Positions 1 to 64,000 of a stretch of DNA of 64,000 nt are shown here, in pieces. A program made the translations under genes and the position numbers. Below the pieces are notes generated by a model, which did no database searches, was not told the DNA's origin, and saw only the letters and a list, made by a program, of their open reading frames with translations. The DNA is from Candidatus Calditenuaceae archaeon (lineage in GTDB: Archaea; Thermoproteota; Nitrososphaeria_A; Caldarchaeales; Calditenuaceae). The stretch is taken from positions 157,561 through 221,560 of the forward strand of contig JANXDI010000029.1 of assembly GCA_025059595.1 (NCBI GenBank), in the 5' to 3' direction. Numbering within the stretch: position 1 is the stretch's first letter; every line of letters begins with the position of its first letter.

Positions 1-1
1 C

Positions 2-985
2 TTGGAGTTGGGCGTAGTGAGTGTAGCAAATAGAGGTGAGAAGATAGTAGCCTTAACTAACGGTTTTTTCGGAGATAGGTTCGCTGAGATAGCGAGTTAC
101 TGCGGAACAGAGGTTGTGATACTTGATTCACCGCCAGGTTTTGTTGTATCACCAGAGACGCTTAGAGAGTCACTTGACAACCACCCCGACGCAACCGCAC
201 TCATATGCGTGCAGAACGAGTCAGCTGCTGGGGTGTTGAACCCGATACAATCATATACCAAAATCGCGAAGAAACGCGGCCTCTTCACAGTAGTTGATTC
301 GATATCATCCTTTGGGGGGGCTGAACTGGACGTCGATGGTTGGAGTATCGATGTTTGTGTGGGCTACCCCAATAAATGTCTCAGCGGTATTCCTGGAGCC
401 CTCCCAGTCTCAATCAGCGACGAAGTTTGGGAGAGAGTCGAACGCGGGATAGTCAGGCCCTCCTCGTGGATTACGAACCTGCGAGTCTGGAGATGGTATA
501 GGCGGAACTGGGCGGCCTCCGGCCACCCGTACCCCACCACAGTCAACACTTACTCCTACCTCGCGTTGAAGGCCGCCGCTGAGGTCGCGCTCGAGGAGGG
601 GTTGGAGAAGCGGTATGAGAGGCATAAACGGATGGCGGCCGCCTTTAGAGCGGCGGTGAAGAAGATGGGTTTAGAGCTCATCAGCAAGAATGAAGAATAT
701 GCCTCACCGACAATAACGGCTGCAGCGCTTCCTCCCTCACTACATGGGAAGATAGACCAGATAGTCGGAAATATGTTCGAGGAGTTTAGAATCATGATAA
801 GCCGTGGCATAGCTGCGACAGAAAAAACCGCCATAAGGGTAGGGCACATGGGGTTGACCGCAAGCCCCCGCTACCTCGTTCCAACATTAACAGCCCTCTC
901 TGAGACCTTTAGGTCGCTGGGCTATCAAACCTGCTCCACAGGGGAGGCAGTAGAATCGTTCTACGAGGCTCTGAGACAGGGCTGA
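2..985 (+). CDS. Class V (PLP-dependent) aminotransferase, alanine-glyoxylate/serine-pyruvate aminotransferase family; 5' end lies outside the window
   Basis: ORF runs to the window edge. Fold-type I AT class V layout with a small C-terminal domain (…GHMGLTASPRYLVPTLTAL…). Family assigned by overall resemblance; no search run. Confidence 0.55.
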   Translation: MELGVVSVANRGEKIVALTNGFFGDRFAEIASYCGTEVVILDSPPGFVVSPETLRESLDNHPDATALICVQNESAAGVLNPIQSYTKIAKKRGLFTVVDSISSFGGAELDVDGWSIDVCVGYPNKCLSGIPGALPVSISDEVWERVERGIVRPSSWITNLRVWRWYRRNWAASGHPYPTTVNTYSYLALKAAAEVALEEGLEKRYERHKRMAAAFRAAVKKMGLELISKNEEYASPTITAAALPPSLHGKIDQIVGNMFEEFRIMISRGIAATEKTAIRVGHMGLTASPRYLVPTLTALSETFRSLGYQTCSTGEAVESFYEALRQG

Positions 986-1026
986 ACTGGAGTAAAAAAT
1001 ATAGCTGGGACAGACCTCGAATTCTC

Positions 1027-2160
1027 GTGACCTCACTTTTTGGCATGAAACTCGATAAAGAGACACTTGAACGGCATGTTGGCGATTTATCTCAGGTCGG
1101 TGGTGTATCCATGTTTCAGCTCGCAGACGGGCCCGAGAAGGGGGTGAGATGTATCAGTCTGAAGACAGGACCGCTGGCAGCTACGATAGTTGTTGACAGA
1201 GCCATGGACATAGCCAACCTCGAGTACAAAGGCATACCTCTAGCGTGGATAAGTCCGACCGGAATTAAGGCTCCGGCGTTCTACGAGCCTGAGGGCCTCG
1301 GCTGGCTCCGAGGGTTCTTCGGCGGTGCACTTACGACCTGCGGGTTAACATATTTCGGCAGACCGACGGTAGACGAGGGCGAGCAACTCGGGCTTCACGG
1401 GAGAGTATCTTACACGCCCGCCCGGCTCAAACTCTGTAGAGGTCGATGGATAGGAGATGAGTATCTCATGGAGATTGAGGGTGAGGTAAGAGAGGTCAAA
1501 GTCTTCGAGCCCAACATATCCCTCCACAGACGCATAGAGGCGCGGCTCGGTGAAACCAGAATCCTCATCAAGGACACGGTCTCGAACAACGGATGGAGCC
1601 GCCAGCCATTCATGATATTATACCACTTCAACTTCGGATACCCACTTCTCAGCAAAGACTCGAAGCTCATGTCAACCTCGCGACTCGTAGTTCCACGCGA
1701 CCAGGATGCCGCCGAGGGTGCGGAATATTATGACAGCTTTGACGAGCCTCAGAGAGGGTATAGAGAGAAGGTCTATTTCCACGACCTCGCCGTCGACTCA
1801 GACGGGTACGCATACGCGGCGCTCGTGAACAAACGGATTTTAGACGGCTTAGCAGTTTCTATAAGATTCAGGAAATCAAGCCTCAACCGCTTGATTGAGT
1901 GGAAGATGATGGGTGAGGGGACGTATGTTCTGGGAATAGAGCCGGCCAACGCCCTTGTCTTGGGACGGGATGCGGAGAGGCGTTATGGCACGCTTCAGTT
2001 TCTGGAACCCCGCGAAGAAAGGGAGATTGAAGTGGAGCTGAGCGTGGTGGAGGGGCGGGAGGAGATTAAGAAGTTGGAGGAGCGGATAAAATCGGTTAGG
2101 AGTGTTGAGAGACCCAAAATCTTGAAAACGATTGACGAGTTTGTCGATATGACACGCTAA
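1027..2160 (+). CDS. Aldose-1-epimerase-like (galactose mutarotase fold, DUF4432-like) protein
   Basis: 377 aa. 'ILYHFNFGYP' resembles the mutarotase 'H-x-YFNL' motif. β-rich composition. Otherwise unassigned. Confidence 0.3.
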   Translation: MTSLFGMKLDKETLERHVGDLSQVGGVSMFQLADGPEKGVRCISLKTGPLAATIVVDRAMDIANLEYKGIPLAWISPTGIKAPAFYEPEGLGWLRGFFGGALTTCGLTYFGRPTVDEGEQLGLHGRVSYTPARLKLCRGRWIGDEYLMEIEGEVREVKVFEPNISLHRRIEARLGETRILIKDTVSNNGWSRQPFMILYHFNFGYPLLSKDSKLMSTSRLVVPRDQDAAEGAEYYDSFDEPQRGYREKVYFHDLAVDSDGYAYAALVNKRILDGLAVSIRFRKSSLNRLIEWKMMGEGTYVLGIEPANALVLGRDAERRYGTLQFLEPREEREIEVELSVVEGREEIKKLEERIKSVRSVERPKILKTIDEFVDMTR

Positions 2161-2175
2161 AATGGCGTCACCGGC

Positions 2176-2475
2176 CTACCTGAAGAGCTGGACGTGCCTT
2201 ACACCCCCTATCTCTACGCAAGCGGCCTCACTAACGATGCCATCAGATATAGCCTTAGAAACCACGTCGTTACCCAGCAGATTTATGATTGTTGCCTCCT
2301 CAATAGCCGACTTAACCCCCTCCCAATCAACACGCCTCCCCATGTAAAAATCAGGGCTAACTAGAGCCTCATACCCATCCCGTATCTTAAGCCTCACACC
2401 AACCAGCCCAACATCACATACGGCGACAACCACCTCGCCAGTCAGAGACCTGTGAGTCTTCATCCAATAAGACAT
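2176..2475 (-). CDS. Small conserved archaeal protein (DUF424-like), function unknown
   Basis: 99-aa ORF with protein-like composition (…VAVCDVGLVG…INLLGNDVV…). Sits between well-supported genes. Family guess is weak. Confidence 0.3.
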   Translation of the reverse strand: MSYWMKTHRSLTGEVVVAVCDVGLVGVRLKIRDGYEALVSPDFYMGRRVDWEGVKSAIEEATIINLLGNDVVSKAISDGIVSEAACVEIGGVRHVQLFR

Positions 2476-2558
2476 CCGTAGCCCACCTCAACACAGACAG
2501 CGGCCATAATAAATTTTTCAAAGTCGTCTCAAGCAACCCGTCAATATTTCTGCTTGAT

Positions 2559-3281
2559 TTAAGGCGTTGCCGGAAAGCCGGCCGCTGGTAAAGTCCAGAT
2601 CAAAATAAACGATACTAAGGGAACTGTAATGTTATCGTCTATTCTTCCGATTTCAATCTTCTCCACGATCGAGGCCACAGTTCCTGCAACAGCGCCTGTG
2701 TAACCTAAAGATAGAAAGCCAATTGGGACGCAGAAGAGGGCCATGGCGAAGTTCCCCCACCACGATTTAGTTCTTTTCTGATAAATGAGATTCCTCACGA
2801 GGCCAGTAACTCCGTCACCCACGCTCATGAACAAGATAGGCAGCACCGCCATTGTAAGGTTCTTCATCAGGAAACCGAGACCCATAATTAGTCCCCACAT
2901 TATTATGAAGTGGACCTCATACATGTTCTCCTCTACTTGGTACCAATACCAAATTTTTCCGAGGTGATGGGGAATGTAATTTCCGATAGCTAAGACTGCG
3001 ACTAGCACGGCTATCACCGCGAAACTCTTAAAGAGTACAGGGACGAGCACAGCGGCCAAGCCGCCTGTAAGAATATGAATTATTTTTCTATTAAGGTATA
3101 CGGTTACGTTATGCCTAAATCCCCTCCTCATAAGCGCATCATAGAGCCTCCTACAGACGAAATGGGTAACAAATAGTATCCAAAGAAATAGCGCCAAGGC
3201 GTAAATGATTTCAAGCGGTTCAGGGGTAATAAACATGTTTCTCGAATGTTCCCCGAAATATAAGAGTTTTCTCGGAGACAT
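2559..3281 (-). CDS. Polytopic membrane protein of the CTP-dependent polyprenol/dolichol kinase (DolK/VTE5/CdsA-like) superfamily
   Basis: 240 aa with about 7 hydrophobic segments. C-terminal 'VGDGVTGLVRN…KRTKSWWGNFAM' matches the GD..A..vG…KS.eG motif of polyprenol kinases. Confidence 0.4.
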   Translation of the reverse strand: MSPRKLLYFGEHSRNMFITPEPLEIIYALALFLWILFVTHFVCRRLYDALMRRGFRHNVTVYLNRKIIHILTGGLAAVLVPVLFKSFAVIAVLVAVLAIGNYIPHHLGKIWYWYQVEENMYEVHFIIMWGLIMGLGFLMKNLTMAVLPILFMSVGDGVTGLVRNLIYQKRTKSWWGNFAMALFCVPIGFLSLGYTGAVAGTVASIVEKIEIGRIDDNITVPLVSFILIWTLPAAGFPATP

Positions 3282-3431
3282 TTTTGCCTAAGAGACGGCA
3301 TTTTAGCCTAATTGGCCATATGAGGTCGTCTAGACTTCTCGTCCCTATCAGGGAGCCTTTTAATCTTAGGAGGGAGCGGTAAACACGCTTCAACCACCTT
3401 TAAATCAAGGGCAGGTATTAGATTTTCTGCC

Positions 3432-3764
3432 GTGGGGAAGAGGAAGATTATCGCTGAGCCTAAGGAGCTCGAGAACATGCCTGAGGCGGGTCCAGACGAT
3501 GTCTATGGGATAATTTCGAAGATGGTTGGATACGACAAAGTTCTCGTCGACTGCTCCGATGGAAGGCAGAGACTTTGCAGAATCCGCGGCCAGCTCAAGA
3601 GGAAAATATGGGTGAAGGAGGGCGACCTCGTTCTCGTAAGCCCTTGGGACTTCCAACGGGAGACTAGGGGTGATATATGGTGGAGGTTCACGAAGAATCA
3701 AGCGATAAGCCTTGCCCAGAAAGGAGTTTTACCCGAGTTCCTGAGGGCGCGAATAGAGAAGTAG
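3432..3764 (+). CDS. eif1a: Translation initiation factor aIF-1A (S1/OB fold)
   Basis: 110 aa. 'GKRKI…VYGIISKMVGYDKVLVDCSDGRQRLCRIRGQLKRKIWVKEGDLVLVSPWDF' is the classic eIF1A core. Confidence 0.85.
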   Translation: MGKRKIIAEPKELENMPEAGPDDVYGIISKMVGYDKVLVDCSDGRQRLCRIRGQLKRKIWVKEGDLVLVSPWDFQRETRGDIWWRFTKNQAISLAQKGVLPEFLRARIEK

Positions 3765-3794
3765 CTGAGCCTTGAACCGGTTAGCTGTTCTCAA

Positions 3795-3802
3795 TTTAAA
3801 TA
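3795..3802 (+). promoter_or_regulatory. TATA box (tttaaata) 27 nt upstream of the SufBD ATG; implies a leaderless transcript
   Basis: Same TTTAAATA-type element recurs at 22–30 nt upstream of many starts in this window. Confidence 0.35.
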
Positions 3803-3829
3803 CGGCCAAGCGGAAAGATAATCCAGCCG

Positions 3830-5215
3830 ATGGCAGAGGGTTTAATATCGAATAATGCCTTGACTCTTCTCGAGAGGCTGAGACAGAGGGGCTTAGAGAC
3901 TTTCAGGAAACTTGAATACGTGACAAATCCACTCTACCTGAAGCATCACGAGAGGCTGACTATCGACGACGACTGGGTCAGGGCAAAGGGGGTCCCCCGC
4001 GACGACAGACTGCCTGAACGCTTCGCGCCCCTGACAGAGAGGCGTGACGAGCCTGTGGTCATACACCTTAACGGCAAGCCTGTCGCTGCACACTTACCTT
4101 CAGAGTTGGGGGAGAGGGGGGTCTGGATAGGCTCTCTCTGGGACGCCCTTCGGCAGAGGCCGAGCCTTGTGGAGAGGATGGTCACGGAATACTGTTTCAG
4201 CCCCGAGGAGGAGAAGCTTGTTGGATTGATTTACAGCTCGCTTAACTCTGGCGTCGTAGTTTACGTGCCCGATGGATTTGAAGCCGATTTGAAGGTTAGG
4301 CTTATTTGGTTGACGAATGAGGGCGATGGAGTAACATCTGCTCTCACCTTAATTTATGCGGGTAGAGATTCTCGAGTGTCTTTTTTGGAGGAGCACTACT
4401 CCTACGGCTCTGGGGAGAAATCATTCGTCGGCCACATCATCACAGTCATCGGGGGGGACAACTCTTCAGTCAAACATGCACTCTTTAACAACTTGTCCAA
4501 CAGCGCCGAGGTCGCCATTTACAGGAGGTCATACACCATGAACTACGCATCCCAGACATGGATTGGCGCGAACCTTGGAGGAGCAGTATCGAAGTCTCTC
4601 GTCGATAATGTCTTGGCCGGTAATGGTGCACGGTCAGATACTCTGGAGGTCACCATGGCTACGGGTTCTCAAAGGTTTGATGTAACAGCGAATTTGATTC
4701 ACCGAGGTGAGGGGACGACTGGCCGTGTTGTTGTCAAGGGTCTTGGTCTTGACTCATCGCGCATGATATTCAAGGGGATTATTAAGATTGAGCAACGCGC
4801 CAAAAACACAAGCGCGTATCTCGCTGAGCATGCGATGCTTCTCAGCCCAAATGCGAGGGCTGACGCGATACCGGGGCTTGAAATAGAGAGTGACAATGTG
4901 AAGGCAACTCACTCCGCCAGCGTGAGCCAAGTCGACCCCGAACAGCTTTGGTATCTCATGACGAGGGGCCTCAGCAAGGATGAGGCTGTTAGACTCATCG
5001 CTACGGGATTCTTCGAGCCCGTCATAAGCCAGATAGACGTGGCCGAGGTGAGGTGGAGCATCCGGCACATGCTGGAGAATAAGTGGCAGAAGCCGGGTCA
5101 AAAACCGATAGACCTTGAGACGCTAATGGACATCTACGTAGAGCCCGAGGACGTTGGGAAGAGGGTCGAAGACATTTTCGGCACCCACTACAAATATGTG
5201 TACGGTAAGGGATAG
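3830..5215 (+). CDS. sufB: Fe-S cluster assembly scaffold protein, SufB/SufD family
   Basis: 461 aa. C-terminal '…LSPNARADAIPGLEIESDNVKATHSASVSQVDPEQLWYLMTRGLSKDEAVRLI' is the SufBD signature region. No sufC adjacent. Confidence 0.8.
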   Translation: MAEGLISNNALTLLERLRQRGLETFRKLEYVTNPLYLKHHERLTIDDDWVRAKGVPRDDRLPERFAPLTERRDEPVVIHLNGKPVAAHLPSELGERGVWIGSLWDALRQRPSLVERMVTEYCFSPEEEKLVGLIYSSLNSGVVVYVPDGFEADLKVRLIWLTNEGDGVTSALTLIYAGRDSRVSFLEEHYSYGSGEKSFVGHIITVIGGDNSSVKHALFNNLSNSAEVAIYRRSYTMNYASQTWIGANLGGAVSKSLVDNVLAGNGARSDTLEVTMATGSQRFDVTANLIHRGEGTTGRVVVKGLGLDSSRMIFKGIIKIEQRAKNTSAYLAEHAMLLSPNARADAIPGLEIESDNVKATHSASVSQVDPEQLWYLMTRGLSKDEAVRLIATGFFEPVISQIDVAEVRWSIRHMLENKWQKPGQKPIDLETLMDIYVEPEDVGKRVEDIFGTHYKYVYGKG

Positions 5216-5265
5216 AACACTTATGGAGGTCAAGATATTACGTGGCTCAGGGATGCGAGTAATCT

Positions 5266-5274
5266 CTATATAAG
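5266..5274 (+). promoter_or_regulatory. TATA box (ctatataag) about 31 nt upstream of the smc start
   Basis: AT-rich TATA-like element in the 89-nt spacer before smc. Confidence 0.3.
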
Positions 5275-5304
5275 CCCGACTCAATTCATAGCGAAAAGCA
5301 GATT

Positions 5305-8300
5305 ATGGTATACATTAAGCGCATCTCGATTCAGGGTTTCAAGTCGTTTGGGGCAAAGAGAGTAATAATAAAGCCGGAGAAAGGGTTCATGGTCATTACT
5401 GGGCCTAATGGTGGAGGAAAAAGCAACGTTTTAGACGCCATCAAATTCTGTCTGGGGGAGCTCAGTAACAACGCCCTGAGAGTTGGGAAACTCTCTGACC
5501 TGATACACGAAAACAATGGCAGGCGTCTAAACCAAGCGACTGTCACACTCCTTCTTGACAACTCCGACAGAGCTCTCCCCTTAGAAACAGACGAGGTGAC
5601 AATATCGAGGACGATATCGAGTGGCGGGGAGAGCATATACAGAGTAAACGGCAGGACAGTCTCTCGAAACGAGCTCTTATCACTACTTGCAGCGGCCAAC
5701 ATAAAGCCAGGCGGATTCAACATCATAACTCAGGGTGCGGTCCTAAGCATCGCCGAGAAGAGTCCCGAGGAGCTGCGGAGGATTATAGACGATGTTGCAG
5801 GAGTTTCAGAGTTTGATAGGCGTAAGTCCGAGGTTTTGAGGGAGCTTGAGGTCGCTGATAAAAACGTCGCCATAGTTAGAGCGGGGCTTGAGGAAATGGG
5901 GAATAGGGTGAAGCAACTTGAGGTTGAAAGGAACGCTCTAACGCGGAGTCTGTTACTGTCGAGATACCTTTCTCAGCTCAAGAGGCAGAAACTTCTCGAG
6001 GAGCTCGGCGAGCTAGAACAGAAGTTTACAATGTTAGAGAATGAGGGGCGCATTTTAGAGGAGAGGCGTACCCATGTCTCTAGCCTTGTCGAGAGCCTGT
6101 TAAGGCAGAGGCAAGAAAAGCTTTCGAAGAGTAGGGAAGTGGAGTCTGAACTCACAGAGATTCAGGCGAGGCTAAATAACCTGAGCGTTCCCCCATCCGG
6201 TCAAGTCGCTCCACTTGACTCATTAAGATACTCAATAAGAAGCGAAGGGTCGAGATATGCTAAGATTAAGCGTGACTTTTTTGAGGTTCTACGTCGAGCC
6301 GCGTCCCTCAAATCAGAGATTTCAACCCTCGAAAATGATTTGAAAAAAATGGAGGAGCAGTATACTCAGAGTCTCGGCGAGCTAAGTGGGACGGAGCGGT
6401 GGCTGGAGGAACTAAAATCGAGGAGGTCAGGACTACTCTCCTCTCTCAAGAAATGGAGAGAGGCAGTAGCCGCATTTGAGGCGAAGCGTGCTGCTTTTGA
6501 GAGAGAACTGAGTAGATTGGAGGCGCGTGTCACGCTGACTGACCAGAGAAACGCAGAGGTTTCGCAGAAACTAACTGAAGCTGAGGAGACGCTCGAGAAG
6601 GCTCTATCTGAGAAACAGAGAGTAGAGAATGAGTTTCGAAGGACTCGGCATCGCCTCGAGGAGCTTGAAAGTATAATAGAAAAGTCAAACACAGAAATTC
6701 AGGGACTCCGGTCTAGGATTAAGTCATACGAAGAGATGAGGGCTGAGATTAAGGCCCTCGCTGAGGAACTAGCGCGTCTGAAAGCCGAGGTTGAGGGCTC
6801 TTTAAAGTTTGAGGAGGTAGGGGAGCGCGGGTCGCCTCGACGTAAGACGCCCCTCACAACCCCTCATATCGTCAGACTTAGAGATTTTTTAACGGGCGAT
6901 GACCTCAACTCTGCAAAAGTTTCACCACTAATTTCTGATTATCTCGACACCATCGTTGTTGAGAGGAGTAGTGTCGCCTGGGCAATTTCATCCCTCGCGA
7001 CTGAGCGAGGGCTTAATGTCTCAGTTCTAAGCCTCGAAGGGGTTGAGCGAGATGGGTGTGCAGGTGATGGCTGTTTGGCATGCAGCTTATCGGCCGGTAA
7101 CATCCGACTCAGGAGAGTGCTTCACGCCCTGTTTCCGAACCATGTTTCAGGAGGTCAAGAAAGCTTCGAGCCGGGTCAGGCCACCGTGACCCCAACCGGT
7201 GTTCACTACAACGGGCACGGATTCTTCAGAGTCTTAGAACGTGCGAGGTCTAATGAGCGCCCGGAAAGGCTTCTGAGGGTGATACATGAGACAATTGCAG
7301 CTCTGGAGGAAGCTCATGGCGATTGCGAGACGGCTTTAACAAATTTAAGGGGAAAGCTAAACGAACTTGAAAATAGCCTCTCGGATGCCAGTTTCGAAAA
7401 GAGGGAACTTGAGGCAGGCGTAGGAAGACTTCTCAAAAGGCTTGAAGAACTCGCAGAAGATGAGAAGAGACTTCACGAGAGGATAAATGACCTGAAAAGC
7501 GAGTTAGACCGCCTCGTAGCCGAGCGTGCTGCCCTTTATGAAAATATGAGGAAGGTTACTAAAGAGCTTGAAGAATTAGATGGGCCAGAAAGGCTTGAGA
7601 CTGACGCGCTCCAAACCCAAGTCGAAAAACTGGACTTAGAGATTAACTCTCTTGAGAGGAGGCTAGGCGAGCAAAGCACCTTCGTCGAGTCTATTAAGAG
7701 TCAGCTTGTGCAGGTAAGTGTGAAGCGTGAAGAGTTAGTAGGTATGATTTCGAGAATGGAGGGAGAGGTACGGAGGCTCAAATCCGAGGCCGAGTTGTCG
7801 AAGAAGAGACTGAAGGAGATAGTGGATCTCTATCTCGAGTCTTGGAGAAGAGGGCGGGAGAGGAGAAGCGAGCTCGAGGAGCTATCTAGGAGGATGTCTG
7901 AACTTCTCGAGGCGCGGAGAGAGCTGAGCGAAGAACTCTCGAGCCTTGAGGACAGAATTGAAGAAGGAAGGTCTGAATTATTTTCCATCGAGTCACAGAC
8001 CAGAAATCTAGCTGTTATGAGGGTTGAGCTCATTATGAGAAGAAACTCTATTTTAGAGCGGCTCAACTCCATGAGCGCCCCACCAGTGGAGGACCTATCT
8101 CTCCTGCCGCGAGAGTTTCTGGAAATAATAGGCATAGAACTGGAGCGAGAGCTAAACTCTATAGGAATGGTTAATCAGCTCGCCATTCAACAATACTCTG
8201 AACTAATCATAGAGTACAAAGGCAGGTCTGAGAAAGTTGAATTGCTTGAGAAGGAGAGAAGGAGGATTATCGAGGTTTTAGAGAAGCTTGATGCTCAGAA

Positions 8301-8760
8301 GTTAGAGGTCTTCATGAAGACCTTTAGCAGAGTCTCCGAGGGGTTTGGGAAATATTTCGCGGCCCTCACCGGAGGGTCGGGATGGCTCGAGTTCTCAAAC
8401 CCTGAGAACCCGCTCGAGTCGGGTGTTGAGATGTATGTTGCTTTCCCTGGAAGGTCTGCTAAACCATCGAGGAGCATTAGCGGTGGAGAGAAGTCGGTCT
8501 CCGCGGTGGCTCTCCTAATGGCTTTTCAGGGGCTAACACCTGCAGATTTCTTAGTCATGGATGAAGTGGACGCCCACATGGACGCTAACTATAGCAAGAA
8601 CTTGGCCGCACTTCTGAAGGAATTTTCCGCTAAGACACAGGTCATCACAGTCAGCCTCAAGGATGTCATCGCTGAGAGGGCTGACCAGCTCATCGGAGTT
8701 TATAATCAGGACGGTGAATCGAGAGTTGTTGTCACGAGGCTTGAAGAAAATCAGTCCTGA
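5305..8760 (+). CDS. smc: Chromosome segregation protein SMC (condensin core ATPase)
   Basis: 1151 aa. N-terminal Walker A 'ITGPNGGGKSNVLDAI'. Long coiled coils. C-terminal ABC signature 'ISGGEKSVSAVALLMAF' and Walker B 'LVMDEVDAHMD'. Confidence 0.9.
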   Translation: MVYIKRISIQGFKSFGAKRVIIKPEKGFMVITGPNGGGKSNVLDAIKFCLGELSNNALRVGKLSDLIHENNGRRLNQATVTLLLDNSDRALPLETDEVTISRTISSGGESIYRVNGRTVSRNELLSLLAAANIKPGGFNIITQGAVLSIAEKSPEELRRIIDDVAGVSEFDRRKSEVLRELEVADKNVAIVRAGLEEMGNRVKQLEVERNALTRSLLLSRYLSQLKRQKLLEELGELEQKFTMLENEGRILEERRTHVSSLVESLLRQRQEKLSKSREVESELTEIQARLNNLSVPPSGQVAPLDSLRYSIRSEGSRYAKIKRDFFEVLRRAASLKSEISTLENDLKKMEEQYTQSLGELSGTERWLEELKSRRSGLLSSLKKWREAVAAFEAKRAAFERELSRLEARVTLTDQRNAEVSQKLTEAEETLEKALSEKQRVENEFRRTRHRLEELESIIEKSNTEIQGLRSRIKSYEEMRAEIKALAEELARLKAEVEGSLKFEEVGERGSPRRKTPLTTPHIVRLRDFLTGDDLNSAKVSPLISDYLDTIVVERSSVAWAISSLATERGLNVSVLSLEGVERDGCAGDGCLACSLSAGNIRLRRVLHALFPNHVSGGQESFEPGQATVTPTGVHYNGHGFFRVLERARSNERPERLLRVIHETIAALEEAHGDCETALTNLRGKLNELENSLSDASFEKRELEAGVGRLLKRLEELAEDEKRLHERINDLKSELDRLVAERAALYENMRKVTKELEELDGPERLETDALQTQVEKLDLEINSLERRLGEQSTFVESIKSQLVQVSVKREELVGMISRMEGEVRRLKSEAELSKKRLKEIVDLYLESWRRGRERRSELEELSRRMSELLEARRELSEELSSLEDRIEEGRSELFSIESQTRNLAVMRVELIMRRNSILERLNSMSAPPVEDLSLLPREFLEIIGIELERELNSIGMVNQLAIQQYSELIIEYKGRSEKVELLEKERRRIIEVLEKLDAQKLEVFMKTFSRVSEGFGKYFAALTGGSGWLEFSNPENPLESGVEMYVAFPGRSAKPSRSISGGEKSVSAVALLMAFQGLTPADFLVMDEVDAHMDANYSKNLAALLKEFSAKTQVITVSLKDVIAERADQLIGVYNQDGESRVVVTRLEENQS

Positions 8761-9391
8761 AGAGCTTGACTGGCACGTCTTTCTGGCGGTTCACACGCTG
8801 AATAAGCAGGTTATTTTGCGGCTTGACTTGTTGGGTCTCCTCAATCAGTTTGAGGACGTGGTCTCTTCACGACAACTCAGCCTCTCGCTGGAGGGTGTAG
8901 CCCTTTGGGGAGCCGCCTACTTACACCGCATCAGGTCAGAAAACATCTTCAACCCCACGAGAGGGACTGAAGCCAAGCCCAAGCCTGACCTAATAGTCCC
9001 CCCGGAGCTGGAGATACCCATCAAGCCAGGAATGCTTGGAACGACAATCCTAGAGATTGTAAATGCTCTCAAAAAAGTGTTAGAATCTGCTTCACCAACT
9101 CCGACGCTCAACAGGACATTACAGTCAGATATTAACCTCGACAACTACCTCGTGAAAATTGAAGAGGAGCTGGAGGAGTTCATAAAATTTCTAGAAGACC
9201 TCCTCTCAGGGGCGGACAAATTACCTCTCGCGGAGCTGCTAAGGGGGGTCGATAGGCTTGAAGCAGCGCGGAGATTCATCCTCCTGCTGTTGGCGGCCGG
9301 AAGAGGGGCTGTAGAGCTTTACGAGGACGAGCAAACTGGAGGCGTATTTTTAAGGAGGAAAGGATCAAATGCCCAAGAAGGCGGGAACTGA
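8741..9391 (+). CDS. scpA: Segregation and condensation protein A (kleisin ScpA); start probably TTG at 8741, overlapping the smc stop
   Basis: ScpA-like '…LEGVALWGAAYLHRIRSENIF…' and a winged-helix C-terminus. The track's ATG at 8663 overlaps smc by 98 nt. The TTG at 8741 gives a 20-nt overlap. Confidence 0.7.
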   Translation: MKKISPEELDWHVFLAVHTLNKQVILRLDLLGLLNQFEDVVSSRQLSLSLEGVALWGAAYLHRIRSENIFNPTRGTEAKPKPDLIVPPELEIPIKPGMLGTTILEIVNALKKVLESASPTPTLNRTLQSDINLDNYLVKIEEELEEFIKFLEDLLSGADKLPLAELLRGVDRLEAARRFILLLLAAGRGAVELYEDEQTGGVFLRRKGSNAQEGGN

Positions 9392-9935
9392 AGACGCTGG
9401 GAGGGTGGAGGCCATCGCTAAGGCCCTAATCGAGGCCGCCCTTTTTCTCAGCGACCGCCCACTATCTATTGAAAAGCTTAGGTCGCTGTCGGGCCTTAGG
9501 AGCAGGAATAAGGTAGAGGCTCTAGTCGAGGATTTGAGAAGAGAATATGAGGAATCGGGCAGGGCATTCACAATTTCAAAATTCCGCGGCGAGAGTTTCA
9601 TGTTGCACGTCAAGCCAGAGTGGCTATCACTCGTTAAGAGACATGTCGGTAAGACAGTCCTGAGCACAGGAGTTCTCAGGACACTATCTTTCATAGCTTA
9701 TCACCAGCCTGTAGAAAAATCGACAGTTGCCGCAGTTAGAGGAGGCCGCGCCTACGCGCAGGTGAGGGAGCTCACAGAGCGCGGTCTAATCGAGGCCGAG
9801 AGGAGAGGAAGGTCAACGCTACTCAAGACAACAAAGCTTTTCGCCGAGCTCTTAGGTGTGGAAGATAATCCAGCCGCAATTAGAAAAAAGATTCAGGAAG
9901 TGATGCCGAGCCCTGAGGAAGAGAGAAAATCTTAG
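9369..9935 (+). CDS. scpB: Segregation and condensation protein B (ScpB)
   Basis: 188 aa. Tandem winged-helix 'AIAKALIEAALFLSDRPLSIEKL…' and 'VLRTLSFIAYHQPVEKSTVAAVRG' typical of ScpB. Overlaps the scpA 3' end by 23 nt. Confidence 0.8.
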   Translation: MPKKAGTEDAGRVEAIAKALIEAALFLSDRPLSIEKLRSLSGLRSRNKVEALVEDLRREYEESGRAFTISKFRGESFMLHVKPEWLSLVKRHVGKTVLSTGVLRTLSFIAYHQPVEKSTVAAVRGGRAYAQVRELTERGLIEAERRGRSTLLKTTKLFAELLGVEDNPAAIRKKIQEVMPSPEEERKS

Positions 9936-9994
9936 TAACCGGGAATAAATCTATCAATCAGCGGATAGATGGGTTCAACACGGCTGAAAAGGAG

Positions 9995-10558
9995 TTGAGC
10001 CACTACACCAGATTCATAACCCAGATACCCGTAGACAGGATACCAATACTGATAGGGACAGGCGGCAGCACCAAGCGCGAGATCGAGGAGCGGCTTCAAG
10101 TCTCTCTGCATATAAACTCGAAGGAGGGCATAGTTGAGATATCGCCAAGGCCGGAGGGTGGTGGACAATGGGACCCTGTAAACCTCTTTAAGGCTAAAGA
10201 CATAGTTGAGGCTGTCGGGCTTGGCTTCAGCCCCGACCGGGCTCTGGCCTTGACACAAGACGACATGGTCCTCACAGTAATCGATCTTACACCATACACT
10301 GGGAAGGACAAGGAGGATAATGCTAGAATTAAGGCACGGATAATCGGAGCTGGCGGAAAGACGCGGAGGATAATAGAGGAGACCGCCCATGTTTACGTTT
10401 CGATAGGACATGACACGGTCGCAATAATAGGCCGCGCCGCCGATGTGAGTGCCGCCCGAGAGGCGGTTGAGATGCTGATTAACGGCGCCCCCCACAGCTC
10501 TGTGTATAAGTTCCTTGACAGTTATGCTCAGAGAAGGAAGTTCACAAGCCTGTACTAG
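9995..10558 (+). CDS. Double KH-domain RNA-binding protein (archaeal Dim2/Pno1-like)
   Basis: Two KH GxxG loops: 'ILIGTGGSTKREIEE' and 'RIIGAGGKTRRIIEE'. Confidence 0.7.
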   Translation: MSHYTRFITQIPVDRIPILIGTGGSTKREIEERLQVSLHINSKEGIVEISPRPEGGGQWDPVNLFKAKDIVEAVGLGFSPDRALALTQDDMVLTVIDLTPYTGKDKEDNARIKARIIGAGGKTRRIIEETAHVYVSIGHDTVAIIGRAADVSAAREAVEMLINGAPHSSVYKFLDSYAQRRKFTSLY

Positions 10559-10649
10559 GCAACGATTCAGGAAGATGGTCTAGAAAGATAATATCTCGCT
10601 CCATAGAATAGGCATGAGTCTATTAGGAGGTCGGAGAGTATATCGGTAG

Positions 10650-12221
10650 ATGGTTGAAGTAAAGTTCGAGCAGATCTCACCGGCGGACTTCTTTTACCGC
10701 AACAGGGATATCGCCGGGTTTAGCAGCCCCGCGAGGTCGCTCTACATGAGCATTAGGGAGCTGGTTGAGAACTCGCTCGATGCCTGCGAAGTTGGGAGAA
10801 TATTACCTGAGGTCTCGATAGAACTCTCCCTCGAGGGGACGGTTGGTGATAGTGCGAATGAGATTTACAGGCTTGTCGTGCGTGACAATGGTATAGGCGT
10901 TGACGGTGAATATATTCCAAAGGCTTTTGGAACTATTCTGTTCGGTAGTAAGTATGGGTTTAAGCAGTCTCGGGGCACATTTGGAGTCGGCGGGACCATG
11001 GCCCTCCTACACGGTCAGATAACCACCAACAGGCCCTTCAGGGTAATCTCGAGCAGGGGCGGAGCCAAGATATACGAGTATGAGCTGATGATTGATATCG
11101 TTGCGAATGAGCCTCGAATAATCGAGAAGAAGGTTCACGAAAATAAGGATAATTGGCGCGGCACAATCATAGACTTCACGCTCGAGGCAGACTACAGCAC
11201 CAGCAGGTCAAAGATAATAGAATACTTGAAGATGACATCCCTCATCAATCCTCACGCAAACATATCCTTCATCGACCCTAAAGGAAGATTCTATTTCTTT
11301 AGACGCTTCACTAACGAGGTCCCTGAGCCGCCGAAAGAGGCCAAGCCCCATCCTCTTGGTGTTGATGCTGAGACTGTTAGCAGAATGGCAGCGGATACTA
11401 AAACTAGGACCGTATTGAGGATGCTTATTGAAGAGTTTCAGAGAGTCGGTGAGAAGACTGCACTGGATGTGCTCAAGCTAGCTGGAATCGACCCTCAGAC
11501 AAGTCCATCTGAGCTTACACATGAGCAGATAGCCCAGCTCGTCGGAGTTTTGAGAAGCTATAAGGGCTTCAGAGCTCCAGACACAAGCTCCCTCTCCCCC
11601 GTAGGCTCCTCGTTTTTAGAGGCCGGTGTTAAGGCGCTTCTCAGACCTGAGTTTCATAGCGTCGTTCAGAGGCCTCCATCGAGTTACTCTGGTATACCCT
11701 TCATAGTGGAGGTTGCAGTCGCTTGGGGAGGGGCCATAACACCGTCGGAGGACATTCTGCTATACCGGTTCGCCAACAAGATTCCCCTTTTATATGACGA
11801 GAGGGCCGATGTTTCTTGGAAAGTAATTTCTGAGAAGATTGACTGGGCGGCCTATAAGGTGCCGAAGCTAGCCCCTCTAGCCGTCATCACAAGCATATGC
11901 TCTCCGAAAATCCCCTACAAGACGGTGGGTAAAGAGGCGATAGCGGACAGGCCTGAAATCGAGAGAGAGCTGACTCTCGCGATAAGAGAATCTGCGAGGC
12001 ATCTCAGAAACTATCTTAGCAGACTCGAGAGACGGGAGGCTGTGATAAAGAGACTAAACATCTACGCAAAGTATCTTCCAAAGATTGCAAAATTTTCAGC
12101 TGAGCTCGCCGACCGGGAGCCTCCAGAGATTAAAGGGCTTCTGAAGAAGATTGGAGTGACGGACGACATGCTGAAAGAGGCGGAGAGGAGTGAGGCTCAA
12201 GAGGCTGAGCAGATTTCCTAA
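10650..12221 (+). CDS. top6B: DNA topoisomerase VI subunit B (GHKL ATPase + transducer)
   Basis: 523 aa. Bergerat-fold motifs 'ELVENSLDA', 'VVRDNGIGV' and 'GTFGVGG'. No top6A adjacent. Confidence 0.9.
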   Translation: MVEVKFEQISPADFFYRNRDIAGFSSPARSLYMSIRELVENSLDACEVGRILPEVSIELSLEGTVGDSANEIYRLVVRDNGIGVDGEYIPKAFGTILFGSKYGFKQSRGTFGVGGTMALLHGQITTNRPFRVISSRGGAKIYEYELMIDIVANEPRIIEKKVHENKDNWRGTIIDFTLEADYSTSRSKIIEYLKMTSLINPHANISFIDPKGRFYFFRRFTNEVPEPPKEAKPHPLGVDAETVSRMAADTKTRTVLRMLIEEFQRVGEKTALDVLKLAGIDPQTSPSELTHEQIAQLVGVLRSYKGFRAPDTSSLSPVGSSFLEAGVKALLRPEFHSVVQRPPSSYSGIPFIVEVAVAWGGAITPSEDILLYRFANKIPLLYDERADVSWKVISEKIDWAAYKVPKLAPLAVITSICSPKIPYKTVGKEAIADRPEIERELTLAIRESARHLRNYLSRLERREAVIKRLNIYAKYLPKIAKFSAELADREPPEIKGLLKKIGVTDDMLKEAERSEAQEAEQIS

Positions 12222-12273
12222 ACCGGCTTTTGTTTGAGACAGAGTTTTAAGTGGATTAAGTCTCTCCTCAGGC

Positions 12274-12791
12274 ATGTCTCCCGGGGATAACAGTTGGAGT
12301 CAGAATATTGGTATAGTTTTGGTGAAACATGGTGAGCCCCCGAAGACTTCCCGAAAGACGCATTTAGGGAGTTCTTCGAGCTTTTAGTTAGGCATTGCAA
12401 AGAAGAGGAGGAGAAGCGTCTCAGGGAGCTTGAAGAGAGGATTGCCTCTTAGCCGAGAACACCTGAGAACGACCCATACTTCCGCGGTCTCAAAAGTATC
12501 GCTGAGGAACCTGAGGGGGGCTTCAGAAATGTCTCGATAGCTCTCAACGAATTTTGTAAGGCCACTCTTCTGGACGCCATCAAGGAGGCCCTCAACTCAG
12601 ACGTTGATGTCGTAGTCATATTCACGACGATGTTGACTCGCGGAGGCCATCACTCTGAAGAGGAGATATCAGTCGTCATAGAGCATGCGAAAGCCATGTG
12701 CGCGAGGCCCACACTGTATGCATGGCCAATCGACGCGGCCGATGTGGCCTCTTTTACCACTGCTCAAATTCGAAAGTTCGTGAGGACATGA
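12274..12791 (+). pseudogene. CbiX/SirB-type sirohydrochlorin chelatase-like gene disrupted by a -1 frameshift in a C5 run (12337-12341) and an in-frame TAG (12450-12452)
   Basis: Frame 1 from ATG 12274 gives MSPGDNSWSQNIGIVLVKHGEPP (CbiX N-terminal 'VLVxHGS/E' His motif), then a stop. Frame 3 from 12342 gives EDFPKDAFREFFELLVRHCKEEEEKRLRELEERIAS, then TAG, then …DVDVVVIFTTMLTRGGHHSEEEISVVIEHAKAM…RKFVRT (CbiX second His motif 'VvPlFl..G.Hv.eDIP'). Not in the ORF track because each piece is under 60 aa or interrupted. Confidence 0.5.
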
Positions 12792-12799
12792 CGCAGGGG

Positions 12800-13483
12800 C
12801 TAAAGAGTATCGAGCTTTGCTCGGGCTCTCCCCTCGCTAATTTCGATGACGGCGCAGTATCCATCCTTAGCGGGGCCCGCATTCACGACGGGCACTTCTC
12901 CAACCCTTGAGATGCTTCTAGCCTCATGAACATGGCCGCAGCAGACGATTAGCGGCTTATGGTGCTCGACGAACCTCCTAATGGACGAGCTACCTAAATC
13001 TATGCCGGAGGCCGTTTTGCTGGCCTCAACACCGTCTGGCGGCGTGTGCGAGACAAGAACCAAGTTACTCAAACCACTCACTTCAAAACTCAAAAGTATC
13101 TCTGAAATCTGGTCTTCGTTGAACTCTATCCAAGTCCCGCGGTGTGGTGTTGTTTTACTCCCTCCGACTCCTGCAAAGATGTAGCCTTGTAGAGGCAGCT
13201 TCTTGGCGTGAATGTTTACTATGTTCGACGAAGACGGTCCATATTCCAAAAGTTGTGGTGGGTCGCAATTGCCTGGGACAAAAAGGATAGGTGCCTTAAA
13301 ACCTCCCGCAATCTCCACAAGTATATTCTCAGCCTCCTCCACCGTCCCAAAGTTGGTAATATCTCCTACAACAAGGACTGCATCCGGCTTAAACTCTTTA
13401 GATTTCGCAGCTACAGCTTTCGCAGCTCTTCGAGAGCCGTGAATATCGCTAACTTGCAGCACCTTCATGACGATTAGAACCAC
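12800..13483 (-). CDS. Metallophosphoesterase (calcineurin-like, YfcE/MJ0936 family)
   Basis: 'LQVSDIHGS', 'VVGDITNFG', 'GNCD' and 'CGHVHE' motifs. Confidence 0.7.
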   Translation of the reverse strand: MVLIVMKVLQVSDIHGSRRAAKAVAAKSKEFKPDAVLVVGDITNFGTVEEAENILVEIAGGFKAPILFVPGNCDPPQLLEYGPSSSNIVNIHAKKLPLQGYIFAGVGGSKTTPHRGTWIEFNEDQISEILLSFEVSGLSNLVLVSHTPPDGVEASKTASGIDLGSSSIRRFVEHHKPLIVCCGHVHEARSISRVGEVPVVNAGPAKDGYCAVIEISEGRARAKLDTL

Positions 13484-13574
13484 GAACTGTCCGTATATTA
13501 ATCCTGCTTAACACCATTCTACTGGCAATAGATTATCCCTGATAAGGCGTCCCGTTTTGCAGGGCATGAGCGGG

Positions 13575-13582
13575 TTAAAATA
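13575..13582 (+). promoter_or_regulatory. TATA box (ttaaaata) about 24 nt upstream of the nuoL-like ATG (13606)
   Basis: Lies in a 120-nt divergent spacer. Confidence 0.3.
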
Positions 13583-13602
13583 TCAACGTCTGGAGGGAGT
13601 AG

Positions 13603-15504
13603 GTGATGTTAGAGGCGTGGCTGATTTGGCTACTTCCAATGGCCGCCTCCTTCTTGATACCTGGTGTGATAAAGGTATCAAGGAGGGTGGGTGAGGTTTT
13701 TTCCGTCGCTGTAGTCGCGACCGCAGCTTTTCTGACCGCTCAGTTCCTGCCTTGGGTCTCTGGGGGGCAAAGCCTAAGGGTCGAGTTTGTTTGGATTAAT
13801 CTCCCTGGTGGCGGGGCGGTTCGTCTTGGAGTTTTGCTGGACCCACTCTCCGTCATCATGGCTTTAATCGCCACGGGAATTGGGGCACTTATTCTGCTTT
13901 ACTCGATCGGCTACATGTCGCATGAGAAGGATGTGGGCCGCTACTACTTCTTCATGACTCTCTTCATAGGAGGTATGGTTCTTCTCGTAACATCATCCAA
14001 CCTTCTCGGCCTATACATCGGCTGGGAAATAGTCGGCATATGCAGCTACGCCCTTATCGGCTACTACGTCCACCGTAGAGAGGCACGGGAGGCAGCGATA
14101 AAGGCCTTTGTAACCACGAGGGTCGGCGACGTCCTCCTACTCGCCTCTATATTGTTAACTTTCGCGGCCTTCAACACTTTAGAGCTAACCGAGCTAAGAC
14201 ACATCATAGAGGATAGGGCCTCAACAGTAGCCCTCGATATGGGACTTCTGATGCTTGTCATGCTTCTAGCATTCGGCGGGGCCGTTGGGAAGTCGGCTCA
14301 GTTCCCTCTCCATGTCTGGCTTCCTGACGCGATGGAGGGCCCTACCCCAGTCTCAGCCTTAATACACGCCGCGACGATGGTAAAGGCTGGCGTCTATCTC
14401 ATAGCTAGGTACAGCCTTACCCTCGTACCATTCGAGCGTTTCACACCCGCCCAGCTCGCTGACTGGTTCACAACGATCTCATTGATTGGAGGCTTTACGG
14501 CCCTTTTTGCGGCTAGCATGGGGCTGGTATCCAACGATATTAAACGCGTCATAGCTTATTCCACGATAAGCCAGCTTGCCTTGATGTTCACCGCCTTGGG
14601 GGTCGGTACCGCTCTCGGCTGGTTCGGGGGAGTCTTCCACGTTGTTAGCCACTCGGTATTCAAGGCGCTACTTTTCCTCGCCGCTGGAGCCGTGATACAT
14701 TATCTCGGGACAAACAACATCGACGAGATGGGAGGGCTGAGACGCTTCATGCCTATTACCTTTGCAACGTCTTTGGTCGGTGTTCTGGCTCTCTCGGGAA
14801 TCCCGCCCTTTAATGGCTTCTTCAGCAAGGATGTGGTCTTGGGAGCGCTTCTCGAGAGCGAGGCGTGGCTCCCTCTGATACTTGTCTCCACAGCCTCGAT
14901 TCTGACGGTCGTCTACAGCTTCAGGTGGCTAAGCAAGGTTTTCCTCGGCGAGCCGCGTCACCATCTAGGGGGTCACGGACACGCAGAGCCACCTAAGACA
15001 ATGATAGTTCCGCTAATCGTTCTCGCGGCCCTCACACTCACAGGCCTACCACCCTTCGAGGAGTCGTTACACCACTTCATCGGCATTCATGAGGAGCTCA
15101 AAATACCCACCGCGACATACGCCTTATCAGCCATAATCTTGGCAATAGGCCTCACCCTATCCTATCTCTTCTACATCAGGAGAGTCTGGAAACCCGAGGT
15201 ACTGAGGCAGAATCCACTGCTTAACTCAATACACGTCCTACTCGTTAACCGATATTACATCGACGCTGCCTACAAGCTTGTCTTCGTTGACGGGTTCACT
15301 AAGCTCTCGTCCCTAATTAGACGAAACCTCGAGGAGAGGGTTATAGATGGAGTCAACTACGCGGCTGCAAGAGGGTTTCAGAGGGTTGTAGAGGCTATCC
15401 GCTACATTCAGACGGGGAGCAGCAACCTCAACATAAGCGGGGTGGCCGTTGGGCTTATCATCCTTCTCTTCTTCCTCCTCGCCAGGCTGGCTGGGCTTCT
15501 TTGA
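13603..15504 (+). CDS. NuoL/ND5/MrpA-family proton-pumping antiporter-like membrane subunit
   Basis: 633 aa with about 16 TM segments. N-terminal 'WLIWLLPMAASFLIPGV' and conserved 'GWEIVGICSYALIGYY' / 'HAATMVKAGVYL' blocks of complex-I subunit L / Mrp A/D. No other nuo or mrp genes nearby. Confidence 0.75.
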   Translation: MMLEAWLIWLLPMAASFLIPGVIKVSRRVGEVFSVAVVATAAFLTAQFLPWVSGGQSLRVEFVWINLPGGGAVRLGVLLDPLSVIMALIATGIGALILLYSIGYMSHEKDVGRYYFFMTLFIGGMVLLVTSSNLLGLYIGWEIVGICSYALIGYYVHRREAREAAIKAFVTTRVGDVLLLASILLTFAAFNTLELTELRHIIEDRASTVALDMGLLMLVMLLAFGGAVGKSAQFPLHVWLPDAMEGPTPVSALIHAATMVKAGVYLIARYSLTLVPFERFTPAQLADWFTTISLIGGFTALFAASMGLVSNDIKRVIAYSTISQLALMFTALGVGTALGWFGGVFHVVSHSVFKALLFLAAGAVIHYLGTNNIDEMGGLRRFMPITFATSLVGVLALSGIPPFNGFFSKDVVLGALLESEAWLPLILVSTASILTVVYSFRWLSKVFLGEPRHHLGGHGHAEPPKTMIVPLIVLAALTLTGLPPFEESLHHFIGIHEELKIPTATYALSAIILAIGLTLSYLFYIRRVWKPEVLRQNPLLNSIHVLLVNRYYIDAAYKLVFVDGFTKLSSLIRRNLEERVIDGVNYAAARGFQRVVEAIRYIQTGSSNLNISGVAVGLIILLFFLLARLAGLL

Positions 15505-15516
15505 TGTCTTCTAAAC

Positions 15517-15523
15517 ATATATA
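15517..15523 (+). promoter_or_regulatory. TATA box (atatata) 26 nt upstream of the secE ATG
   Basis: Typical leaderless spacing. Confidence 0.35.
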
Positions 15524-15548
15524 GGATGGCGAGAAGGTTTGGTTTTGG

Positions 15549-15722
15549 ATGGGGTTTAAAGAGTTCGCCAGGTCGGTCGTGACAGTTTTCAGAGTGGCGC
15601 AGAAACCGAGTAGAGAGACTTACCTAACTTTTGCCAGGGTCGCGCTACTGGGGGTCTTCATTTTAGGTGTAATATCATTCCTAATCAGGTTCTTAATGAT
15701 AGCTCTTCAGGGTGGAGTATAG
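15549..15722 (+). CDS. secE: Protein translocase subunit SecE/Sec61-gamma (57 aa; below the ORF-track cutoff)
   Basis: MGFKEFARSVVTVFRVAQKPSRETYLTFARVALLGVFILGVISFLIRFLMIALQGGV: amphipathic N-terminus plus a single C-terminal TM. Its stop overlaps the GTG start of spt5. This is the canonical archaeal position. Confidence 0.6.
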   Translation: MGFKEFARSVVTVFRVAQKPSRETYLTFARVALLGVFILGVISFLIRFLMIALQGGV

Positions 15723-16192
15723 TGAGCAGTGCCGAGAAGAGGTTCCAAATCTTCGCAGTCAGGACAACAGTGGGGCAGGAGAAGAACGTAGCCCGTCTGC
15801 TCTCGAACCGGATAGATGAGGCGTCGGGCGAGATTGCCTCGATTTTCATTCTACCCGCACTTAGGGGTTATGTGTTTATAGAGGGGCTTGACAGAGACCG
15901 CATTGCCTTGCTGACTCAGGGTATGATGCATGTGAAGTCTAGGCCGATTACCGCTGTCTCGATAGAGGAGTTGAAGCAGCACATCATAGAGAGGCCTGTC
16001 ATCGAGACGATTAACGAGGGGGAGTTGGTGGAGGTGATTGCCGGTCCCTTGAGGGGTGTGACGGGGAGGGTTTTACGCATAGATAGGCAGAAGAACTCCG
16101 TAACGATAGAGCTCACAGAGAGCACATATCCCTTACCCATTTCAGTCCCTGCGCGGCACCTCCGCCCAACCAAGCAGCAGACCACCGCCTAA
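15722..16192 (+). CDS. spt5: Transcription elongation factor Spt5 (NusG homologue; NGN + KOW)
   Basis: 156 aa. NGN domain 'IFAVRTTVGQEKNVA'. KOW 'GELVEVIAGPLRGVTGRVLRI'. Confidence 0.85.
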   Translation: MSSAEKRFQIFAVRTTVGQEKNVARLLSNRIDEASGEIASIFILPALRGYVFIEGLDRDRIALLTQGMMHVKSRPITAVSIEELKQHIIERPVIETINEGELVEVIAGPLRGVTGRVLRIDRQKNSVTIELTESTYPLPISVPARHLRPTKQQTTA

Positions 16193-16232
16193 CGGCGTCT
16201 CCTTTTTTCAGGTATTTATTGAGGGTGGGTAG

Positions 16233-16748
16233 TTGCAAGTAGGCGTGGCTGAGAGGACTTTCAAGTTTCTTGTGGAGGGCGGCAAAGCGACTGCTGGGCC
16301 TCCGATAGGCCCCCTAATGACGCCGCTGGGCATAAACGTCTTGCAGCTTATCGAAGAGATTAACCAGAAGACCGCAGAGTTCAGGGGCATGCACGTGAAT
16401 GTCATAGTTAGCGTGGATACAGAGTCCAAGGCTTTCAGAGTTGAAGTAGGTGTGCCGAGCACGGTGGCCCTCATTTCTAGGGAGGTTGGTCTAGAGAAGG
16501 GGTCGGGGTCTGCTGGTAAAGAGGCTGTAGGAGACCTCTCGCTGGAGGGGCTTCTCAAGATCGCTAAGTTGAAGACTGAGCGGTTGAGAGCTAAGTCTTT
16601 AAAGGCGGCGGTGCTCTCCGTCGCTGGAACATGTGTGAGCATGGGCGTGACGATAGCCGGTAAGAATCCGAAAGAGTTTATCAAGGAGGTTAGAGGCGGG
16701 AAATATGACGACCTGTTTGCCGAGGCTACTTCTTCCTCTCAGGCCTGA
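16233..16748 (+). CDS. rpl11: 50S ribosomal protein L11
   Basis: 'FLVEGGKATAGPPIGPLMTPLGINV' is the L11 N-terminal signature. True start may be GTG 16245 (TATA 'gtatttatt' at 16212-16220). Confidence 0.9.
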   Translation: MQVGVAERTFKFLVEGGKATAGPPIGPLMTPLGINVLQLIEEINQKTAEFRGMHVNVIVSVDTESKAFRVEVGVPSTVALISREVGLEKGSGSAGKEAVGDLSLEGLLKIAKLKTERLRAKSLKAAVLSVAGTCVSMGVTIAGKNPKEFIKEVRGGKYDDLFAEATSSSQA

Positions 16749-17391
16749 GTTTAACTGGCGGGCTCATACTGAGCTTTAGGACGATTGATTTGATGTTTGC
16801 CCAGCCGTTCTCAAGCCTCGCGACGACCCTCTCTATCACTGTCCTCGCGTTATCTAATATCTTCTCAGCGGCCATCTCCTCCGTACCGACGATGCACATT
16901 ACCTGAGGCACTTTCCGAGTTCTGACCAGCACGCTTCTCCTGTGCCTGGCAGCAAACTCGTCGATGTCCACGTTTGCCGGTATCGGAGTGGGAGCTTTAC
17001 CCACGCCTCCCAGCGCGGCCCCGAGGGCTCGGGCGGCGACTGGGACGAGCTGAGGCTCGATGAGGAAAAAGTCAAACTCCCTTACTAGCTTCTTCGCAGC
17101 CTTCTTGTTCCCGATTAGTGCCTCTATCTCCTGCCTCTCAAAGACCCTGTCCACGTTGGGGGACCTAGACGCCCTGAATGCAAGCTCACCAGTAGCCACC
17201 ACGGCAATCCGCTTAGATGCGGAGCCAAGACCATGGGGAAGCTCAACAACCTCACTAAAACGTTTCTCAGGCTTGCTGACATCCACATCCTTTAAGTTGA
17301 TTACGAGTTCGACAGACTGTGTAAGCCCCCTCTTCATCTTCTTCTCGAGAGCCTCTCGGAGGCCCTTCTCCAGGTTCACGACGGTCGACAT
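16726..17391 (-). CDS. rpl1: 50S ribosomal protein L1; start taken as Met16 of the track ORF
   Basis: Aligns along its whole length with archaeal L1 (…KPEKRFSEVVELPHGLG…IAVVATGELA…FDFFLIEPQLVPV…VKLRPERKK). On the opposite strand to L11. Its 3' end overlaps rpl11 by 23 nt. Confidence 0.85.
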   Translation of the reverse strand: MSTVVNLEKGLREALEKKMKRGLTQSVELVINLKDVDVSKPEKRFSEVVELPHGLGSASKRIAVVATGELAFRASRSPNVDRVFERQEIEALIGNKKAAKKLVREFDFFLIEPQLVPVAARALGAALGGVGKAPTPIPANVDIDEFAARHRRSVLVRTRKVPQVMCIVGTEEMAAEKILDNARTVIERVVARLENGWANIKSIVLKLSMSPPVKLRPERKK

Positions 17392-17425
17392 TCCTCGGAA
17401 GACAGTGTGGCGGCTTTCTAATAGG

Positions 17426-17433
17426 TTTATAAT
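17426..17433 (-). promoter_or_regulatory. TATA box (attataaa on the minus strand) about 35 nt upstream of the rpl1 ATG at 17391
   Basis: Supports rpl1 having its own promoter and Met16 being the start. Confidence 0.3.
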
Positions 17434-17459
17434 CATTTGAGGGTTGTGTTTGTTTTGGC

Positions 17460-18170
17460 CTAGATTTTGAGAAGTATTTCCGGGTCCCTGCTAGAGCGGA
17501 TCTTTTCTCCCTCTCCCTCTTGGAGCCAAGTCATCCAGCATAGTTCGATAGGCCTCACGCCGGCCTCGTGGGCTATACTTGTTGCCTCCTCAATAAACTC
17601 CAAATCTCCCCTCACTGGGCTGAAGCCGCACTCGGTAAGCATTTTGTTTAGCACACGCTTCACGACTCTGTCGGGCATAACAGTATCGACTCCACCCATC
17701 ATCCTTAGATACTGGTAAGTCACGAGCCCTACGCCTTTTATCGAGCCTATAGGGTTGAGCCTCCATTTTTGGAGGACTGATTTGGAGGCCCAGTTCCTGA
17801 GGGCCTCCCTGTCGCTCTTACCATAGTTCTTGAGGGCCGAGGCCACTTCTTTGGCCACGCTCCAGCACCTCTCGTTTCTCCATAGATTCAGAAAGTCCTT
17901 CACGTTTATCTGTGCAAGCTGCTGAAGAGAGGCAACGGCACCGCCCTCAACGAACCTCTCAGAGAAAAGCCTAACCCTTGGAACAACTAGGTCAAAATAG
18001 TTCAGGCCGCTCGACGTTAGAGCTGCGTCGACAACCATCAGCACCACGCTACCACCCCAGCGATCCGTCTTGAGACACCTGTCGCAGGCTGCTGTGAGGT
18101 GGGGGTTTGCGGCTACCGCTTCGAGAATCTTCTTTTTCAGCCTCTCCCTGTCTCCCACATCTAGATTCAT
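17460..18170 (-). CDS. HhH-GPD superfamily DNA glycosylase, possibly AGOG-type 8-oxoguanine glycosylase/lyase
   Basis: 236 aa. Helix-hairpin-helix plus Gly/Pro…Asp motif 'SIKGVGLVTYQYLRMMGGVDTVMPDRVVKRVL'. Lys in 'IKGVG' could be the lyase nucleophile. Confidence 0.45.
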   Translation of the reverse strand: MNLDVGDRERLKKKILEAVAANPHLTAACDRCLKTDRWGGSVVLMVVDAALTSSGLNYFDLVVPRVRLFSERFVEGGAVASLQQLAQINVKDFLNLWRNERCWSVAKEVASALKNYGKSDREALRNWASKSVLQKWRLNPIGSIKGVGLVTYQYLRMMGGVDTVMPDRVVKRVLNKMLTECGFSPVRGDLEFIEEATSIAHEAGVRPIELCWMTWLQEGEGEKIRSSRDPEILLKI

Positions 18171-18185
18171 GGTCTGTTCAGATGC

Positions 18186-18195
18186 AATTTAAATA
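18186..18195. promoter_or_regulatory. Near-palindromic TATA element (aatttaaata) in the 53-nt divergent spacer between the glycosylase gene and rpl10
   Basis: About 21 nt from the minus-strand ATG (18170) and about 29 nt from the plus-strand ATG (18224). Confidence 0.35.
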
Positions 18196-18223
18196 GTTGG
18201 CTGGCGTTGCTTTAATCAAAGTC

Positions 18224-19096
18224 ATGGTTAGGGCTGCTTTGCTGCTAAGGCCGAGGGAGCTGAAGGCTAGACGTGTGGATGAGCTTAAAGAGCTTCTTAA
18301 GAAGTTTAGTGTGGTAGCCATCGTAGACCTTTACCGCTCATCGGCCGACCTGATGCACCTCTTCAGGCACAATTTCAGGGGGCAGACAGTGATAAAGGCC
18401 GCCAAGAAGACTCTAATCATCAAGGCTGCACGGGAGGTCGGACGGACGGGAATCGCGGACTATTTAGAGAAACACAAGCAGCCGGTCGCGCTGATATTCA
18501 CGAACATGAACCCGTTCATTATTAAGCTGGAACTTGATAAGGCGCGGGTCCTGACTCCACCTAAGCCCAACGAGCATGCTGATATAGACGTGGTCGTTCC
18601 GCCTATCAATACAGGGTTACAGCCTGGCCCTATTCTCTCGGAGTTCGGCAAGCTTAAGATTCCGACAAGAATCGAGGGAGGCATGATTTGGATTGCCCGT
18701 GAGACGACTGTGGCTCGGAAAGGCGAGACGATACAGCCGGCCCTCGCCTCGCTTCTGTCCAAGCTCGACATAGGTGCGGTTTACAGAAGCATCAACATCT
18801 TGGCAGCTTTTGATAGAGACCTCCTAATACCCTCAGACCTCCTTAGCATCGATATCGAGGAAACGAGGAATATGCTTTCACAAGCACACTCAACTTCAAT
18901 CGCACTCGCAACAGCAGTAGGGTACACCACCCCCGAGACAATCATACCGATACTCGTCAAGGCCCATTTCTCGGCCGTGAGCCTCTCCACCTTCACAGGC
19001 TATCCAGAAAAGGATACGATAAGCGGGATATTGGCCCGCGCGGAGGCACAGGCTACAGCCTTGTCGAAGCTTATAGAGACTCGATCAGCCTCTTGA
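18224..19096 (+). CDS. rpl10: 50S ribosomal protein L10 (acidic ribosomal protein P0); appears to lack the conserved acidic C-terminal tail
   Basis: 'VVAIVDLYRSSADLMHLFRHNFRGQTVIKAAKKTLI' and 'IDVVVPPINTGLQPGPILSEFGKL' are P0 signature blocks. Only about 290 aa and ends …KLIETRSAS. The track's TTG at 18197 is less likely than ATG 18224. Confidence 0.8.
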   Translation: MVRAALLLRPRELKARRVDELKELLKKFSVVAIVDLYRSSADLMHLFRHNFRGQTVIKAAKKTLIIKAAREVGRTGIADYLEKHKQPVALIFTNMNPFIIKLELDKARVLTPPKPNEHADIDVVVPPINTGLQPGPILSEFGKLKIPTRIEGGMIWIARETTVARKGETIQPALASLLSKLDIGAVYRSINILAAFDRDLLIPSDLLSIDIEETRNMLSQAHSTSIALATAVGYTTPETIIPILVKAHFSAVSLSTFTGYPEKDTISGILARAEAQATALSKLIETRSAS

Positions 19097-21851
19097 AATC
19101 GTTGTATACAGACCTGACATCTTTGATTTCCAGCTCCATGATAACTACCTCCTCGTCCATGTAGCGTAGCTTCGGTGGGTGAAGCCTCTCAACCACTAGA
19201 GAGGGTGAGAGGCCCTGTTTTGAGAGCGGTCGGTTGATGCCGACGGCAGCCACTACTCCGGCGGCAGCTCTGCCGGTGATGAGTGCTGCGGCTGGTGCGT
19301 TGTGCTTCACCGCCTCTCTTGCGAGTGACGCGAAATAGGTGTCATCGACGACCGGCCGAAAGTCGAATATGAGGCGGATGTTCCTCACCGTCTCCTCTTT
19401 CTGGTAACTCTTTGAGTAGCTCCAAATCTTAGCGGCTAATTCGCTAAGAAGGCGTTCGACCTTCTCCAACCGCTGAGCTTGGTCTGCTGCAGGCCGCTCA
19501 AGCTCCTTCAGAATCGAGTTCTGGAACGCCTCTATCAGTCTGCTGTAGCCTAGCTTGAGCTGCCTTAACTCCTCCTCCTGCTTCTCAAGCCTCTCCTCGA
19601 GGCTGCTCAGCGTCTCGCTTACGTGTCTGCGGGCAGCGGGGCCCGCGGCATATATCAGTCTCACGACACCATCCTGTATTCTTTCAACTCTGATTATCTT
19701 GATGAAGCCGACCTCGGCTGTGTTTACGCAGTGTGTGCCGCCACAGGCCTCGGCATCCCAACCCTCAATTTCTACGACGCGCACTTCGCCAAGAGGGGCT
19801 TCTCCGCCTTGATAGAGTGTGAATCCGTATCTCTCCTCAGCTAAGCTCCTCGGAAGCCACTGCGTACTTACGGGTAGCCTCTTAGAGACTACTTCGTTCG
19901 CCTGCCTCTCAATCTCAGCCACCTCCGCCTTCGTGAGTGGCTTGTGGTGGCTTATATCGAGCCGCGCAAACTCTTCCTCCTTCCTCGCGCCCATCTGCCA
20001 GGCGTGTCTTCCTAAAACTCTTCTAGCAGTACCGATGAGAATATGAGTCGCTGTATGATGCCTCATTATGCTGAGGCGACGGCCGTAATCCACCTCACCC
20101 CAAACACGCTCTCCCACCGGAGGCTGAGTTCCCTCGACGAAATGGACTATGACACCATCAACAATCTGAGTATCGGTTACGCGGGTCTCTCCAGCCCTCC
20201 ACTTCAACACACCAGTGTCTCCGACCTGACCACCACCTTCGGGATAGAAGAACGTTTTATCCAGGACAACCATTCCTGACGCGGAGGCGAGGACGGTCGC
20301 CTCGAAGGCCCAGGCGTAGGGGTCGACGTAATAGAGCTTCTCGGTCCTCGGAAGGTCTGCAACTAATTTAGCCGCCGCATGAAGACGCTCTTCACTCTTC
20401 TCGCGAACTGCTTCCAAGTGACGACCAATCATTTTTTCATCGACCTCCTCGATGCTAGGCGCCTCCAGACCCATCTTCAGGGCGGTTGAAATTACCATGT
20501 CAGGAGTCAGCCCCCTCTCCTCATAGACCTTAGCTATGTATTCGGCGTCAATTACTCCCTTGGTCTTACGAATCTCGGAGAGCTCCCTCTCGAGCTGAGA
20601 AAGCCCACGGCTCACAGATTCGCTAAACTTGTTCAACTCAAACGACGTGAGCTCCAGAATCTCGTCCCTCGACTCCCTCAAACGCGGGAAGTCCCGCCCC
20701 CAATACTCAACTTGGAGGGCGACGAGCTCAGGCAGCGCCTGTTTCCGCCCGATTTGCTCTAGAATCCTTTGGACCCTCCTGATGAGGAGCCTCGCGAGGT
20801 AGCCTACCTTAGAGTTCGATGGGACGACACCGTCCGCGAGTATGAAGGCGATGGACTTTGTGTGGTCAAGGGCTTTGTAGATTTGCTCAAGCTTCTCTAG
20901 GCCGGGCAGCAGCTTCTCCATATTTATACCAGCGAGTGAAGCTGCCCTGAGCCGAGCTTCTCTGAGGGGGAGGCCTGCGGAGGGCTGAATCCACGCCGAA
21001 TACTGTGCGTATCTCGTGTAAAGTTCCTGTGGAGGCTCTGGAATGTCGAATATCCCCTCCAACTTCTGTAAAACGGGCCGATAGATTACCTCGAAGGCTG
21101 TGGGGGTGCCTTGTGAAAGCCAGCTATACCGCTCTATACCATAGCCCGTATCAACGGTCCGCACCGGAAGTTCCTCAAGCCTATCGTTGAGCGTCCTATA
21201 GTTCATGAAGACGAGCGTCGCAACCTCTAACCCGCTGTGTATCACCTCATAGCATGGGCCTGCATTTCCCCCTCCGGCCCAGACACCCTCCTTGAAGACT
21301 ATATCCTCCCTCTTTAGGCCCAACCTCTCCATAAACTCCACACAAAGCTCGGTGGTCCTGTCCTTCCAATACACCTCACGGCCGGGGAAGTTGAATGCGT
21401 GTGCGCCGCCCATCTCAAAGACGGTTAGGTGCCGCCCCAACGTTGGGCCCACTTTATCGATGTCAACCATCCTTATGCAGGGCTGGCTGATTACTAGAGG
21501 GTTGGCCGGTGGCTCAGTCGAGCCTGAAGTCACGTGTGGCTGAAAATCAACGATACTAGCGGAGACCAAGTAGAGGTCTTTTCTCCACCTAGGGACAACT
21601 GGATAAGGTGCTATTATCTTGTGGCCTTTGCCCTCGAAAAAATTCAGAAACTCACTCCTCATCTCAGGGACGGTGTATGACTTGCTCGTCGGCGGAGAAC
21701 CTATGAATGAGTAAGGCTCGCAGGGAGCCTCTCCACAAACCTCCCTCTCAGCAAGTGTCCAAAAGTATTTGCCGCAGGACTTACATCTTACGCGCCTATA
21801 TCCCAAGCTCTCGAAATATTCAATACGATAATGCTCCTCGCCGAACTCCAA
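19071..21851 (-). CDS. alaS: Alanyl-tRNA synthetase
   Basis: 926 aa. Archaeal AlaRS N-terminus 'YFESLGYRRVRCKSCGKYFWT'. Class II catalytic core. Editing domain 'HTATH'. C-terminal DHHA1-like region. Confidence 0.9.
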   Translation of the reverse strand: MEFGEEHYRIEYFESLGYRRVRCKSCGKYFWTLAEREVCGEAPCEPYSFIGSPPTSKSYTVPEMRSEFLNFFEGKGHKIIAPYPVVPRWRKDLYLVSASIVDFQPHVTSGSTEPPANPLVISQPCIRMVDIDKVGPTLGRHLTVFEMGGAHAFNFPGREVYWKDRTTELCVEFMERLGLKREDIVFKEGVWAGGGNAGPCYEVIHSGLEVATLVFMNYRTLNDRLEELPVRTVDTGYGIERYSWLSQGTPTAFEVIYRPVLQKLEGIFDIPEPPQELYTRYAQYSAWIQPSAGLPLREARLRAASLAGINMEKLLPGLEKLEQIYKALDHTKSIAFILADGVVPSNSKVGYLARLLIRRVQRILEQIGRKQALPELVALQVEYWGRDFPRLRESRDEILELTSFELNKFSESVSRGLSQLERELSEIRKTKGVIDAEYIAKVYEERGLTPDMVISTALKMGLEAPSIEEVDEKMIGRHLEAVREKSEERLHAAAKLVADLPRTEKLYYVDPYAWAFEATVLASASGMVVLDKTFFYPEGGGQVGDTGVLKWRAGETRVTDTQIVDGVIVHFVEGTQPPVGERVWGEVDYGRRLSIMRHHTATHILIGTARRVLGRHAWQMGARKEEEFARLDISHHKPLTKAEVAEIERQANEVVSKRLPVSTQWLPRSLAEERYGFTLYQGGEAPLGEVRVVEIEGWDAEACGGTHCVNTAEVGFIKIIRVERIQDGVVRLIYAAGPAARRHVSETLSSLEERLEKQEEELRQLKLGYSRLIEAFQNSILKELERPAADQAQRLEKVERLLSELAAKIWSYSKSYQKEETVRNIRLIFDFRPVVDDTYFASLAREAVKHNAPAAALITGRAAAGVVAAVGINRPLSKQGLSPSLVVERLHPPKLRYMDEEVVIMELEIKDVRSVYNDFKRLIESL

Positions 21852-21905
21852 TCCTCCATTCGGAAGAATACAACTATCTCCGCTATATAGTCATCCAGAG
21901 ACTCC

Positions 21906-22220
21906 CTAGCCGAAGAGGGCGCTGAGACCGGCCAGGGCCTCCTCCTCCCTCTTCTCCTCAGCCTCCTCTTTCTTAGCCTCTGCGGCTGGCTTCTGCTGAG
22001 GGGTCGGAGCCGGGGCTTGAGGCTGCGCCGCGACTGCAGGCGCGAAACTAGCGGACCTTATTGCCTCGTCTATGTTTACTCCTTGGAGGGCCGCGACAAG
22101 CGCCTTGACCCTCACCTCATCAACCGAGCCTCCAGCAGCCTTAATGACATTCGAGATGTTCTCCTCGTTTATCTCCTTCCCGAGCCGGTGAAGCAAGAGG
22201 GCCGCGTAAACGTATTCCAT
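21906..22220 (-). CDS. rpl12: 50S ribosomal protein L12 (P1 stalk protein)
   Basis: '[30 protein letters not shown]…' with an Ala/Pro hinge and acidic tail '…[22 protein letters not shown]'. Confidence 0.85.
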
Positions 22221-22334
22221 CTTCCTCCCCCGTTAAGGGGAGCCGCTCCAAATATTAAACTTGTCCCCTATCCCCCCAGCCTCGCCACCTCTCAGCATCA
22301 GCCCCACAACAACTTCCCCCAAATACTGTGAAGG

Positions 22335-22343
22335 ATTAAATGA
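22335..22343 (+). promoter_or_regulatory. TATA box (attaaatga) 23 nt upstream of ATG 22366
   Basis: Supports 22366 (MEKVEEV…) rather than 22261 as the start of the coiled-coil ORF. Confidence 0.3.
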
Positions 22344-22365
22344 GAGGAGAAGATGGATTTTGTGG

Positions 22366-22689
22366 ATGGAGAAGGTCGAGGAAGTTCTGAAGATGGTTGA
22401 GGAGCTGGAGGAGGGGTTGAAGACAGTCGAGGAGAAGATTGCTAAAGCTAGGTCGGATATGCAGAAGCAGGTTGACCAGTATATCGAGGAGATTAGGGTT
22501 CTTTATGCGAAGATCATGGAAGAGGAAAAGAGAGCAGTCTTGGAAGAGGCTGAAAAAAGTGCTCAGGAGGAGGCGGCGCGAATTCGAGGCGAGTATCTGC
22601 GCAGGGCCGAGGAAGTTAGGATGCGCTTCTCGTCGAGGTTGAACGAGCTTGCCGAATACCTCCTAAAGACACTTTTGCCTGAGGGGTGA
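22366..22689 (+). CDS. Small coiled-coil protein, possibly A-type ATPase subunit H (V-type G-like)
   Basis: 107 aa, almost all charged heptads (VEELEEGLKTVEEKIAKARSDMQKQVDQYIEE…). Lies directly upstream of, and in the same frame as, the subunit-C homologue. Confidence 0.35.
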   Translation: MEKVEEVLKMVEELEEGLKTVEEKIAKARSDMQKQVDQYIEEIRVLYAKIMEEEKRAVLEEAEKSAQEEAARIRGEYLRRAEEVRMRFSSRLNELAEYLLKTLLPEG

Positions 22690-23733
22690 GACAAAGCCCT
22701 GCAACCCTACACACTGGCGAAAATTTATGCCTGGCGAGGGTCGCTACTCTCGAAGACATTCATACAAGAACTAACCTCCTCGAGGAGCCTTACCGACTTC
22801 GTAGAAGCCCTTAAAGCAACCCCCTACTCCCACGAGGCACAGCAGATTACACCACCACTCAGCGCTCTGAAAATCGAGCACGCTTTGAGAAGGAGGCTTG
22901 TGAAGACACATCACAGGCTTATGACACTTGAGCACGGGGACCGAGTCTTGAGGGCCCTCTTTGACCGCTACATCAGCCGCGACTTTAAGATAATATTTCG
23001 CGGCATTCTTGCAGGACTGAAGGGTGAAGAGCTGAGCAGGCTTGTCGACCTTTACGCCGAGGAGCTACTTGGGCTGAGAGACGTTATTGCCCGGCTAATC
23101 GCGGCTGAGAGCCCTGATGATGCAGTTACCATCATCAGAGGTTACGCGACGGTCGACCCTTCAATTCCTATATTTGAAAAGACCCAGGACCCGGCAGCTT
23201 TGGAGGTTGAAATAGACAGATGGTTTATGCATGGCGTCCTAAGGGCTCTAAGGAGAGCACCCCGGACTCAGCGGCAAAATCTCAGAAGCCTGTTGGAGCC
23301 GATTTACTTGAAGTTTATTTTGACATCAGTTTTGAGGGGGAAGATTTGGAGGCTTCAGCCGCGGGATATTTGGGGAGTGGTGGAGGGGTTGGTTGAAGAG
23401 CCTCTTAAGTCGCTAATCTCCGTAGCAATCGAGGCAGACGATATTGAGAGTTTGAGGAGGGCGCTTTCTGTCATGCCTAAAGGAAGTCTGCCTCCACTCG
23501 GAGATGCTTCCACTCTGGCGAGCTTAGTAGCTTCCCTTGAGAGGGGGTTTAGGGAGATGCTTGTTTTTAGGGCCCGAAGAAGTTTTCTAAGACCTTTTGA
23601 CGAGCCGTCTCTCCCGATAGCCATGGTTCTTCTCCTCGAGGAGGAGGTAGCCCAGCTTGTCGCGGTTGCGGCAGGTATAGAACAGAAGGTTGACACAAAC
23701 ATTCTCATAGAAAGCTTGATTCCACTGACTTAG
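22690..23733 (+). CDS. atpC: A/V-type ATP synthase subunit C (V0 'd' family); conserved N-terminus lies upstream of the first ATG/GTG/TTG
   Basis: Frame 1 reads without a stop from the TGA at 22687. The N-terminal and following region (including RRRLVKTHHRLMTL) resembles archaeal AhaC; full translation in the matching finding. No canonical start occurs before TTG 22885. Confidence 0.6.
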   Translation, partial: DKALQPYTLAKIYAWRGSLLSKTFIQELTSSRSLTDFVEALKATPYSHEAQQITPPLSALKIEHALRRRLVKTHHRLMTLEHGDRVLRALFDRYISRDFKIIFRGILAGLKGEELSRLVDLYAEELLGLRDVIARLIAAESPDDAVTIIRGYATVDPSIPIFEKTQDPAALEVEIDRWFMHGVLRALRRAPRTQRQNLRSLLEPIYLKFILTSVLRGKIWRLQPRDIWGVVEGLVEEPLKSLISVAIEADDIESLRRALSVMPKGSLPPLGDASTLASLVASLERGFREMLVFRARRSFLRPFDEPSLPIAMVLLLEEEVAQLVAVAAGIEQKVDTNILIESLIPLT

Positions 23734-23735
23734 CC

Positions 23736-24014
23736 TCAATAGATTATGCTGAATTCCCTAAACTCACCACTATAATCCTCCTCATACACATCGACCTTCT
23801 CGACGCGAGCTGATGGAGGCCCTTCCCTCATCCACTCAATCATCATCCTAACAGCCTCCCCCCGCCCCTCAATCACGGCCTCAACCCTACCATCAGGCAG
23901 GTTTCTAACCCAGCCCTTGAGCCCAAGCGATTCCGCCATCCTCTTCGCGTTTTGCCTGTAGAAAACACCCTGAACCTTGCCAGAGACGTAGACCCGGACC
24001 CTCACATTCGGCAT
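23736..24014 (-). CDS. acyP: Acylphosphatase
   Basis: 92 aa. 'VYVSGKVQGVFYRQN…GWVRNLPDGRVE' is the AcyP signature. Confidence 0.85.
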   Translation of the reverse strand: MPNVRVRVYVSGKVQGVFYRQNAKRMAESLGLKGWVRNLPDGRVEAVIEGRGEAVRMMIEWMREGPPSARVEKVDVYEEDYSGEFREFSIIY

Positions 24015-24050
24015 ACCGATTTTCTCTTCTCTGACATGACTATATAATGG

Positions 24051-24779
24051 TTGGATGTTGATTACGTTAGAGTGTGGGCCTTCAGGGAGGCGGGTGATGG
24101 ACTATATGTCAGCGTATCTTACGATGAAGGCAGGTGGAGGATACTTCGGGAGAAGAGAGCCCAGGCTCTCAAAATGATGGAAGCGCTTCTCGGGGCTGGG
24201 ATAGATTCTATCACATATGGAAGCGTAGCGCGCGGCGATGTCCACCCCTTAAGCGACGTAGAGGTCTTTGTTCCAAGGCCCGTCAACACCGTCGTAGTGG
24301 AGGCGATTGTCGAGCGGGCCCACGGAGGGTGGGTGAGGAGGGAGGTTGTACAGGCAACACCCGGCTACGTCCCGAAAGGATACATCTACCTCGACGAATA
24401 TTCAACAGTCTCGTTCCCGCTCGTGGAAATGTTGAGAAGCGAGTCCATCTTCTACGACATAGCGGGAAAGCTCGACCTAAAGGGAGTGAAGGGGGGTGAA
24501 AGAGTCCCGGGTATGAACAAGGAGATGAAGGTAATAATCCCCACAGAGTACGGACACGCGGAGTTCCCGGCGGAGAAGGACCCAGAGCACGCCGCGAAAC
24601 TCCTCCGCATAGACCCGCAGGCCCTTAGAAGGCGAATCGAGGTTTTGAGGAGAAGGAGGCTCCACGGCAAGACGGGTGTCTTCGTGAAAGTGGTTTTGGG
24701 GGATAGCGAGAGCTTCTCAAACGTCCTTGAAAGGCTTATCGATGAAAATCCATGGTTGAGGAGGAGAGTTAGGGGTTGA
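24051..24779 (+). CDS. Nucleotidyltransferase (Pol-beta superfamily) domain protein with a C-terminal extension
   Basis: 'GSVARGDVHPLSDVEVFV' matches the minimal NTase hG[GS]…[DE]x[DE] motif. Stop overlaps the pelota start (ATGA). Confidence 0.4.
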   Translation: MDVDYVRVWAFREAGDGLYVSVSYDEGRWRILREKRAQALKMMEALLGAGIDSITYGSVARGDVHPLSDVEVFVPRPVNTVVVEAIVERAHGGWVRREVVQATPGYVPKGYIYLDEYSTVSFPLVEMLRSESIFYDIAGKLDLKGVKGGERVPGMNKEMKVIIPTEYGHAEFPAEKDPEHAAKLLRIDPQALRRRIEVLRRRRLHGKTGVFVKVVLGDSESFSNVLERLIDENPWLRRRVRG

Positions 24780-25840
24780 GGCTCCTCGCGTATGACAAGC
24801 AAAGGGGATGGGTCAGGGTGGCCGCGCTGAGTAGTGTGGACCTCCTTAACCTTTACCGCATCGTGACGGCCGGTGATATTGTTTTTCAGGAGACTAGTAG
24901 GGAGGTGAAGAAGGAGAGGGCCTCCGGCGCGGTTGACAGCGAAAGAGTGAGCCTTAAGATTGGAGTAGCGGTCGAGAAAAAGTCACTGGACCCCTTGATG
25001 AAGAGGGTCAGATTCCAGGGGAGGATAGTCTTCGCAGACAAGGACCTAGACATCTTGAAGAAATACCATACAATTCAGGCCGGTCGCGGCGACGTAATTG
25101 AAGTTGAGAGCCGCGAGAGGTTCCCGTATTTCCTAAAGCTGGGCGAAGTGGATTATCATGATGGAGTAAAGGAGATGCTTGTTATCTCGGCAGATGATGA
25201 GGAGCTGGCCGTTCTGAAGATAGAGAGTGAAGGTGTTAAGATGTTGAAGACGTGGAGGTTAGACGCCGCCTCTAAGCGTCAGGGCTATCAGACAAGTGTA
25301 GAGCGTGAGGAGGTTTTCGACGAGCTGGTCCAGCTACTTAAGGACCTCACATCTGACTCAAAGCCAAAACTTGTGCTTCTCGGAACATCCATCCACCTCG
25401 AGACGCTAGCCACGGAGATAAGGAGACGAGACATCGGAATACACGGCCTCATAGAAAGGAAGATTGCGACGAATATTGGTGGCATGGACGGTCTCCGAGA
25501 AGCATTAAGGCGAGGAGCTCTCGGAGAGGAGCTCAAGCCACTTGCCGACGCGATTCAAGTAGAAAACGCTTTGAGAGCCCTCCTAAAATATCCGGAACAT
25601 GTGAAGATAGGCTTGGACGAGGTGGCAAGAGCGTGTAGCAGTGCACGAGGGGGACTCGTGCTCGCCACAGAAGACTTTGTCTGGGAGAACATGGAGAATA
25701 GGCTTCTAGACGAGATAATGTCGAGAGCTGAGAAGGGCTTAATCAGATTCAGAATCATTCTGTCAAACACCGAGGCCTCAGACAAAATAAACTCTCTCGG
25801 CGGCATAATCTGTCTGGAAAAGAAAATTCTAGCGGAGTGA
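24776..25840 (+). CDS. pelA: mRNA surveillance / ribosome-rescue factor Pelota (Dom34 homologue)
   Basis: 354 aa. Pelota N-terminal 'VDLLNLYRIVTAGDIV'. eRF1-like domains 2-3 with no GGQ motif. Confidence 0.8.
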   Translation: MRLLAYDKQRGWVRVAALSSVDLLNLYRIVTAGDIVFQETSREVKKERASGAVDSERVSLKIGVAVEKKSLDPLMKRVRFQGRIVFADKDLDILKKYHTIQAGRGDVIEVESRERFPYFLKLGEVDYHDGVKEMLVISADDEELAVLKIESEGVKMLKTWRLDAASKRQGYQTSVEREEVFDELVQLLKDLTSDSKPKLVLLGTSIHLETLATEIRRRDIGIHGLIERKIATNIGGMDGLREALRRGALGEELKPLADAIQVENALRALLKYPEHVKIGLDEVARACSSARGGLVLATEDFVWENMENRLLDEIMSRAEKGLIRFRIILSNTEASDKINSLGGIICLEKKILAE

Positions 25841-25853
25841 TTAGAATACGAGC

Positions 25854-27020
25854 TTAATGCTGCCTAAGCTTCTCCATGGTCATGACCTTCACACCGGGCT
25901 TAAGTGTGAGGTTCTCTCCAAGCCTCGCGCCTATAAGGTAAACTTCGCTACCCGCTGAGGAGGCGATGTCTATCAACCTCTGAGTGACTACTCCGTCGAA
26001 AAGCACATACTTATACTCCCGCGAGTCGGAGAGTTGCTGGGCTAGCTCGCTCACCGGCTTACGCCAGAGCTCGTTGAAGTCGCTATCGAATGCAACCGCT
26101 ATTAGGGTCCCTTCTATCTGCTCCACGTGATGTGAGAGTTTCTCCGAGAAGTCTTGAGGTAAAGCCTCAACAACCTGAGCGGTCTCCGCCTTAGCCTTTC
26201 TCAGAGCCTCGCTCAGCGGCTGAGCCTCCCTCAACGCATCTTCAATCTCTTTGGCATTCAGCTCCTCAACCTCTTTACCGTAGGGTGCGCGTGCCACATA
26301 GTCTATCTTTATTGACTGTGCCATCTCTCGAAGAACCATATCGCCTCCCCTGTCTCCGTCAAGGAAGGCTATCACTCTCTTTTTCCTACTTAGAAGGTCT
26401 TGGAGGGTCTGCGGAATCTTTATGCCCCCGACAGCTATGACGTTTCTGTATCCGTGGCGCATGAGGTTGATTACATCTGCCCTCCCCTCCGAAACTATGA
26501 CCTCATCGGAGCTGAGCGCCTCGGGCCCAGCTTCAATCTTCTCGGGGCCAATCTCAACAACCTTCGCCTTAACCACAGACTCCTCAAGCTCCCTGAGAAT
26601 CTCGTCATCTTCTGGAATTTTCTTACGCTCCCACTCATAGAGAATAGCCCTCGCCCTCTCGACAATCCGCCGCCTCTTCTCTGCACGCAGGTCCTCAATC
26701 CTCTCTATTGTGACCTTTGCCACATACGGTCCAACTCTGTCGAGGGACTCTATCATAGCTGCCAGAAGTGCGGTGTAGAATCTGTCTAAGCCGCTGGGAA
26801 TTGAGATTTTTCCAATTGTCTTGTTCCCCTGAACCTGAAGGGAGACATCGATGCGACCTATTCTCCCCACCCTCTGTAGCTCCCTTAAGTCGAGTTCTGA
26901 GCTGAATATTCCCTCCGTTTGACCGAATGTCGCTCCGATTACGTCGTTTCGATCAACCACCCCTTCAACCTCGATTCTCGCCTCTATCACGTATTTCGTG
27001 GCAACGGCTTGTGAAGCCAT
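25854..27020 (-). CDS. dnaG: Archaeal DnaG-type primase (Toprim; exosome-associated)
   Basis: 'KYVIEARIEVEGVVDRNDVIGATFGQTEGIFSSELDLRELQ' is the archaeal DnaG N-terminus. Toprim 'AFLDGDRGGDMV'. Confidence 0.85.
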   Translation of the reverse strand: MASQAVATKYVIEARIEVEGVVDRNDVIGATFGQTEGIFSSELDLRELQRVGRIGRIDVSLQVQGNKTIGKISIPSGLDRFYTALLAAMIESLDRVGPYVAKVTIERIEDLRAEKRRRIVERARAILYEWERKKIPEDDEILRELEESVVKAKVVEIGPEKIEAGPEALSSDEVIVSEGRADVINLMRHGYRNVIAVGGIKIPQTLQDLLSRKKRVIAFLDGDRGGDMVLREMAQSIKIDYVARAPYGKEVEELNAKEIEDALREAQPLSEALRKAKAETAQVVEALPQDFSEKLSHHVEQIEGTLIAVAFDSDFNELWRKPVSELAQQLSDSREYKYVLFDGVVTQRLIDIASSAGSEVYLIGARLGENLTLKPGVKVMTMEKLRQH

Positions 27021-27094
27021 TAACTATTCACCCTAATTCCCACTTTCTCACGTATTCCCTGTGAAGTCGGTATTTAAATGATACCAAAGGAGTC

Positions 27095-27997
27095 ATGATT
27101 ATTTACTCTGTGAATCAGGAGGTAAGTATGCTTTCTGGCGTTCGAGAGACTGGTAGGGAGTGGGTTGCCTCTGTCATCCCTCCTCGAAGGGCTGGCTCGA
27201 GGAAGGGTGAGAATGGCGTCGTCTTGGTGATTGGCGGAAGCCGCCTTTATCATGGCGCGCCTTTCTTGACCGCGATGGCCTCGATGAGGTCGGGCGTCGA
27301 CCTCGTTTATTTGTTTGTGCCGGAGAAGGTTACGGCTCCTGTGAGGGCCTTATCCCCGAGCCTTATAGTTTATCCCTTGTCAGATGTTAAGCTGACTCGG
27401 CGGATAAGTGAGCAGATAGTCAAGAACGCCCCGCAGGCTGACACAGCGGCTATCGGCCCGGGGCTCGCCGTCGCAAACGAAGCCGCGTTGAAGAGGCTGC
27501 TTCAAGGCCTCTTAAGTAGGGGGTTAAGCCTTGTCCTCGACGCTTCGGCTCTCCAGCCCTACATTTTAGATACTGTCGGAGGAAAGGATGTGGTCTTAAC
27601 GCCTCACGCGGGCGAGTTCGCGAGGCTTTTTGGAAGGCCCCCCAGCGACCAGCTTGACGAGAGGTGCCGCTCTGCCATGGAGATGGCTGAGAAGCATGGC
27701 GTGACGATTTTATTGAAGGGCCAAGTTGATGTGATAACCAACGGGTCTGAAGTGTTCGTGAATAGAACTGGGACATGCGCCATGACGGTTGGAGGGACTG
27801 GAGATGTCCTAACTGGGCTGGTTGCGGGTCTGAGGGCGAAGAAGATGAAGGCTATAGAGGCTGCGGCGGCGGCCGCATTTATCAACGGTCTGTGTGGGGA
27901 GTTGGCCGCTGAGGAGCTTGGTCTTCATATACTTCCCACGGACCTAATCGACCTTATTCCACGCGTTATGAAGGAATTTGACAGAGTTGTTACTTAG
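27095..27997 (+). CDS. nnrD: ADP-dependent NAD(P)H-hydrate dehydratase (YjeF C-terminal domain)
   Basis: '[36 protein letters not shown]' and '[13 protein letters not shown]' motifs. Start may be Met12 (27128). Confidence 0.8.
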
Positions 27998-30030
27998 AGC
28001 CCTTGCCGCATCATTTTCTCCAGCTCATCCAGGCTTGTGGTTGGGAGTAAGCATTTGAACTCTCTACAGAAATAATATGTTGTCTCTCCCCTCATGGCCT
28101 CCTTCCCCTCCCAGAGGCTCTGAAGAGAATCAGACCTTCCCGCTGAGACCACGACGTATGGCTCGTAAATCTTCGAGGCGAGTCTACAGAGCTCAGGCCA
28201 AGGTTCACCTGAGGGAGCAACCACGAGTTGGCCACCCTTTCCGAGAACGAGCGGTAAAGCCGATATGAGAGATATATGACTCAAAGGGTCATATTGAATC
28301 GCTTGCCAAGCCCTCCTACAGGCGTCCCTCGACGTTTGGAGATACCTCTCTTCACCGGTCAACAGGTAGAGCCTAGATAGTAGCTGAACTGAGGCAGAGT
28401 AACCACTGGGATAGGAGTGGTCTTCAATCGTCATGGGCCGGACAGGAGTGTCGGAGTCGGGGGGCGTGTCGTAGAATCCGCCGGATTTCGAGGCGAATAA
28501 TTCGAGAATATCTGAGGCGAGACTTAACGCAGAGTCGAAATACTTTGTCTCTCCGCACCACTCATAAAGGTCCAAGAGCCCGCAGCCCAGAAGCGAGTAA
28601 TCTTCTAGAAGCCCCCCAGCCTCTGAAGGCCCATCCCTCCAATACCTTCTGAGCGAGCCCGGAGAATAGAGCTTCTTCAAAATGAAGTCTGCCACCCCCT
28701 TCGCCTCACTCATCAAGGCCCGGTCGTGGAGGATTGTAGCGGCATACGAGAGCCCACTTATCAATAGGCCGTTCCAGGAGACGATGACCTTGTCGTCAGC
28801 CTCAGGCTTCTGCTTCCCCGCTCTGATTTCCTTCAGCTTCAGGCTGACATGGTTAAGAGCCTCAATTAAGCTCATTCCAAGTGTATCGGCAAGTCTCTCG
28901 GGCTGGGCGGGGAGGCGAACTATGTTTAGGCCGCCCTCAAAGTTGCCTATCGGGCTGCATCCGAGAAGCCTCGCAACATCCTCCCCGAGTTCGGAGACAA
29001 TCTCATTCCAGCCATACAGGTAAAATCCTCCCTCAACACCTCCGCTCTCCGCGCTGAGCGAAGAGTAGCAACCCCCGTTGGGAGACTTAAGCTCAGAGAT
29101 TATCCAGCGCGAAGTATCCTCCAAAACGAGCCGGAATAATGGGTCTCTTGTCACCACCCAGGCCTCGGCGTAGAGCCTGACTAGCATCGCGTTGTCGTAA
29201 AGCATCTTCTCAAAGTGGGGGACAGACCAAGTGCTATCGACAGCATATCTGTGGAAGCCTCCGCCGGCGTGGTCGTATATTCCTCCAAGAAAAATCGATT
29301 TTAGTGTCTTCTCAACCATCCGGAGAGCGAGGCTCGGGCCTTGCAACTTCCAGTAACGTAGAAGAAACAGATATAGGCTCGGCATCGGGAATTTAGGGGC
29401 GCCTTTAACTCCTCCGAATTCCTCATCGAATGCTAGAACCAGCTGCTCATAGGCGTCACTCATCACATCGTAACTGAAATCCACCTCACCTTCACTCTTA
29501 ATCGCTAAGGACTTAATGATGGCCTCAAAGAGGCTGCTACCGCTATTCAGCACCTCCTCTCTCCTTTTCTCCCAGGCATCCTTCACCGCTAAGAGAACAT
29601 CCTTGAAGCTTGGCAGGTTTTGGCGGGGCTCGGGTGGGAAATAAGTGCCGCCGAAGAAGGGCTTCAAGTCCGGTGTGAGGAAGACCGTGAGAGGCCATCC
29701 TCCTTGACCAGTCATCAAAATCACAGCCCTCATGTAGATGCTGTCGATGTCTGGCCTCTCCTCCCTATCCACCTTCACAGATACAAAGTGCCTGTTCAAA
29801 ATGTCGCTGATGACTCTGCTCTTAAACGTCTCTCTCTGCATCACGTGACACCAGTGACACGACAAATATCCGATGCTGAGCATTATTGGCTTGTCCTCCT
29901 CCCTCGCCTTTCTGAACGCCTCCTCGCCCCAAGGATACCAATCAACAGGGTCATCTGCGTGAAGTCTGAGATACGGACTCTTACTCGCCGCCAGCCTGTT
30001 TAAGCCACTACGGGGAGAGTCTCGAGACAT
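27994..30030 (-). CDS. Thioredoxin-domain protein, DUF255/YyaL family (Trx + six-hairpin glycosidase-like domain)
   Basis: '[52 protein letters not shown]' is the DUF255 N-terminal signature. Start set at MSRDSP…. The track's 48-aa upstream extension is unsupported. Confidence 0.75.
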
Positions 30031-30098
30031 GCTGCCTGGTCTAGAGTTGTGATAACTTATTAAACTCTCCAGAGCAGAATAATCCCGGGTAGCTCCCG

Positions 30099-30647
30099 AT
30101 GACTGAGATTCACGGCTACGTTTCCAGCATGAAGCCGAAGATAGCTCGGAAGACAATTGTTCTACAAATCTCAATCTCGACGCTCGGGGGCGAGGGCTTT
30201 GAGGCGCTTGTTCACGACCCCCCGGACTGGTTGGATTTCGGGTCCAGAGTAACCTGTAGCCTCGAGCGAATACGTGAGAGAGAGGGGGAGATTTGCGTCG
30301 CAGACGACTTGAAGCCGTCGACCATGCTTCCCGACACGGTTCATGTTGAGCTCTTGGTCGAGTCGGTAAGAGAGACGCCAGACGGCCATGTCATGCTGGA
30401 GGGTAGGAGGGAAGACGGAGGCCTCTTCAGCTACCTGCTGAAGCCAGAGAACGCGAACACTACTGGGGTTAGTCCGCCTTACCGCGCTGTTGCAATAAAG
30501 ACCCACCAGAGAGGAATCGACCGGGTGGTGGCCGTCCTTCCGCTCAAAAACTACCAAATATTGAAAAGGACAAAAGAGTTCATCCTCAGGCTGAAAGAAA
30601 ATGAAGAAAAAAGGCCCGAGCTAGACTTTCTTCAAGAAGCCCCATGA
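30099..30647 (+). CDS. Hypothetical protein
   Basis: 182-aa ORF with protein-like composition in a divergent spacer. Preferred over the fully overlapping antisense ORF 30171..30557. No recognisable motifs. Confidence 0.3.
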
Positions 30648-30702
30648 GTCCGAAGCCGGACATGATGTAAAGTTTTAGTAATCCGCGAGCACTCTTTTTA
30701 AT

Positions 30703-31026
30703 ATGCTGGTCAGAGTCTGTAGCCTAAAGGACGTGCCTGAGAACGGTATGATCAGAGTGGACCTGAAAGGGAAAGAGCTTCTCGTTGCAAGGATCGGCGA
30801 AAGAGTTTACGTTGCCGACGTCTGGTGCACACACGAGGAGGGGGACCTGAGCCTTGGCCTGCTCGAGGGTGATGTGGTTATGTGTCCACTTCATAGGGCT
30901 AGGTTTAAGCTCTCGGATGGCGGCGTTTTGGAGGGGCCGGATGGTGAGCCTCCCGAGTCGATTCCGCGGCTAAGAACCTACACCGTCAAAATACAGGGCG
31001 TTGACATCTACATAGAGGAGCCTTGA
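30703..31026 (+). CDS. Small Rieske [2Fe-2S] ferredoxin-like protein
   Basis: 107 aa. Rieske ligand boxes 'CTHEEGDL' and 'CPLHRARF' (C-x-H … C-x-x-H). Confidence 0.65.
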   Translation: MLVRVCSLKDVPENGMIRVDLKGKELLVARIGERVYVADVWCTHEEGDLSLGLLEGDVVMCPLHRARFKLSDGGVLEGPDGEPPESIPRLRTYTVKIQGVDIYIEEP

Positions 31027-31079
31027 CCTCTGAGCAGAGAATATAAGGGCGGGGTCGGTAAGCAAAACCTATAATAACC

Positions 31080-32723
31080 GTGCAAACTATTTTCTTTGTG
31101 CCGAAATACATCTTCGTCACGGGAGGCGTTGTCTCATCGGTCGGTAAGGGAACAGTTGCCGCCTCTATAGGTAAGATACTACAGTCTAAGGGGTATAGCG
31201 TCGATTTCCTGAAAATAGACCCCTACGTGAACGTTGACGCTGGAACTCTGAACCCCTACAGCCACGGAGAAGTCTTCGTCACAGACGACGGAGGAGAGAC
31301 CGACCTAGACCTCGGATGGTATGAGAGGTTCTTAGATATTCCGATGAGCAGGTTGAACAACCTCACGACAGGGCAAGTCTTCCAAGAGGTAATTAGAAGG
31401 GAGAGGGCGGGAGAATATCTCGGCCAGTGCGTCCAAATAGTCACGCATGTCACCGACGAGATTAAGCGGAGAATCAAGATGGTGGCAGATAGGAGAGGGG
31501 CCGATATAGTGATAGTCGAAATTGGTGGGACTGTGGGGGACATAGAGGGGCAGCCGTTTTACGAGGCGGCGAGGCAGATGAAGCTGGAGGAGGAGACCCT
31601 CTTCGTCCATGTATCACTCGTAATATATCTCAAGACAACCGGCGAGTTCAAGACGAAGGCACTGCAACACAGCGTAAACGAGCTCAGGAGGGCCGGCATT
31701 CAGCCCGACATCATAGTGGCTAGGAGTGAGAGGATGATAGACGAAACGACGAAAAGGAAGATAGCACTCTTTGGCACTCTTCCGAAGGAGGCCGTCTTCT
31801 GCTCATACGATACCGACGTCATCTATGAGGTCCCCCTCATTCTCAGCGAGCAGGGACTCGGAGAATACGTAGTGGAGCATTTATCTCTCAAAGGCGGCAA
31901 ACCAGACCTCAGCGAGTGGCGCAAAATAGTTGAGACGTTCAAGTCCAATGGCCCTCTCGTTAAGATTGCAGTCTGTGGAAAATACACATCGCTGACAGAC
32001 TCATACATTAGCATAAAGGAGGCCCTCAAACACGCTGCCGCTCATGAAAATGCGCGGCTTGAAATATTGTGGGTAGATGCGGAGAAGGTTGAACGCGGCG
32101 ACCTCTCCGAATTCTCTATGCTCGAGGAGGCGGATGGGATATTAGTCCCCGGCGGATTCGGTAAAAGAGGGTCTGAAGGCAAGATTACGGCGATAAACTT
32201 TGCAAGAACTAGGAACAAACCCTTCTTGGGAATCTGCTTCGGCCTCCAGTTGGCAGTTGTTGAATTCGCTAGGAATGTTCTGGGCTTGAAGGACGCCAAT
32301 TCAACCGAGCATGACCCCGAGACGCCGCATCCAGTCATAGACCTCATGCCGGAGCAGCTTGATGTAGAGCAGAAGGGAGGGACCATGCGGCTTGGCTCTC
32401 TCCCGATAACAGTTAAGGAGGGCACGTTAGCTTACAGCCTTTACAACTCGAGCATCGTCCACAAGAGGCACAGGCACAGATATGAAGTAAACCCTGCATA
32501 CCATGAAAGGCTGAATAGAGCCGGCCTCCTCTTCTCCGGCATGTCACCTGATAAAAGGCGTGTGGAGATAATCGAGCTTCCAGACAAAAAATATTTCATA
32601 GCCACACAGTATCATCCAGAGTTCATGTCCCGGCCAGGTAAGCCTGAGCCTGTTTTCCGGGGATTAATCGCCGCCGCCCTCGCTGAGGTTAAAATTAAGG
32701 CTATGAAAGTGAAGGCTTCATGA
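31080..32723 (+). CDS. pyrG: CTP synthase
   Basis: '[23 protein letters not shown]' synthetase N-terminus. Type-1 glutamine amidotransferase C-terminus 'GICFGLQ'. Confidence 0.9.
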
Positions 32724-33451
32724 GCGAGGTGCAGCTCGTAGACGCCCACTGCCACGTCCACGAATATGATGAGGAGGAGATAAGGAGCTTTGGAAACATA
32801 AGGATCGCCGGCGTAGCTATGGATTTGGAGTCGTCCGGGGTGACTCTTGAGTTGGCGAAGAAGTTTGGGAACATAGACCCTTTCGTGGGTCTGCATCCCT
32901 GGAATCTTCATAAGAACGTGGATAAGCTTGAGCAGATTAAGACCCTAGCTGTTACGAGCGGTGTAGCGGGTTTGGGTGAGGTTGGAGTCGATGTGAGGTT
33001 TGCGAAGGCCTCTTTTAAGGAGCAGCTAAATATTTTCAAGGAGATATGTGGTTTAGCTGTTGAGCATGGCCTACCACTAAACGTCCACGCTCTGGGTGGC
33101 TGGGATGATGTGTTGAATATCTGTGTGAGACTTGGAGTCAAGTCTCTGCTACTGCACTGGTATACGGGCCCTGTGGGGCTTCTGAAGGTGATTAGGGATG
33201 CCGGATACTTCATCTCGATTAATCCTGCGATAGTCATTCAGCAGAAGCAAATGCAGATTCTCCGCGAGGCCGACATAAACGTAATACTTACAGAAAGCGA
33301 CGGCCCATACAGCTACCGGGGTTTAAACCTCAGCCCCAGAAGCCTACCCAACCTAGTCCAGCTAATCTCTGAGGTGAAGAACCTGACCTTGGAGGAGACG
33401 TCCAGAATAATCTATGACAATTATCTAAGGTTTCTTCAGGCGTCCCGCTGA
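32720..33451 (+). CDS. tatD: TatD-family metal-dependent hydrolase/DNase
   Basis: 'VDAHCHV', 'LHWYTG' and 'TESDGPY' motifs. Start overlaps the pyrG stop (ATGA). Confidence 0.8.
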
Positions 33452-34345
33452 TTCAGAGATTTTATGACCTGCAAGCTCCTCTATAACCGTTGCGAGCGCT
33501 TGTGTTCCAAGCGACCCTCTGCCACGCGCGACCAGAGACTTCATAAGCTGATGAACGAGTGCTACCCCCGGGAGAGGAAGGGAAAGCTCCTGGGCGACTT
33601 CGAGAGTTATCCTGAGGTCTTTTGAGAGGTGCTCAGCCTTGAATCCGGGCCTGTAGTCCCCCTCAACGATTTTGGGGCCCAAGTTCGAGAGCTGCCACGA
33701 GGCTCCGGCCCCGGATGAGATTACATCCATGACCTTGTTTAAGTCTAGGCCGGCTTTCGAGGCAAGCAGGAGCGCCTCACAGGCCCCGAGCAGAGAAAGG
33801 GATACTGATACTTGGTTGCACAGTTTAGTAAGTTGCCCGGAGCCGCTAGGACCCATATATACTACCTTCTGACCCAGAAGAGATAAAATCGGCTCAGCCC
33901 TCTCAAATGCATCAAAATCTCCGCCAACCATTATCACGAGAGTGCCGCGCTCAGCTCCTATCGTTCCACCGGTAACAGGTGCATCCAGATACTCAACGCC
34001 CTTCTGCGTGAAGACCTCATAAATCTCCCTCTCAACCGAGGGCGAGATTGTTGACATGTCAATTACTATGGAGCCCTTCGGTGCACCCTGCAAAACCCCC
34101 TTCTCCCCCAGAGCAACGTCCTTTACGTCGCGCGAGTCCGGAAGCATCAAAATTGTATAGTCTGCCCCCTCCGCTGCCCTCTGAGGCGAGGACGCTTCCT
34201 CTGCGCCGAGCCTGACGAGCTCATCTACGGGCGGCTTACTTCTGTTGAAGACCCTGAGCTGGTGCCCTGCATTTAGCAGTCTCTTAGCCATGGGCCTCCC
34301 CATTAACCCTAGGCCGATGAAGCCTATTCTCGCCACGGCCGGCAT
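33425..34345 (-). CDS. NAD(P)-dependent 3-hydroxyisobutyrate / 2-hydroxy-3-oxopropionate reductase family dehydrogenase
   Basis: Rossmann 'IGFIGLGLMGRPMAKRL'. 6-PGDH-like C-terminal domain. Confidence 0.8.
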   Translation of the reverse strand: MPAVARIGFIGLGLMGRPMAKRLLNAGHQLRVFNRSKPPVDELVRLGAEEASSPQRAAEGADYTILMLPDSRDVKDVALGEKGVLQGAPKGSIVIDMSTISPSVEREIYEVFTQKGVEYLDAPVTGGTIGAERGTLVIMVGGDFDAFERAEPILSLLGQKVVYMGPSGSGQLTKLCNQVSVSLSLLGACEALLLASKAGLDLNKVMDVISSGAGASWQLSNLGPKIVEGDYRPGFKAEHLSKDLRITLEVAQELSLPLPGVALVHQLMKSLVARGRGSLGTQALATVIEELAGHKISESAGRLKKP

Positions 34346-34383
34346 GGAGCTTCACGTGATTATTAATATGTTGTGGATGTTTT

Positions 34384-34896
34384 ATGTTACGGCCTTTGAG
34401 GGGAGCAATAATACACTCGATAGATTCTTGGCTGGGGCGGATCGAGATAGCAGTCGTTGGTGAGCATCTCGTCTATGTTGGGATAGGTCTCGGCGGTGCC
34501 GCGAGTTTCCTTGGTCGTGTTAGACTTCGAGATTCTGCGTCTGCGTTCGACAGGGTTTTGATTGAAGAGGCGGAGGCCCAGCTGACAGAGTATCTACATG
34601 GGGAGCGTAGAGTCTTCACTCTTCCTTTAAAGTTTCTCGGAACCTTTTTCCAGACTAAGGTCTGGCTAAAGACAATGGAGATTCCATACGGCGAGACAAG
34701 GAGCTACTCATGGGTTGCAGGTGAGATTGGCTCCAACTCGCCACGGCCGGTCGGCGGTGCTCTTGCGGCAAACCATCTGATGATTATTGTCCCATGCCAC
34801 AGGGTGGTTGGCGCACACGGTAAGCTGGGGGGATTCTCGGCGGGAATGTCTGTCAAGAAGAGGCTACTGGAGCACGAGGCTAGGTACTCCTGCTGA
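34384..34896 (+). CDS. ogt: Methylated-DNA-protein-cysteine methyltransferase
   Basis: Active-site 'IVPCHRVV' (PCHR) and 'YGETRSYSWVA' HTH region. Confidence 0.8.
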   Translation: MLRPLRGAIIHSIDSWLGRIEIAVVGEHLVYVGIGLGGAASFLGRVRLRDSASAFDRVLIEEAEAQLTEYLHGERRVFTLPLKFLGTFFQTKVWLKTMEIPYGETRSYSWVAGEIGSNSPRPVGGALAANHLMIIVPCHRVVGAHGKLGGFSAGMSVKKRLLEHEARYSC

Positions 34897-34944
34897 AACG
34901 GGCCCCGATAAAACTAAATCGGCCCAAATGCGCTGAAAGTTAGA

Positions 34945-36522
34945 GTGTCGAGGCACATAAAGCTGCCGGCCGCGGAGGGTGAGCATATCGAGTTCAAGGA
35001 GAGGCTCATCCCCTTTGTTCACCTGAAGCCCGAGAGGAGGCAGCAGCTTGGGACTCAGCTCAAGTCTCACCTAATGGAGGGCGAGGGTGTAGCGGTCTAC
35101 CTTTTGGGCGTCAGCGATGACGGAGTGGTGGTTGGGCTGAGCGAGTATGAGATGGAGATGAGTCTCTCAGTTCTGTCGACGGTCGCGGCTGAGAGCGGCG
35201 CTAGGATTAGGAGGGTTGAGAGGTTTGAGACTGAGAAGGGCCTTATCGCTAGGGTCGTAATAGAGTCTCTCCCGACGTTGGCCAAGCCTCACATCACTCT
35301 GGCTGTGGCAGGTCATGTTAATCATGGTAAATCGACGCTCATAGCGTGTCTTCTCACCAATCAGCCGGATGACGGGAAGAAGTGGCTCTACTTGGATACG
35401 CTCCCCCACGAGGTTGAGAGAAACCTCTCAGCGGACATTCACCTCGCAGTGCTGGGCCTCAAGAACGGCAGACCAGTCGAGATGAGTAACCCCCTTGACA
35501 AGCTGGAGCGTGCGAGAGTCGTTGAGGAGAGCGAGAAGCTAATCAGCTTCGTCGACACAGTCGGGCACGAGCCTTGGCTCAGAACAACCATCAGAGGCCT
35601 CGTTGGACAGGAGGTAGACTACGGAATCTTAGTCGTCGCAGCAGATGACGGAGTCACACACCTAACCCGGGAGCACCTGGGGATAATGCTAGGGCTTGGA
35701 ATACCTGTCATAGTCTGCGTTACGAAGAAGGATAAGGTGGCGCCATCAAGGGTTGTTGAGGTTCGGGAGAGCGTCTCTCAGCTTTTAAAGAGGGTTGGAA
35801 GAGTCCCCTTCCTCATACGCGAAAACTCTGACATCGACATAGTCTTCGACAAGCTGGGACTCGTGGTGCCTATTCTGGAGGTCTCAGCCAGAACGCTTGA
35901 GGGGTTCGAAAACCTCTACAGGCTGCTGACGCTTCTGCCGCAGAGGGAGAGGCCTCTCGACAAGCCTCTCCTACTCTACATCGACAGGATATACGATATT
36001 GAGGGTGTGGGTAGCGTCGTCTCAGGCACGGTCAGGCAGGGCAGACTGAGAGCAGGCTCTGACCTACTCCTCGGCCCCTATCCCGACGGAGGGTTTAAAA
36101 AAGTGAAGGCGAGGAGCATAGAGATTCATCACGCCCGCGTAGAGGAAGCTGTCGCCGGATACGTTGTAGGTGTTGCGGTGAGAGGCGTACCACACAGCGA
36201 AATACGGAGGGGGATGGTTCTCTGCGACGAGGAGCTCTCACCCCGCGCCGTCTGGAGATTCGAGGCGGAGGTTTTGGTTCTAAACAATCCAAGCAGATTT
36301 GCACCCGGCTACGAGCCGGTCATGCAGTGCCACACAATCTCACAGAGCGTAAAGATTCTGGAGCTCGACAGAGAATACGTTAAGCCCGGTGAGCAAGGTA
36401 GCGCCATTTTAGAGTTCAAATACACCCCCATGCTTGTCCAGCCTCAAGACCGGTTTGTTCTTCGGGAAGGACGGACTAAAGGTATAGGAGTGATTAGGAG
36501 AATTTTGAAGTATGCTGGATGA
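34945..36522 (+). CDS. GTPBP1-family translational GTPase (EF-Tu-like G domain + β-barrel domains)
   Basis: G1 'AGHVNHGKSTL', G3 'DTVGHE', G4 'TKKD'. About 100-aa N-terminal extension as in archaeal GTPBP1 homologues. Confidence 0.7.
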   Translation: MSRHIKLPAAEGEHIEFKERLIPFVHLKPERRQQLGTQLKSHLMEGEGVAVYLLGVSDDGVVVGLSEYEMEMSLSVLSTVAAESGARIRRVERFETEKGLIARVVIESLPTLAKPHITLAVAGHVNHGKSTLIACLLTNQPDDGKKWLYLDTLPHEVERNLSADIHLAVLGLKNGRPVEMSNPLDKLERARVVEESEKLISFVDTVGHEPWLRTTIRGLVGQEVDYGILVVAADDGVTHLTREHLGIMLGLGIPVIVCVTKKDKVAPSRVVEVRESVSQLLKRVGRVPFLIRENSDIDIVFDKLGLVVPILEVSARTLEGFENLYRLLTLLPQRERPLDKPLLLYIDRIYDIEGVGSVVSGTVRQGRLRAGSDLLLGPYPDGGFKKVKARSIEIHHARVEEAVAGYVVGVAVRGVPHSEIRRGMVLCDEELSPRAVWRFEAEVLVLNNPSRFAPGYEPVMQCHTISQSVKILELDREYVKPGEQGSAILEFKYTPMLVQPQDRFVLREGRTKGIGVIRRILKYAG

Positions 36523-37561
36523 ACGAAGCGTGAGGTGCTTAGGGGTATCCGTCGCGTCGGGTTCTGCTGAGAAGCTGCAGAGAGCTTTGAAAAGTGCGGA
36601 GCTTCTCGAAACATCACTTCACCCCTTCAGAAGCGGAGGACGGATTGTTTTCCCTGTCAAGGCTCCAGTCCCTGAATCAATTCTCAGAGAGGTAGAAGCT
36701 GTGCTGGTTGAGGAGGAGTTTATCGAGCGGCGTAGATGTCCGAGAAGCATTAGGGAGGCCCTCTCAACGGTGCTTCCCCCAGAACTCCTCGCGGAGCTAC
36801 CATCCTCTTACGACATCATAGGCGACATCGCAGTGGTCCACATCCCCCCGACTCTAGAGCCCTACGCGAGTCTGATTGGCGAGGCGATAATGCGGGTTAA
36901 CCAATCAATAAAATCTGTCTGGGGGGAGGCCGGCGCTGTGGAGGGCATTTTTAGGACGCGGAGGCTTGTGCACCTTACTGGAGAGAACCGGACTTTCACG
37001 ATTCACAGAGAGAACGGGTGTATTTTTCAGGTGGATTTGCGGAAGGTTTACTTTACTCCGAGGCTTTCCGGTGAGAGGATGAGGATAGCCTCTCTGACAA
37101 GTAAGGAGGAGACTGTCGCTGACATGTTCGCTGGTGTGGGGCCCTTCTCCATCACGATAGCGAGGCATTCTAGAGCCAGGGTCTATGCGGCGGAGATTAA
37201 TCCAGACGCCTATGCTCTGCTTGTGGAAAACATTAGGCTTAACAAAGTCGAAGACCGAGTGACCCCGCTTTTCGGGGACTCGAGAATGGTCTTATCCGAG
37301 AGACAAGTATTAGCAGACAGAATAATCATGAACTATCCCTCCAACCCCTTTGGATTCCTTGAGGCAGCCCTCAAAATCCTTCCCGGACGCGGCACGATAC
37401 ACCTTTACGGCTTCACCGAGAGCCTAGACAAGTTGAGGATTGAGGTCTTGGAGAGTCTGGCAAACATGGGGGCATCGGGCGACGTCTCCGTGAAAAAACT
37501 TAGGCCGGTTTCACCTCGGAAATTTCTTGCAGCCGCGGACATCGCCGTCAAGTCACGCTGA
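36512..37561 (+). CDS. trm5: tRNA (guanine37-N1)-methyltransferase Trm5 / TYW2 family (class I SAM MTase)
   Basis: '[11 protein letters not shown]' SAM motif and 'EINPDA'. Overlaps the upstream GTPase by 11 nt. Confidence 0.75.
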
Positions 37562-37620
37562 ACTCCTCATTCGGGGAAAGATTTATCCACCGAGGAGAGG
37601 AGGTAATACTTAGATTAGGG

Positions 37621-38658
37621 TTGGGCGTAAAGCTTGGAGACATTATTCCGCCCGAGTCAGTCCAGACCGTCCAGCTAAGCGACCTCTCAGGCAAAGCCAT
37701 AGCCATAGACGGATACAACATACTCTACCAATTCCTCTCAACGATTAGGGGCCCAGATGGAAGACCCCTCCAAGACAGGAAGGGGCGCGTCACAAGCCAC
37801 CTAAGCGGCCTCTTCTTCAGAACCATCAACTTCCTAAAGAGCGGAATTAAAGTGGTCTATGTCTTCGACGGTCAGCCACCCCAACTCAAGATAGAGACGG
37901 TTAGGAAGAGGATTGAGTTAAGAGAAAAAGCCAAGAAAATGTATGAGGAAGCGCTAGCCGCCGGCGAGGTCGCGGAGGCGCGTAAATACGCAGCACAAGC
38001 CGCTACTCTCGAGAAATACATGGTCGAAACAGCCATCCGTCTTCTGGACTCTTTGGGAGTCCCCTCAATTATCGCTCCCTCTGAGGGTGAGGCGCAGGCC
38101 GCATACATGGCTATGCGAGGTGACGCATGGGCCTCTGCCTCGCAGGACTTCGACTCAATACTCTTCGGGACGCCCAGGCTTGTGAGGAACCTCTCTATAG
38201 TTGGTCGGAGGAAACTTCCACGTAAAGATGTCTACATAACCGTCGAGCCGGAGGTTGTTTACACCGATAAGCTGTTCCAGTCGCTCGGCGTCGGAAGGAA
38301 GGAGCTGGTTGATATGGCGATACTTATAGGAACTGACTACTTTGACGGTGTCAAGGGGATTGGGCCGAAGAGGGCTTACGAGCTGATTAAAGAGCATGGC
38401 GCGGTTGAGAAGGTTCTCGAGGCCATAAACAAGACTGTTGAGGTGGACGTAGAAGCTGTGAGGAAGTTATTCCTCGAACCTGAGGTGAAGAAGGACTACA
38501 AGCTAGTTTGGCGTGACCTTAACAGGGAAGCTGTACTCAAACTTCTCTGTGATGAACACGACTTCTCCCCCGAGCGAGTGGAGAAAGAGATTAACGAACT
38601 TGAGGCAGTTGTTTCCGAGAAGAGGAAGGAGACCTCTCTCGACCGCTGGCTTTCATGA
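37621..38658 (+). CDS. fen: Flap endonuclease FEN-1
   Basis: 'KAIAIDGYNILYQFL', 'VFDGQPPQLK', 'SEGEAQAAYM', 'DSILFGTPRLVRNL'. Confidence 0.9.
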   Translation: MGVKLGDIIPPESVQTVQLSDLSGKAIAIDGYNILYQFLSTIRGPDGRPLQDRKGRVTSHLSGLFFRTINFLKSGIKVVYVFDGQPPQLKIETVRKRIELREKAKKMYEEALAAGEVAEARKYAAQAATLEKYMVETAIRLLDSLGVPSIIAPSEGEAQAAYMAMRGDAWASASQDFDSILFGTPRLVRNLSIVGRRKLPRKDVYITVEPEVVYTDKLFQSLGVGRKELVDMAILIGTDYFDGVKGIGPKRAYELIKEHGAVEKVLEAINKTVEVDVEAVRKLFLEPEVKKDYKLVWRDLNREAVLKLLCDEHDFSPERVEKEINELEAVVSEKRKETSLDRWLS

Positions 38659-38665
38659 AGTCGAG

Positions 38666-38869
38666 CTACTCGAGGAGCACTACAAGCCTTCTGTCCTCGT
38701 CTAAGCTGTGAATCCTAACTATCCCCCTGACCTCGAGAATTATTAATGCGTCCCGAAGCTCTTTCGCACTAACCGTTCTACTCCTCGTGTTTAAGGCCTC
38801 CAAGAGGGCGGACTCCATCATCTTATTGTTGTTACGCCTCAAAACCTCGACAACATCTTGCAAGTTCAT
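38666..38869 (-). CDS. Small putative winged-helix protein (hypothetical)
   Basis: 67 aa, co-directional with and 12 nt downstream of cdc48 (…SAKELRDALIILEVRGIVRI…). Weak. Confidence 0.3.
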   Translation of the reverse strand: MNLQDVVEVLRRNNNKMMESALLEALNTRSRTVSAKELRDALIILEVRGIVRIHSLDEDRRLVVLLE

Positions 38870-38881
38870 GACCTGAGTCTA

Positions 38882-41071
38882 CTATCCGAACATAGGCAGA
38901 GACTTCTCAGCTCCGCGGAGGTGCTCCGAAACTTTCTCATACTCCTTCAGCATAGATGGAGTGACACTCGGCTTCACGGTCTTCAGGGCCTCCTGAAAAT
39001 CGCTCCAAGAGACCTGCTGAACCTCCCTGTCTCTCCTCAAGGCAGACATGGCCGCCTCCCTGCAAAGAGACTCCAAATCAGCCCCAGAGTACCCCTCCGT
39101 CATGGCGGCGAGCTTACGGAGATCAACGTCAGGTGCTAGAGGCATGGCGCGTGTGTAGATTCTGAGCACGTCATATCTTCCTTTTTCGTCGGGTGGGGGG
39201 ACATAAATCAGCCTGTCGAACCTCCCAGGCCTCAGAATGGCGGGGTCCATCAAGTCTGGCCTATTGGTGGCGCCGATGACAACAACTTCGCGGAGCTCCT
39301 CTATTCCGTCCATCTCAGCCAAAAGCTGACTTGCAACCCTATGGGTCACGCCTGAACTATCATCGAGAAGGTCCTTTCTCGGAGCAATAGTCTCTATCTC
39401 GTCGAGGAAGACGATACAGGGCGCGGCCTGCCGCGCCTTCCTGAAAACCTCCCTAATCGCCTTCTCAGACTCACCTACCCACTTTGAGTAAATCTCGGGG
39501 CCTTTGATTGTGACGAAGTTTGCCTCAGACTCTGTGGCGATGGCCTTTGCCAGCAGGGTCTTCCCGCAACCAGGCGGGCCGTATAGCAATATTCCTTTGG
39601 GAGGCCTTATGCCGAGCTTCTCAAACTTCTCGGGATACTTCAAGGGCCACTCGATTGCCTCCACCAGCCTTTGCTTCACATCCGACAAACCACCAACATC
39701 TTCCCACCGAACTGTCGGAGTCTCAATCTCAACCTCCCTAAGAGCCGTCGGAGTAATCTCGCGATAAGCCTCGTGGAAGTCCTTCATAGTTACCTCAAGC
39801 GAGTTGAGAATTTCAGGAGATATTCTCTCCTCGTTGAAATCTATGCTAGGCAGAATCCTTCGGATACATTTCATCGCAGCCTCCCTGCATAGGGCGGCTA
39901 TGTCCGCCCCGGTGTACCCTTTCGTCATCTCGGCTAGTTTCTCTAAATCAACGTCGGAGGCGAGAGGCATGCCCCTAGTGTGAATCTGGAGAATCTCCTT
40001 CCTACCCCTCTTATCAGGTATGCCTATCTCAATCTCCCGGTCAAACCTGCCCGGCCGGCGGAGTGCGGGGTCCAGAGCATTCGGTCGATTTGTCGCACCT
40101 ATGACAATAACCTGACCTCTACTCTCCAACCCATCCATAAGGGCGAGAAGCTGCGCAACGACTCTCTTCTCAACCTCACCAGTAACCTCGCTTCGCTTCG
40201 GCGCAATTGCGTCAATCTCGTCGATGAAGACTATGCTAGGGGCCTCCTCCTCGGCCCTCCTGAAAATCTCCCGAAGCTTCGCCTCAGTCTCACCATAATA
40301 CTTATTCATAATCTCAGGACCATTTATCAAGATGAAGTTAGCCTCAGCCTCCGTGGCCACCGCCTTCGCGAGAAGAGTCTTTCCACAGCCCGGAGGTCCG
40401 TATAGAAGCACACCCTTTGGTGGGTCTATTCCGAGGCGCTGGAAGAGTTCTGGGAACCTGAGAGGAAGCTCAATCATTTCTCTAATCCTTTGTATCTCCT
40501 CTTCTAGACCGCCAATATCCTCATAAGTCACGTGAGTGCTAAGAGACTTTTCCTGAACAGCCCTACTCTGAATGACAATTCTAGTGTTGGGAGTGATTTT
40601 AACGACGCCCGTAGGCCTAGTCTGTATAACTGCAAAGTTGAAAAGGTTCCCAAAGAAGAGGACAGGGACAATATTCTTCTGCACGACTGGATATTCTATC
40701 AGACGGCTCTTCACGAGCTTTGTAAAATTCTCATCCGGCTTTATTGTGCTGTTGACAGGCGCGAGGGTCACGAGCTTGGCCTCTCTAACCTGGGCCTTCC
40801 TCACGAGCACGTAATCGTTTAAGGAGACACCTGCGTTGTTCCTTATGTAGCCGTCTATTCGTACGATGTCTTTCTCCTCTTCAAGATAGCCTAGCCAAAG
40901 AGTAGCCACAGCTAGCTTCTTCCCTCGAATCTCAACAACATCACCCGTCGCTAGATTTGCTGAGCTCCCGACCTCCCTATCTATCCGCGCTATACCATAG
41001 CCGACATCCCTCTGCCTCGCCTCCGCAACCCTAAGCCTGAGCTCGTGAACAGGTTGAATCGAGCTACTCAT
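38882..41071 (-). CDS. cdc48: CDC48/VCP-like AAA+ ATPase (N-domain + tandem AAA modules)
   Basis: Two Walker A '[13 protein letters not shown]', two Walker B '[16 protein letters not shown]', and an SRH region in each module. Confidence 0.9.
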
Positions 41072-41149
41072 CCACTCAACACGGGAATGTCCAGGGGTTT
41101 ATTTAAGTTGTCCCTCGAAACAAGTTATAGATTATCACGAGATATCAGT

Positions 41150-42415
41150 TTAAAAAACCAACATCTCAGGCTCAACCTTCCTCCCATGGATGCTTAGAAG
41201 TGTTGAAGGAACTTCCACGCCACCATAAAGTTCTGCGTCGCCCCTGCCGAGAGCCAAAGCAGCGGCTATCCTTCCGAGAGAGTCGGCCTTCATAACACCA
41301 CTACCGCTTCCGCCAGTAGCGACCACGAGATTCATCACCCTGAAGGCGACAGGGTTCTCATCGATTGTGTTTATCGAGTAGCAGCCGGCCCATTTAGACT
41401 GCGGCCTCACACCCTCAATCACCGGGAAAATCTTCCTCAAAAGCGGATAAACATTATCCACGAAGAAAAGGTCCTCAGCCTCAAAGTCAAGCCCCCACTT
41501 TCTGCCAATGTCGTCGCTAAGACCCATCCATAGGCTCTTATCTCTGACCCTCGGCGCGACAAAAGGGCCCCTAGGTATAAATGTCATGGGCATGGTGCCG
41601 AACTCGTTAAACCCATCTACCTTAAAGAATGCCTCGAGGCCACCACGGGCAGGGACAGCGAAGACCTGCCGTTTCTTCGGCTTAACATACGAGTCAATAC
41701 CTAATGGGTCGAGAAGCTCCTGAGACCAAGCCCCCGTGGCTAAGATGAACCTCTCAGCCTCAAACGTCCCGAGAGAGGTCTCAACAGACTCTATCCTCTT
41801 CTCCTGCCACGCAAAGGGCTCTCGGGGATGACCTATTCTATTCAAAGGAGCGAGCCTCAACCTCTCAGCCTTGACGTTGAACCGGAAATCAACACCCAGC
41901 TCAACCAACGCCTCATAGTAGAAATTCGCTAACTTCTCAACATCGAGATACCCGCTAAAAGGCGAGAATATGGCCCCCCTAATCGGCCTTAACCCCAATA
42001 GCTGGGACTCTTCATCCACCAAATCAAGCTCCAAGAACCCAACCCTCTTTTTCAGCTCTTCCCTAGAAACCAGCTTTGCCGTCCCGGCTCGGAGAATCTC
42101 TTCGACTTGCTTAACATAATTAGCGTATTTAGATTCGTCTAAGAGAATAAGGTAGCCTACCTGATGTATTCCAAGGTCGTAGCCGTTCTTCTGCACATCG
42201 AGATAAAATTTCACAGTAGTTTCAGATATCAGCCTATTCACGCTTGAAGTGAATAGGCCCATCCTGAAGCCGCCAACACTCTTCGCTGTATTCCCCTGAG
42301 CCGGTCCCGCTAACGCGTCGAGAACTAGTATCCTCCCACCCACGCTTTTAACGAAGTGATAAGCAGAGGCTAACCCCACTATACCAGCCCCAACAACTAT
42401 CAAATCATATCTCAA
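41150..42415 (-). CDS. FAD-dependent oxidoreductase (DAO family; D-amino-acid/sarcosine-oxidase-β-like)
   Basis: 'YDLIVVGAGIVGLASAY' dinucleotide fold. DAO-type C-terminus. Confidence 0.75.
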   Translation of the reverse strand: MRYDLIVVGAGIVGLASAYHFVKSVGGRILVLDALAGPAQGNTAKSVGGFRMGLFTSSVNRLISETTVKFYLDVQKNGYDLGIHQVGYLILLDESKYANYVKQVEEILRAGTAKLVSREELKKRVGFLELDLVDEESQLLGLRPIRGAIFSPFSGYLDVEKLANFYYEALVELGVDFRFNVKAERLRLAPLNRIGHPREPFAWQEKRIESVETSLGTFEAERFILATGAWSQELLDPLGIDSYVKPKKRQVFAVPARGGLEAFFKVDGFNEFGTMPMTFIPRGPFVAPRVRDKSLWMGLSDDIGRKWGLDFEAEDLFFVDNVYPLLRKIFPVIEGVRPQSKWAGCYSINTIDENPVAFRVMNLVVATGGSGSGVMKADSLGRIAAALALGRGDAELYGGVEVPSTLLSIHGRKVEPEMLVF

Positions 42416-42603
42416 CTACAAGCACCAGCCCTTCACACAGCCAAGACAAAAAAAGTAATGCATTCTTAAACTTTATGAGACCAAAAATAGCGACCCCGAA
42501 ACCCAATAACCAGTCCCACATTACCTGAGGGGATAACCTCAAGTTTAATGAGAAGGGAGAGGAAAAGAGCCTCTCCAACTTCGCAGGCTTTCTTATAGAA
42601 ACA

Positions 42604-42613
42604 AATATATACA
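42604..42613 (+). promoter_or_regulatory. TATA box (aaatatatac) 22 nt upstream of ATG 42635 (oppA-like)
   Basis: Only 7 nt from the track's ATG at 42620, so 42635 is the likely leaderless start. Flanked upstream by the inverted repeats TTTCT-N3-AGAAA and GGAGAGG-N7-CCTCTCC. Confidence 0.35.
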
Positions 42614-42634
42614 TCGTGAATGGAGCCATATCTC

Positions 42635-44314
42635 ATGACGCAAGAATCGTCACAAAAGAAAGGAGGTAGAAGGGTTGTAGCTATCGCCGTCGCCGTTGTC
42701 CTTGTTGCAGTTATAGTGGCTGCTGTTCTTATGATGAACATATCACCAATAGGTCCTGCTCAACCACCTCAAGAAAGACTTTTGAGGGTTTCTTTTGCTA
42801 ACGTGCCCTACATGGACCCAGCCGTAGGCTCCGACGAGGCGAGCTCCGTCTACTTCCTGAACGTATATGACACGCTTGTCTATCCGAATAAGGACGGGAC
42901 AGTCAGGCCTCATCTCGCTGAAAGCTGGGAAGTCTCCGGCGATGGGTTGGTCTGGACCTTCCGCCTGAGACAGGGCGTTAAGTTCCACAGTGGACGCGAG
43001 CTTAAGGCCGAGGATGTTGTATTCTCCCTGAAAAGAATGATAACGATTGGAGAGGGATACGGTTATCTGTTCAAACCCTACGTCGACTTGGAAAAGACGA
43101 GAGCGATTGACGACCGGACCTTGCAGATTGTTCTAACAAAGCCATTCGGCCCGTTCCTCATAACTCTAGTTAGGCTCTACATAGTCGACAGCCAGCTGGT
43201 GAGGCAACACATAGCTGATGGCCCCTACGGAGACATGGGAGACTATGGTAAGAGCTGGATGATGACAGGCGAACAAGACGCCGGGTCTGGCCCCTACAGG
43301 CTCCTCGAACATAAGAGGGGAGAGTCTGTGACTCTGGTCAAATTCGACGGATACTGGGGCGATATGGCCCAAAACGCCCCAACAAAGGTGATAATGTACG
43401 GTTTCACAGAACCGACCACAATACGCACGATGATGGAAAAAAGGCAGCTCGAGGTTACAGACCAATGGCAGCCGCTTGAAAACTATGATGCGATGGACAA
43501 GATAGAGGGAGTCGAGATAGCGAGGGTGCCCTCAGCAATGATATTTTACATAATGCTCCACACCCGAAAACCGCCTACAGATGACGTGCATGTCAGGAGG
43601 GCTATCGCCTTAGCATTTGACTATGAGACAGCCATAAGAGATGTAATGCCTTTCGAGAAGCGCCCGTCCGGTCCAGTACCAAGCATGTTACCGGGCGCCG
43701 ACTTAACTCGAAAGCCTTTAGAAAGGAACGTGGAGGCGGCTAAGGCGGAGCTTAGGAAGTCGAAGTATTGGGGCCAGCTTGACCAGTATCCGATAGAGTT
43801 CTGGTGGATTGCTGAAGTTCCATGGGAGGAGAGGGTTGCGCTGCTCTTCAAGCTGAATATGGAGGAGATTGGTCTTAAGGTGAACGTCGTGAAAGTTCCA
43901 TGGTTATCGGTCGTCGAGGGGATGACGAGAATGGAGACTACACCAAACGCTGTCTCTATATTCGTCATAGCACACTACGCTGAGGCGGGCTCAATTCTCA
44001 TGTCCAGATACCACTCCGAAGCAACTGGGACGTGGGAGCAAGGCGAATGGTTGATGAACCCTGAAATTGATAAGATGATTGAAGAGGCCTTAGCCACCGT
44101 GGACTTCAACCAGAGGATACAGAAGTATTACGAGATACAAAGGAAGCTAGACGAGATTTCGCCATCAGTGTATGTTTATGAGCATGTAGTGCTGAGGGCA
44201 TTTCAGGCTTCTTACGTTGACTACCCAGCGGCAAGGGGGGAGATTCTGCCGATTGCTGAATATGAACTTGACTTCAGATGGTTTCAAGTCTTCCCTGAAA
44301 GAATCCCACGATAA
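42635..44314 (+). CDS. ABC transporter substrate-binding protein, family 5 (oligopeptide/dipeptide/nickel; OppA/DppA-like)
   Basis: N-terminal TM/signal anchor, then 'FHSGRELKAEDVVFSLKRM' SBP_bac_5 signature. Confidence 0.8.
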   Translation: MTQESSQKKGGRRVVAIAVAVVLVAVIVAAVLMMNISPIGPAQPPQERLLRVSFANVPYMDPAVGSDEASSVYFLNVYDTLVYPNKDGTVRPHLAESWEVSGDGLVWTFRLRQGVKFHSGRELKAEDVVFSLKRMITIGEGYGYLFKPYVDLEKTRAIDDRTLQIVLTKPFGPFLITLVRLYIVDSQLVRQHIADGPYGDMGDYGKSWMMTGEQDAGSGPYRLLEHKRGESVTLVKFDGYWGDMAQNAPTKVIMYGFTEPTTIRTMMEKRQLEVTDQWQPLENYDAMDKIEGVEIARVPSAMIFYIMLHTRKPPTDDVHVRRAIALAFDYETAIRDVMPFEKRPSGPVPSMLPGADLTRKPLERNVEAAKAELRKSKYWGQLDQYPIEFWWIAEVPWEERVALLFKLNMEEIGLKVNVVKVPWLSVVEGMTRMETTPNAVSIFVIAHYAEAGSILMSRYHSEATGTWEQGEWLMNPEIDKMIEEALATVDFNQRIQKYYEIQRKLDEISPSVYVYEHVVLRAFQASYVDYPAARGEILPIAEYELDFRWFQVFPERIPR

Positions 44315-44329
44315 AGAGACATTTCCGGT

Positions 44330-45082
44330 GTGACCCGCATGGCCAAAATTTTATATATCAACCCCGTCGGGACAGACCTTTTTGACACCCCAACAAAAAA
44401 ATACCTCGAGACCTACGTAGACAGGGAGACGAGCATAGATGTAGTCTCTTTTGAGTCAGGCCCACATCACCTAGAATACTACTCATACGATGCCTTGATG
44501 GTGCCTCGCATATTGAGAGAGGTCAAGAGAAGTGAGAAAGATGGGTACGATGCTTGTGTGATAGGGTGCTTTTATGACCCGGGTCTGAGAGAGGCTCGCG
44601 AGATAAGCAATATCGTCGTTACGGCTCCTCTTGAGTCATCGGCGAGCATCGCGCTATCTCTGGGAGACAAGTTCTCAATAATAGTCGGGCGCAAAAAGTG
44701 GATACCGCTGATGATGAGCAGAGTCAAAGAATACGGTTTAAGGGATAGGCTTACATCTTTTAAGGACATAGAAATGGGTGTCCACGACCTTCATAAAGAT
44801 GAGAGGGAGACGGAAAGGCGTCTTTTCAAAGTTGTGGGGGAGAGTATTGAAGAAGGGGCAGAAGTCGTAATCCTTGGTTGCACGGTCTTCTTTGGCTTCT
44901 ACCGCCAAATTCAAGAGAAATATAATATTCCAGTGATAGACCCGATAGTTGCTGCAGTCAAGCAGGCTGAACAGCTTGTTAAGCTGAAAGAGTTTTGCGG
45001 ATGGTCTCACAGCCGAATATACTCATACAGCCCGCCGCCCACCTCAGAGCTACAGAAGTGGAACCTATCAGACCTGCTGTGA
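44330..45082 (+). CDS. Asp/Glu/hydantoin racemase family protein (HyuE-like)
   Basis: 'KILYINPVGTDLFDTPTKKYLETY', and 'ACVIGCFYDPG' / 'VILGCTVFFG' Cys-containing half-site motifs of the racemase fold. Confidence 0.6.
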   Translation: MTRMAKILYINPVGTDLFDTPTKKYLETYVDRETSIDVVSFESGPHHLEYYSYDALMVPRILREVKRSEKDGYDACVIGCFYDPGLREAREISNIVVTAPLESSASIALSLGDKFSIIVGRKKWIPLMMSRVKEYGLRDRLTSFKDIEMGVHDLHKDERETERRLFKVVGESIEEGAEVVILGCTVFFGFYRQIQEKYNIPVIDPIVAAVKQAEQLVKLKEFCGWSHSRIYSYSPPPTSELQKWNLSDLL

Positions 45083-45083
45083 A

Positions 45084-46196
45084 TTGCCTCCTCCAAAAAA
45101 ATCCATCAAAGGTGAGCCCCCAAACTCTCGTATAGAGATAGGACAAAGCATTAGTAAAGAGGGTATTTGGGGGAAGTTAAGCAGATTAGCCGATAACTAC
45201 TACATCAGAAAATTAGCGCATAGTATCGTGACCCTGCTCGGCATATCGATACTCATATTCATGATTGCGCGCGTTCTTCCGGGAGACCCGGCGAGACTTG
45301 CCTTAGGGCCGAGGGCCCCTGAAGATGTTGTTGAGCAATACAGGAGGGCCCTTCACCTTCACGAGCCCTTATACGTTCAGTATTTCATGTGGCTCTCAGA
45401 CCTCTTTCACGGCAGGCTAGGCATCTCACTAGTTACCTTCAGAGACGTAGCAACGGACATAGCTGAATTCCTACCCGCCACGATTGAACTCCTACTTTTT
45501 TCACTAATCATAAACGTTATCGGGGCATTCGGGCTAGGTGTTCTAAGTGGTAGGCGTCCAAACTCTATGATAGATAACTTCGTTCGAATCTTCGCATACG
45601 CTGGAATAGCAATCCCCGCCTTCGTATGGGCCATAATACTACAGCTTGTCTTGGCCGGCTGGTTAAACTTACTCCCCGCGTATGGTAGGATTAGTTTAGG
45701 CTATGACGTGAAAAGAATAACTGGGTTAATAACGATAGACTCTCTCATACAGGGCAACTTTCTAGCATTCTTTGACGCACTCAGTCACCTCGTTATCCCT
45801 TCCCTTGCACTATCTATAGGGACCATAGCACAGGAGGCGAGAATCCTAAGGGCAAATCTGATAGAGAACGTGAATAAAGACTATGTCCTGAACATGTATT
45901 CTCACGGTCTCCCAAGCTCGATAGTGTTCTTCAAGTATGCACTTAAGCCCTCCATGATACCAACTGTAACTATAATGACCCTTGACATGGCCTCCTTGAT
46001 AGGAAACGCCTTCCTCGTGGAACTAATATTCAACTGGCCTGGACTCTCGCGGTACGGTATAACAGCAATGCTGAGAAAAGACTTAAACGCAATCGTAGGC
46101 GTGGTTTTAGTCATCGGCCTAGCATACACCCTAGCTTCAATAATTATCGACCTGCTTATTTCCCATTTAGACCCGCGAGTCAAGGCGAGGAGGTGA
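45084..46196 (+). CDS. ABC transporter permease (OppB/DppB-like)
   Basis: 'ARVLPGDPAR' N-terminal motif. 6 TM with an EAA-like loop. Confidence 0.8.
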   Translation: MPPPKKSIKGEPPNSRIEIGQSISKEGIWGKLSRLADNYYIRKLAHSIVTLLGISILIFMIARVLPGDPARLALGPRAPEDVVEQYRRALHLHEPLYVQYFMWLSDLFHGRLGISLVTFRDVATDIAEFLPATIELLLFSLIINVIGAFGLGVLSGRRPNSMIDNFVRIFAYAGIAIPAFVWAIILQLVLAGWLNLLPAYGRISLGYDVKRITGLITIDSLIQGNFLAFFDALSHLVIPSLALSIGTIAQEARILRANLIENVNKDYVLNMYSHGLPSSIVFFKYALKPSMIPTVTIMTLDMASLIGNAFLVELIFNWPGLSRYGITAMLRKDLNAIVGVVLVIGLAYTLASIIIDLLISHLDPRVKARR

Positions 46197-46203
46197 AAGA
46201 GCC

Positions 46204-47103
46204 GTGGATGAGTCTTTGGAGGAGCAGAGAAGGTACGTCCAGCTTGAGCGTACGGTTAAGCGAGAGAATTTGAGGCGGATATGGTACAGGTTCAAGAGGA
46301 GTAAACTCTCCCTTGTGGGTCTATCACTTGTCTGCGTCCTGATTGCATTCACAGCCTTTGCGGAGTTTATCGCCCCCTACCCGGAGCACGCCGGCCTCTA
46401 CATCAACTTCAAGGACGCGTACAGGCCTCCAAGCTTTGAACATCTACTCGGCACGGACATGTATGGAAGGGACGTATTAAGTAGAGTGATATTTGGGTTC
46501 AGATACGCCTTCATGCTGATAGGGATTGTCCTCTCACTTGTTGTGCCAACCGGTGTGATACTTGGACTGATTGCGGGCTACTATCGAGGGACGATTATTG
46601 AGACAATAATAATTAGATTATCAGACATTTTCATATCAATACCTTACTTGGTTCTTGCCTTAGCGATTGCGTCGATACTGGAGCCCAACATCTACAACGC
46701 GATGCTTGCTGTCTCGCTGATGTGGTGGCCGTGGTATGTAAAGCTGACACACTCAGTCACCAGCTCGCTTAGAAATGAGCCCTTTATCTTGGCTGTCGAG
46801 GCACAGGGCGCCTCTACCATCCACATACTTTTCCGGGAACTGCTACCAAACCAGCTGGGCATAATCCTCACGAAAATAACCTTGGACGCTGGGTGGGTTG
46901 TATTGATAGGAGCCGCGATTAGCTTCGTAGGGCTTGGCGCACAGCCACCTACTCCCGACCTAGGCACGATGGTTTCGGAGTACAGTAAATACTTGCCAAG
47001 CTATTGGTGGATGAGTATTGGCCCGGCCACAGGGATTATTCTAATCATCTTGGCATTCAATCTGCTGGGGGATGGAATTAGGGATGTGTTTGCAGGTGAA
47101 TAA
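46204..47103 (+). CDS. ABC transporter permease (OppC/DppC-like)
   Basis: TM core with '…YIPHHLG…'-type BPD_transp_1 loop. Follows OppB. Confidence 0.8.
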   Translation: MDESLEEQRRYVQLERTVKRENLRRIWYRFKRSKLSLVGLSLVCVLIAFTAFAEFIAPYPEHAGLYINFKDAYRPPSFEHLLGTDMYGRDVLSRVIFGFRYAFMLIGIVLSLVVPTGVILGLIAGYYRGTIIETIIIRLSDIFISIPYLVLALAIASILEPNIYNAMLAVSLMWWPWYVKLTHSVTSSLRNEPFILAVEAQGASTIHILFRELLPNQLGIILTKITLDAGWVVLIGAAISFVGLGAQPPTPDLGTMVSEYSKYLPSYWWMSIGPATGIILIILAFNLLGDGIRDVFAGE

Positions 47104-47105
47104 AG

Positions 47106-48074
47106 ATGCTGCTAGAGATTGAGGACCTTCACGTACATTACAAGAGCTACTGGTATGTGCAGAAGGTATTGAATGGCGTCTGGCTGAGAATGAGCGAAGG
47201 CGAAAGAGTTGGGATTATTGGTGAGACGGGGAGTGGAAAGACAACACTTCTCAAGTCTGTATTGAAGATTCTTCCTCAAAACAGTCTTATACCTCGAGGC
47301 ACAATCAAGTACAAAGATGTAGATATACTGAAATCCGGTGAAGCGACTCTCGCTTCAATTCGGAGGAAGGAGATAGGCATGATATTTCAGGACCCGATGG
47401 CGGCGCTAAACCCCGTTTTCAAGGTTAAGGACCAGTTACATGACGTGATTAAGTACAAGTTATTGTCGGAGGGACATAACCCATCTAAGGAGGAAATAAG
47501 GGGGCATGCTCTGCGGGCCTTAGACGATGTCAAGCTACCAGATCATGACAGAGTTTTAGAGTCTTATCCTTTTCAGCTGAGTGGTGGGATGAGGCAAAGG
47601 GTCATGATTGCCATGGCGTTGATATCGGCAGGCAAGTTATTGCTTGCTGATGAGCCTACAACAAACATCGATGTCACCATTCAAGACCAAATATTGAGGC
47701 TCATCGACAGGTTGGTGAAGGAGAGGGGGTTGAGCGCGATACTGGTATCTCATGCGTTGGGGATGGTTCGGCAGATGACTGACAGGTCTTATGTGCTATA
47801 TGCGGGGGATGTGATGGAGGAGGCGAGCACTGATGAGCTGTTTAACCACCCGATGCACCCTTATACTAGTCTGCTGATTTCCAGTGCTCCAAAAATAAGC
47901 ACTCGAGATATCGGCGAAGGCATCAGGGGCAAGCTACCCGACTACCGTTCACCCCCGCAGGGTTGCAGGTTCGCTCCTAGATGCCCCTATGCTATGGAAA
48001 AGTGTTACACGGTTAAGCCTAAGAGGACCATCGTCAACTCTGCCCACATAGTTGCTTGCCATCTCTACGAGTGA
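47106..48074 (+). CDS. ABC transporter ATP-binding protein (OppD/DppD-like)
   Basis: Walker A 'GETGSGKTT', signature 'LSGGMRQRV', Walker B 'LLLADEPTT'. Oligopeptide C-terminal Cys motif. Confidence 0.85.
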   Translation: MLLEIEDLHVHYKSYWYVQKVLNGVWLRMSEGERVGIIGETGSGKTTLLKSVLKILPQNSLIPRGTIKYKDVDILKSGEATLASIRRKEIGMIFQDPMAALNPVFKVKDQLHDVIKYKLLSEGHNPSKEEIRGHALRALDDVKLPDHDRVLESYPFQLSGGMRQRVMIAMALISAGKLLLADEPTTNIDVTIQDQILRLIDRLVKERGLSAILVSHALGMVRQMTDRSYVLYAGDVMEEASTDELFNHPMHPYTSLLISSAPKISTRDIGEGIRGKLPDYRSPPQGCRFAPRCPYAMEKCYTVKPKRTIVNSAHIVACHLYE

Positions 48075-48086
48075 AGGTGATACGCC

Positions 48087-49049
48087 TTGAACAGTGAAAC
48101 GATATTAACCGCTTCGAATGTCAGAAAATATTTTCCCATAAAGGAGGGAATAGTCAAGGCAGTAGATGGTGTTAGTTTCTCCATCAAATACGGGGAAACA
48201 CTCGCACTTGTGGGCGAGTCTGGCTCAGGGAAGACGACTACAGGACACGTAATTATGGGCTTTTATACTCCGGATGCCGGCGAATTGATTTTTAAAGGTC
48301 GGTACAGCCTATCGACACCTATCAAGAAAAGAGACCTCGAGTTGAAACGGGATATACAAATTGTCTTCCAAGACCCGGGCACATCGCTTAACCCCAAACA
48401 CATGGTGAAGGATATTGTGGGTCTGCCACTACGTATTCACCGCCTTTCGCAATCATCAAGCATATACAGTAGAGTTGCGGAGCTGTTGGACTTTGTTGGT
48501 TTAGGCGCGGATTTCATGTTCAAGTATCCTAGTGAGCTTGGAGGTGGAGAGAAGCAGCTTGTCGCAATAGCTAGGGCTCTTGCTCCGAACCCATCATTCA
48601 TAATCCTCGACGAGTCTACCTCCGCTCTGGATGTCTCCTCCCAAGCTAAAGTCCTTAAGACGTTGAGCAGAATACAGAGGGAGCATAATATCAGCTATCT
48701 CTTAATCACTCACGACCTAGGTGTGGTAAGAAACATATCCCACAGAGTAATGATAATGTATTTAGGCAAAATCTATGAAGAAGCTGCTACAGAGGAATTC
48801 TTCCACCGGCCTCTACACCCTTATACGCAGATGCTTCTATCCTCTATTCCGACACTCACCGAAGATGATGAAGCAATAAAACCAAAGGGAGTGGAGTCTG
48901 TGGGAGAGACGCCAAGCGCGCTCAACCCCCCGAAAGGATGCAGATTCCACACAAGATGCCCGTTCGCAAAACCCATCTGCAGCGAGCGAGACCCACCAGA
49001 TGTAGTCGTTGACAGCGGGCATATTGTTCGATGCTGGCTATATGAGTAA
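48087..49049 (+). CDS. ABC transporter ATP-binding protein (OppF/DppF-like)
   Basis: Walker A 'GESGSGKTT', signature 'LGGGEKQLV', Walker B 'IILDESTSALD'. Confidence 0.85.
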   Translation: MNSETILTASNVRKYFPIKEGIVKAVDGVSFSIKYGETLALVGESGSGKTTTGHVIMGFYTPDAGELIFKGRYSLSTPIKKRDLELKRDIQIVFQDPGTSLNPKHMVKDIVGLPLRIHRLSQSSSIYSRVAELLDFVGLGADFMFKYPSELGGGEKQLVAIARALAPNPSFIILDESTSALDVSSQAKVLKTLSRIQREHNISYLLITHDLGVVRNISHRVMIMYLGKIYEEAATEEFFHRPLHPYTQMLLSSIPTLTEDDEAIKPKGVESVGETPSALNPPKGCRFHTRCPFAKPICSERDPPDVVVDSGHIVRCWLYE

Positions 49050-49056
49050 AGCGGGG

Positions 49057-58143: not shown

Positions 58144-60411
58144 TTGACAAAGGGCGGAAGGCTCGCCGGTTTAGCGGCCTTGGCCCTCATCCTAAGGCTT
58201 GTCCCCGCCCCCTTTACAGGCCACGGCTGGGACCTCTATGTCTGGCTTAGGACCTCGGAGCTTTTTCTCACAGAGCAGGTTGATATCTACCGCTATCCTC
58301 AGCTGGAGGGGTTTCCGTGGGGATTCTATGCCTATCCGCCCCCATGGCTATATTTGCTGGCAGCATCTAGGTACTTATCTATCGTAGCGGGCGGCGACGA
58401 GCACTTATCCATCCTGCTGATTAAGACGCCCGTAATCGCGGCGGATATTCTCTGTGGACTTGTTCTCTGGCTTACTGCTAAGCGTCTGGGCCTCGGCGAT
58501 GAGAGGTCGTATCAACTCGCGGCCGCTTACCTTCTGAACCCTCTGACGATATTCATCTCCGGTATTTGGGGGATGTTTGACGCCCTTCCAGCCCTTTTCA
58601 CCATACTCTCTCTTCATCTCTTACTCCTGAAAAGGGTGACTGCCTCAGCTTTCTCGCTAGGGCTAGCGACGGCTTTCAAGATTTACCCAGCAATTATCCT
58701 ACCCTCAATCATCCTCGCCCTTTCCAAGAAGGAGGGACTTAAACGAGTCCTAACGAGCTATCTACCCGTCTTTTTACTAACTCTGATAATTGTCTCACTT
58801 CCGTTTCTCGGCGACCTACCAAACTACATAGATAAACTTACATACCACAGATCAAACGTGGGGCAGTTCACCTACTGGACTCTCTTAGGAATCTTCATCG
58901 GAGGCGAGCTCTCTAGCGCAATAGGATGGCTCTTGTTCGCCACGTCTCTCTGCATCCTGCTTTACAGGCAGCATGTTGATGAACGGTGGAGAAGTAGTCT
59001 CCCCATCGTGTTCGCCAGCGTCTTTACTCTCTTTTTGGCGACTTCACCCAAGATAAACGTTCAATACCTCGTTCTGGGGCTCCCACTAATGCTTTTAGCT
59101 GCTTACACTCATGACGATGAAGAAGCTAGGAGGGAGGTTAGACGGAGGCTGGTTTTACTTCACCTCGCGGCGCTTGTCTTCTTTATTGGAAGCTTGTTCG
59201 TCATCGGCTACGATCCATCCAACTTTGGAAAGGTCTATAACCTCAACATCTTTGAGGCCGGGTTGGCCGGCTTCCTCATACTCGTGGCCGCAGGTATTGC
59301 AGGCTTGGAGTCGGTGAGGCTTACGCTGGCTCTGAACGGCTTCACGGCCCTCAAGAGAAGGCTAGACGAGAGGGCGGGAGTTGCCGTTATCATAGTTGTC
59401 GCCTTAATAGTGGTCACAGTTCTCCCGAGCCCTGCGGGCGTGAGACTGCCTCCACAACAAGTTAGAGTGGCTGTGCTGGAGAGCCCAGACTCCCTGTTTC
59501 AACCCGGCTCGACAGGCATACCCTCTGATCTTTATCGAAATCTCGCGGAGCCCACGCACATCGTCATACCCCTCTCTCCAGACTTCTACATTATGTATTC
59601 AGAGCTGAGACCAAGTACAGAAGTTTCAGGATATTTCAGGTTTAGGCTCGACTCGGGTGGTTGGTCTCTGAGAGATCTCTCCAACCTCATCAAGAGACTA
59701 AAGGCATCCGATATACAGGTTTTGGCCGGAGTTTTCACGAAAAGCAAAGACCTGCTCATGTCCTACGGAATGCAGGGCTATGACTCGGCTTGGTTGAGAG
59801 AAAACCCTCACTTAATCGATAAAGAAGACAGACTGAGCTTCGGCATAATCGTGTCGCAGAACTTGAGCTTAGCTAACGTATATGCAGAGCGGATAGCCAA
59901 CGTCGTCTACTCGATGGGTTTTGACGGTGTGTATGTTCTGACACCCACAGAGGGGCTGGTTTCTGTTGAGGATGTACTCTGGATTGAGCCTCTCCTTATC
60001 GAACTTCGGGCAAGCCTTGACCCCTCCATGAAGATCTTTGTCGATGGCTTGGACCCGGCATTAGGCAGCGAAGCAGTTAAGGCTATAATGCTTCATGTAG
60101 ACTTTGTGGTTTTTAGGTCTCCATCTTGGTTTAGAGAGATTGCCTCTGAGGAGCCGAGGCTGGGCTCCGAATATGTTGAGCAGCTGAGGGGGGTCTTAAC
60201 AGATTTGGGCGAGGAGGAGAGGCACCGGGTTCTTTACTCTTTGAACGTGATGGATTTCTCTAGCGGCTGGCTTGTGCCCGCCCTGCAAGTCCAGCTCCAA
60301 GTTGACACTTTCTCCCCCCTGATTAGCAAGGGCTTCGTAATTTACTATGCCTCACGCTACATCCCCTATCGCCTGACTATTGACTCTCTGCAGGGGAGGA
60401 CAGAGCTTTAG
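58144..60411 (+). CDS. Large membrane protein: N-terminal GT-C-like (DUF2029/PMT_2-like) polytopic domain fused to a C-terminal soluble glycoside-hydrolase-like domain
   Basis: About 12-13 TM segments in the first 420 aa (…FKIYPAIILPSIILAL…). C-terminal ~330 aa is soluble and contains 'SMGFDGVYV', reminiscent of GH114/GHL TIM-barrel hydrolases. No WWDYG motif, so not AglB. Confidence 0.4.
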   Translation: MTKGGRLAGLAALALILRLVPAPFTGHGWDLYVWLRTSELFLTEQVDIYRYPQLEGFPWGFYAYPPPWLYLLAASRYLSIVAGGDEHLSILLIKTPVIAADILCGLVLWLTAKRLGLGDERSYQLAAAYLLNPLTIFISGIWGMFDALPALFTILSLHLLLLKRVTASAFSLGLATAFKIYPAIILPSIILALSKKEGLKRVLTSYLPVFLLTLIIVSLPFLGDLPNYIDKLTYHRSNVGQFTYWTLLGIFIGGELSSAIGWLLFATSLCILLYRQHVDERWRSSLPIVFASVFTLFLATSPKINVQYLVLGLPLMLLAAYTHDDEEARREVRRRLVLLHLAALVFFIGSLFVIGYDPSNFGKVYNLNIFEAGLAGFLILVAAGIAGLESVRLTLALNGFTALKRRLDERAGVAVIIVVALIVVTVLPSPAGVRLPPQQVRVAVLESPDSLFQPGSTGIPSDLYRNLAEPTHIVIPLSPDFYIMYSELRPSTEVSGYFRFRLDSGGWSLRDLSNLIKRLKASDIQVLAGVFTKSKDLLMSYGMQGYDSAWLRENPHLIDKEDRLSFGIIVSQNLSLANVYAERIANVVYSMGFDGVYVLTPTEGLVSVEDVLWIEPLLIELRASLDPSMKIFVDGLDPALGSEAVKAIMLHVDFVVFRSPSWFREIASEEPRLGSEYVEQLRGVLTDLGEEERHRVLYSLNVMDFSSGWLVPALQVQLQVDTFSPLISKGFVIYYASRYIPYRLTIDSLQGRTEL

Positions 60412-60453
60412 GGTTAAGGTTCTTAAGGCGCGGCTGGTCTCTCGGTTGAGTAG

Positions 60454-61062
60454 ATGAGCGCGGGCTGGGAGCCGAGGACGCTGGTCGGTCGGCTGGTTAA
60501 GGAGGGCCAGATAACCTCGATAGAAGAACTCTTCTCGAGTAATTACCGGATAACGGAGCCTGAGATAGTAGATTATCTTGTTCCGAACCTCCAGCAGGAG
60601 GTCGTGGACATTAAGCTGGTTCAGCGGCAGACCGACGCGGGCGAGAAGTCGAGGTTCAAGGCCATCGTCGCTGTTGGCAATGGAGACGGCCTGGTTGGTC
60701 TCGGTATCGCCAAGTCTACGCAGGTGGTCATGGCGATTGAGAGGGCGGTTAGTAGGGCTAAGATGAACCTGATTTATGTTCAGAGGGGGTGTGGAAGTTG
60801 GGAGTGTGCCTGTGGAGACCCACACAGCCTCCGTGTGACTGTGAAGGGTAGGTGTGGAAGTGTGGAGGCCCATTTGTTGCCTGCTCCACGAGGCCTCGGA
60901 CTAGTTGTTGGCGATATTGCGAAGATTATGCTGAGGCTTGCGGGTGTGAGTGATTGTTGGTTGAGGAGCTTCGGTGAGACGAGGACTCCCCTGAGCATGG
61001 CGGGGGCTGTCTATGACGCCCTTAAGAGGACCAACTACATAGTCCTCCCGAGCATGTGGTGA
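60454..61062 (+). CDS. rps5: 30S ribosomal protein S5
   Basis: 'KAIVAVGNGDGLVGLGIAKS' dsRBD-like region and S5 C-terminal domain. Confidence 0.9.
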   Translation: MSAGWEPRTLVGRLVKEGQITSIEELFSSNYRITEPEIVDYLVPNLQQEVVDIKLVQRQTDAGEKSRFKAIVAVGNGDGLVGLGIAKSTQVVMAIERAVSRAKMNLIYVQRGCGSWECACGDPHSLRVTVKGRCGSVEAHLLPAPRGLGLVVGDIAKIMLRLAGVSDCWLRSFGETRTPLSMAGAVYDALKRTNYIVLPSMW

Positions 61063-61069
61063 ACATTCT

Positions 61070-61543
61070 ATGAGCAGGGAGCCTCTCGTGATTGTAATTA
61101 GAGTCCGCGGGGCCTCGGGGATGGCTGCAGAGGCTGAGCGTGTCTTGAGACTTCTGAACCTAAAAAAAGCAAACCACGCAATAATTCTCCCGCTTAACCA
61201 GAGCACCAGGGGGATGCTGAGGCAGGTTCATGCTTATGTTACATGGGGTGAGGCATCGCCAGAAATTCTCGCCAAGCTTCTCAAGAGGGGAGACCCCCTG
61301 CCCGGGGTAAAAGTTGAGGAGGAGTTGAAAAAGCTCGGAGTCAAAAATCTCGAAGAGCTTTCCGTGAAGATAGCGAATAGTGAGGTCGATTTGAGCGTCT
61401 TAGAGAAGATGTTTAAGCCGATTTTCAGGCTTCACCCTCCAAGAGGCGGTTTTAAGGGAAGCATAAAGCGACCTGCGGTCCAGGATGGCGTCCTCGGCTA
61501 CGCTGGAGAGAGAATCAGCCGGTTGATAGAGGTTATGAGTTAG
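61070..61543 (+). CDS. rpl30: 50S ribosomal protein L30 (archaeal long form)
   Basis: 'LVIVIRVRGASGMAAEAERVLRLLNL' is the L30 ferredoxin-like core. About 157 aa. Confidence 0.85.
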   Translation: MSREPLVIVIRVRGASGMAAEAERVLRLLNLKKANHAIILPLNQSTRGMLRQVHAYVTWGEASPEILAKLLKRGDPLPGVKVEEELKKLGVKNLEELSVKIANSEVDLSVLEKMFKPIFRLHPPRGGFKGSIKRPAVQDGVLGYAGERISRLIEVMS

Positions 61544-61599
61544 AGGTTACTCGGAGGATATATATCACGGGTTTGAATGAGAAGCTAGGGTGTTTCTGA

Positions 61600-62034
61600 A
61601 TGCCTGTGCGGCTCCGCAAGGTCCGGAAGAGGCGAGGGTCCCGGACACACGGATGGGGCCAGATTGGGCAGCATAGGAAACACGGTGCGAAGGGTGGAAG
61701 GGGCATGGCTGGTGGACACAAACACAAGTGGACTTGGGTGATAAAATATGCCCCCAACCACTTTGGAGAGAAGGGATTTCATCCCCCAACCTCAAAGGAA
61801 ATTAAGGCTGTGAACCTGGACCAGCTTTCAGTCATGGCCGAGAGGCTCGCCAGCGAGGGCTCGGCGAGAAGAGAGGACGGGAAAATAGTTCTGGACCTGA
61901 AAAGCATGGGATACGATAAGGTATTAGGAAAGGGGAGGCTCACGTTACCCGTTAAGATAATCGCCAAGTCATGGACATCAAAGGCGGAGGAGAAGATTTT
62001 AGCCTCGAACTCACTTATAGTGGCGGCTGAATAG
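61600..62034 (+). CDS. rpl15: 50S ribosomal protein L15
   Basis: 'RKRRGSRTHGWGQIGQHRKHGAKGGRGMAGGHKH' is the Gly/Arg-rich L15 N-terminus. Confidence 0.9.
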   Translation: MPVRLRKVRKRRGSRTHGWGQIGQHRKHGAKGGRGMAGGHKHKWTWVIKYAPNHFGEKGFHPPTSKEIKAVNLDQLSVMAERLASEGSARREDGKIVLDLKSMGYDKVLGKGRLTLPVKIIAKSWTSKAEEKILASNSLIVAAE

Positions 62035-62038
62035 GGGG

Positions 62039-63469
62039 ATGTCTGAGGAGAGGAGACGACTGGGGGAAGTCCTCAAGAGGGTCCTTCCCGAGGCAGCTAA
62101 GCCCGTTAGGAGGCTAACTCTCTCGGAGAGGCTGATCTGGACGGCCCTCGTTCTCGTCGTTTACGAGGCGATGAGCAGCACTGCCCTCTACGGCGTCACG
62201 GTCTCCCCCACCCAGGCCAGCCCATTGCTCCTCAACATAATATTCGCATCCAGCATAGGAACTCTCACAACACTAGGCATCGGCCCAATCGTCACTGGTG
62301 GGCTGATTCTGCAGCTCCTCGTTGGGGCGGAGATACTACGTCTCGACCTCAAGAAAAGTGAGGATAGGGCTCTCTTCACCGCCCTTAGCAAGATCTTCAC
62401 GCTCGTCATCGCGATATTTCAGGCAGCGGCCTACATCTTCGCAGGCTATTTCGGCACGCTCACGCCCAACGCACAGCTCCTCGTATTCGCCCAACTACTT
62501 CTAGCAACTATTGTGATAATGTTGATGGATGAAATGGTTCAGAAGGGCTGGGGCTTGGGTAGCGGTATAAGCCTCTTCATAGCCGCAGGTGTGGCTGGCC
62601 AGATTTTTTCAGACCTCTTCTCACCTATCGTCCTTCAAGACGGGTACTTCCACGGCATCATCTTGGCCATTATTCAAGGCTTAACGTCTCCCGAGGGTAT
62701 AGGCCCCCTATTCATAAGGCATGTCGCGCAGCGTGGAGACATCCTCGGCCTCCTTTCAACGATTGCCATAATTCTTCTACTTATCTACGTGGAGGGAGTT
62801 AGGGTGAATATCCCAATTAGCCACTCAAGATACGGAGGTTTCAGGGGCACATACCCCATCAAGCTCCTTTACGTCTCAAACGTCCCCGTAATCTTCGCAT
62901 CAACAATCTTCACAAACATTTACTACCTCTCCTCCATAGTCTGGTCACGATACAATCCCGACAACTCAAACCAGCTCCTAAACCTCATAGGCACATTTAC
63001 CCTCCAAGAAGGGGCGACTCAGCCAGTCCCAACCGGGGGGCTCGCATACTACGCCCTCGGCCCATCAACCTTCACAGACGCCTCAAGCGACCCCATAAGG
63101 GCTGTCGCCTTCGTTGGGCTGATGGTTGGATTCTGCCTGATGCTTGGGCGCTTCTGGATTACTGTCGGAGGCCTCGCGCCTGAGAGGGTCGCGGACCAAC
63201 TGATAGCAGCCGGAATGCAGGTTCCGGGTTTCAGGAGGTCTCCGGTCATCATCTCATCCATTCTCCGGCGATACATTTACACAGTCGCTATCCTGGGCTC
63301 AATAATAGTCGGCCTTCTAGCGAGCCTCGCAAACTACGTCAACGCATTCGGGACAGGAACAGGTCTCCTCCTAATGGTGAGCATACTTTACCAGTATTAT
63401 CAGATTCTGATGCGAGAGCGTATAGCGGAGACTTACCCCGCGCTCGCAAGACTGGTGGGGGAGGAGTAG
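62039..63469 (+). CDS. secY: Protein translocase subunit SecY
   Basis: 476 aa, 10 TM. SecY signature blocks (…GIGPIVTGGLILQLL…). Confidence 0.9.
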   Translation: MSEERRRLGEVLKRVLPEAAKPVRRLTLSERLIWTALVLVVYEAMSSTALYGVTVSPTQASPLLLNIIFASSIGTLTTLGIGPIVTGGLILQLLVGAEILRLDLKKSEDRALFTALSKIFTLVIAIFQAAAYIFAGYFGTLTPNAQLLVFAQLLLATIVIMLMDEMVQKGWGLGSGISLFIAAGVAGQIFSDLFSPIVLQDGYFHGIILAIIQGLTSPEGIGPLFIRHVAQRGDILGLLSTIAIILLLIYVEGVRVNIPISHSRYGGFRGTYPIKLLYVSNVPVIFASTIFTNIYYLSSIVWSRYNPDNSNQLLNLIGTFTLQEGATQPVPTGGLAYYALGPSTFTDASSDPIRAVAFVGLMVGFCLMLGRFWITVGGLAPERVADQLIAAGMQVPGFRRSPVIISSILRRYIYTVAILGSIIVGLLASLANYVNAFGTGTGLLLMVSILYQYYQILMRERIAETYPALARLVGEE

Positions 63470-63471
63470 AG

Positions 63472-63945
63472 ATGGTTGAAGTAGCGGTTTTCGAGATTCT
63501 AGGACTTTCGACCTTCTTAGCGCTGGTCTCAAGCGGCCTCAGGCGCGTGGTTCTAAGCAAAGAAGATATGCTTGCCATGCAGGAGGTCTCAAAGTATAAC
63601 CGAGAACTTATGAAAGCTCTTAGAGAGAAGGATAAGAAAGCCATCGAAAGGCTTGAGAAGAAGAAGGAATACATGCAAAAGGTTCAAGCGAAGATATTCG
63701 GCAAAAACATGACCCTGATGCTCATCAGCTTGGTCATCTTCTTCACATTCTTTTTCTTCGCGAACGCTAGGTATGGCCATACACCACTCCTAGTTATGCC
63801 ACCCGGGCTCGACCTCCCCTTCATATCTTCAGGCGGCAAAATGGAGTTCTTCGGCTGGTATCTCTTAACCTTCTTCTCGGTCAGCCTGCCGATAAACAAG
63901 TTTTTAAGTGTCCGAATCACAAGTCAAAGCGCAGCCAAGAAGTAG
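63472..63945 (+). CDS. DUF106-family membrane protein (archaeal YidC/Oxa1/EMC3-like insertase homologue)
   Basis: 157 aa. TM – coiled-coil 'EVSKYNRELMKALREKDKKAIERLEKKKEYMQK' – TM – TM. Lies directly downstream of secY. Confidence 0.55.
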   Translation: MVEVAVFEILGLSTFLALVSSGLRRVVLSKEDMLAMQEVSKYNRELMKALREKDKKAIERLEKKKEYMQKVQAKIFGKNMTLMLISLVIFFTFFFFANARYGHTPLLVMPPGLDLPFISSGGKMEFFGWYLLTFFSVSLPINKFLSVRITSQSAAKK

Positions 63946-64000
63946 CAGAGGTGATTGACGGTGGGCGCGGGTCTCAGGAGATGTGCTTGGTGCCGACGCC

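Follow-up and report, generated by a model that had tools for sequence, protein, structure and literature searches.

A CbiXS/CfbA-like class II tetrapyrrole chelatase gene of an uncultured Calditenuaceae archaeon is probably a recent unitary pseudogene

Introduction

The class II tetrapyrrole chelatases closest to the locus described here include CfbA of M. jannaschii (6m25, 8i55) and CbiXS of A. fulgidus (2dj5), which are single-domain proteins, and SirB, the sirohydrochlorin ferrochelatase of Bacillus subtilis (5zt7, 6jv6), which is a two-domain monomer of ~260 aa. In CfbA the metal ligands are His9, Glu42 and His75 (PMC8179277). The publications found on Calditenuaceae and Caldarchaeales do not discuss chelatases or siroheme. 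In this study, we analyzed a 64-kb stretch of DNA (hereafter the window) from an uncultured, hot-spring-type archaeon of the Calditenuaceae (Caldarchaeales), in which an earlier note had proposed a decayed CbiX/SirB-type chelatase gene interrupted by a frameshift in a run of five C's and by an in-frame amber codon.

Results

A broken chelatase gene between top6B and a metallophosphoesterase gene

The gap at 12222-12799 is not empty, as had been noted, and holds a broken chelatase gene at 12274-12791 on the plus strand. It is bounded upstream by the gene for topoisomerase VI subunit B (top6B, 10650-12221, plus strand) and downstream by a convergent metallophosphoesterase gene (12800-13483, minus strand), both identified with Pfam and used as synteny anchors. 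No other real stretch of more than 250 nt in the window lacks ORFs of 90 aa or longer; a second one was discounted as an overlap-filter artefact (ScpA).

Translation of 12274-12791 in frames 1 and 3 reproduced both halves of the gene, and all of the sequence features reported previously were verified, from the start codon to the resumption of the reading after the amber codon. Frame 1 from the ATG at 12274 reads MSPGDNSWSQNIGIVLVKHGEPP, and its first 23 residues (Met1-Pro23, 12274-12342) align with LVGHGEPP of intact orthologues and include the first metal-ligand codon, His19 (CAT, 12328-12330, within the motif VKHGEPP), at the position of CfbA His9. After the CCCCC run at 12337-12341 the reading continues in frame 3 as EDFPKDAFREFFELLVRHCKEEEEKRLRELEERIAS up to the TAG at 12450-12452, which is codon 60. 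This middle remnant (residues 24-59, 12342-12449) encodes a two-helix insertion typical of the subfamily described below. Beyond the TAG, frame 3 resumes at 12453 and runs as PRTPENDPYF...NEFC...MLTRGGHHSEEE...KFVRT to the terminator TGA at 12789-12791. This C-terminal remnant, which scores 19.3 bits against Pfam CbiX, contains the motifs PRTPENDPY, NEFC and TRGGHH, with the codons of Glu93 (GAA, 12549-12551, in NEFC) and His126 (CAT, 12648-12650, in TRGGHH) aligned with CfbA Glu42 and His75, respectively. All three ligand codons are thus present, and one extra base at the shift restores a frame of 172 codons.

Family identity

The assignment to the CbiX/SirB-type class II chelatases was upheld by a family HMM, by intact homologues, by the ligand codons and by the fold of an orthologue. 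The HMM was built from 106 outgroup members, leaving out the window and its sister clade, and searched against the six-frame translation of the window. It matched 12453-12788 (E=3.6e-33, HMM positions 60-172) and, collinear with this, 12336-12449 (E=0.008, HMM positions 17-56), with no further match in the 64 kb. The Pfam CbiX model (PF01903), which the earlier note had suggested as a check, gave a less clear outcome. The repaired frame scores 18-19 bits and the cutoff is 22, whereas the subfamily HMM reaches the E-value given above, and 20 of 20 diverse subfamily members pass the Pfam model. Since the window's own Pfam match is sub-threshold, the family call rests on these intact homologues.

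Profile searches returned more than 2049 protein clusters of the subfamily, automatically named 'CbiX/SirB N-terminal domain-containing protein' or 'sirohydrochlorin chelatase', and 136 loci of the same family were found in representative genomes and metagenomes. Searched against solved structures in the PDB, the subfamily profile matched SirB with E-values of 2e-15 to 8e-15 and CfbA with 8.5e-11. To examine the class II chelatase alpha/beta fold we modelled, in place of the window product, its nearest intact orthologue, that of Candidatus Calditenuaceae archaeon HR02. The AlphaFold model of this orthologue (pLDDT 95.6) found CfbA 8i55 as its best PDB match (target-normalised TM 0.80, probability 1.0), with CfbA followed by CbiXS and then by ferrochelatases, and has two extra helices (25-35 and 41-56) that follow strand 1 and precede the first core helix. 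The insert-bearing CbiX subfamily spans Caldarchaeales, Nitrospinota, Nitrospirota, Sorangium, Planctomycetota, Elusimicrobia, Marinimicrobia and others, and its invariant motifs (loci L002-L137) are (W/Y)PRTPENDPY and NEFC with an invariant Cys. No solved structure was found within this subfamily itself.

Intact orthologues in the same slot

A protein search returned four uninterrupted proteins of 171-175 aa, one of them from Candidatus Calditenuaceae archaeon HR02, which align with the repaired frame over its full length at 53-56% identity. In five Caldarchaeales/Calditenuaceae genomes (L002-L006), an intact orthologue of 171-175 aa with 53-56% identity lies in the corresponding position, flanked by top6B and the metallophosphoesterase gene, and the gene order is that of the window: scpA, scpB, a KH protein gene, top6B, the cbiX-like gene and the convergent metallophosphoesterase gene. 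The flanking proteins of the window are 85-87% (top6B) and 63-65% (metallophosphoesterase) identical to those of the five genomes. In a search for closer relatives that might date the loss, nothing above 56% identity was found among GTDB representative genomes and JGI metagenomes.

In the same five loci a block of ~3 kb (7213-10880 in L003) separates the phosphoesterase gene from nuoL and contains genes for an HTH_10 regulator, a multicopper oxidase/cupredoxin protein of 495-519 aa (NirK-like) and SCO1/SenC. The window has only a 119-nt spacer there (13484-13602). This block of copper-enzyme genes, which adjoins the pseudogene, was therefore either lost from the window lineage or never acquired by it.

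As to the source lineage, the phosphoesterase protein of the window is identical to MCS7146315.1 and MDW8072928.1 (Nitrososphaerota/Candidatus Calditenuaceae archaeon), and its Spt5 protein is likewise identical to NCBI entries from a Nitrososphaerota archaeon and a Candidatus Calditenuaceae archaeon. The source organism is also present in SRR25904938, on a 1.4-kb contig that stops short of the chelatase locus. Exact-protein look-ups of top6B, the KH protein and the 222-aa form of the phosphoesterase gave no match.

The two lesions

The frameshift lies in CCCCCGAA (12337-12344), which is one base short. The window has GAG CCC CCG AA GAC where relatives read GAG CCG CCG AGA/AAA GAC. Inserting a C into the run, as had been proposed, would give Glu24, a residue found in 0 of 111 family members, whereas restoring the next codon would give Lys or Arg, which together occupy residue 24 in 68 of the 111 (K 45, R 23). 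Because Glu24 is absent from the family and Lys/Arg are common, the missing base most likely belongs to the Lys/Arg codon (12343-12344) rather than to the C5 run. It remains correct that one base restores the 172-codon frame, but a slip in the C run is not required for it.

The amber codon was borne out, too. It replaces a Trp/Tyr codon conserved in the family: of the 111 members, 95 have Trp here, 10 have Tyr and 3 have Arg. The codon is TGG in the sister-clade loci L006, L058 and L059 and TAC in Pelearchaeum; TAG differs from each of these codons by a single substitution. Reassignment of UAG, including pyrrolysine decoding, was considered and rejected, since TAG terminates 15 of the 46 long ORFs in the window and interrupts no other gene there.

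Degree of erosion

The term "decayed" used in the earlier note fits the locus only in part. There is a modest excess of unusual residues: 25 residues of the window frame are unseen in the 106 outgroup members, compared with 13-17 in the sister sequences, and they include G18K beside the catalytic His, L80P, R58A, P97A and P133S. The outgroup HMM scores the window frame at 159 bits and the five sister sequences at 170-178. On the other side, divergence is not above that of the flanking genes, with a ratio of window-to-relative over relative-to-relative distances of 1.76 for the chelatase gene and 1.66-1.76 for the KH, top6B, scpB and phosphoesterase genes. Of 29 columns conserved in at least 90% of sequences, 26 are retained. 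Tajima relative-rate tests gave p-values from 0.005 to 1, significant for few outgroup choices, and near outgroups lean towards a faster window frame. Erosion is light, and together with the survival of all three metal-ligand codons it indicates that inactivation was recent. Judged from these substitution patterns, the locus fits a short period of relaxed constraint, i.e., a recent rather than a long-decayed pseudogene.

Real lesions or artefact

Both lesions recur in a second, independent assembly. The Logan assembly of SRR15826899 matches the window over 6684 nt at 99.985% identity and carries the same C5 run and the same TAG. The one SNP, at 11486 in top6B (A in the window, G in the Logan contig), may alter the top6B protein, given that the exact look-up of the window protein found no match. 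The chelatase gene is the only interrupted gene in the 64 kb, and all 111 other family members examined, including the five syntenic orthologues, have a single uninterrupted frame. The preference for a true pseudogene over a sequencing slip was thus sustained.

It is improbable that the gene is intact in the organism and that both lesions are sequencing or assembly artefacts. One lesion does adjoin the C5 run, and an intact gene misread twice would look much like this one, with its ligand codons and most of its highly conserved columns in place. The Logan contig may also come from the sequencing run of the source genome itself, in which case a systematic read error could appear in both assemblies. 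Against this, the agreement extends over 6.7 kb with both lesions included, the lost base probably lies outside the C run, and a change of TGG or TAY to TAG is not an error of the homopolymer type. For two errors to fall 110 nt apart in the same small gene while every other gene of the window escaped would be an improbable coincidence.

Recoding and truncated products

An alternative is that the chelatase is expressed by recoding. Either the ribosome (by a programmed -1 frameshift) or the RNA polymerase (by transcriptional slippage) would have to slip at CCC CCG A, and UAG would also have to be read through or reassigned. Re-pairing of a tRNA-Pro from CCG to the overlapping CCC is conceivable, and the downstream frame is well conserved. 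-1 frameshifting is known from one archaeal gene, the fucosidase gene of Saccharolobus solfataricus, which counts in favor of this alternative. The site itself argues otherwise. G CCC CCG does not have the canonical X XXY YYZ heptamer form, the 98 nt downstream of the shift fold no better than shuffled sequence (z=-0.54), and the single-frame state of every other family member examined, syntenic orthologues included, means that the shift is not conserved; slippery heptamer, stimulatory structure and conserved shift, the marks of a programmed -1 frameshift, are therefore all missing at CCC CCG A. TAG is an ordinary stop in this DNA, and two separate events would be needed within 172 codons. We regard recoding as very improbable, and the specific version in which -1 frameshifting at CCC CCG A plus UAG read-through still yields the chelatase at a low or regulated level as slighter still; if true, it would amount to dual translational recoding in a Caldarchaeales archaeon. 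Given the lesions in the Logan contig, the lack of any other broken gene and the use of TAG as an ordinary stop, a real pseudogene is far likelier than either sequencing error or recoding.

A partly functional truncated product is hardly to be expected either: the first start codon after the TAG is the ATG at 12630, so that translation could yield nothing more than a 37-aa N-terminal peptide or a 53-aa C-terminal fragment (12630-12791, MLTRGGHH...), and the latter, while it starts with ATG and includes the second His motif, would by the model lack strand 1 (His19), the NEFC strand (Glu93) and most of the Rossmann-like core, has no homologue of its length among the matches listed, and lies in a locus that gene callers left blank in the Logan contig. 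Neither fragment is a working chelatase, and the locus is non-functional as a chelatase.

Other features of the window and gene neighborhoods

Scanned against Pfam, 55 window proteins revealed no tetrapyrrole gene in the 64 kb, and Rfam found no RNA family over the window. ARAGORN reported a 95-nt tRNA-Phe at 16536-16630, within the L11 coding sequence; at Rfam gathering thresholds there is no tRNA window-wide, and the ARAGORN call is probably a false positive. In the same region (16233-19096), the ribosomal protein L1 gene (16726-17436, minus strand) is convergent with the L11 gene (plus strand) and opposite in strand to the L10 gene (plus strand). A second minus-strand ORF at 17460-18170 (236 aa) has exactly the length of the L1 gene, with no Pfam match or detectable L1 similarity.

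Across the subfamily, no neighbor conserved across phyla was found by ORF clustering at 56 loci or by a Pfam scan of the immediate neighbors of 50 family clusters. The scan used representatives of 50 non-redundant clusters at 70% identity, and its 89 neighbors included three TonB-dependent receptors and two B12-binding domains, with no recurrent tetrapyrrole genes.

Discussion

The locus is very probably a unitary pseudogene, disabled not long ago, whose parent gene encoded a single-domain, CbiXS/CfbA-like class II tetrapyrrole chelatase in this uncultured archaeon of the Calditenuaceae (Caldarchaeales). The protein once made would have had ~172 aa, including the subfamily-specific two-helix insert. 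By homology, the enzyme would have been a homodimer that inserted a divalent metal into a sirohydrochlorin-type tetrapyrrole by way of His19, Glu93 and His126; its activity, substrate and dimeric state are predictions from related sequences. A deletion of 1 nt at codons 23-24 shifts the frame after 23 residues and brings a frame-1 stop at 12385-12387, 14 codons on, and a single-step nonsense change from TGG or TAY to TAG closes codon 60. The order of these two events is something that we infer rather than observe.

Among possible functions of the subfamily, a role in F430 synthesis appears unlikely, since the present lineage and most of the bacterial members (Sorangium, Nitrospina) are non-methanogens and the NCBIfam equivalog model NF033198 for CfbA, the Ni-sirohydrochlorin chelatase of F430 synthesis, returned 17.1 bits for the repaired frame against a cutoff of 120.

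It is important to keep the finding in proportion. The feature is real but ordinary, a disabled copy of an automatically annotated enzyme family. Gene callers left the locus empty, and its annotation should read pseudogene. What it documents is that a Calditenuaceae lineage has recently lost one class II chelatase gene, which its nearest sequenced relatives retain; this is narrower than the loss of siroheme, cobalamin or F430-type metalation capacity suggested in the earlier note. Should the organism have had no other sirohydrochlorin chelatase, its siroheme-derived cofactors would have to come by a different route or from its community. The pseudogene also points to its CbiX subfamily, which is large and insert-bearing and has none of its own members among the solved structures.

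The nearest known counterparts are HRbin02_01269, a hypothetical protein of Candidatus Calditenuaceae archaeon HR02 (P0003; L003 5995-6522), and the orthologues at L002 and L004-L006, which share the slot of the window gene, 54-57% full-length identity with its frame and the motifs GHGEPP, RTPENDPYF, NEFC and MLTRGGHHSEEEI. They are intact in one frame of 171-175 codons, whereas the window gene is broken; they have Arg or Trp at codon 60 where the window has TAG, and the residue before the catalytic His is Gly in them and Lys in the window. CfbA and CbiXS show the same single-domain class II chelatase fold with aligned His/Glu/His ligands at ~21% identity to the window subfamily. Unlike them, this subfamily carries two additional helices, in an insert of ~40-45 residues that follows strand 1, together with the invariant (W/Y)PRTPENDPY and the invariant Cys of NEFC. 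SirB is the top sequence-profile match among solved structures and differs in architecture, its two domains forming a monomer, whereas members of the window family are single-domain and presumably homodimeric.

Follow-up and report, generated by a model that had tools for sequence, protein, structure and literature searches.

Subunit C couples A1 to Ao in all A/V-ATPases. In these enzymes, subunits H/G belong to the stator, with the C-terminus at the top of A3B3, and subunit C, or its eukaryotic counterpart d, caps the c-ring on the rotor. As for unusual prokaryotic start codons, AUU in infC is the classic example of a regulated near-cognate start. Starts of the CUG/AUU class turn up now and then in annotations of bacterial genomes. 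In E. coli, CUG initiates at 1–2% of the level of AUG (bioRxiv 10.1101/063800). Near-cognate codons made up about 30% of the putative alternative initiation sites found by ribosome profiling in Haloferax (PMC7261190), and in vitro the factor aIF1 discriminates against non-AUG codons (PMC4705826). Switches of a start codon from UUG to CUG were reconstructed very rarely (1 of 2,468), and stronger Shine-Dalgarno (SD) sequences were found to be associated with non-AUG starts (PMC5622118). No experimentally validated native CUG start in archaea was found in the literature searched.

A candidate for such a start is considered here. It was found in a stretch of archaeal DNA of 64,000 nucleotides, the whole of which is called the window below. 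In our opinion, the gene of an A/V-ATPase subunit C in this window most likely begins at the rare near-cognate codon CTG 22699, as the second cistron of a bicistronic H–C mRNA (probability of about 0.75, judged from sequence comparisons).

Reading frame and family membership of the C gene

The frame of the C gene, as read from the sequence, is open from TGA 22687–22689 through TAG 23731–23733, i.e., over 347 codons. Its earliest in-frame ATG, GTG or TTG is TTG 22885, 65 codons past the TGA, and CTG and ATT codons are found in frame at 22699 and 22723, respectively. A previous sequence-only reading had described this interval in the same way, together with a 107-aa ORF (ATG 22366 to TGA 22689) preceding the C gene in the same frame and a TATA-like box at 22335, and all these observations were confirmed. 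The features of the locus are as follows:

22335..22341, plus strand: TATA-like box ATTAAAT, with its centre about 28 nt upstream of ATG 22366
22366..22689, plus strand: 107-aa coiled-coil ORF from ATG to TGA, probable peripheral-stalk subunit H (G-like), first cistron; weak match to PF16999
22681..22689, plus strand: Shine-Dalgarno-like GAGGGGTGA across the final codons and the TGA of the 107-aa ORF, 9 nt before CTG
22687..22689, plus strand: TGA stop of the 107-aa ORF, in frame with the C gene (from the sequence and the orthologues)
22690..22698, plus strand: 9-nt non-coding spacer GACAAAGCC, variable among orthologues
22699..22701, plus strand: CTG, proposed near-cognate start of the C gene, aligned with the orthologous starts
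22699..23733, plus strand: coding sequence of A/V-type ATPase subunit C (eukaryotic d / AC39 family), 344 aa and TAG, from PF01992 and homologues
22723..22725, plus strand: ATT, start of GenBank MCS7146326.1 (336 aa), rejected because conserved residues are lost
22885..22887, plus strand: TTG, first canonical start (282-aa model), rejected on the Pfam score and orthologues

Codon 2 is separated from the in-frame TGA by just four codons, GAC AAA GCC CTG; no near-cognate codon other than CTG occurs among them or in the whole interval from the stop to the conserved P3, Y4, A7 and K8. Start-less leaders were surveyed in the 78 ORFs of the window that span 120 codons or more from stop to stop. The first canonical start lies at a median of 8 codons from the stop, and leaders longer than the 65 codons of the C gene occur in 5 of the 78. 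The test of a leader for protein homology was confined to the C gene, where homology was found. The leader of 27994–30390 on the minus strand presumably represents an over-extended ORF, judging by eye from the family to which we take it to belong. GTG 22686, another conceivable start of the C gene, overlaps the TGA and lies in a different frame, which closes after about 30 codons.

The 347-aa translation (22690–23730) was compared with the family PF01992 (vATP-synt_AC39), as had been proposed earlier. It matched profile positions 3–333 of 339 with 118.5 bits (E 5e-34), exceeding the cut-off of 29 bits with nearly full-length coverage, whereas the product of TTG 22885 covers positions 62–333 only and has 71.5 bits. 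Because of this gain in score and the coverage from position 3, the 65 extra residues are regarded as homologous C-subunit sequence and not a chance extension. The NCBIfam equivalog TIGR02923 (AhaC) also gave a full-length alignment (E 1.7e-13), but with 50.6 bits it did not reach its cut-off of 240.5. On these profile scores, the C protein is a divergent member of the family and not an AhaC equivalog by the NCBI criterion.

Thirteen C homologues were found, 11 of them with 52–58% identity, 329–348 aa in length and collinear from residue 1, so the N-terminal 65 residues are not missing from the orthologues. The closest relative with a TTG start is only 58% identical. Within codons 2–63, 23 columns, including P3, Y4, A7 and K8, are amino-acid-invariant across nine lineages, and synonymous codon variation occurs in all 23. 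The identity of the window protein to its orthologues is 56–74% in codons 2–63 against 44–58% overall. As these alignments indicate, the N-terminus of C is under protein-level selection, with constraint beginning at codons 3–4. The earlier claim that about 65 N-terminal residues must be translated is thus borne out by the Pfam gain and by this selection, and the model starting at TTG 22885 is wrong: it drops 62 conserved residues and 47 bits of the Pfam score and begins at a codon used as a start by no orthologue.

The upstream ORF and the layout of the locus

The 107-aa ORF aligned with profile positions 4–104 of 104 in PF16999 (V-ATPase_G_2) at E 0.0019 and 19.2 bits, the cut-off of 28 not being reached. 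The same family was matched at E ≤ 0.01 by seven of its eight orthologues (best 5e-05), more than for any other family. With PRK08404, the NCBIfam model for V-type subunit H, E was 0.021 and the score 15 bits, below the cut-off of 107. One of the orthologues is named 'vacuolar-type H+-ATPase subunit H' by JGI; for NCBI, the ORF encodes a hypothetical protein. A PDB profile search with the ORF gave generic coiled coils only (apolipoproteins, F-type subunit b), and a profile search of a set of 5.8 billion proteins gave close relatives only, including one with the JGI name subunit H. Summarizing these comparisons, it may be concluded that an H/G-like peripheral-stalk subunit of the A/V-ATPase is a plausible and the most likely identity of the ORF. 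The H/G-like label proposed earlier is plausible, but the scores remain below the family thresholds.

The pair sits beside ribosomal-protein and AlaRS genes. No ATPase subunits, including A/B-type ones, were detected among the 10 largest other ORFs of the window that were scanned or among the genes flanking the pair. The sequence-only reading had pointed out that only two ATPase-related genes are present, which is correct as an observation but not as an oddity, since the H–C pair without other ATPase subunits is, as far as genome comparison indicates, the normal conserved arrangement in Caldarchaeales, where the 107-aa ORF always adjoins the C gene. The layout in this order consists of a TATA-like box, the 107-aa H/G-like ORF with GGGTGA or GGGGTGTAG at its end, a spacer of 3–9 nt and the C start. 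In Nitrososphaerales, the same C gene is read from TTG or GTG and has no upstream ORF. The GenBank proteins are labelled as Calditenuaceae; Caldarchaeales correspond to Aigarchaeota.

The motif GGTTAAAT, GGTTATAT or GTTAAAA occurs at an equal distance from the start codon in seven orthologous loci. The usual archaeal spacing between TATA box and start served as a basis for placing the transcription start site, and because of the spacing of the TATA-like box to ATG 22366 the H–C transcript is predicted to be leaderless or nearly leaderless, beginning at about 22364–22366.

The CTG codon, its surroundings and rival explanations

In the alignment, CTG 22699 falls exactly on the start codon of every orthologue (about 20 lineages), be it TTG, ATG or GTG. 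The orthologous start is TTG in six lineages of Caldarchaeales and in six of Nitrososphaerales; within the former order, it is ATG in one clade (L015) and GTG in one, and GTG starts were recorded in L027, L032 and L035. Relatives whose spacer measures 9 nt also have an in-frame TGA, past which TTG is their sole candidate for a start. Four explanations of the missing start had been offered before, and the rare start codon is the only one that survived, being pinned to CTG 22699 by this alignment. Two calls of 331 and 329 aa (P0007 and P0008), considered as further non-canonical starts, have a normal TTG at the orthologous position in the DNA and proved to be gene-caller artefacts.

The CTG and the TGA are identical in four assemblies, namely the window, GCA_033581375.1 and two Logan assemblies (SRR15826899 and SRR15826900) built separately from two different sequencing runs. 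The four are 100% identical over 5–7 kb; the identical CTG is carried by L020, L021 and L022. The assemblies may sample one clonal population, and the change to CTG may be a recent, mildly deleterious one and not an adaptation. For this identical DNA, four N-termini are on record (344, 336, 277 and 270 aa), in addition to the 282-aa track model. GenBank MDW8072917.1, from the NCBI annotation of one metagenome-assembled genome (MAG), is the 344-aa product of CTG 22699; MCS7146326.1, from the other MAG, is the 336-aa product of ATT 22723; the Logan gene calls are of 277 and 270 aa. Only the 344-aa model fits the C family.

The predicted duplex of GAGGGGTGA with the assumed anti-SD GAUCACCUCCU has an energy of −11.0 kcal/mol, a value that ranks among the best 3% for random 25-mers of the window; with the same assumed anti-SD, TTG and ATG orthologues gave −8.1 to −8.6 kcal/mol. 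GAUCACCUCCU is the usual archaeal 16S 3' end, from which that of the host may differ; an Rfam scan of the window gave zero matches, and there is no 16S rRNA gene in the window. GGGTGA is invariant in five aligned orthologous sequences, and many other starts inside operons of the window are preceded, at 4–9 nt, by GGTGA-type motifs. The gap of 9 nt between SD and CTG belongs to the long end of this range and is shared by the TTG relatives.

The upstream stop is kept in all orthologues having the upstream ORF, as TGA or, in the L015 clade, as TAG. It shares the frame of C at spacers of 9 or 3 nt, but not at those of 7 nt (L013) and 8 nt (L014/L029). The spacers of orthologues (gtgactgcc, aactctccc, gcctccagc, gcctgcgcc, cacctcc, gctgggac and ggg) vary in sequence and length and for this reason are considered free of protein-level constraint. 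RNA folding of the 80-nt junction was no better than that of shuffled sequences (z = 0.21), and no significant structure was found in three relatives either.

The expression of the pair can be imagined as follows. Transcription driven by the TATA-like box, some 28 nt ahead of ATG 22366, would give a probably leaderless mRNA with the 107-aa H/G-like protein as the first cistron and subunit C, the rotor cap homologous to eukaryotic subunit d, as the second. Subunit C would be translated separately, from its own ribosome-binding site GAGGGGUGA within the end of the first gene, with 9 nt between this site and the start. This start is UUG, AUG or GUG in every relative, and a single T-to-C transition would have converted it into CUG 22699 in the present lineage. 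The initiator Met-tRNA would then act at the near-cognate CUG, yielding the normal 344-aa protein at a reduced rate, possibly helped by an SD pairing one base pair longer than in relatives and by local re-initiation of ribosomes terminating 9 nt upstream. The SD may compensate for CUG, as suggested by this one lineage. The C gene could also be a hypomorph, given the poor initiation from CUG where it was measured (1–2% of the AUG level in E. coli) and the in vitro bias of aIF1 against non-AUG codons. We are somewhat inclined to believe that this is a native functional CUG start in an archaeon, on the gene of an essential ATP-synthase subunit, which would be made workable by the lengthened SD (GAGGGGUGA against xGGGUGA in relatives) and the nearby upstream stop.

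A rather unlikely alternative is that most ribosomes initiating at CTG come straight from termination at TGA 22687 and not from fresh SD-directed 30S binding, so that a high local concentration of ribosomes offsets the weak codon and ties the output of C to that of H. This termination-reinitiation is favoured by the stop-to-start gap of 9 nt (3–9 nt in all Caldarchaeales relatives), by the overlap of the SD with the upstream stop codon, and by the products being subunits of one complex, a class of gene pairs enriched for coupling (PMC10666635). However, coupling efficiency in Haloferax and E. coli declines sharply as the gap widens and is close to nil around 20 nt, typical pairs overlapping by 4 or 1 nt (PMC10666635); 9 nt is an intermediate distance, and translation of C from TTG or GTG in Nitrososphaerales without an upstream ORF means that coupling is not required for the C family. 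It is decidedly unlikely that the T-to-C transition was a loss of the start codon, leaving little or no full-length C, as in a very recent pseudogene or hypomorph, or only the 282-aa product of TTG 22885. It is true that CTG is a non-standard start and that gene callers fall back downstream of it (282 aa in the track, 277 and 270 aa in Logan), and because the four assemblies resemble one population, a recent deleterious mutation could be locally fixed there. Nevertheless, the ORF is intact and keeps all invariant and nearly invariant family residues, including those in the 62 codons before TTG 22885; the homology search gave a single C-subunit family member from this organism, the loss of which should be strongly selected against; a truncated product would be devoid of the most conserved part of the protein; and the strong SD is correctly placed for CTG, with nothing comparable before TTG 22885.

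Initiation at ATT 22723, as in MCS7146326.1, is very unlikely, although ATT is an allowed table-11 initiator chosen by the NCBI pipeline for one MAG, and codons of its class have about the same low initiation level as CUG in E. coli (bioRxiv 10.1101/063800). With this start, the protein would lose Y4 and K8, which are invariant, and A7, which is nearly so; all three are maintained by selection at the protein level, while their codons vary synonymously. The ATT lies 33 nt from the SD with no SD-like motif of its own, and it is used by no orthologue and was replaced by CTG in NCBI's later annotation of identical DNA. It is highly improbable that the population really has TTG and that the C at 22699 arose in assembly or consensus calling or belongs to a minority allele. 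The source is metagenome-assembled genomes, and a one-base difference from a conserved TTG looks like an error, but the same base was found in four assemblies, the two Logan ones being independent, with no other difference over 5–7 kb; the sequencing error suggested earlier for the TGA is unlikely on the same grounds, and the stop of the relatives with the upstream ORF speaks against it as well. An extremely improbable explanation is programmed or leaky read-through or recoding of TGA 22687, which would supply the N-terminus of C within an H–C fusion of about 455 aa. The two ORFs do share a frame here, as they do in relatives whose spacer has 9 or 3 nt, but none of the relatives with the upstream ORF lacks the stop, the frame is broken by the 7- and 8-nt spacers, no spacer is conserved as protein, all relatives have a canonical start directly after it, and neither significant RNA structure around the stop nor Rfam matches in the window were found. 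Moreover, a four-residue tether could not occupy both stator and rotor sites and would lock the motor. The H–C fusion put forward by the sequence-only reading is thus unsupported as a conserved feature, and its other proposal, a recent nonsense mutation that split a fused gene, is refuted by the universality of the stop in relatives with the ORF and by spacers that vary and are partly out of frame.

Significance and comparison with known systems

In practical terms, the proposed initiation at CTG 22699 concerns a gene-model problem, i.e., conflicting N-termini for identical DNA. In biological terms, it is a clean candidate for CUG initiation, anchored by comparison with relatives, in a domain, the Archaea, whose starts other than AUG, GUG and UUG have hardly been examined. 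If true, it would be a natural experiment on how start-codon stringency relaxes in a eukaryote-like aIF1/aIF2 system with a bacterial-style SD. A weak C start codon, TTG or GTG, occurs in most sampled lineages of Nitrososphaerota, with ATG in one clade, which would fit a tuning of the single-copy rotor subunit below its stator partner. The reading as a stator–rotor fusion is removed, and no major question is opened.

The C protein resembles subunit C of the A/V-ATPases (AhaC/AtpC; eukaryotic V-ATPase subunit d; PF01992) in its full-length profile match, its length of 344 aa and its collinearity from residue 1, and differs from this family in its divergence (50.6 against 240.5 bits for AhaC) and in the CTG start. 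In contrast to A/V-ATPase operons, its gene does not stand with those of A/B/D/E/I/K and is paired only with the H/G-like ORF. That ORF is similar to subunit H and V-ATPase G (PF16999, PRK08404) in its size of about 105 aa, entirely coiled-coil nature, full-length G_2 alignment and ATPase gene neighbour, but it stays below the curated cut-offs and shows comparable weak matches to apolipoprotein, F-type subunit b and V-type subunit E, i.e., a generic coiled-coil similarity.

The pair shares with translationally coupled genes (Huber et al. 2019, 2023; PMC6728339, PMC10666635) adjacency, direction, products belonging to one complex, a very short gap and an SD in the end of the upstream gene. Unlike classic pairs with an overlap of 4 or 1 nt, it has a gap of 9 nt, a distance at which coupling is already weakened in the species tested. 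Like near-cognate prokaryotic starts of the CUG/AUU class, the CTG departs from AUG at one base only, the first, stands at a normal distance from an SD and corresponds in position to a canonical start of the relatives. It differs from bacterial cases in being archaeal, with initiation by aIF1/aIF2, and its use is deduced from comparison; as distinct from infC, there is no evidence of a regulatory role here. The proposed CTG start of the C gene is a rare case of a known phenomenon.

Reading frame and N-terminus of the subunit C gene

The frame of the A/V-ATPase subunit C gene is open from the TGA at 22687-22689 to the TAG at 23731-23733 (347 codons), and its first ATG, GTG or TTG is the TTG at 22885, 65 codons in. 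Ahead of the conserved sequence, near-cognate codons are limited to CTG 22699 and, deeper into the frame, ATT 22723. The upstream ORF, from ATG 22366 to TGA 22689, shares this frame, and the sequence-only reading had described the TGA, the start-less interval and the common frame accurately.

Features of the locus
22335-22341: TATA-like box ATTAAAT
22366-22689 (+): 107-aa ORF, putatively subunit H/G-like
22699-23733 (+): subunit C gene, proposed start CTG 22699

The 347-aa translation matched Pfam PF01992 (vATP-synt_AC39) over profile positions 3-333 of 339 with 118.5 bits, versus positions 62-333 only and 71.5 bits for the 282-aa model beginning at the TTG, so the 65 extra residues are homologous C-subunit sequence. 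A homology search with the C protein found 13 proteins, namely 11 orthologues at 52-58% identity and two more distant matches at 45% and 33%; GenBank MCS7146326.1 (labelled Aigarchaeota/Calditenuaceae) is a 100% identical match of 336 aa. The orthologues are mostly 343-350 aa long, with the N-terminus M-Q-P-Y-L-L-A-K-A-Y-A-W, collinear with L-Q-P-Y-T-L-A-K-I-Y-A-W in the window.

Across nine lineages compared over codons 2-63, the amino acid is invariant in 23 columns, including P3, Y4, A7, K8, Y10 and A11, and each of these columns shows synonymous codon variation. The window protein retains every invariant and nearly invariant residue of this region, where its identity to orthologues is 56-74% versus 44-58% overall. 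This selection, together with the profile match, bears out the earlier view that the N-terminal ~65 residues are translated. The 9 nt between the stop and CTG vary in length and sequence among relatives and are not protein-coding; since selection is seen from the region of codons 3-4, translation must start at or before codon 2-3, and the candidates there after the in-frame TGA are GAC, AAA, GCC and CTG only. A start at ATT 22723 would lose Y4, A7 and K8 and is without a ribosome-binding motif, and one at TTG 22885 would lose the best-conserved part of the protein.

Start codons and gene neighbourhood in relatives

DNA of the orthologues was taken from NCBI, ENA, JGI and Logan assemblies and from one scan each of genome and metagenome collections. 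In Caldarchaeales, the upstream ORF ends in GGGTGA, or GGGGTGTAG in one clade, and the spacer to the C start is 9 nt in most lineages, 7 nt in locus L013, 8 nt in L014 and L029 and 3 nt in the L015 clade. The C gene starts with TTG in six distinct lineages of this order, with ATG in the L015 clade and with GTG in L027. In Nitrososphaerales the upstream ORF is absent, the C gene has its own TATA box, and the start is TTG in six lineages and GTG in two. In a base-for-base alignment, CTG 22699 falls on these start codons (window GGGTGA-gacaaagcc-CTGCAACCC versus GGGTGA-gtgactgcc-TTGCAGCCG), in agreement with the rare start codon proposed earlier. CTG was not found at the orthologous start in any other lineage compared. 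Two orthologues called short, P0007 and P0008, were considered as further start-less genes, but their DNA carries TTG at the start, and these calls are thus gene-caller artefacts.

The Nitrososphaerales loci (L016-L019, L030-L035) have the C gene alone behind a TTTAAA TATA box, with the start TTG AGC AAG AGC... or GTG. A weak start codon is present on the C gene in most sampled lineages of the phylum, ATG being found only in one Caldarchaeales clade. The GGG TGA end of the H-like ORF (22684-22689) is invariant across the aligned Calditenuaceae relatives (junctions of loci L001-L037), and GGGGTG is retained ahead of a TAG in the L015 clade. From these alignments, the C-terminal glycine and stop, doubling as the Shine-Dalgarno (SD) element of the next gene, look like a case of dual constraint.

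All Caldarchaeales loci compared share one gene neighbourhood.

Gene order around the subunit C gene in Caldarchaeales
1. ribosomal protein L10
2. AlaRS, opposite strand
3. L12, opposite strand
4. 107-110-aa ORF (H/G-like)
5. C subunit
6. acylphosphatase, opposite strand
7. roughly 240-aa ORF
8. Pelota
9. DnaG

As noted before, only two ATPase-related genes are seen here: none of ten large ORFs tested elsewhere in the window encodes an ATPase subunit (hydantoinases A and B, SufBD, SecY, ABC solute-binding protein, CTP synthase, topoisomerase VI B, EF-Tu-like GTPase, Mrp/Nuo antiporter-like subunit and FAD oxidoreductase). The isolated H-C pair is a conserved state of this archaeal order and not a peculiarity of this genome.

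The H/G-like label of the upstream ORF is reasonable as a family likeness, with scores below threshold. The ORF aligned with PF16999 over its full length (E 0.0019), and 7 of 8 orthologues matched this family at E<=0.01 (best 5e-05), no other family being matched as often. NCBIfam gave weak matches to V-type subunit H, V-type subunit E and F-type subunit b, one orthologue was named subunit H by JGI, and a PDB profile search returned generic coiled coils only.

Elsewhere in the window, ARAGORN predicted a 95-nt tRNA-Phe (GAA), possibly intron-containing, at 16536-16630(+); a Rfam gathering-threshold scan of the whole window reported no tRNA, including at this site. The mechanical ORFs 16208-16684(-) and 16233-16748(+) both overlap the site.

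Promoter, Shine-Dalgarno element and rival readings

The TATA-like box, already placed at 22335 in the sequence-only reading, is centred ~28 nt before the upstream start codon, and relatives have one at the same fixed distance, mostly GGTTAAAT or GGTTATAT. Placing the transcription start at the distance from the TATA box that is usual in Archaea predicts an mRNA with no leader or hardly any, so that the first cistron would need its ATG. At several other genes (17430-18200, 27060-27095), among them 17460-18170(-) and 27095-27997(+), a ATTTAAAT or TATTTAAAT box precedes the start codon by ~22-28 nt. The motifs suggest that first cistrons in this genome are commonly leaderless, operon-internal genes having GGTGA-type SD motifs instead.

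The SD-like element of the C gene is built into the end of the upstream ORF. The 16S 3' end was assumed to be the common archaeal GAUCACCUCCU, as the window holds no rRNA gene to read it from; with this anti-SD, the predicted duplex of the window GAGGGGUGA is -11.0 kcal/mol, a value within the top 3% for random 25-mers, versus -8.1 to -8.6 kcal/mol in TTG/ATG relatives. GGTGA-type motifs stand 4-9 nt before many operon-internal starts (e.g. 46204, 47106, 48087, 50248(-), 25854(-)), so initiation inside operons from an SD is the normal case in this organism. A pair of hydantoinase/oxoprolinase genes next to each other lies at 50248-54099(-); the products are 695 aa (A) and 585 aa (B), and gene B has a strong GAGGTGA SD 6 nt before its ATG. 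Folding of the junction RNA gave no significant secondary structure (z = 0.21).

In our opinion, CTG 22699 is probably the functional start of the C gene (about three chances in four). Initiator Met-tRNA would start the subunit at this near-cognate CUG behind a strong SD, and ribosomes terminating 9 nt upstream may add to initiation. Termination-reinitiation from that stop is possible, but in Haloferax and E. coli it drops sharply as the distance grows, and almost none is left at ~20 nt (PMC10666635). As the leading alternative, the change could be a recent mutation that weakened or destroyed the start in one population, and the window and the other CTG assemblies may sample just one. The sequencing error suggested earlier is very unlikely as a random event: the contigs L020 (GCA_033581375.1), L021 (SRR15826899) and L022 (SRR15826900) show 100% identity with the window over 7,035, 6,834 and 5,215 nt, and all carry GGGGTGAGACAAAGCCCTGCAACCC.

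The suggested H-C fusion across TGA 22687 does not hold, nor does a recent nonsense mutation splitting a fused gene, because no relative having the upstream ORF lacks the stop codon. Against fusion, moreover, the spacer puts the two genes out of frame in two lineages, and the C gene of every relative has a canonical start of its own; H and C share a frame here because the spacer is 9 nt. In A/V-ATPases, H/G belongs to the peripheral stator stalk, its C-terminus at the top of A3B3, and C/d is the rotor subunit that caps the c-ring; tying H to C by four residues would be sterically and mechanically incompatible with rotation.

Conflicting annotations and known start codons

The 90%-identity cluster of the window C protein has four other calls on identical protein sequence: 344 aa (MDW8072917.1, GCA_033581375.1) and 277, 270 and 177 aa (Logan); L020, L021 and L022 are the contigs of the 344-, 277- and 270-aa calls. 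The NCBI pipeline itself chose CTG in MDW8072917.1 and ATT 22723 in MCS7146326.1. Byte-identical DNA thus has at least four public N-termini (344 aa from CTG, 336 aa from ATT, and the 277- and 270-aa Logan calls), the 282-aa track model being a fifth. Another start deserves mention: the 726-aa TTG ORF at 27994-30390(-) has 72 more open codons upstream, and its product is presumably thioredoxin-domain/YyaL-like. Read by eye, the N-terminus looks over-extended, with the family-typical motif only ~60 residues in, after an internal ATG, and translation probably begins further downstream than at the mechanical start.

Archaea make routine use of GUG and UUG as start codons (PMC4705826). CUG is occasionally annotated in bacteria and gives 1-2% of AUG initiation in E. 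coli (bioRxiv 10.1101/063800). Reconstructed UUG-to-CUG start switches are very rare (1/2,468), and weak starts are associated with strong SDs (PMC5622118); the extra SD base pair found here would fit this association as a single observation in one lineage. In Haloferax ribosome profiling, near-cognate codons made up ~30% of the putative alternative initiation sites, and the study set them aside (PMC7261190). Considering the rarity of known CUG starts and these precedents, the locus may be regarded as a new, well-anchored case of a near-cognate start codon, a candidate from a domain, Archaea, where few have been examined.
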